Assembly: GCA_042216675.1 (NCBI GenBank)
Contig: JBDGTS010000050.1
Location: 1-29,145 of the forward strand
Origin: Halobacteriaceae archaeon
GTDB taxonomy: Archaea > Halobacteriota > Halobacteria > Halobacteriales > Halobacteriaceae
Direction of reading: 5' to 3'
Length of the DNA stretch: 29,145 bases
The translations under genes and the position numbers were made by a program. Positions 1-29,145 of the stretch are shown here, in pieces; within the stretch, counting starts at the first letter, position 1, and the number at the start of each line of letters is the position of its first letter. The notes beneath the pieces were generated by a model. The model saw nothing but the letters and a program-made list of their open reading frames with translations, did not search any database and had not been told where the DNA came from.

Positions 1-314
1 GCGTCCTCGCGCAGTCCTTCGCCCGCATCCACAAGGCGAACCTGTTCAACTTCGGTCTGGTCCCCCTCGAAATCGACGCGGACACCTACGAGCGCATCGA
101 GCAGGGCGACGACATCGAAATCGTCACCGACGTCGCCGAGGCCGTCCGCGACGGCACCGAGGAGTTCACCATCCGCGTCAACGACGAGTGGGAGGCGACG
201 GCCCACCTCGACGCCTCCGAACGCGAGCGCGACATCCTCGCGGCCGGTGGCAAGCTGTCCTACACGAAGCAGCAGGCCGAGGGCGGCGCCGGCGCCACGC
301 CCGCGGACGACTAA
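1..314 (+). CDS. Aconitate hydratase, C-terminal swivel domain (5' truncated by window)
   Basis: Frame from nt 3 reads VLAQSFARIHKANLFNFGLVPL...ERERDILAAGGKLSY...PADD*. SFARIH-x-x-NL and ILAAGG are aconitase C-terminal motifs. TAA at 312-314. Not in the ORF track. Confidence 0.92.
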   Translation, partial: VLAQSFARIHKANLFNFGLVPLEIDADTYERIEQGDDIEIVTDVAEAVRDGTEEFTIRVNDEWEATAHLDASERERDILAAGGKLSYTKQQAEGGAGATPADD

Positions 315-444
315 CCACCTTTTTGCGGCGCTTCGCCGCAAAAAGCTGGACCAAAAAGGCCACTCGCTCCGCGAGCGGTGAACGCGGCGCGCCGCGATGC
401 GGTTCCGCCGCGCCGTGAACGCGGCCTGACGGCCGCGATATGCT
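315..444. repeat. Modular palindromic intergenic element, copy A
   Basis: Perfect 12-bp stem ctttttgcggcg-ctt-cgccgcaaaaag (319-345) flanked by cca/tgg, then accaaaaa, ctcgc-tcc-gcgag, ggtgaac, and cgcggcc-tgac-ggccgcg (420-437) followed by atatgct. Shares architecture with 21380 and 24173. Confidence 0.8.
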
Positions 445-507
445 GCCCCTCGATTTTTGTGTTCTCCGGCCGTGAGGCTCAAATAGCACGTCGGCGTAGC
501 GCCGGCC

Positions 508-1020
508 GTGACAGTCCCCGACGGCCGTGTGGCGGACGTATCCGTCCGGCAGGCGGTGCGCGCGGACCTCTTCGAGGTCTACCGCATCGAGAAGGACTCG
601 TTCCCCCAGCCGTGGCCGTTCTCCGCCTTCGAGCGCTTCCTCGGCGAACCCGGCTTCCTCGTCGCCACAGACGACGAGGCCAGCGGCGACGGCCCCGTCC
701 AGCGCACGGTCCTCGGCTACGTCGTCGCCGACTGCGTGCGGAACCACGGTCAGCCGTTCGGGCACGTGAAGGACATCGCCGTCCACCCCCAGCGCCGCGG
801 CGAGGGCGTCGGCGCGGCGCTGTTGGCGCGGGCGCTCGACGCCCTCCGTCGGCAGGGCGCGACGACGGCCAAACTCGAAGTCCGGCCGAGCAACGAGGCC
901 GCCCGCTCGCTGTACGCCGACTTCGGCTTCGACAGGCTCCGGACGGTGCCGGGGTACTACGACGACGGCGAGGACGCGCTCGTGTACGTCCGCCCCCTCG
1001 GCGCCGACTCGGAGGCGTGA
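508..1020 (+). CDS. rimI: RimI-type N-acetyltransferase (GNAT)
   Basis: IEKDSFPQPW, HVKDIAVHPQRRGEGVG acetyl-CoA motif, LEVRPSNEAARSLY, YYDDGEDA. GTG start. Confidence 0.9.
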   Translation: MTVPDGRVADVSVRQAVRADLFEVYRIEKDSFPQPWPFSAFERFLGEPGFLVATDDEASGDGPVQRTVLGYVVADCVRNHGQPFGHVKDIAVHPQRRGEGVGAALLARALDALRRQGATTAKLEVRPSNEAARSLYADFGFDRLRTVPGYYDDGEDALVYVRPLGADSEA

Positions 1021-1051
1021 GACGTTTGGCGCGCCGGCTCCAACCCCGCGT

Positions 1052-1435
1052 ATGGGCTACGCCTGTCCGGTCTGCGGGGCGCCACAGCGCGACGGCGAAC
1101 ATCTCGCCAACCACCTCGCGTTCACCGCCGTCCTCCGCGGCGGCGACCACGAGTCGTGGCTCGACGAGCGCATCGCCGACTGGGCGGACCGCGACCCGGC
1201 GTCGCTGGCCGACGACGTGACCGACTACGCCGACGAAGAGGAGTTCCCACAGATTTTCGAGGACACGACGGACGACCACGACCACGGCCACCCCTTCGAG
1301 GACGCCGTGGCCGAGCAGAGCGGCTACGGCCGCGACGGGGGCGCGGACCTCGACCCCGAGACCGAGGCCGTCCTCGAGGAGGCGCGGGACCTCACGGCCG
1401 AGATGCTCGACGAAGACGACAACGGGAAGGAGTAG
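1052..1435 (+). CDS. Conserved haloarchaeal protein with N-terminal Zn-finger-like motif (DUF5810-like)
   Basis: MGYACPVC...HLANH motif, acidic composition; family recalled, not searched. Confidence 0.75.
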   Translation: MGYACPVCGAPQRDGEHLANHLAFTAVLRGGDHESWLDERIADWADRDPASLADDVTDYADEEEFPQIFEDTTDDHDHGHPFEDAVAEQSGYGRDGGADLDPETEAVLEEARDLTAEMLDEDDNGKE

Positions 1436-1453
1436 CGTCCCCCTCTCGGGCAC

Positions 1454-1882
1454 ATGGAGACGCTGGGCGAGTTCGCCCCCGCCACCCCCGAGGCCGTCGC
1501 CGACCGGTTCGAGGCGCTCGGCCCCGTCGCGCAGACGGTGACGAAGGAGGTGGCCAAGGCCATGGAGTTCGACGCCGAGGAGTACCGCAGTCGGGTGACG
1601 AGCGACGTGGTGGAGACGGCCCGCGAGGCCCTCTTCGCCTCCCTGCTCGAAGTCCACGTCGGGACGCGCGCGGAGTTCGAGAGCGCCGTCGAAGCGTCCG
1701 ACTACGAGGTGGTCGAACGCGGCCACCCCGACGTGGAGCGCGTCGTCTGGCACGTCGCCGACGCCGCGGACACCGTCGTCGCGGCCACGTTCGCCGAGGA
1801 GCAGGCCGCCGCGGTGGGGACGCTCCGCCGGCAGGCGTTCGGCGAGGTGTACCGGGACCTGTTGGGGCTGGACGATGAGTGA
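1454..1882 (+). CDS. Conserved haloarchaeal hypothetical protein (DUF5809-like)
   Basis: Acidic 142-aa ORF in a co-directional cluster; AREALFASLL and TLRRQAFGEVY segments resemble the recalled family. Confidence 0.7.
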   Translation: METLGEFAPATPEAVADRFEALGPVAQTVTKEVAKAMEFDAEEYRSRVTSDVVETAREALFASLLEVHVGTRAEFESAVEASDYEVVERGHPDVERVVWHVADAADTVVAATFAEEQAAAVGTLRRQAFGEVYRDLLGLDDE

Positions 1883-2450
1883 GGGCCACGACTGGCCGAT
1901 TCGGGAGTCCCGAACCGAGTACGAGACGGGGTGGTACGAGGGCGGCTTCGACCTCGTGGAACAGCCGGACGGGTCGACCAAGCGCTACTACTGGGCGCGT
2001 CTCCCGCCCGCCGTCGTCGTCGTGGCACTCGACGGCGACGACGTGCTGATGGTCCGGCAGTACCGCCCGACGACGCGGCGCGCGTTCCTCGAACTGCCGG
2101 CGGGCATCGTCGAGGACGAGGACGGCGCGGTGTCCCCCGAGGACGGCGCCGCGCCCGGCGCCTACGAGACGGCCGCGCGCCGCGAACTCGAAGAGGAGAC
2201 CGGCTACGTCGCTGACGAGGCGACGTGCATCCAGCGCTCGTGGGTCGCGACGGGCGTCCTCCGGCACGAACGCGGCGTCGTGGTCGCGCCCGACGTGGCC
2301 GCGGGCGGGGAGCGAGCGCTGGAGACGAACGAGTTCATCACCGTCGACCGGGTGCCCCGCGACGAGGCCGTCGAGCGAGTGCGCGCGGCCCCCGCCAACG
2401 ACGCGACGATGGAGGCGCTCCTGCTGGCGGACCGCGACGGCTACCTCTGA
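1875..2450 (+). CDS. NUDIX hydrolase (ADP-ribose pyrophosphatase-like)
   Basis: VRQYR, LELPAGIVE, AARRELEEETGY Nudix box with a short insertion; 8-bp overlap with the upstream gene. Confidence 0.9.
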   Translation: MSEGHDWPIRESRTEYETGWYEGGFDLVEQPDGSTKRYYWARLPPAVVVVALDGDDVLMVRQYRPTTRRAFLELPAGIVEDEDGAVSPEDGAAPGAYETAARRELEEETGYVADEATCIQRSWVATGVLRHERGVVVAPDVAAGGERALETNEFITVDRVPRDEAVERVRAAPANDATMEALLLADRDGYL

Positions 2451-2481
2451 ACTTATCAGCGTCCGTCCCCCACCCGTGGCC

Positions 2482-2829
2482 ATGGACGGCGAAGTCACGC
2501 CCGAGGACGTTGCGGAGTTGTACGACGAGGACGGCGTCGCCATCGTCGACATCCGGGCGCCGTCGGCGTTCGCGCGCGGCCACATCCCGGGGAGCCACTC
2601 GATTCCGTTTCAGGAGGTGCCCACCGCGGCCGAGACAGTTGCGGACGCCGACCGCATCGTGACGGTGTGTCCCCACGGCGAGGCCAGCGTCCGCGCGGCC
2701 CGCCTGCTCGCGGCCGCCGAGGCGATCGACGACGACACGCGCATCGAGAGCATGGCCGGCGGCATCACGTCGTGGGAGGGGGCGTTGGAGACGGCTGACG
2801 CCGACGAGACGGCCGACGCCCCGTTCTGA
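2482..2829 (+). CDS. Rhodanese-like domain protein
   Basis: IVDIR...FARGHIPGS, active-site loop VCPHGEAS, SMAGGITSW. ATG 2482 lies about 30 nt after TATA-like cttatc. Confidence 0.88.
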   Translation: MDGEVTPEDVAELYDEDGVAIVDIRAPSAFARGHIPGSHSIPFQEVPTAAETVADADRIVTVCPHGEASVRAARLLAAAEAIDDDTRIESMAGGITSWEGALETADADETADAPF

Positions 2830-2878
2830 CCGGCGCTGCCGCTCGACGACGGGGAGAAGACGGAGGAAGCGTCGCCGG

Positions 2879-3172
2879 TCAGGCGACGTTGAAGCCCTTG
2901 TCGCGGAGGAAGTCCTCGACGCGACCCGTGTGGTTGCCTTGGAGCTCGATCTCGCCGTCCTCGACGGTGCCACCGCACGCGAACTTGGATTTGAGTTCGG
3001 AGGAGAGGGTGTCGAGATCGACGTCCTGTGGGTCGAAGCCCTCGATGATCGTTACTTCCTTTCCGTAGCGGCGCTCGTCGATGCGGATGTTTATCTGCTG
3101 AGACTCCTTTGCGACGTCCTCGCAAACGCAGAGCTCCTCAGGCAGCCCGCACGTCGAGCAGACTTCTGCCAT
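2879..3172 (-). CDS. Translation initiation factor aIF1 (SUI1/YciH family)
   Basis: [14 protein letters not shown]-terminus, [30 protein letters not shown]. Confidence 0.96.
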
Positions 3173-3183
3173 TACGCGTGCGG

Positions 3184-5430
3184 CTACGAGAGCAATCTAT
3201 TAAACAGTGTCGCCACCCCGACCCGCTCGGAGACGTAGGCGTCGGCGAGGCGACGGGCCTCCGCGGCCTCGTCCTCGGTCACCGTCCCGCCGTACCGCGC
3301 CCGCTCTCGGATGGCGGCCACCGTCGCCGCACGCTCGTCCGGGTTCACGTCGTCGATGTACTCTCGGACCGTCTCGCCCGGCCGGCGCTCCCGCTCTAAC
3401 TGCTCGATGACGTACTCGACGCGGGCGAACGCGCCCTCGACGGCCACCGTCGGGTCGTCGGTGCGGGGCTGCCACCGGAGCCAGACGCTCCGGTACGCGC
3501 GGTTCGCGAATCCGCTCCGGCGCGCACCGGCGGTGAGGCCGACGCCGATGACGCTCCAGATGGCGAGGACGTTCAGCGGCGGCAACCGAGGCACCGGAAG
3601 CCCGCCGCCGCCCCCGTCGTTCTGTTCCCCGCCGCCCCCGTCGTTCTGTTCCCCGCCGCCGACGGCCGCGGGGTCGTCGGGGAGCGGCCGCGAAGGGCCG
3701 AGCGTCGTCCCGTTCCCCTCCTCGATGCCCCCTCTGTCGGTGAACAGCGTCCGCTGGAGCGTCGGTCCTGCGCCCCCGCCCACCGTGGCCGTCGGGGTAC
3801 TCGTCGGCGTCGACGTCGCGTTCTGGCTCCCCGCGGCGTCGACGTCCTCGCGCCCGGCCTCGCGGGCGGCTTCGAGCTCCGCGGTTTCGGCCTCGCGGCG
3901 CGGTTCGGACGGGGTCGGGTCGAAGCGAACCCAGCCCTGATTCGGCACGTACATCTCGACCCACGCGTGTGAGTCGTAGCCGCGGACGACGTAGGTGTCG
4001 CCGTCCACTTGCTGGCCCGACGTGTAGCCGACGACGTAGCGCGCGGGGATGCCCTGCGTGCGGAGCATCGTCACCATCGTCGTCGCGAAGTAGACGCAGT
4101 AGCCCGACTCCATCTCGAAGAGGAACGACTCCGCGACGCTCCCGCCGGGGTCGGTGACGCTGGTGTCGTACTCCTTCGTCGACGAGAGCCACTGCTCGAT
4201 GCGCTCGGCACGCGCGTAGTCGGAGTTCGCGCCCTCGGTGATGTTCGCGGTCAGTCGCGCCACGCGTTTCCCCGTCGTCTCGGGGACCTGCAGATAGGCG
4301 TCCTCGACCCAGTCGGGGTAGTCGTCGCCCGCCTGCCGGAGCGTCCGCTCCGGGGCGTCGGGGACGAGACTCTGCACGCGGTACTGGTCGCCCGAGCGGA
4401 GCGTCTCCGTCAGGTCGAGGGTGCCCTGTGCGGTCACGGCCACCTCGGCGTTGGACACCGACTGCGGCCGCGCGGCCGCGGCGAACACGTCGAGAGTGGA
4501 CTTCGCGGTGAACGTCTGTGTCACGCTGGCGCGGTCCCCGGGTGGTCTGTCGCGGGGCTGGTCGAGTGGCTGGTTCGACCCGGTGCGAATCCACCCGCTC
4601 CCGGTGTAGCGGTCGTAGGCCGCCACCCGCCAGTAGGCCTCCCGCTCGCTGTCGACGACGAAGCGCACCTCGGGCGAGAGGCGGATGCTCCCGCCCACGT
4701 CGGCTCTGTCGTCCGCCCGCACGAGGTCCGCCTGTATCGATGACCCGGCGTTCGGGAGCAGGGGGGTGCCGGCGCTCCCCGGCACGGCCGTCACCGTCGC
4801 CGAGGCCAGCACCATCACCGCGAGCGCCGCGGCCAGCGTCTCGACTTGGTCCTGACTGCCGCCGTGGCGAGCGAGGGCGCTGAAGCCGAGCGCCGCCGTC
4901 ACGCCGACGACGCCGAGCATCGTCGTCATCGTGTTCGCGTCGCCGGTGAGGACGAAGAAGCCGAGCAGCACCGCGCTGACGGCCGCACTCCGGACGTACT
5001 CGCGGCGGACGGCGAAGTACGTCGCGAGGAACGCCGGGCCGGGGCCGACGGCGAGCGCCCACGTCCCGGCGTTCGTCATCCGGAACACCGAGAAGCCCGT
5101 GAGCAGGGCCACCATGTCGGCGACGAACCGGCTCGGACTCATCGCCGCCCAGTAGGTGGGCGGCACGGAGTTGAGGTAGCCCGCCAGCCCCAGCGCCAGC
5201 AACCCGGCGCTCAGCGCGAGAGCCTGCCGGTGGGTGAGCGTACTCGCGAACACCGCGCCGACGACGACGGCGCCGCCGACGAAGAAGATGAACTGCGCGC
5301 TGCCGCCGACGACTTCGACGACGCCGTACAGCACGGAGAGCCACGTCCCGGTGACGACGGCGATGTTCGCCAGCGCCGCGAGCTGGAGGAGACTCGACCC
5401 GGGGTTGCGGACGACGCTGCGGACGCTCAT
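3184..5430 (-). CDS. Membrane-anchored transglutaminase-like protein (TgpA-like, DUF4129-type C-terminus)
   Basis: N-terminal TM helices, [12 protein letters not shown], catalytic GYCVYFA (Cys), HAWVE (His), FDPT (Asp), then C-terminal TM and [10 protein letters not shown]. Confidence 0.92.
3198..3204 (-). promoter_or_regulatory. TATA box of the aIF1 gene, embedded in the 3' end of the transglutaminase CDS
   Basis: Minus strand TTTAATA about 26-32 nt upstream of ATG 3172; leaderless spacing. Confidence 0.65.
3605..3660. repeat. 24-bp in-frame tandem repeat x2.3 (GGGGEQND linker)
   Basis: ccgccgcccccgtcgttctgttcc at 3605-3628 and 3629-3652 plus a partial copy. Confidence 0.9.
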
Positions 5431-6419
5431 CCCGTCACCCCCGCGCTCCGCTTCGTCTGGAGCGCGATGTCCTCGAACTGGTGGGTCTCGCGGCCGGCGC
5501 GGACGCGGGCGCCGCCCTCGCCGGGGCGCACCTCCACGTCGGCGGCCTCCATGTCCGGTTGCGGCCCGTCGCCGTCGTAGGCCGCGAGCGCGGTCAACAG
5601 GTCACGGCGGTGGTCGTTGCCCGCGCCCGGCCCGATGCTCCGCCGGGGGGTTATCAGCCCCACCGAGAGGCCGGCGTCGAGCATGTGGACGACGAGCGTC
5701 GCCGCCGCCTCGGCGGTGGCGTCGGGGTTCGGTCCGCGGTCCACGCCGACGAGGACGTTCCGCTCGGCGCCCTCGCCGGCGTACTCCGTGACCACGAGGT
5801 CCCCGGCGCGCTTGGCGCTGGCCTTCCAGTTCACGTCGCGAAGGTCGTCGCCGCGCTGGTACTCTCGGATGGAGTCGAACTGCTCGCGTTCGTCCGTCAG
5901 GCCGACGTAGCCCGACACGATGCCGGCGCTCTCGTACAGGGGCCGGATCCGCGGGAACACGACCACCTCGTCGGTGACGGGCGCGGTGAACGTCACTTTC
6001 CAGAGGCCGAACACGTCCGTCGCCGTCACCGTCACCGGCCCCAGTTCGAAGATGCCGCGCTCTCGGAGGCCGAGTTCGTACCGGAGCGGGTTGCCGTCCG
6101 AGACGCTGTGGAACGTCGGGTCGGCGACGAGTCCCTCGGGCACGGCGTCGCTGACCGTGACGCTGACCGAGCGGTCGCCCGCGACGGAGAGTTCCACCTC
6201 GGCCGTCTCGTCCGGAAAGCCGTAGCCCGGGGCGTCGCGGTCGACCCGGGGCTCGGTCACGCGCCTGATTCCCAGCCACGACACCCCGAGCAGCACGGCG
6301 CCCGGCACCACGACGGCGTTGAGGCTCCGGCCGCCGAACAGCCATCCCATCGCGAACCCGACGACCACGACGACGACGACGGCAGCGCCGCGTCGCGTGA
6401 GTCGCCGGTCGCCGCTCAT
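5427..6419 (-). CDS. DUF58 domain protein
   Basis: FDSIREYQRGDDLRDVNWKASAK signature; 4-bp overlaps with both neighbours. Confidence 0.93.
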   Translation of the reverse strand: MSGDRRLTRRGAAVVVVVVVGFAMGWLFGGRSLNAVVVPGAVLLGVSWLGIRRVTEPRVDRDAPGYGFPDETAEVELSVAGDRSVSVTVSDAVPEGLVADPTFHSVSDGNPLRYELGLRERGIFELGPVTVTATDVFGLWKVTFTAPVTDEVVVFPRIRPLYESAGIVSGYVGLTDEREQFDSIREYQRGDDLRDVNWKASAKRAGDLVVTEYAGEGAERNVLVGVDRGPNPDATAEAAATLVVHMLDAGLSVGLITPRRSIGPGAGNDHRRDLLTALAAYDGDGPQPDMEAADVEVRPGEGGARVRAGRETHQFEDIALQTKRSAGVTG

Positions 6420-7408
6420 TCGGGGCTCACCCGCTGGAGCGCCTTCCCCACGAGGTCACGGGCGCTGTCGCCGCCCAGCGACCCGCCGTTGTCGGCGCGG
6501 ATGCGGTGTGTCAGCACGGTCGGTGCTTCCGCCTTCACGTCGTCGGGCACGACGTAGTCCCGGCCGTCGAGGACGGCGCGGGCCTGTGCCGCGTGGAGGA
6601 GCGAGATGGAGCCACGGGGACTCGCGCCCAGTGCGCCGTGGTTCCGGGTGTAGGTCACCAGTTCGGTGACGTACTCGCGGATGGGCTCCTCCACCGTCAC
6701 GTCCGCGGCGGTGGCGCGCGCCCGTCGGAGGGCCTCGATGCTCCCGATGGGTTCGACGCTCTCGATGGGGTGGGAGCCGACGGCGCGGCGCAGGACCTCC
6801 TGTTCGTGGGCCTGTGAGGGGTATCCGAGTTCGAGGTGCTTCATGAACCGGTCCACCTCGGCGACGGGGAGTTCGTACGTCCGCTCCCGCTCGACGGCGT
6901 TCTGCGTCGCGACGACGACGAACGGGTCCGGCACGGGTCGCGTCTCGCGGTCCGTCGTCACCTGCTCTTCCTCCATCGCTTCGAGGAGGGCGGACTGCGT
7001 TTTCGGCGGCGCGCGGTTGATTTCGTCCGCGAGAACGACGTTGCCGAAGATGGGGCCGGGTTGGAACTCGAACTCGCCGGTGCCCTCGTTGTACACGTTC
7101 ACGCCCGTCACGTCCGTCGGGAGGAGGTCGGGCGTGAACTGGACCCGCGTGAACGTGCCCCCGACGGACCGCGCCGTCGCCCGTGCGAGCATCGTCTTCC
7201 CCACGCCGGGCACGTCGTCGAGGAGGACGTGCCCGCGGGCGAGAATCGCCGTTACGAGGTGCTCGACGACGTCGTGTTTGCCGACGATGACCGTCTCGAT
7301 GTTCTCGATGAGGTCGCGCGCCAGTTGCTCCGCCTCCGTCACCGGGAGGGGTTCGACGCTGCCCGCGTCGGGCCGTGCCGCTGTCGGGTCCACGTTAGCG
7401 TCTGTCAT
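6416..7408 (-). CDS. moxR: MoxR family AAA+ ATPase
   Basis: Walker A DVPGVGKT, RVQFTPDLLPTD, Walker B LADEINRAPPKTQSALLEAM, GASPR. Confidence 0.96.
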   Translation of the reverse strand: MTDANVDPTAARPDAGSVEPLPVTEAEQLARDLIENIETVIVGKHDVVEHLVTAILARGHVLLDDVPGVGKTMLARATARSVGGTFTRVQFTPDLLPTDVTGVNVYNEGTGEFEFQPGPIFGNVVLADEINRAPPKTQSALLEAMEEEQVTTDRETRPVPDPFVVVATQNAVERERTYELPVAEVDRFMKHLELGYPSQAHEQEVLRRAVGSHPIESVEPIGSIEALRRARATAADVTVEEPIREYVTELVTYTRNHGALGASPRGSISLLHAAQARAVLDGRDYVVPDDVKAEAPTVLTHRIRADNGGSLGGDSARDLVGKALQRVSPE

Positions 7409-7490
7409 GTCTGGGATGTGTCCGCCCGCGTCGCGAAACAGGTGATGTCAGTCGCCCGTCGTATGTATGTCTGTTGGTCACACGGACCGC

Positions 7491-7643
7491 TCACGACCAC
7501 GACTTGCAGTCCGCACAGCGCAGTCCGTCCTCGTCGCGCCACAGGCGTTCGACGCTGGCCGAACAGGCCACGCAGGACGCCCCCGTCGGTTCCCATCGGT
7601 AGGTGCCCGCCGCGTCGCCGCCGAATGTGGTGTTCTCTGTCAC
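7491..7643 (-). CDS. Small zinc-finger microprotein (two CxxC), 50 aa
   Basis: MTENTTFGGDAAGTYRWEPTGASCVACSASVERLWRDEDGLRCADCKSWS. GTG 7643 lies about 28 nt after TTTATG (7676-7671, minus). Confidence 0.8.
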   Translation of the reverse strand: MTENTTFGGDAAGTYRWEPTGASCVACSASVERLWRDEDGLRCADCKSWS

Positions 7644-7677
7644 AGTGAACGGCTTTAGGCCCCCGGAGCGCATAAAT

Positions 7678-7694
7678 CCCGCCGTTCCGGCGGG
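7678..7694. promoter_or_regulatory. Inverted repeat between divergent small genes
   Basis: cccgccg-ttc-cggcggg, 7-bp arms, immediately upstream of the minus-strand TATA box. Confidence 0.4.
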
Positions 7695-7744
7695 TCTACC
7701 GACGTTCCGGTGGGCCTAAGGCGCTCGCGGCGCCGCCATCACGT

Positions 7745-7948
7745 ATGGCCTCGCCGCTCGGCGTCGCTGACCTCGTAGAGTCGTTCAGAACCGTCGCCAC
7801 CGCGGACCCCCTCTCGGCGCTGTTGCTCGTCGTCGGTGCCGTCCTCGTGGGCGTCAGCGCCGGTGGCTTCGGCATCCTCGCACTCGGCGGACTCGTGGAC
7901 GCTATCGTTCCGGACGAACTGGGTCGAGAGCCTCCCCGAGAAGCCTGA
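7745..7948 (+). CDS. Small hypothetical membrane protein (67 aa)
   Basis: Long hydrophobic segment after ADPLSALLL; cctaag TATA-like about 28 nt upstream; 47-bp convergent overlap with the mer-like gene. Confidence 0.7.
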   Translation: MASPLGVADLVESFRTVATADPLSALLLVVGAVLVGVSAGGFGILALGGLVDAIVPDELGREPPREA

Positions 7949-8885
7949 TTGCCGCCGCGGGGTCCGGTCCGAGCGGCCACCCCGCGACCAGTCCGTCCAC
8001 GTCCCGCAGCAGGGCCGACAGGCCGTCGGCCACTTCTGCCGGCGTCCCCGCGACGCAGAACGCCTCCAGCATCGCCGGCGTCACGCGCTCCGCGGCGGTG
8101 CGGAACTCGCCGGCCTCGACGGCCGCAGCGACGCGCGCCGCCGCCTCCCGGTCGACGTCGTGTCTGTCGAGGACCGGGTCGGCGGCGCCCGCGGCGACGA
8201 ACGCCACGGGGAACCGGGCCTCCGCGCGGGCCGCGTCGCCGTCCTCCGCGACGCTCGTCACCGCGTAGGCCACCGTCTCGAAGTCGCCGCGCTCCGCGGG
8301 TCGCTCGGCGTTCCCCTCAGCGATGCGGTCGACCGCCCACGATACGTCGCGAGGGTGCGAGGCGTTGACGAGGGCCCCGTCGGCGTGCTTGGCGGCCATC
8401 CGGAGCATGTCGGGGCCTTGCGCGCCGACGTAGACGGGCACGGCCTCGGCGTCGAAGTTCAGGCCCGCGTCGCGTGCGACGAACGTGCCGTCGTGGCTCA
8501 CTCGCTCACCGGCCCACAGTTGCCGGGCGACGCGCATCGTCTCTAGCACCCGTCGGAGGGGTCGGTCCTGCTCGATGCCCAGATTCGAGAGCGTCGAGCG
8601 GTCGCCCGGTGCGAGGCCACAGAGCGTCCGGCCGGACGCCGCCTCTGCGAGCGTCGCCACCGACCCCGCGAGTTTGACGGGATGGGTCTCGTAGGGGTTC
8701 GCCGCCGCCGGGCCGACGCGAATCGTGGCCGTCTCCTCGGCCACTCGCTGTGCGGCCAGCATCGGGTCGCGGTTGTTGTAGTGGCAACTCACCAGCGCCG
8801 CGTCGAAGCCCTCGGCTTCGGCCGCCGCGCCGAGGGCCGCCACCTCGCCCAGCGGTTCCTCGGGGGCGAGTTCAATCCCCAGCAT
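7902..8885 (-). CDS. mer: F420-dependent luciferase-like oxidoreductase (Mer, methylene-H4MPT reductase-like)
   Basis: HYNNRDP, ANPYETHPVKLA, GLAPGD, VYVGAQGPDML, LVNASHP; overlaps cofE. Confidence 0.88.
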   Translation of the reverse strand: MLGIELAPEEPLGEVAALGAAAEAEGFDAALVSCHYNNRDPMLAAQRVAEETATIRVGPAAANPYETHPVKLAGSVATLAEAASGRTLCGLAPGDRSTLSNLGIEQDRPLRRVLETMRVARQLWAGERVSHDGTFVARDAGLNFDAEAVPVYVGAQGPDMLRMAAKHADGALVNASHPRDVSWAVDRIAEGNAERPAERGDFETVAYAVTSVAEDGDAARAEARFPVAFVAAGAADPVLDRHDVDREAAARVAAAVEAGEFRTAAERVTPAMLEAFCVAGTPAEVADGLSALLRDVDGLVAGWPLGPDPAAAIRLLGEALDPVRPER

Positions 8886-9636
8886 CGTACTCCCAGTCGC
8901 GGAGCGCCTGTCGCACGAAGTCGCCTTCTACGTCCCGATAGAGGTTCTCGCTCCCGTCGTGGTCGCCGAACTCCCAGTCGCGCACGACGACGACGGGCGT
9001 GCCGTCGTCGCCCTCGCCGGTGACGAGGTTCGCCGTCGCCGCGAGTTCGTCCACGACGCTCTCGACTGTCACCGCGAGTTCGTGGCCGTCGCGGTCCGTC
9101 TCGCCGCGCCAGTCGCGACTGGCGGGCATGCCGGTCCAGCCGAGTGCGACCCCACGCTGACCGTGGCGGAACGGGCGCCCGCAGGTGTCGGTGACGATGA
9201 CCGCGGGGTCGGCGTCGAGGCTCGCACGGATGCGCTCGGCGCTCTCGCTCGGTCGCTTCGGGAGCAACAAGAGGTCCTCGCCGCCCGTGTTCGAGCGGTC
9301 GATGCCCGCGTTGACGCCGACGTGGCCGAAGCGCGTCTCCGTGAGCAGGAACGGTCCGTCCGTGATGAGGTCCGTCGACTCCTCGAGGACGGCCTGTGCG
9401 AAGCGCGGGTCCTTCTCCTCGCCGGTGCGTTCCTCGATGCGGGTGGCTATCTCCCGGGCGCGGGGGCCGGCCGGGAAGTCGTCGAGCGACGCCGCCCGCC
9501 CCTCCGCCTTCGAGACGATGGTGCTGGCGACGAGAATCACGTCGTCGTCGCGGACCTCGGTCCGGTCGGCCACGAGGGCGCCCACGTCGTCCTCCGGGCC
9601 GATTTCGGGCAGGTCCGGCACCGCGAACGCGTGCAT
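8872..9636 (-). CDS. cofE: Coenzyme F420-0:L-glutamate ligase
   Basis: ASTIVSKAEG, NAGIDRSN, VIVTDTCGRPFRHGQRGVALG, DELAATANLVTGEG. True start is ATG 9636 after TTTAAC (9663-9658); the ORF-track extension to 10941 is spurious. Confidence 0.95.
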   Translation of the reverse strand: MHAFAVPDLPEIGPEDDVGALVADRTEVRDDDVILVASTIVSKAEGRAASLDDFPAGPRAREIATRIEERTGEEKDPRFAQAVLEESTDLITDGPFLLTETRFGHVGVNAGIDRSNTGGEDLLLLPKRPSESAERIRASLDADPAVIVTDTCGRPFRHGQRGVALGWTGMPASRDWRGETDRDGHELAVTVESVVDELAATANLVTGEGDDGTPVVVVRDWEFGDHDGSENLYRDVEGDFVRQALRDWEYDAGD

Positions 9637-9717
9637 ACCTCCCGTTTCGCACGCCGCGTTAAAGGCGCGACGGTCGCGGCCACCGGCTTTCAAGGCCGCG
9701 CGCGCCCACTCGCCGCC

Positions 9718-10944
9718 ATGGAGGAGACAGCAGTCGTCACCTGCTTTCTCCGGAACGGCGCGGCGGTGCTTCTCTTCCGCCGGAGCGAGGGGGTCGGCTC
9801 GTACTCGGGCCGCTGGGGCGCCGTCGCCGGCCACGCGGAGGGCGACCCGGACGCCGCCGCCCGCGAGGAAATCGCCGAGGAGGCGGGCCTCGCCGACGCC
9901 GTCTCCCTCGTCCGGCGCGGCGACCCATTTCCCGTCGAGGACCGCGACCGGGGAACCCGGTGGCTGGTCCATCCGTATCTCTTCGACTGCGAATCCCGCG
10001 AGGTGACCACGAACTACGAGACGGCGGCCCACGAGTGGGTCCACCCGACCGAGATTCGCCGCCGCGACACGGTACCGGACCTCTGGGCGAGTTACGACGC
10101 CGTCCGGCCCACCGTCGAGACGGTGCGCGCCGACGAGACCCACGGGTCGGCCTACCTGTCGCTCCGGGCCGTCGAGGTCCTGCGCGACGAGGCGGCCATC
10201 GCAGACGACTGGGACGCCGTCGCGGAGACGGCCCGCGAACTCCGCGCCGCCCGCCCGTCGATGACGGCGGCGCGGGTCCGCGTCGACCGGACGATGGCGA
10301 GGGCTGACCGGACGCCCGCGGCCGTCGAACGCGCCGCGCGGTCGGTCCTCGACGATGCCGTGGACGCCGACGAACGGGCCGCCGAGGCCGCGGCCCGCCG
10401 CCTCGACGGCACGGTGGCGACCCTCTCCCGGTCGGGGACGGTCCGCACGGCCCTCGAACGCGCGGTGCCCGACGCGGCTCTGCTCCCCGAGTCCCGGCCC
10501 GGCCGCGAGGGCGTCGCCGTCGCCGAGTCGCTGGCCGAGGCGGGTCTCGACGTGACACTCACCAGCGACGCCGCGCTTCCGGGCCTGCTCGACGGCGCGG
10601 ACGCCGCCCTCGTCGGCGCGGACGCCGTTCGCCCCGGGGGCGCGGTCGTGAACAAGGTGGGCACCTATCCGCTTGCGCTGGCCGCCGACCGGGCGGGGAT
10701 TCCGCTGTTCGCCGTCTGCGCCCGCGACAAAATCGGTTCCGGCGGGGGCGACGCGGGAACCGCGCCCGACATCTACGACGGCGAGGCGGCCCTGACCGTC
10801 GAGAACCCCCTGTTCGAGCGGGTGCCTCCGGACCTCGTGACTGTCGTCACCGAGGACGGAGCGCTCGACGCCGACGACGTGCGCGCCGTCGCCGCGGAGC
10901 ACCGGGCGCTGGCGGACTGGGACACAGACCGGGACGCCCAATAG
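9718..10944 (+). CDS. NUDIX domain fused to eIF2B/R15P-isomerase-like domain
   Basis: N-terminal VVTCFLR...WGAVAGHAEG...REEIAEEAGL Nudix; C-terminal ESRPGREG, VGADAV, VVNKVGTYPLALAA, NPLFE, VVTEDG of the IF-2B family. ATG 9718. Confidence 0.9.
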   Translation: MEETAVVTCFLRNGAAVLLFRRSEGVGSYSGRWGAVAGHAEGDPDAAAREEIAEEAGLADAVSLVRRGDPFPVEDRDRGTRWLVHPYLFDCESREVTTNYETAAHEWVHPTEIRRRDTVPDLWASYDAVRPTVETVRADETHGSAYLSLRAVEVLRDEAAIADDWDAVAETARELRAARPSMTAARVRVDRTMARADRTPAAVERAARSVLDDAVDADERAAEAAARRLDGTVATLSRSGTVRTALERAVPDAALLPESRPGREGVAVAESLAEAGLDVTLTSDAALPGLLDGADAALVGADAVRPGGAVVNKVGTYPLALAADRAGIPLFAVCARDKIGSGGGDAGTAPDIYDGEAALTVENPLFERVPPDLVTVVTEDGALDADDVRAVAAEHRALADWDTDRDAQ

Positions 10945-10956
10945 GCCCGAGAGCGT

Positions 10957-10975
10957 ACCGCCGCGTGGCGGCGGT
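10957..10975. terminator. GC-rich hairpin downstream of the NUDIX-eIF2B gene
   Basis: accgccgc-gtg-gcggcggt, 8-bp stem, 12 nt after the stop; function inferred only. Confidence 0.35.
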
Positions 10976-11054
10976 GACGATTGTTACCCCCTCCGAGCCC
11001 CGTGTGACGAGAACGGGCACGCCGAGCCGCCACCTCTCTTTGAACTGCCGAGCG

Positions 11055-11170
11055 CCGCGTCTGGCGAACCGGGGCGGACAGCGTGCCCCGTCTGGCGAAC
11101 CGGGGCGGACAGCGTGCCCCGTCTGGCGAACCGGGGCGGACAGCGTGCCCCGTCTGGCGAACCGGGGCAC
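11055..11170. repeat. 31-bp tandem repeat x3.7, each unit palindromic
   Basis: Unit ccccgtctggcgaaccggggcggacagcgtg starting at 11055 (one mismatch), 11086, 11117 and 11148 (partial); last unit forms gtgccccg-N10-cggggcac. Confidence 0.97.
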
Positions 11171-11179
11171 ACTTCCCCC

Positions 11180-11797
11180 TCAGAAGAACTGCTTCAAATC
11201 GTCGCGCTTCGCGTCGTCGAGGTGCCGTCGCACGGCGTCGTTGAGGGCGTCGATGCGGCCCTGCTTGGCCACGATGGGGGCGATGGTCTCGGGGTACTGC
11301 TGCCACGGCGGCACGAGGCCGAAGCGGTCCGCGATGGCGTTCAGGCGCTCGTCCCTGTCGTCGACCTTGTCCATCTTGTTCACGGCGATGACGGGTTCCA
11401 CGCCCACGTCCTTCAGGAAGTAGTACAGTTCGACGGTGTGTGGCACCTCGTCCTCGCCGGAGTGGCGGTCGATGATGTCCACCGCCGCCTTCCCGTCGAG
11501 GACGATGACGCCGACGCGAATCTCGTCGGCGTTGTCCTCGACGTAGCGCACCACGTCCGTCTTGATCTGCTCGCGGGTCTCCTCGGGGACGCCGGACATG
11601 AAGCCGAAGCCGGGGAGGTCCGTGATGACGAAGTCGGCGGAGGCCCAGTCGTAGTGGTTCGGCTGTCGGGTGACGCCGGGCTTGCGCCCCGTCGTGACGC
11701 TGTGGCCCGTCAGCTCCCGCATCAGTGTCGACTTGCCGACGTTTGACCGCCCGAGGAGGACGACCTCGTCCGCTCGGTTCGGGCGCGTCTCGAACAT
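11180..11797 (-). CDS. engB: GTP-binding protein EngB
   Basis: G1 GRSNVGKS, G2 PGVT, G3 DLPGFG, G4 NKMD. ATG 11797 after CTTTTAC. Confidence 0.95.
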
Positions 11798-11882
11798 GGC
11801 CGCTCGTAGGTGACGGGCGAGTAAAAGGACGCCGACACGGTGAGCAGGGTTCATGTGGCTGGCCCTCTCAGCCACCGACATT

Positions 11883-13481
11883 ATGGCACAATCCGACATC
11901 GACGCCAACCGCCGCCGCGTGCTGCAGGCCCTCTCGGCGGCGGGCGGCGTCGGCCTCGCCGGCTGTTCCGGCGGTGGCGGCGACGACGCGACGACGACGG
12001 CGACGGCCACGCCGACGCAGACGCAGACGGCCACGCCGACGCAGACGGCCACGCCGACGCAGACGGCCACGCCGACGCCGACGACGACCGAGGTGGACCT
12101 GCCGAACATCGAGCGACGGACGATTCAGCGCGACCGACCGGCCATCAAGCACGTCCGCAAACTCGTCACCGGGACGCTCACGTGGTCGACCATCCAGTGG
12201 ATTCACAGCGTCGACCCGAAACTGCTGGGCGCCTGGGAGGACGCCGACGAGCGCATCGAGTTCAGCGACACCGGCGAGTTCAGACTCGAAACGGCAGAGG
12301 GCGTGACCACCGGCGGGTGGCGGACGGTCCGCGACGAACTCCAGTTCGACCCCGACGGCGGCGACATCTGGTACTACACCTACGAACTGACGACGACGGA
12401 CGGCCAGCAGGTCCTCGAAATCAGCCAAGACGGCTCTCTCGTCGGCCGGTACGGCAAAGTCGAGGACGGCACCGACTCGCGGGGCGCCGTCGAGGTGTTT
12501 CAGGACCTGCTGGCGCGACCCCACACCGACGACTCCACCGAGAGCGCCGACATCGAGGCCGGGTCCTCGGGCACCGGGTTCGTCGTCACCCCGGAGGGCC
12601 ACATCGTCACGAACGCCCACGTCGTCGGCGCCCATCGCACGCCGAAGCGCCGCCTGTTCAGGCGCTACGCGACCATCAGTCGCGACGCCATCCGCGAGTC
12701 GCTGGCCGGCGACGGGAACTACTCCGACGCCCAGAAAGAGCAGATCGAGGACATCCTCTACCAGAAGATGCTCTCCTACTACGGCGAGCGCGGCACCTTC
12801 TCGGACGTCTCCGAGGCCGTCGAGGTCCTCAATCGCCGCACTACGGAGACTGGCGAGGTGGCTGCCGACCGGTGGTCGGCGACCATCGAGGCCGAGGGCA
12901 CCGTCGTCACCGATACCGCCGACGGGAAGTCGTGGGGACCCGACGTGGCCATCCTCAAGGTCGATACGAGCCCGCTCCAGACCGTCTCCATCGGCAGTGC
13001 CACGAACCTCGGCACCGGCGCCAGCGTGTTCGTCATCGGCTACCCTGCCATCGGCGTCGACGAACTGTTCGCCGATACGGCCTCGAATCTGACGCCCTCG
13101 CTGACCTCCGGGGTCGTGAGCGCGCGTCGCACCCTCAACTCCGGCGTCGAGGCCATCCAGACGGACGCCGCCATCAACAGCGGCAACAGCGGTGGCCCCA
13201 TCTACGACGACGAGGGCACCGTCGTCGGCATCGCCACCTTCGGCCCGACGGACGTGGACCTCGAACAGATACAGTTCGGCCTCCCCATCGGAGTCGCCAC
13301 GTCGTTCATGGACCAACTCGGCATCGAGAACACGTCCAGCGAGATGGAGGCCACCTTCGAGGAGGGCCTCCGGGCCTACTGGCGCGACGACTGCGAGACG
13401 GCCACCGCGAAGATGGAGGCCGTCCTCGACGCCGCACCCCACCATCCCACGGCGCGGCAGTTCATCAGCGAGTGCGAGTGA
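11883..13481 (+). CDS. Tat-exported lipoprotein, trypsin-like (S1C/HtrA-type) serine protease without PDZ
   Basis: NRRRVL twin-arginine, LAGC lipobox, Thr/Pro linker, GTGFVV, TNAHVV (His), DVAILK (Asp), [14 protein letters not shown] (Ser). Confidence 0.92.
12003..12080 (+). repeat. 18-bp in-frame repeats encoding (TATPTQ)n linker
   Basis: acggccacgccgacgc(ag) repeated four times after the lipobox. Confidence 0.9.
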
Positions 13482-13484
13482 GTC

Positions 13485-14186
13485 ATGACCAAACAGGCTC
13501 TCCGCGAACGCGTCTGGGACGAACTGGAGGCGAGTGGCGAGGCTCGCTTCCCGTTCCCGCCACACGGCCGCATCCCGAACTTCGCGGGCGCGGACGACGC
13601 GGCAGAGCGCCTCGCCGACACCCTCGCGTGGGCGTCGGCCGAGCGCCTGAAGGCGAACCCCGACGCGCCACAACTCCCGGCCCGGCGGCGCGCCCTCCGC
13701 GACGGCACGACGGTGTTCGTCGCCGTCCCGCGCCTCCGCGACGCCGACTGCTTCCGCCGCCTCGACCCCGACGTGACCGACGTGGACGACGCGACGACGG
13801 TGGGCGGTATCGACGACTACGGCGTGCCGGCCGGCCCCGAGGACGTGGGCCACGTCGACCTCATCCTCGTCGGGAGCGTCGCCGTCACCACCGACGGCGC
13901 CCGCGTCGGCAAGGGCGAGGGCTACAGCGACCTCGAATTCGCCGTCCTCTCCGAGTTCGACGCCGTGGACGAGACGACGACGGTGGCGACGACGGTCCAC
14001 GAGCGACAGGTCGTCGACGAGGACGTGCCGGTGGACGCCCACGATGTGCCCCTCGACGTCGTCGTGACGCCCGAGCGAACCATCGAAACTGAGACGCCTC
14101 ACGACCGGCCGGCCGGCGTCGACTGGGGCGCCCTCTCCGACGAGCGAGTCGCGGAGATGCCGGTGCTGGCCCGACTCGCGCCCTGA
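13485..14186 (+). CDS. 5-formyltetrahydrofolate cyclo-ligase family protein (archaeal COG0212-type)
   Basis: RFPFPPHGRIPNFAGA, KANPDAPQ, VGSVAV...GARVGKGEGYSDLE, TTVHERQ, HDVPLD. Confidence 0.92.
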   Translation: MTKQALRERVWDELEASGEARFPFPPHGRIPNFAGADDAAERLADTLAWASAERLKANPDAPQLPARRRALRDGTTVFVAVPRLRDADCFRRLDPDVTDVDDATTVGGIDDYGVPAGPEDVGHVDLILVGSVAVTTDGARVGKGEGYSDLEFAVLSEFDAVDETTTVATTVHERQVVDEDVPVDAHDVPLDVVVTPERTIETETPHDRPAGVDWGALSDERVAEMPVLARLAP

Positions 14187-14236
14187 CGCGGCCGGCACCG
14201 GAAGGAATTACAACCGAGCGACACGGACCCACCGGT

Positions 14237-14437
14237 ATGAGTGGTCTGTACAGCCTTTCCGCGTGGGTAACTCCCTTCGGCCTCTTCGAGAGCGAACGGC
14301 GGACCGAGAGCGACCTGTGGGCCGGGGACGACGTCCTCCTCGACCTCGTGGTGTACGCCGTCGTCCTCACGCTCGACCTCCTCACGCTCCCGCTGGCGGT
14401 GCTGTACTACGCTGGCGTCGGCCGAGCCGAGCAGTAG
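14237..14437 (+). CDS. Small hypothetical membrane protein (66 aa)
   Basis: Fills the gap between two genes, has a hydrophobic C-terminal half, GC3-rich codons and TATA-like gaattac about 30 nt upstream. Confidence 0.6.
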   Translation: MSGLYSLSAWVTPFGLFESERRTESDLWAGDDVLLDLVVYAVVLTLDLLTLPLAVLYYAGVGRAEQ

Positions 14438-14485
14438 CCGCCCTCGGAGCCGGGCGTTTATGCCACGCGCCTCCCACGTCGAAGC

Positions 14486-15817
14486 GTGCGCCTCGTACAG
14501 GTCATGGTTCCAGCCGGCAAGCGGGACGCCATCGTCGGCCTCCTCGACGAGGAGGACCTCGACTACGTCGTCACGGACGAGACGAGTGGCCGAGAGTTCG
14601 CCGCCGTCGTCTATTTCCCGCTCCCGACGGAGGGCGTCGAACCCATCCTCGACTCGCTTCGGGATCGAGGGCTGGACAAGGACTCCTACACCGTCGTCAT
14701 CGACGCCGAGACGGTCATCTCCAGTCGCTTCGAGGAACTCGAAGAGCGCTTCGCCGAGGACGAGGAGAACGGCGATAGAATCGCCCGCGAGGAACTCATC
14801 GCTCGCTCGAAGGACCTCTCGCCGTCGCTCCCGACGTTCCTCCTGATGACCGTCGTCAGCGGCGTCATCGCCACCGCGGGCCTCCTGCTCGACTCGCCCG
14901 CCGTCGTCGTCGGGTCGATGGTCATCGCGCCGTTGGTGGGCCCCTCGATGGCCGCGGCCGTCGGCACCGTCGTCAACGACCGGGACCTGTTCACCCGGGG
15001 CCTCAAACTCCAGATACTCGGCATGCTCGTCGCCGTCGGGAGCGCCGCGGCGTTCGCGTTACTGATACGCACCGTCCACCTCGTGCCGCCGCACCTCGAC
15101 GTCACCGCCATCCCCGAGGTGCGCGAGCGGTTGCTCCCTGACTTCCTCTCGCTGGTGGTGGCCCTCGGGGCCGGTATCGCGGGGGTCGTCAGCCTCTCGT
15201 CGGGCGTCTCGACGGCGCTCGTGGGCGTCATGATTGCCGTGGCCCTCGTCCCGCCGGCGGCGACGGTGGGTATCGCCCTGGCGTGGCAACTGCCGTGGGT
15301 CGGCCTCGGCGCGGGCGTGCTGGCGCTGGTGAACTGGCTCTCCATCAACCTCGCGGCGCTGGCGATGCTGTGGTATCGGGGCTACCGGCCGGGCCAGTGG
15401 TTCCGGCTCTCGGAGGCCCGGAGCGCCACGCTCACCCGCATCGGGGTGCTCGTGGCCGCCATCGCCGTCCTCTCGCTGTTCCTCGGGGGCGTGACGCTCG
15501 CCTCCTACCAGTCCTCGAACTTCGAGGAGCAGGTGCGCGACGAGTCGGCGGCGCTGGTGACGGAGGCGCCGTACGAGGACCTGACGGTCCTCTCCGTCGA
15601 GGTTCACTACGGCGACAGGGTCCCCTTCCGGGAGGTGGAACGCGTCGTCGTCACCGTCGGCCGGCCGACGGACCAGCAGTATCCCGGATTCGCGGAGGCG
15701 CTCCACCAGCGCATCGCGTCCGCGACTGGCCGGGACGTGGCGGTGCAGGTGCGACTGGAGACCATCGACCGGGCCGGGGCCGTCGCTCAGCCCTCGAAGG
15801 GGAGTTCGAGTTCGTAG
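14486..15817 (+). CDS. TIGR00341 / DUF389 family membrane protein
   Basis: IATAGLLLDSPAVVVGSMVIAPL, LVGVMIAVALVPPA, multiple TM segments. GTG start about 25 nt after TTTATG. Confidence 0.92.
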   Translation: MRLVQVMVPAGKRDAIVGLLDEEDLDYVVTDETSGREFAAVVYFPLPTEGVEPILDSLRDRGLDKDSYTVVIDAETVISSRFEELEERFAEDEENGDRIAREELIARSKDLSPSLPTFLLMTVVSGVIATAGLLLDSPAVVVGSMVIAPLVGPSMAAAVGTVVNDRDLFTRGLKLQILGMLVAVGSAAAFALLIRTVHLVPPHLDVTAIPEVRERLLPDFLSLVVALGAGIAGVVSLSSGVSTALVGVMIAVALVPPAATVGIALAWQLPWVGLGAGVLALVNWLSINLAALAMLWYRGYRPGQWFRLSEARSATLTRIGVLVAAIAVLSLFLGGVTLASYQSSNFEEQVRDESAALVTEAPYEDLTVLSVEVHYGDRVPFREVERVVVTVGRPTDQQYPGFAEALHQRIASATGRDVAVQVRLETIDRAGAVAQPSKGSSSS

Positions 15818-16791
15818 CCGACGGCCTCGATGGCCGCGTCGAGGGTTTCGTCGACGCCCTCGCCGTCCGTGACGCTCATGTAGTGGTCGGCCTCGACGCC
15901 CCTGTCGAGGTCCGCCTTGTTGCAGACGGTGACGATGGGCACGTCGAAGCGGCCGACGACTTCGTCGTGGAGGGTGCGCTGTGCGGAGAGCGGGTAGCCA
16001 CACGACCCGCTGGCGTCGTAGATGAACAGCACCGCGTCCGCGAGGTGGGTCATGGCGCTGGCGGCCTGTGACTCGATGGCGTTCCGCTCGGCCTGTGGCC
16101 TGTCGAGCATCCCCGGCGTGTCCACGATTTGGTACGTGATGTGGTCTCGCTCGACGTGGCCGACGAGAATACCCGTCGTCGTGAACGGGTACGACGCCGT
16201 CTCACTGCTCGTGCGCGTCACGGCGTTGACGAACGAGGACTTCCCGACGTTCGGATAGCCGGCGACCACGATAGCGGGCTTCTCCGCGTCGATTTCCGGC
16301 AGGTCACGGAGCGCGTTGCGGGCCTCCCCGACGGTGTGGAGGTCCGCTTCCACCTCCTCCACGACGTCGGCCATCCGGGCGAACGCCTGCTTGCGGAGTT
16401 TGCGGGCGCCGTCCGTCTCGTTCGGCAGGCGGCCGATGTACTCCCGCCCGAGGCGCTTCGTCGTGCGCGACGCCCACGAGATGTTCGCGAGGTGCCGCAC
16501 CACGGTGTCGAGACCGGGCGTCTCTATCTCGGCGTCCTCGGCGTCGATGTCGAGTTCGCGCCGGAGGACGGCGTCGCCGAACTCCCGGTAGAACGGGTCG
16601 ACGTCGCGGAAGTCCGGCCACCGTTGTGCGACGTTGCCGAGGTTGTCCGAGAGGACGTTCGAGGCCGTCATCAGCATCGACTTCTGGGCCTCGACTCCCT
16701 GCTTCGCCCGGCCCGCCCGCGCCGCACGCGAGAACGCCTGATCGATGAGTTCCTCCGCTGTGGGCGTCGTCGGGAGGTCCTCGAATATCAT
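15787..16791 (-). CDS. NOG1 family GTP-binding protein
   Basis: ELIDQAFSRA, GYPNVGKSS, YPFTT, DTPGMLDRP, ERNAIE, NKAD. ATG 16791 after CTTATAC. Confidence 0.95.
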   Translation of the reverse strand: MIFEDLPTTPTAEELIDQAFSRAARAGRAKQGVEAQKSMLMTASNVLSDNLGNVAQRWPDFRDVDPFYREFGDAVLRRELDIDAEDAEIETPGLDTVVRHLANISWASRTTKRLGREYIGRLPNETDGARKLRKQAFARMADVVEEVEADLHTVGEARNALRDLPEIDAEKPAIVVAGYPNVGKSSFVNAVTRTSSETASYPFTTTGILVGHVERDHITYQIVDTPGMLDRPQAERNAIESQAASAMTHLADAVLFIYDASGSCGYPLSAQRTLHDEVVGRFDVPIVTVCNKADLDRGVEADHYMSVTDGEGVDETLDAAIEAVGYELELPFEG

Positions 16792-16873
16792 GCCGGTACG
16801 TAGTCCGGCCACCGGTATAAGGGCGTTCGTTGTGGTCCGCCGCGCTTATGCCCGGCGCGCGCCGAAGTGGGGT

Positions 16874-17290
16874 ATGCGACTCCGCGCGGTCACTTTCGGC
16901 GTCGCCGTCTGTGCGCTTCTCGCGTTCTTTCTCGTCACCATTCCCCTCCTCGGCCACGCCGCCGTGGGCTTCGCGGGCGGCTTCGTCGGCGGCGTCCTCG
17001 CTGGCGGCGGGGCGCGTCCGGGCCTCCGGCACGGCGCCGCCATCGGGGGTATCGCCGGTATCGGGTCGCTCGCCCTCGGCGGCGCCCTCGCCGCGACGTT
17101 CGGCGTCACCGACTCGGTGCCGCCGCCCCTCGAACCGGTCGTTCCCCTCGGACTCGGCGACGCTGGCCTCGTCCTCCTCGGGTCGGCCACGCTCGTCCTC
17201 GTCGCCGCCGCCGCGGGCGCTCTCGGCGGGTGGCTCAGGGGTACTCGGGAGTTTCCGGGTCGGATGGAGGAGGAGCGAGCGGTGCGCTAG
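16874..17290 (+). CDS. Gly-rich membrane protein (DUF5518-like)
   Basis: Four hydrophobic segments, GFAGGFVGG...GLRHGA...GALGG pattern. ATG 16874 after CTTATG. Confidence 0.7.
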   Translation: MRLRAVTFGVAVCALLAFFLVTIPLLGHAAVGFAGGFVGGVLAGGGARPGLRHGAAIGGIAGIGSLALGGALAATFGVTDSVPPPLEPVVPLGLGDAGLVLLGSATLVLVAAAAGALGGWLRGTREFPGRMEEERAVR

Positions 17291-17574
17291 CGCCGCGTCC
17301 GGAGTTCCGCGCGCAGGTCCTCGACGTCGAGGTCGTGCATCGCCAACAGAACGAGCAGGTGATAGACGATGTCGGCGCTCTCGTGGACGATTTCCTGGTC
17401 GTCGCCGTCCTTCGCGGCCAACACCAGTTCCGTCGACTCCTCCCCCAACTTTTCGAGGACGGCGTTCTCGCCCTTCTCGTGTGTGAACAGCGACGCCGTG
17501 TAGGAGTCTTCGGGCAACTCGGCTTTCCGCTCCTCGACGATGGCGAACAGTTCGTCCAGTACGTCGTCGCTCAT
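17287..17574 (-). CDS. hisE: Phosphoribosyl-ATP diphosphatase
   Basis: SYTASLF, KLGEESTELVLAA, ESADIVYHLLVLL. Confidence 0.96.
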   Translation of the reverse strand: MSDDVLDELFAIVEERKAELPEDSYTASLFTHEKGENAVLEKLGEESTELVLAAKDGDDQEIVHESADIVYHLLVLLAMHDLDVEDLRAELRTRR

Positions 17575-18017
17575 AGGTCGACTACCTCCCGGATGTCCGT
17601 CAGTCCGTCGAGACGTGCCGCGGGTTCGTGCCCGGCCTCGAACACCGCCGGCGCCACCTCGATGGGGACGTCCGTCCGCGCCGCGAGCGCCAGCGAGTCG
17701 CTGGGTCGCGCGTCGACGGCCGCCTCGCCGCGGGGCGTGTCGAGGCGGAGCGTGGCGATGTAGGTGCCGTCCTCAACGTCGGTCACTTCGACGCCGGTGA
17801 CGCGGCCGCCCAGTTCCTCCATCACGTCCAGCAGGAGGTCGTGAGTCAGGGGTCGGCCCACGCCGCGGGCGTCGAGGCCGCGCACGATGCTCACCGCCTC
17901 GTCGACGCCGATGTAGATGGGCAGGCGGTCTGCCTCCTCCGCGACGGAGAGCACCACGACGGGCGTCGGGCCGCCGGGGGTGCCGGCGACCCGCACGCCT
18001 TCGATTGCTGCGTCCAT
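17571..18017 (-). CDS. Bifunctional nuclease family (DUF151) protein
   Basis: LPIYIG, RPLTHDLL, DARPSDSLALA. Confidence 0.93.
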   Translation of the reverse strand: MDAAIEGVRVAGTPGGPTPVVVLSVAEEADRLPIYIGVDEAVSIVRGLDARGVGRPLTHDLLLDVMEELGGRVTGVEVTDVEDGTYIATLRLDTPRGEAAVDARPSDSLALAARTDVPIEVAPAVFEAGHEPAARLDGLTDIREVVDL

Positions 18018-18059
18018 ACGCTCCCCTCGGCGGGGACCGGCAAAAGACTTCTCGGAGCG

Positions 18060-18641
18060 TCACTCGAAGAACGCGAGGCCGTGAATCCGGCTGTCGCCGG
18101 TGAGTTCCGGGTGGAACGCTGTGCCGACGACCGGTCCCTCGCGCACGGCGACCACCTTCTCGTCCACGGTGGCCAACACCTCCACGTCCGGCCCCGTCTC
18201 GGCGACGGCGGGGGCACGGATGAACACCGCCGGGAACCGGTCGTCGAGGCCCGTCACGTCGAGGTGGGCCTCGAAACTGTCCTTCTGTCGGCCGAAGGCG
18301 TTGCGGTCGATACTCACGTCCAACACGTCGAGCGTCCGCACTCGCTCGTCGTTGGCGTCGCTGGACGCGACGATGAGGCCCGCACACGTCGCCAGCGCCG
18401 GCTTGCCGGCCGACACGTGGTCTCGAATCTCCTCGTCGACGCCCTCGCGGGCCAACAGCCGCGAGATGGTCGTGGACTCGCCGCCGGGCAGGAGGAGGAG
18501 GTCACAGTCCGGGACGACGCCGGCCTCGCGCACCTCGACGACCTCTGCGGTCTCGCCGTGCGCGTCGGCGGCGCGACGGATGGCACTCGCGTGTTCGGAC
18601 ACGTCGCCCTGAACGGCGACGACGCCGGCGCGCAGGGCCAT
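18060..18641 (-). CDS. pdxT: Pyridoxal 5'-phosphate synthase glutaminase subunit
   Basis: AVQGDVSEH, PGGESTT, ATCAG (Cys), RNAFGRQ, FIRAP, FHPE. Confidence 0.97.
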   Translation of the reverse strand: MALRAGVVAVQGDVSEHASAIRRAADAHGETAEVVEVREAGVVPDCDLLLLPGGESTTISRLLAREGVDEEIRDHVSAGKPALATCAGLIVASSDANDERVRTLDVLDVSIDRNAFGRQKDSFEAHLDVTGLDDRFPAVFIRAPAVAETGPDVEVLATVDEKVVAVREGPVVGTAFHPELTGDSRIHGLAFFE

Positions 18642-18642
18642 C

Positions 18643-18798
18643 TCAGGCGGTGATGAGGGTCAGGACCTGCATGCCGACGCCGAACAGGATGCCGAACGCG
18701 ATGACGGTTCGCGGATCGAGTTTGAGGGCCGCGGTGTCTTCCGCGTCGAAGTAGCGCACCAGCCCCGCACTCGACATCAAGCCGCTGTCGCTGCTCAT
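18643..18798 (-). CDS. Preprotein translocase subunit Sec61beta (51 aa)
   Basis: My translation: [51 protein letters not shown], with the [12 protein letters not shown] signature. Below the ORF-track cutoff. Confidence 0.95.
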
Positions 18799-18911
18799 GT
18801 GCCATTAACGTCTCCGTACACCACTAAACCTTTCGTCCCGGCTCCGGTCGCGGCAATCCACGGCGTCTAGGCAACGCTTTTCCCCCCGCCACGGCTAGCC
18901 CGGGTTAGACC

Positions 18912-19181
18912 ATGACGGTGACACTGAAGGACTTCTACGCGGATTGGTGTGGGCCCTGCAAGACCCAAGACCCGATCCTCGAAGACCTCGAGGAGGAGTG
19001 GGGCGACCGCGTGAACTTCGAGAAAATCGACGTCGACGAGAATCAGGACGTCGCCAACGAGTATCAGGTGCGCTCCATCCCGACCATCGTGGTTGAGGAC
19101 GACGAGGGCGTCGTCGAGCGATTCGTCGGCGTCACGCAGGCCGAGGACCTCGAAGACGCCTTCGAGCAGGCCGGCGCCTAG
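18912..19181 (+). CDS. trxA: Thioredoxin
   Basis: DFYADWCGPCK, VRSIPT. Confidence 0.95.
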   Translation: MTVTLKDFYADWCGPCKTQDPILEDLEEEWGDRVNFEKIDVDENQDVANEYQVRSIPTIVVEDDEGVVERFVGVTQAEDLEDAFEQAGA

Positions 19182-19843
19182 GCGAAGCGCACGCCCACGT
19201 CACGCAACTCCTCGTTGTACTGCTTGAGCGTCAACAGCAACGGCGTCAGGGCCTCGATCTCCGACGCGTTCTCTATCGGGCCGGCGTCGAGCGCGCCCAA
19301 CCCTTCGATTTCCTCCGTGAGCGTCGCCACCGTCTCCTTGGCGTCGTCGTCGCCGACGAGGAGGGTGTCCATCCCGAGGCCGTCGTCGAGGTCCGCGAGC
19401 CGCGCCGCCGGGAGATTGTGGTAGGCGCCGACGACCCGGTCGGCGTCGGGCGCGGCGTCGGCGACGAGTTCGGTGACGCTCCCGATGCTCGGCTTGTCGT
19501 AGTTGAAGCCGGTGTCGTCGCGGCTGATACCCACCGCGGGATTGACGAGAATATCGTCGTCCGCCACCGCATCCGCGATGTCCTCGACCACGTTCCGAAC
19601 GTGGTAGGGGGGAACTGCCAGCACGATCACGTCGCCCTGTGCTGCCGCGCCCGCGTTCGTCGCCGCGCCGACGGGTCGCTCGACGCCGCGACTCGCTAGC
19701 TCCGCCTCGTACTCGTCGGCCTTCTCCCGCGCCCGGCCCGCCTCTCGGGAGCCGACGACCACTCCGTGGTCCGTGTCGGCGGCCCACCGGAGGGCGAGTC
19801 CCTCGCCGATGTCCCCCGTTCCGCCGAGGAGTGCGATGTCCAT
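19178..19843 (-). CDS. npdG: NADPH-dependent F420 reductase
   Basis: IALLGGTGDIGEGLA, GSR, VVGAYHNLPA, DAGPI, EALTPLL. Confidence 0.95.
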   Translation of the reverse strand: MDIALLGGTGDIGEGLALRWAADTDHGVVVGSREAGRAREKADEYEAELASRGVERPVGAATNAGAAAQGDVIVLAVPPYHVRNVVEDIADAVADDDILVNPAVGISRDDTGFNYDKPSIGSVTELVADAAPDADRVVGAYHNLPAARLADLDDGLGMDTLLVGDDDAKETVATLTEEIEGLGALDAGPIENASEIEALTPLLLTLKQYNEELRDVGVRFA

Positions 19844-19910
19844 GGGCTCCCTCGATTCGGTCCCACCTAAAGGGTGTTGAACCCGTCTCGGTCCGCGGCA
19901 ACACTGTCTG

Positions 19911-20774
19911 CTACTGCAACAGGTCGGGCAGGTCGTTGACCGACTCGACCACCGCGTCCGCGCCCTCCGCCTCGTACGTCCGGCGACCGTCCTCGCCGGT
20001 GAGGCCGCCCGTCAGTACGCCGACGCCGTAGTACGAGCGGTCGGGGTCCACGTCCGCCGCGTTCCGCGCGGTCCGCACGTCGTCGAGGGTGTCGCCCGCG
20101 AAGACGACTGACTCCGCGTCGAGTCGGTCCGCAAGGGCGATGAGGCCCTCGGGGTCAGGCTTGCCGTTCTCCACGTCCTCCATCGCGACGAGGTGGTCCC
20201 GCGGGACGTCGAGACCGACCCGTTCGAGCGCGATTTCGGCCTCCATCGCCGGCCGGCCGGTCAGGACGCCGCGCGCCCAGTTTTCGAGGACGCGGAGCGT
20301 CTCGGGTTCGACCAGAACCGGTTCGTCGCGCATGTATCCCTCCGCGTCGACGTCGGGTTCGGCGGATTCGAGGTCCCGGTAGAGGTCCGCGCCGAGGTAC
20401 AGTTGCTGGAACACGTCGCGGAGGAGGTCGGTGTCCCACGCGTCGGTCACGTCGGCGAAGGCGTCGGCGTCCAGTCGCTCCTCGACGATGGCTTCGGCGG
20501 CGTCGAGGCCGCCGCCGCGTTCGGCGATGCGGGCCGTGAACGCCTCGACGTCCACGTCGAGGCCGTGTCGCCGCGCGAGGACGAACAGGGCGACGCCGTA
20601 GGTGGCGACCCAGTCGTTGTTGAAGCCGCCGGCGTCCTTGAACCCCTGTACGTCCTCGCGGGCGAGCGTCTCCCCGTACACGCGGTCCACGGTGTCCACC
20701 ACGGCGCGCCGATAGGAGTCGGACACGTCGACGAGTACGCCGTCGATGTCGAGAACGACTGCCTCAGCTTGCAT
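19911..20774 (-). CDS. HAD-superfamily hydrolase (TIGR01548-type)
   Basis: [40 protein letters not shown] 20774. Confidence 0.92.
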
Positions 20775-20855
20775 ACTCGCACCTCGAACGGCGTCGGCAA
20801 ATGGGTTGTGCCCGCCGCCGAGGCGTTTAAGCACGCCCCCTCCCTATTCGGCCGC

Positions 20856-21377
20856 ATGCGTGTCGACATCGTGCCGGTCGGCGACGTGCCCGCCTCCGTC
20901 AAGCGGGAGTCGTCGGCGGCACTCAGGGGGGTCTTCGACTGCGAGGTGTCCGTCGCCTCGCCCCAGTCCCTGCCCGACGGCGCCTACGACGAGCGTCGCG
21001 ACCAGTACCGGGCGGAGTCGTTCATCGACCACGTCACCGCCGTCGGGACCGGCGAGAAGACCCTCGCCATCACGACTGCAGACCTGTTCTACCGCCGCCG
21101 CAACTACGTCTTCGGCCTCGCGTACCTCGACGGCCGGGGCTGTGTCGTCTCCACCCACCGCCTCCAGACGTCCTCAGACGGCGGCATCTCCGCGAAGTCC
21201 GACGCCGACGTGTTCTCGGACCGCGTCCGCAAGGAGGTGGTCCACGAAATCGGTCACACGCTGGGCCTCGAACACTGCGACAACTCACGCTGCGTGATGA
21301 ACTTCTCCCCCACCGTCCGCGAGGTGGACGTCAAAGAGGAGCACCTCTGCGGGTCGTGCCAGCGTGACGTGATGTAA
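20856..21377 (+). CDS. amzA: Archaemetzincin Zn-metalloprotease
   Basis: HEIGHTLGLEHC, CVMNFS Met-turn, LCGSC. ATG 20856 after TTTAAG (20826-20831). Confidence 0.96.
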   Translation: MRVDIVPVGDVPASVKRESSAALRGVFDCEVSVASPQSLPDGAYDERRDQYRAESFIDHVTAVGTGEKTLAITTADLFYRRRNYVFGLAYLDGRGCVVSTHRLQTSSDGGISAKSDADVFSDRVRKEVVHEIGHTLGLEHCDNSRCVMNFSPTVREVDVKEEHLCGSCQRDVM

Positions 21378-21379
21378 AT

Positions 21380-21540
21380 CCACTTTTTCGCACGGGGAGC
21401 GGCGCACACCGCGCCGCTCGCCGGCGAAAAACTGGGGAAAACCCGCGCGGCCTCCCGGTCGTCGGCCGCGCTCCCGCTCGCTCCGCTCGCGGTGAACCGC
21501 CAGCCTCGCGTTCGCCGAACCGCTCGGCTGGCGGATGCTC
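21380..21540. repeat. Modular palindromic intergenic element, copy B
   Basis: ccactttttcgc...gagcggcgc-acacc-gcgccgctc...gcgaaaaactggggaaaa; 31 nt identical to copy C (21444-21474); ggtgaac-[9-bp stem]-atgct module shared with copy A. Confidence 0.9.
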
Positions 21541-21678
21541 GTCCTGTCGTGGCGGCGGCGTTGGACGGCTGCGATGCCGAGTGGAGGAAGAGCCGGGACT
21601 ACGACTGAGCGAAGCGACGGAGCAGAAGCCGTGCGGACTGGATTGCCGGCGGCACGGCAGAGCCGCGCCGACCGCACC

Positions 21679-23520
21679 TCACTCCGTGTAGTAGTACTCG
21701 CCCGACGACTTCTGCTGTCGGTCGAGTTGGCTCCCCGGCTTGTTGATGCGGGGGCGGCCCGTCCGCTCGTCGCGGCGGAAGGTCACGTCGAGGTTGGCGA
21801 GGAACTCGTTCATCCCGTCGCGCATGTCGGTGGGCGGGCTGGCGCGGCCGTGTTCGGCCGGCTCGCCGTCGAACACCATCAGCCGGTCCGACACGAGGTC
21901 CACGAGGTAGATGTCGTGGTCGATGACCATCACCGGCTTCTCCTGATTCTCGGCGAAGCGGCGGATGGTGCGCGTGGCGAGGACCCGCTGTTCCACGTCG
22001 AGGTGGGCCGACGGCTCGTCGAGCAGATAGAGGTCGGCGTCCCGCGAGAGGCAGGCCGCGATGGCCACCCGCTGGCGCTCGCCGCCCGAGAGGTCCGTGA
22101 GATGCTGCTCCATGATGCGGTCCAACTGGAGCGGCTGGGCGATTTCGGTGTTCCAGTAGGAGGTGCCGAAGTCGCTCGTAATCGAGGAGAGGAAGGCGTC
22201 GACGCGGATGGCGTCGTCGGCCTCGACGTACTGGGGCTTGTAGGCGATGTCGATGTCCATGTCGAGGCTCGCGCCCGTCTCGCCGGCGACGCTGTCCGGG
22301 TCGAGGCGACCCGCCAGCATCTTCGCGAAGGTGGATTTCCCGATGCCGTTCGGGCCGACGATGCCCAGCACTTCGTTCTCGTAAATCGAGCCCCCCGCCA
22401 CGTCGAGGGCGAACTCGCCCTCACCGTAGGACTTCTGCATCGCGGGGTACTCCAGCAGGGTGTCGGCGGTGCTGACCGTCCGTGGTGCGTGCTCCTCGAA
22501 CGTGATCTCCTGCTGGCGGATGCGCATGTTCTCGTTCGAGAGGTAGCCCGTGAGATACTCGTTGATGCCGTTGCGGGTCGGCTTCGGGTCCGTGATGACG
22601 CCGAACGCGCCCGGCTCACCGTAGGCGACGTGCAGCGAGTCCGCGAGCAAGTCGAGGATGGCGAGGTCGTGTTCGACGACCAGCACCGCCCGGTCCTCGT
22701 CGGCGAGTTCCCGGACGAGGCGGGCCGCGGTCACGCGCTGGCTGATGTCGAGGTACGGCGTGAGTTCGTCGAGGAAGTAGAAGTCGGCGTCGCGGGCGAG
22801 ACACGCCGCGAGCGCCACGCGCTGGAGTTCGCCGCCCGAGAGGCTGTCGATGTGCTGGTCCATCACGGCGCGAATTTCGAGGCGGTCGACGAGGTCGTCG
22901 AGTTCGCCCCGCTCGTCTGTTCGCTCCAGCAGGTCGCGGGTCTTCCCGTCGAAGCGGTCCGGGATGTGGTCGACGTACTGGGGCTTGCGCGCCACGGACA
23001 CGTCGCCGTCGCGGAGGCCCGCGAGGTAGTCCTGCAGTTCCGTCCCGCGGTACTGGGCCATGATCTCGTCCCAGTCCGGCGGGTCGGCGTGGGCGCCGAG
23101 GTTCGGCGTGAGTTCGCCCGCGAGCGCCTTCACGGCCGTCGACTTCCCGATGCCGTTCGGACCGAGCAGCCCGGTCACCTTCCCCGATTCCGGCACGGGG
23201 AGGCCGTACAGTTCGAAGGCGTTCTCCCCGTAGCGGTGGGTCGGCTCGTCGTCGAGTTGCTGGGGGAGGTTGATGATTTCGATGGCGTCGAAGGGGCACT
23301 TCTCGACGCAGATGCCACACGTCTCGCCCAGACACAGCTCCTCGGAGATGCTGACCTGTTCCGGTTCGCCGTCGAACGGTTCGTCGCCGTGGCGCTCTTC
23401 GCGCGTGACGATGCACTCCTCGCCCGTCCGGTTCGGCGGGCAGAAGTTCGCGCACTCGTAGTTACAGCGGTCGGGCTGGCACCTGTCGAGGTCCACGACC
23501 GCGATGCTGTCCTGGGCCAT
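21679..23520 (-). CDS. Ribosome recycling ATPase ABCE1/RLI
   Basis: Two Fe-S motifs (CQPDRCNYECANFCP, CGICVEKCPFDAI), two GPNGIGKST Walker A, two LSGGE signatures, TFRRD...RPRINK. Confidence 0.98.
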   Translation of the reverse strand: MAQDSIAVVDLDRCQPDRCNYECANFCPPNRTGEECIVTREERHGDEPFDGEPEQVSISEELCLGETCGICVEKCPFDAIEIINLPQQLDDEPTHRYGENAFELYGLPVPESGKVTGLLGPNGIGKSTAVKALAGELTPNLGAHADPPDWDEIMAQYRGTELQDYLAGLRDGDVSVARKPQYVDHIPDRFDGKTRDLLERTDERGELDDLVDRLEIRAVMDQHIDSLSGGELQRVALAACLARDADFYFLDELTPYLDISQRVTAARLVRELADEDRAVLVVEHDLAILDLLADSLHVAYGEPGAFGVITDPKPTRNGINEYLTGYLSNENMRIRQQEITFEEHAPRTVSTADTLLEYPAMQKSYGEGEFALDVAGGSIYENEVLGIVGPNGIGKSTFAKMLAGRLDPDSVAGETGASLDMDIDIAYKPQYVEADDAIRVDAFLSSITSDFGTSYWNTEIAQPLQLDRIMEQHLTDLSGGERQRVAIAACLSRDADLYLLDEPSAHLDVEQRVLATRTIRRFAENQEKPVMVIDHDIYLVDLVSDRLMVFDGEPAEHGRASPPTDMRDGMNEFLANLDVTFRRDERTGRPRINKPGSQLDRQQKSSGEYYYTE

Positions 23521-23832
23521 CTATGCGCTCGTGAGGAGGATGCCCCACGTGATGAACCACAGGGCGAACGTCATGAAGAAGACGTAGAGGTTGTCCTTCG
23601 CGCCGAAGTCGCTGACGTCGACGCCGACGAGGCGCATCAGCACCAGGCCGGCGAGGGCGAACCCGCCGAGTGTGGCGAGGGCGAGTGTGTCGCCCGGTCC
23701 CGACGCGACGGCGTCGCTCACCAGCCCCGCCGCGACGCCCCCCAGCGACGCGATGGCGGTGACGACTACCGATTTGATGTGGGGCGCCCGTTCGTCGAGC
23801 GATTGGGGCTCCCCGCTCGTCTCTGTTGCCAT
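23521..23832 (-). CDS. Small three-TM membrane protein (archaeal EMC6-like)
   Basis: Three hydrophobic segments and KDNLYVFFMTFALWFITW tail; abuts ABCE1. ATG 23832 after CTTTTGG. Family recalled. Confidence 0.78.
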   Translation of the reverse strand: MATETSGEPQSLDERAPHIKSVVVTAIASLGGVAAGLVSDAVASGPGDTLALATLGGFALAGLVLMRLVGVDVSDFGAKDNLYVFFMTFALWFITWGILLTSA

Positions 23833-23918
23833 ACGCGCCTCTACGGGGGCGCGACCCAAAAGCCGTTCGCTTGGGTAGCCCGGCACCTTTTTACGGTCCG
23901 CCGCGTTCCCCCCCGTTG

Positions 23919-24170
23919 ATGGGTGTGAAACTGGACGACCTTCCGCCGAGCGCCAAACTCGTGTACAAGGTCCTCGAGTACGACGGACCGATGACACAGA
24001 AGGAACTGGTTTCGGAATCGATGCTGTCCGCGCGGACGGTGCGGTACGCGCTCGACCGGTTGGACGAGCGCGGCGTCGTCGACGAGGAGATATACTTCGC
24101 CGACGCGCGCCAGAGCCTCTATCAGCTCTCTCCCGACCCCTGCTCGTGTTCCTGCGGGCAGGAGGCGTAA
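23919..24170 (+). CDS. Winged-HTH DNA-binding protein (MarR/Lrs14-like)
   Basis: LPPSAKLVYKVLEYDGPMTQKEL...LSARTVRYALDRL...DARQSLY. ATG 23919 after CTTTTTAC. Confidence 0.9.
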   Translation: MGVKLDDLPPSAKLVYKVLEYDGPMTQKELVSESMLSARTVRYALDRLDERGVVDEEIYFADARQSLYQLSPDPCSCSCGQEA

Positions 24171-24172
24171 CA

Positions 24173-24361
24173 CCACTTTTTCGCACGAGGCGCGCCGACG
24201 GTGCGGCGCGCGCCGGCGAAAAACGTGGGGAAAATGCGCGCGGCCTCCCGGTCGTCGGCCGCGCTCCTGCTCGCTCGCTTCGCTCGCTCGCAGTCTTCTG
24301 CCGCCCGGGACGGCCCCGTTGCCGCCCGCTACCGCACCGCTCCCGCTCGCTTCGCTCGCGG
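24173..24361. repeat. Modular palindromic intergenic element, copy C
   Basis: ccactttttcgc...gcgcgccg-acggtg-cggcgcgc...gcgaaaaacgtggggaaaa; 24237-24267 identical to copy B; two (gc-tc)n-ttc hairpins at 24267-24293 and 24343-24361. Confidence 0.9.
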
Positions 24362-24364
24362 TCC

Positions 24365-26227
24365 CTAACTCGGAACGACCGTGATCCGTTGCTCGCGGTC
24401 GATGGCCCGTTCGAGTTCTTCGGCGATGGCGCTCCCGCGCGACACCTGAATGTCGCCGCCGCGGCCCACCGTGGCCGTGAACAGGTACTCCCCGTCGGCC
24501 CGCACTTCGACCGTCTCGCCGGCGTGTTCCTGTCCCATCGGCACGATGACGTGCCGGCCGGTGACTTCCGGCGTCACCACGTCGCCGGCGTGGCCGCCGC
24601 CACCGCCACCTCCGCCACTGCCCGCGTCGCCACCGGCGGCGGGTTCGGGTTTCTCCTCGAAGGTTCGGACGTCGATGTTGACCCCGAGGCGGTCCTCCAC
24701 GTCGGAGATGCGGCCGCCGCCCTTGCCGATGACGTAGGAGATGTCGTCGTCGCTCACGTAGACGACGGCCTCGTTCGGCCCTTTCACCTCGACCTCGACG
24801 GGGCCGCGGACGAGCGACTGAATCTCGCGCTCGATTTCGACCTCCGCGAGGCTCTCGACGCCGCTCGGTTCCTCCTCGGTTTCCCCGAGGGGGACGGTGA
24901 CGACCTGTCGGTTGAAGGTGTAAATCTCGTAGTCCGGCTGGCCGGTCTCGAAGTCCCGAACGAGGATGACCGGGCGGGCGAGGTCTTCCTCCATCAGGCC
25001 CTCGGGGACCTTCACCTCGGTGACCACGTCGTAAATCGTCTCCACCTCGCCGTCCTCGATGAAGACGACGGTGTCGACGACCTGCGGAATCATGCCGAGT
25101 TCGACGCGGCCCACGAGTCGCTGGAGGGCGTCGATGGGGCGCGTCGCGTGGACGACGCCCACGAGGCCGACGCCCGCGAGGCGTATGTCCGCGAACACCT
25201 CGAAGTCCTCCGTCTTGCGCACCTCGTCGTAGATGGTGTAGTCCGGGCGCACCATCAGCAACGAGTCCGCGGTGCGCTCCATCGACCCGCGGAGTTCGGT
25301 GTACTGCGTGATGTCGTCGCTCACGTCGAGGTCCCGGGGCTTCTCCATCGTCTTGATGACGAAGCCCTCGTCGGCGAGGAACTCGGCGACGGACTGTGCG
25401 AACGTGGACTTCCCGGCGCCGGGCGACCCGGCGATGAGGACGCCCCGGTCCCGTTCGAGCAGTCGCTCCCGGAGTTCGTCCGCGTGTTCGTAGTCGTCGA
25501 GGACCGTCTTCACGAGCGGTCTGACCGCCGTGATCTCGTGGGCGTCGCTGAACGGCGGTTCGGCGACGGCGATGCGGTACTCGCCGATTTGGACGATGGT
25601 CATGCCCGGTTCGTCGAAGTCGACGAAGCCGCGGTCCGTGCTCCGCGCCGTGTCGATGATTTCGGCGGCGTACTGCCGCATCTCGTCCCCGGTGAGTTCC
25701 TCGTCGCCGACCTGTTCGAAGGTGATGTCGCCGACGGTACCCCGCTTGGCCATCGGGACGACCCCTTCACGGAGGTGGAGGCTCATCGTCTCCTCGTCGA
25801 AGAACGACTCGATGGTCAGCGGCGTCTCCTCTTTGGCCTCGGGTTCGAGGTAGCGGGTGTCGATGCCCTTGGCCTCGGCCACCTCGCCCTGCACGATGTC
25901 GCTGGTGAGGAAGGTGGCCTCGTGGTCGACGGCCACGTCGCGGATGCGGGCGTCGATGGCGCCCGCGGCGGCGCGTTCGATTTCGCTCTCGCCGGGGCGC
26001 TCCCCGACGTAGTCGAGTTCGATGTCGCCCGCGTCCGCGAGGTCCGCCAGTCGCTGTAGTTCTTCGAGGCCGTCCCAGCCGGTCTGCCGGCCGGCGTTGG
26101 CCTGCGCTTCGAGTTCGCTCACGACCGCTTCGGGAACGATGATCCGCGCGCCCGCCAACTCGCCGTCAGCGACGAGTTCCGACACGCGGCCGTCCACGAC
26201 CACGCTCGTGTCGGGCACAATCTTCAT
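24365..26227 (-). CDS. PINA-type ATPase (PIN domain + P-loop ATPase + KH domain)
   Basis: VPDTSVVVDG PIN motif, GSPGAGKST, RPDYTIYDEVR, GVVHAT, KH IGKGG. Start 26227 fits TTTTATG spacing; alternative ATG at 26236. Confidence 0.93.
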   Translation of the reverse strand: MKIVPDTSVVVDGRVSELVADGELAGARIIVPEAVVSELEAQANAGRQTGWDGLEELQRLADLADAGDIELDYVGERPGESEIERAAAGAIDARIRDVAVDHEATFLTSDIVQGEVAEAKGIDTRYLEPEAKEETPLTIESFFDEETMSLHLREGVVPMAKRGTVGDITFEQVGDEELTGDEMRQYAAEIIDTARSTDRGFVDFDEPGMTIVQIGEYRIAVAEPPFSDAHEITAVRPLVKTVLDDYEHADELRERLLERDRGVLIAGSPGAGKSTFAQSVAEFLADEGFVIKTMEKPRDLDVSDDITQYTELRGSMERTADSLLMVRPDYTIYDEVRKTEDFEVFADIRLAGVGLVGVVHATRPIDALQRLVGRVELGMIPQVVDTVVFIEDGEVETIYDVVTEVKVPEGLMEEDLARPVILVRDFETGQPDYEIYTFNRQVVTVPLGETEEEPSGVESLAEVEIEREIQSLVRGPVEVEVKGPNEAVVYVSDDDISYVIGKGGGRISDVEDRLGVNIDVRTFEEKPEPAAGGDAGSGGGGGGGGHAGDVVTPEVTGRHVIVPMGQEHAGETVEVRADGEYLFTATVGRGGDIQVSRGSAIAEELERAIDREQRITVVPS

Positions 26228-26315
26228 ACTCGTCATAGCCGACGACCAGCCATAAAAGGGTGTCCAAGGCCCGGACCGCGCGGGAACTAAGGCCCGCCCG
26301 GCCCCACCGGCGGGC

Positions 26316-27407
26316 ATGGACGCCGACTCGGACCTCCTGAGCCTCGCTCGTGACCTCGTCGAACTGCCGAGCCACGAGGACGCGACGGCCTGTGGAGATC
26401 ACATCGCGTCGTGGCTCCGCGCGGAGACGGACGCGACGGTCGCCCGCGACGACGCCGGCAACGTCGTCGCCCGCGCCGGGTCCGGTCCGTCGCTGGCCTT
26501 CGTCGGCCACCATGACGTGGTGCCGCCGGACGACGAGGCACAGTTCGACCCCGCGGTGCGCGAGGGGCGCCTCTACGGCCGGGGGAGCGCCGACATGAAA
26601 GGCGCCCTCGCGGCGGCGATGTGCGCGTTCCGCGACGCCCTTGCGGGTGAGTTCGACGGCGAACTCGTCTTCGCCAGTTTCGTCGGCGAGGAGATGGGCG
26701 GCGAGGGCGCACGACACGCCATCGAGAGCGGATTCGCGCCGGACTACGCCGTCGTCGGCGAGGGGTCGACGGGCTACTCGGCGCCGGGCGTCACCGACGT
26801 GGCCATCGCGCACAAGGGCCGCCGGGGGAGCGTCCTCGTCGCCGAGGGCGAGAGCGCCCACGCCAGCGAAGTCGACGAGGGCGTGAACGCCATCTACCGG
26901 GTCTGTGACGCCGTGGACGTGGTGCGTGACCTCGATGCCCCGACGGCGGAGGTGCTGGGCCACCGGCTTCGGGGGAGCCTCGCCGTCACGGAAATCGAGG
27001 GCGGCGAGGCGTGGAACGTCGTCCCGGACCGGTGTGCGGTCACGGTGGACGAGCGGACCGTCCCCGGCGAACGCGCGGCCCTCGACAGCGCTGCCATCGA
27101 GGGCGTGACGTGGACCGTCGAGCAGGACTTGCCCCCGATGCGCTGTGGCGACGCCGACTTCGCGGACTTCGTGACGGACGCCGCTGCGGACGCACAGGAC
27201 GACGCCCCCGCACAGGTCGTCAAGCCACACGCCACCGACGCGGGGTGGCTCTCCGACGCTGGCACCACCTGCGTCGTCTGTGGCCCGGCCGAACCGGGTG
27301 AGGCACACACCGCCGACGAGAGCGTCGGCCTCGACGTGTTGCGGCGCTGTCAGCGCATCTATCGCACGGCCTACGAGGAGTGGCCCCACCGGGCGCTGGC
27401 CGTGTGA
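26316..27407 (+). CDS. M20 family metallopeptidase (ArgE/DapE-like)
   Basis: GHHDVV, GRGSADMKG, GEE, VVGE, AHKG, AHTADE. Confidence 0.93.
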   Translation: MDADSDLLSLARDLVELPSHEDATACGDHIASWLRAETDATVARDDAGNVVARAGSGPSLAFVGHHDVVPPDDEAQFDPAVREGRLYGRGSADMKGALAAAMCAFRDALAGEFDGELVFASFVGEEMGGEGARHAIESGFAPDYAVVGEGSTGYSAPGVTDVAIAHKGRRGSVLVAEGESAHASEVDEGVNAIYRVCDAVDVVRDLDAPTAEVLGHRLRGSLAVTEIEGGEAWNVVPDRCAVTVDERTVPGERAALDSAAIEGVTWTVEQDLPPMRCGDADFADFVTDAAADAQDDAPAQVVKPHATDAGWLSDAGTTCVVCGPAEPGEAHTADESVGLDVLRRCQRIYRTAYEEWPHRALAV

Positions 27408-27451
27408 CCGCGACCCAAACCGTAACTCCGTCCGTCCCGTAGCGACGCCGA

Positions 27452-28975
27452 ATGCAGACAGACCGCCGCGAGGGACTCGTCTGGGCCGGCGCCGGGGCGC
27501 TCTGGGTCGTCGGACTGGCCCTCGTCCGCCCGCTGACCGGGGACCTCCTCGACCCGCCGGTGTCGGCCGTCGTCGCCGCCGCGCCGGGATGGCTGGCGAC
27601 GGCGGCCATCGAGGCGTTCGGCGGCGCGGCCCAGTCGCTGCTCGCGGCCGGGAGCGCGCTGGCGATTCTCGCGCTCCTCGGCCTCGCGGGGGCGCTCTCG
27701 GCTCGGTCCCCGCCGCTCTGGGCCGTCGGTGGCGCGTTCGGGGGCGGCGCGTTCGGCCTCTACTGGCTCGTTCCGCTCCCGGTCCGCCCGATCGGGGTCC
27801 TCGCGGCCGTCGCGACGGCGCTCCCGCCAGTCCTGTTCGTCCGCGCGGGCCGCACCGCCGCGTGGCAGGGCACCGACCACGCTCGCCGCCGGTCGATGCG
27901 CCGCGTCGTGCGCGGCGGTGCCGCCGTCGGCGCGATGGGCGTCCTCTCGAAGGCGGGCGCGTGGGTCGGGGCCGGGGTCGGCGCGCCGCGGGCGGACGAC
28001 CCGCTCCCCGACCGGTACAAGCGCGAGACGGGGCGCACCGTCGGCAGTCCGAACACGGGCACCGACAGCGCCGGCGAGACGACGGGCGCGTTCGGCTTCG
28101 ACTTCGCGGGGATGCCGCCCCGCGTCGAGGACGACGACGACCACTACGTCGTGGACATCAACCGACAGGACCCGGTCGTGCGCGCCGATTCGTGGACGCT
28201 CACGGTGACGGGCGCCGTCGCGTCGCCGGCCGAGTATTCGCTCGACGACTTGATCGACCACCCCGACGCCGTCTCGGTGCCGGTGACGATGGTGTGCATC
28301 TCGAACGAGGTGGGCGGCGACCTCATCTCGACGACGACGTGGCAGGCCGTTCCGCTCGACGCACTCCTCGACTCGGCCGGCGTCCGCGACGAGGCGGTGG
28401 ACGTGGTGACCCGTGCCGTCGACGGCTACTCCGAGGCCATCCCCGTCGAGGCGGCCCGTGAGATGGCCGCCTTCGTCGCGTTCGGCGCGGGCGGGTCCAC
28501 GCTTCGGTCCGCCCACGGGTTCCCCGCCCGCCTGCTCCTCCCCGGGCGTTACGGGATGAAGTCGACCAAGTGGCTCACCGAAATCGAACTCTCGACGAGC
28601 GAACACGACGCGTTCTGGGAGGCCCGCGGCTGGGACGAGGAGGCGGTGGTCAACACTCTCGCCTACGTCCGGGGCGCCGCGCGCCGCGACGGCGAGGTGG
28701 CAGTCGGCGGCGTGGCCTACGCCGGCGAACGCGGCATCGACAGCGTGGCGGTGAGCCACGACGGCGGCGAGACGTGGCACGAGGCCGAACTGGAGGCCCC
28801 GCCCTCGCCGTACGCGTGGCGGCGCTGGCGCCACATCTTCCCGGCCCCCGACGCGGACGAGGTGACCGTCGTCGCGCGCGCCGTCGACGGCACCGGGGAA
28901 CGCCAGACGGCCGAGCGTTCCGGTCCCCACCCCGGCGGGTCGACCGGTTGGCACCACAAGACCATCTCCCTGTGA
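27452..28975 (+). CDS. Membrane-bound molybdopterin oxidoreductase (sulfite-oxidase family)
   Basis: N-terminal TM helices, Mo-ligand TMVCISN, HGFPARLLLPGRYGMKSTKWL, FWEARGW, C-terminal Ig-like domain (VSHDGGETW, ARAVDGTG). Confidence 0.92.
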   Translation: MQTDRREGLVWAGAGALWVVGLALVRPLTGDLLDPPVSAVVAAAPGWLATAAIEAFGGAAQSLLAAGSALAILALLGLAGALSARSPPLWAVGGAFGGGAFGLYWLVPLPVRPIGVLAAVATALPPVLFVRAGRTAAWQGTDHARRRSMRRVVRGGAAVGAMGVLSKAGAWVGAGVGAPRADDPLPDRYKRETGRTVGSPNTGTDSAGETTGAFGFDFAGMPPRVEDDDDHYVVDINRQDPVVRADSWTLTVTGAVASPAEYSLDDLIDHPDAVSVPVTMVCISNEVGGDLISTTTWQAVPLDALLDSAGVRDEAVDVVTRAVDGYSEAIPVEAAREMAAFVAFGAGGSTLRSAHGFPARLLLPGRYGMKSTKWLTEIELSTSEHDAFWEARGWDEEAVVNTLAYVRGAARRDGEVAVGGVAYAGERGIDSVAVSHDGGETWHEAELEAPPSPYAWRRWRHIFPAPDADEVTVVARAVDGTGERQTAERSGPHPGGSTGWHHKTISL

Positions 28976-29015
28976 GGAGGTGAACTTTCTTGGCCGGCGC
29001 CGCCCTGTCTCGGGC

Positions 29016-29145
29016 ATGGCCGACGCCTACGACGACTTGCTCGACCAGTACGCCCGGAAGGCCAACATCTCGAACGCGAAGGGCCACCTTCAGTGGGACC
29101 AGGAGGTCATGATGCCCGAGGGCGGCACGCCCGCCCGCTCCCAGC
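29016..29145 (+). CDS. Carboxypeptidase M32 (Taq-type), N-terminus, truncated by window
   Basis: My translation: MADAYDDLLDQYARKANISNAKGHLQWDQEVMMPEGGTPARSQ. LxWDQEVMMP is the M32 N-terminal signature. Confidence 0.9.
   Translation, partial: MADAYDDLLDQYARKANISNAKGHLQWDQEVMMPEGGTPARSQ

Follow-up and report, generated by a model that had tools for sequence, protein, structure and literature searches.

A probable class of strand-selected, GNA-capped hairpins in the intergenic DNA of Halobacteriales

Intergenic spacers of Halobacteriales carry short, imperfect GC-rich hairpins in which one strand, the purine-rich one, bears tandem GA/GA mismatches and a GNA triloop. That these hairpins form a real class, spread across the order and selected on one strand, is very probable. 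The fuller statement, which adds that the class is REP-like and that single-stranded DNA (ssDNA) is the selected form, we hold to be evenly balanced.

Results

Hairpins in three spacers of the window

The window is the whole stretch of 29,145 nt analysed here, contig C27 of a 2.15-Mb metagenome-assembled genome (MAG) of Halobacteriales (58 contigs, 68.8% G+C, 80% complete). Identity between its PIN-ATPase-KH protein and the counterparts in named Halobacterium species reaches 72% at most, and the genome thus has no close cultured relative among the records searched. Three of its spacers, here called copies A, B and C, hold the features collected in Table 1. A module of about 120 nt is common to copies B and C and occurs only these two times in the genome; because the two are paralogues with 84% identity over that length, they are not mutually independent. 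Copy A is a looser analogue with a GGA loop only, and since its downstream GNAT gene is also encoded on the plus strand, its GGA strand is antisense to both neighbours. Metagenome contigs from two samples carry identical sequence at 21445-21764 and at 24238-24449.

Table 1. Coordinates of spacers, hairpins and palindromes in the window.
Feature	Position	Strand	Description
Copy A spacer	315-528		Co-directional; aconitase-C-like gene fragment (+) and GNAT acetyltransferase (+)
T5/A5 palindrome, copy A	315-349		CCACC-T5-GCGGCGC-TTC-GCCGC-A5-GCTGG; abuts TAA 312-314
Hairpin, copy A	363-375	-	ctcgc-GGA-gcgag; perfect 5-bp stem, GGA loop, no GA mismatch
Copy B spacer	21378-21678		Convergent; archaemetzincin (+) and ABCE1 (-)
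T5/A5 palindrome, copy B	21380-21435		2 nt past archaemetzincin TAA 21375-21377
Twin of hairpin 3, copy B	21445-21471	-	Same 8-bp stem and GA/GA closure as hairpin 3; 30-mer identical at 21445-21474
GA-capped hairpin, copy B	21474-21492	-	ccgc-GA-gc-GGA-gc-GA-gcgg
Hairpin, copy B	21497-21534	-	9-bp stem, GA/GA mismatch, inner stem with bulge
Copy C spacer	24171-24364		Convergent; winged-helix (wHTH) gene (+), ends 24170, and PIN-ATPase-KH gene (-), ends 24365
T5/A5 palindrome, copy C	24173-24228		CCAC-T5-CGC ... GCG-A5-CGTGG; 2 nt past wHTH TAA 24168-24170
Hairpin 3, copy C	24238-24264	-	8-bp GC stem closed by GA opposite GA; then T4 on the minus strand
Three-tier GA hairpin 2, copy C	24267-24293	-	ctgc-GA-gc-GA-gc-GAA-gc-GA-gc-GA-gcag; stacked CGAG-type blocks and GAA cap
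GA-capped hairpin 1, copy C	24343-24361	-	ccgc-GA-gc-GAA-gc-GA-gcgg; 3 nt past PIN-ATPase-KH stop 24365-24367

Read along the minus strand, copy C runs from the PIN-ATPase-KH stop through 3 nt into hairpin 1, then through a 49-nt GC-rich spacer, hairpin 2, the GA-closed 8-bp hairpin 3 and a T4 run to the T5/A5 palindrome. Hairpins 1 and 2 and the GA-capped hairpin of copy B are GC hairpins whose GNA loop is closed by C:G, as gc-GAA-gc or gc-GGA-gc. Every string quoted by the first-pass annotation is borne out by direct reading of the sequence, and a folding program, run on either strand, recovered these stems, GA/GA positions and triloops. The 19-mer of hairpin 1 recurs unchanged 12 nt past the stop of the orthologous gene at locus L096, and stretches of 22-35 nt matching the core of hairpin 2 are present in 23 of 41 related genomes.

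A T5/A5 palindrome is the first element of the spacer in each copy, 0-2 nt past the stop of the plus-strand gene. Twelve such palindromes were found in the genome under the search rule used, eight of them with CCACC/CCAGC flanks and abutting stop codons. A T stretch is the intergenic termination motif described for Haloferax (PMC7237163) and, because it serves as a haloarchaeal termination signal, the palindromes of the window look like bidirectional terminators. The likeness to T-stretch terminators lies in these neighbouring palindromes, with T5 directly past stops on both strands, and not in the GA hairpins.

GA/GA mismatches and GNA loops lie on one strand

Genes were called with our own simple codon-usage model, a crude procedure that gave 2242 genes (90.5% coding) and missed archaemetzincin, which was added by hand. 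The 217 kb of intergenic DNA was scanned for hairpins with an outer stem of at least 3 bp, a 2x2 internal loop, a 2-bp inner stem and a loop of 3-5 nt. GA/GA, which is TC/TC on the other strand, is the commonest non-pairing 2x2 class, with 44 of 537 intergenic hairpins; 20 mononucleotide shuffles average 5.65 (an 8-fold excess), and the composition-matched AG/AG class has nine (5-fold). The remaining mismatch classes are within about 2-3 fold of their own shuffle means. GA/GA hairpins reach a density of 20.3 per 100 kb in intergenic DNA and 6.5 per 100 kb in coding DNA.

A palindrome is identical from both strands unless some feature breaks the symmetry. When the loops of 55 intergenic hairpins are oriented by the GA strand, GAA occurs 11 times, GGA nine and GCA three, and their complements TTC, TCC and TGC do not occur at all. 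The inner stems are AC in 21 cases, GC in 17 and CC in two, which makes the loop-closing pair C:G in 40 of the 55; the inner stem begins with A or G in 45, and 31 hairpins have c...g as outer flank and eight have t...a. These preferences amount to a 13-nt consensus core, C-GA-RC-GNA-GY-GA-G, with a pyrimidine-GA-purine context on either arm. This Y-GA-R context, flanked by Watson-Crick pairs on both arms, is that of CGAG blocks, whose tandem G.A pairs are sheared; in the GA hairpins this geometry is putative. Other hairpins near the GA hairpins are mostly triloops as well (C-GAA-G 24, C-TTC-G 10) with few four-base loops, which speaks against RNA-type UUCG or GNRA loops beside the GA hairpins.

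From the window alone, it had been suggested that mismatches and loops would be enriched for GA/GA and GNA on one strand throughout the genome, that the functional molecule is one specific strand, and that the pattern is more than slippage of a gctc microsatellite. All three suggestions find support in the genome-wide counts: 44 GA/GA hairpins stand against 5.65 expected and 23 GNA loops against none of the complementary form, and GA mismatches, GNA loops and the G.T and G.G mismatches of the stems all fall on the same purine-rich strand. Because the inner stem is AC/GT in 21 of 55 intergenic members and the outer stems are diverse, gctc slippage is not the full cause. The GA strand as the selected folding strand is thus well supported.

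Spread across the order and conservation of structure

Across 80 orthologous loci of other Halobacteriales, 610 kb in all, there are 19 GNA loops and three TNC loops. Single mismatches in the outer stems, read on the GA strand, are G.T in 15 cases and G.G in seven, against three A.C and no C.C, and flanking sequence on that strand is rich in purines (0.56-0.58). For genome G126, a sample gave 30 GNA loops and no complementary ones; its loci were picked around the motif, so the five GTA loops are its only free observations.

Across 121 genomes of the order, the core motif is matched 5569 times and its reversed control 1671 times (3.33-fold). Genome by genome it exceeds the control in 105, falls below it in nine and ties in seven. 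Beyond the order, 81 genomes of the same phylum hold 0-13 core matches each, near their controls. In G126, 63 of 88 core matches are intergenic, and these 63, with three hairpins of the window, make up an alignment of 66 copies (A1) in which six outer-stem pairs lie outside the search pattern. Of the cells in those outer stems, 78% are paired, in many pair types; sliding the partners lowers this share to 22-42%. Covariation scores 0.474, compared with at most 0.117, and none of 500 shuffles attained 0.474; because many copies are related repeats, these figures overstate their independence. The outer stems clearly vary while the GA and GNA positions stay fixed, so that structure and not sequence is conserved.

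Dispersed repeat units, 70-180 nt long and with 73-86% identity, carry the hairpins, which cluster in twos and threes within a spacer. Tandem arrays occur, for example three copies of a 72-nt unit on contig C13 and, in genome G002, a row of seven hairpins spaced 52 nt apart; composite elements hold GA hairpins in both orientations, and GA hairpins are also found at contig ends. Downstream of the PIN-ATPase-KH gene in six other genera (L096, L080, L040, L042, L047, L031), one or more GA hairpins are followed by a T-run palindrome, in the same order as in copy C. In Natronococcus roseus, a cassette of about 67 nt is flanked by a 117-nt duplication of the 3' end of PIN-ATPase-KH, and the site is uninterrupted in a sister species. 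Within one genus, the spacer compared for empty sites proved not to be syntenic, and a plasmid collection gave no match to the copy C spacer.

Orientation relative to transcription and replication

The first-pass annotation had noted that, in all three copies, the upstream gene has the GA strand as its template. This does not extend to a general rule, and orientation shows no consistent bias relative to transcription. In co-directional spacers the GA strand is sense 14 times and template 10 times in this genome, and 25 and 17 times in G126, a slight sense excess of 39 to 27 when both are pooled; divergent spacers hold 13 and 11 copies, respectively. Convergent spacers hold 10 of the 47 placed hairpins on 9% of the intergenic length, and five of these 10 have the GA strand in sense to the nearer gene. 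In copies B and C, the converging gene also has the GA strand as its sense strand. GA hairpins with a T4 run no more than 12 nt away on the 3' side make up 0 of 9, 0 of 37 and 3 of 13 cases (3 of 59 in all), which rules out a hairpin plus T-run as a general terminator; within the window, T4 follows the third hairpin of copy C only.

A bias with respect to replication, likewise raised from the window, did not appear in this genome: of 40 sites, 22 have a positive signed GC skew (p = 0.2). The complete chromosome of G126 has a regional strand pattern (4+/11- at 0-0.74 Mb and 31+/10- at 1.78-3.3 Mb), which we do not count as evidence because it was noticed post hoc and its correlation with skew is weak (r = 0.14). 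Forward and reverse counts differ at p < 0.01 in three of 121 genomes, most extremely in G002 (6 vs 30). Much of the asymmetry in G002 is due to tandem arrays; collapsed to loci it becomes 5+ vs 17- on contig 1, unremarkable for the most extreme of 121.

Folding energies and loop rules

With DNA nearest-neighbour parameters, the GA strand is favoured slightly over the TC strand (-3.4 vs -2.6 kcal/mol for the 27-mer of hairpin 2; -3.7 vs -3.3 for the 19-mers), and the 27-mer folds no better than its shuffles (z = +0.76, with 153 of 200 equal or better). These parameters may miss the special stability of mini-hairpins. RNA parameters give the GA strand a larger gain (-10.4 vs -6.2 and -7.8 vs -5.7 kcal/mol).

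Selection as RNA would be expected to favour GNRA tetraloops. Across the 121 genomes, tetraloop forms of the core number 1561 for GNRA and 1381 for GNYA, compared with 5569 for the GNA triloop (3 loop sequences). Because the loops are GNA triloops closed by C:G and GNRA is no commoner than GNYA, the loop rules fit DNA mini-hairpins. The DNA hairpins d(GCGNAGC) and d(GCGNNAGC) are described as extraordinarily stable (Tm 76.5 °C), and the related RNA r(GCGAAAGC) melts at 39 °C (PMC13037366). Stacked C-GA-G blocks likewise form stable DNA hairpins (PMC10085684). That the GA strand acts as ssDNA is plausible, and the ssDNA reading is a better fit to the loop rules and orientation data than RNA.

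Discussion

Comparison with known systems

In placement and organisation the GA hairpins resemble REP elements and BIMEs. Both are short, imperfect, GC-rich palindromes of high copy number that are mostly intergenic (20.3 vs 6.5 per 100 kb here), often clustered, present in both orientations and near gene 3' ends, with one strand carrying the distinguishing features; some REPs of Pseudomonas are also described with unpaired GA residues (PMC3733652). There are also differences. No GTAG or CGTC tag was found, and the 66 copies of A1 have no invariant or near-invariant column outside the motif. GA hairpins are defined by a fixed cap and not by family-specific sequence. They are archaeal, they are not excluded from divergent spacers, and no RAYT-type enzyme tracks them: PF01797 occurs in 54 of 121 genomes, unrelated to hairpin count.

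A structural likeness exists to the d(GCGNAGC) and d(GCGNNAGC) mini-hairpins (PMC13037366), in that a GNA loop closed by C:G tops the 2-bp inner stem of nearly all members, and in GNNA variants purines are not preferred at the third loop position. The settings reported for such mini-hairpins are single sites in the priming origins of ssDNA phages and plasmids and in N4 promoters (PMC13037366); the hairpins described here, with a putative thermal and nuclease stability of that kind, differ in occurring tens to hundreds of times per cellular chromosome. Hairpin 2, with its stacked CGAG blocks and triloop tip, matches a human promoter repeat solved by NMR as G:C and sheared G:A pairs (PMC10085684). 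That repeat is described from one eukaryotic locus and undergoes register shifting (PMC10085684), whereas the blocks of GA hairpins are short, have their register fixed by the GNA cap and are dispersed genome-wide.

PATEs are a further haloarchaeal parallel, being transposase-free, palindrome-bearing, abundant small intergenic repeats (PMC3119063). We compared them through one resident TnpB element, a sample of one, whose IS605-type ends are perfect palindromes with TTCA loops, unlike the GA hairpins; a further difference is that the copy number of GA hairpins is unrelated to the presence of a Y1 transposase. Tandem G.A pairs also define the kink-turn or K-loop of RNA, which has a three-nucleotide bulge 5' of these pairs on one strand. 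The internal loops of GA hairpins are instead symmetric 2x2 loops, both by reading and by folding.

Alternative explanations

The GA strand could have been selected as RNA, as a 3'-UTR or intergenic structure that resists 3'-5' decay, aids termination or binds a protein through its tandem sheared G.A pairs; we regard this as possible, if rather unlikely. Several observations are in its favour. The RNA model prefers the GA strand by 2-4 kcal/mol, the G.T mismatches on that strand would be G.U wobbles, and hairpins are reported upstream of RNA 3' ends in Haloferax (PMC7237163). The layout of copy C is 3'-UTR-like, with hairpin 1 just past the minus-strand stop, two more hairpins and then T-runs, and the order of hairpin and T-run is repeated after the orthologous gene at the six loci named above; convergent spacers are over-represented, and the pooled counts lean slightly to the sense strand. 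Yet an RNA would not be expected from the 27 of 66 co-directional copies that are antisense to both neighbours, the 24 copies in divergent spacers, or the convergent spacers in which the nearer gene's sense strand is used only half of the time, and a T4 run follows too rarely (3 of 59). The loops themselves are GNA triloops, with GNRA not preferred over GNYA, and the RNA versions of such loops are described as far less stable than the DNA (PMC13037366). Rfam gave no match at gathering score in the window, and its E-value scans of the window and of hairpin-rich loci returned nothing but tRNAs and chance-level matches.

Two other readings are less probable. The first-pass annotation had raised the possibility of an HUH-nuclease substrate, and TnpA and RAYT enzymes do read imperfect, strand-specific hairpins (PMC6006769, PMC3733652); GA hairpins could accordingly be REP/RAYT-like or PATE-like IS200/IS605 ends that move as ssDNA. 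Haloarchaea contain many transposase-free, palindrome-associated elements derived from IS605-type transposons (PMC3119063), and our copies lie in dispersed repeats and at contig ends. For the Y1 type, however, we found no support and consider this origin improbable, because copy number bears no relation to the transposase. A search of this MAG (80% complete) found no PF01797; among the 121 genomes, the median motif count is 38.5 in the 54 with it and 29 in those without (Mann-Whitney p = 0.46), and 16 genomes without it, some 99% complete, carry 60-385 motifs. At each of its ends, the one TnpB element of this genome (contig C8, locus L020) carries a perfect GC stem with a TTCA loop, which rules out its palindromes, on this one element, as the source; the flanks in A1 carry no conserved tag or invariant column, and IS200 subclass 1.1 is the only subclass that PMC6006769 reports from Archaea. 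Finally, the hairpins might have no function and represent a gctc/gagc microsatellite with a slipped centre or chance imperfect palindromes in GC-rich DNA. TRF does report a period-4 array at 24269-24291, the z-scores of single hairpins under the DNA model are unremarkable, and copies B and C are paralogous. Nevertheless, that array is weak (score 37) and comprises 5.5 units with an indel exactly at the dyad, and most members lack gagc periodicity, as their AC inner stems and varied outer stems attest. Chance would also have to produce the excess of GA/GA over shuffles and AG/AG, the co-orientation of loops with mismatches, a core motif 3.3-fold over its control in 121 genomes and the identity of contigs from two metagenome samples over 24238-24449. 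The shuffle, orientation, spread and covariation counts refute absence of function as a full explanation, and we consider it highly improbable.

A strand-selected hairpin class and its implications

We propose that the hairpins of the window are members of a class of intergenic modules in Halobacteriales that resembles REP elements in placement and organisation. On the purine-rich strand, each module consists of short G:C/A:T stems broken by tandem G.A/A.G pairs and capped by a C:G-closed GNA triloop. The modules are carried by dispersed repeat units, often tandemly duplicated, and the three units of the window adjoin T5/A5 palindromes, probably terminators, that lie where genes end. What is selected is most likely the purine-strand hairpin as ssDNA, which could be exposed during replication, transcription or supercoil-driven extrusion. 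The folded hairpin may act as a very stable structure that resists nucleases and SSB, or as a recognition site for a protein. The class would be maintained without a Y1 HUH transposase, and may spread by local duplication and recombination or through an undiscovered enzyme.

More tentatively, and with some doubt, we suggest that Halobacteriales chromosomes each hold tens to hundreds of hairpins tuned to ssDNA, a REP-like system that persists without a RAYT or IS200 enzyme. Our literature searches, in which subscription journals and supplements were thinly covered, found no description of these hairpins. If the proposal is correct, it implies a cellular process or undiscovered protein that reads ssDNA hairpins in polyploid archaea, and candidate settings include lagging-strand synthesis, recombination-driven replication and genome maintenance. 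The class would then parallel REP in Archaea while doing without the enzyme to which REP maintenance is attributed and, if the hairpins are ssDNA in vivo, would be the first case of cells using the extraordinarily stable GNA mini-hairpin throughout their genomes. Even if the selected molecule is RNA, the 13-nt core is a simple, searchable marker with which to map structured intergenic elements of haloarchaea, a large class that lacks annotation.

A palindromic cassette at stop codons

The T5/A5 palindrome is conserved in the window and on other contigs of its own genome, where it keeps its flanks and its position directly at stop codons; its appearance suggests a cassette that terminates transcription in both directions. 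In other genera, akin forms were found 3' of the orthologue of the minus-strand PIN-ATPase-KH gene.

Palindrome copies and tRNA loci in the window and its genome (C, contig)
Feature	Positions	Context
T5/A5 palindrome, window	315-349, 21380-21435, 24173-24228	CCACC/CCAGC flanks, abutting stop codons
T5/A5 palindrome, own genome	C1:112709, C5:30583, C17:3578, C17:3777, C25:7474, C30:24713, C31:260	Same flanks, at stop codons
tRNA genes with trailing 3'-end copies, own genome	C25:10500-10870, C23:27980-28260, C45:10380-10800, C18:15515	

The 3' end of this gene is duplicated in Natronococcus roseus, and the duplication (117 nt, 94% identical) brackets a T-palindrome cassette of ~67 nt (locus L096:4786-5085, compared with L072:4760-5100). 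In a Halorientalis MAG the end of the gene is part of a 160-nt unit present in ~4 repeats (L040, downstream of 4857).

Tandem and dispersed repeats

Within the window, TRF reported a 31-nt tandem repeat at 11054-11168 (3.7 copies, 98% matches, score 223), located in a convergent spacer between a plus-strand gene end (10944) and a minus-strand gene end (11180); every unit contains a GCCCCG...CGGGGC hairpin. The plus-strand gene at 11853-13481 contains an 18-nt in-frame repeat (12015-12083; 3.8 copies, 96% matches), probably a low-complexity linker.

Elsewhere in the order, contig 1 of genome G126 harbors, near 2634228 (L151:9100-9600), a ~400-nt repeat with a long inverted repeat and GA hairpins in both orientations; it matches up to 43 of the 87 other motif-centred excerpts of that chromosome and has no Rfam match. 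Contig 1 of G002 features seven GA-capped hairpins in tandem at 230786-231110, spaced 52 nt apart and all on a single strand, with similar arrays at 515240-515388 and 1359991-1360207.

tRNA 3'-end copies

At the tabulated tRNA loci of the window's own genome, the tRNA 3' end (T-arm and acceptor) recurs downstream of the gene in two or three direct copies, each forming with an inverted partner copy a long hairpin with a GA/GNA cap at its tip. These copies may represent integration scars or hairpin-driven duplications.
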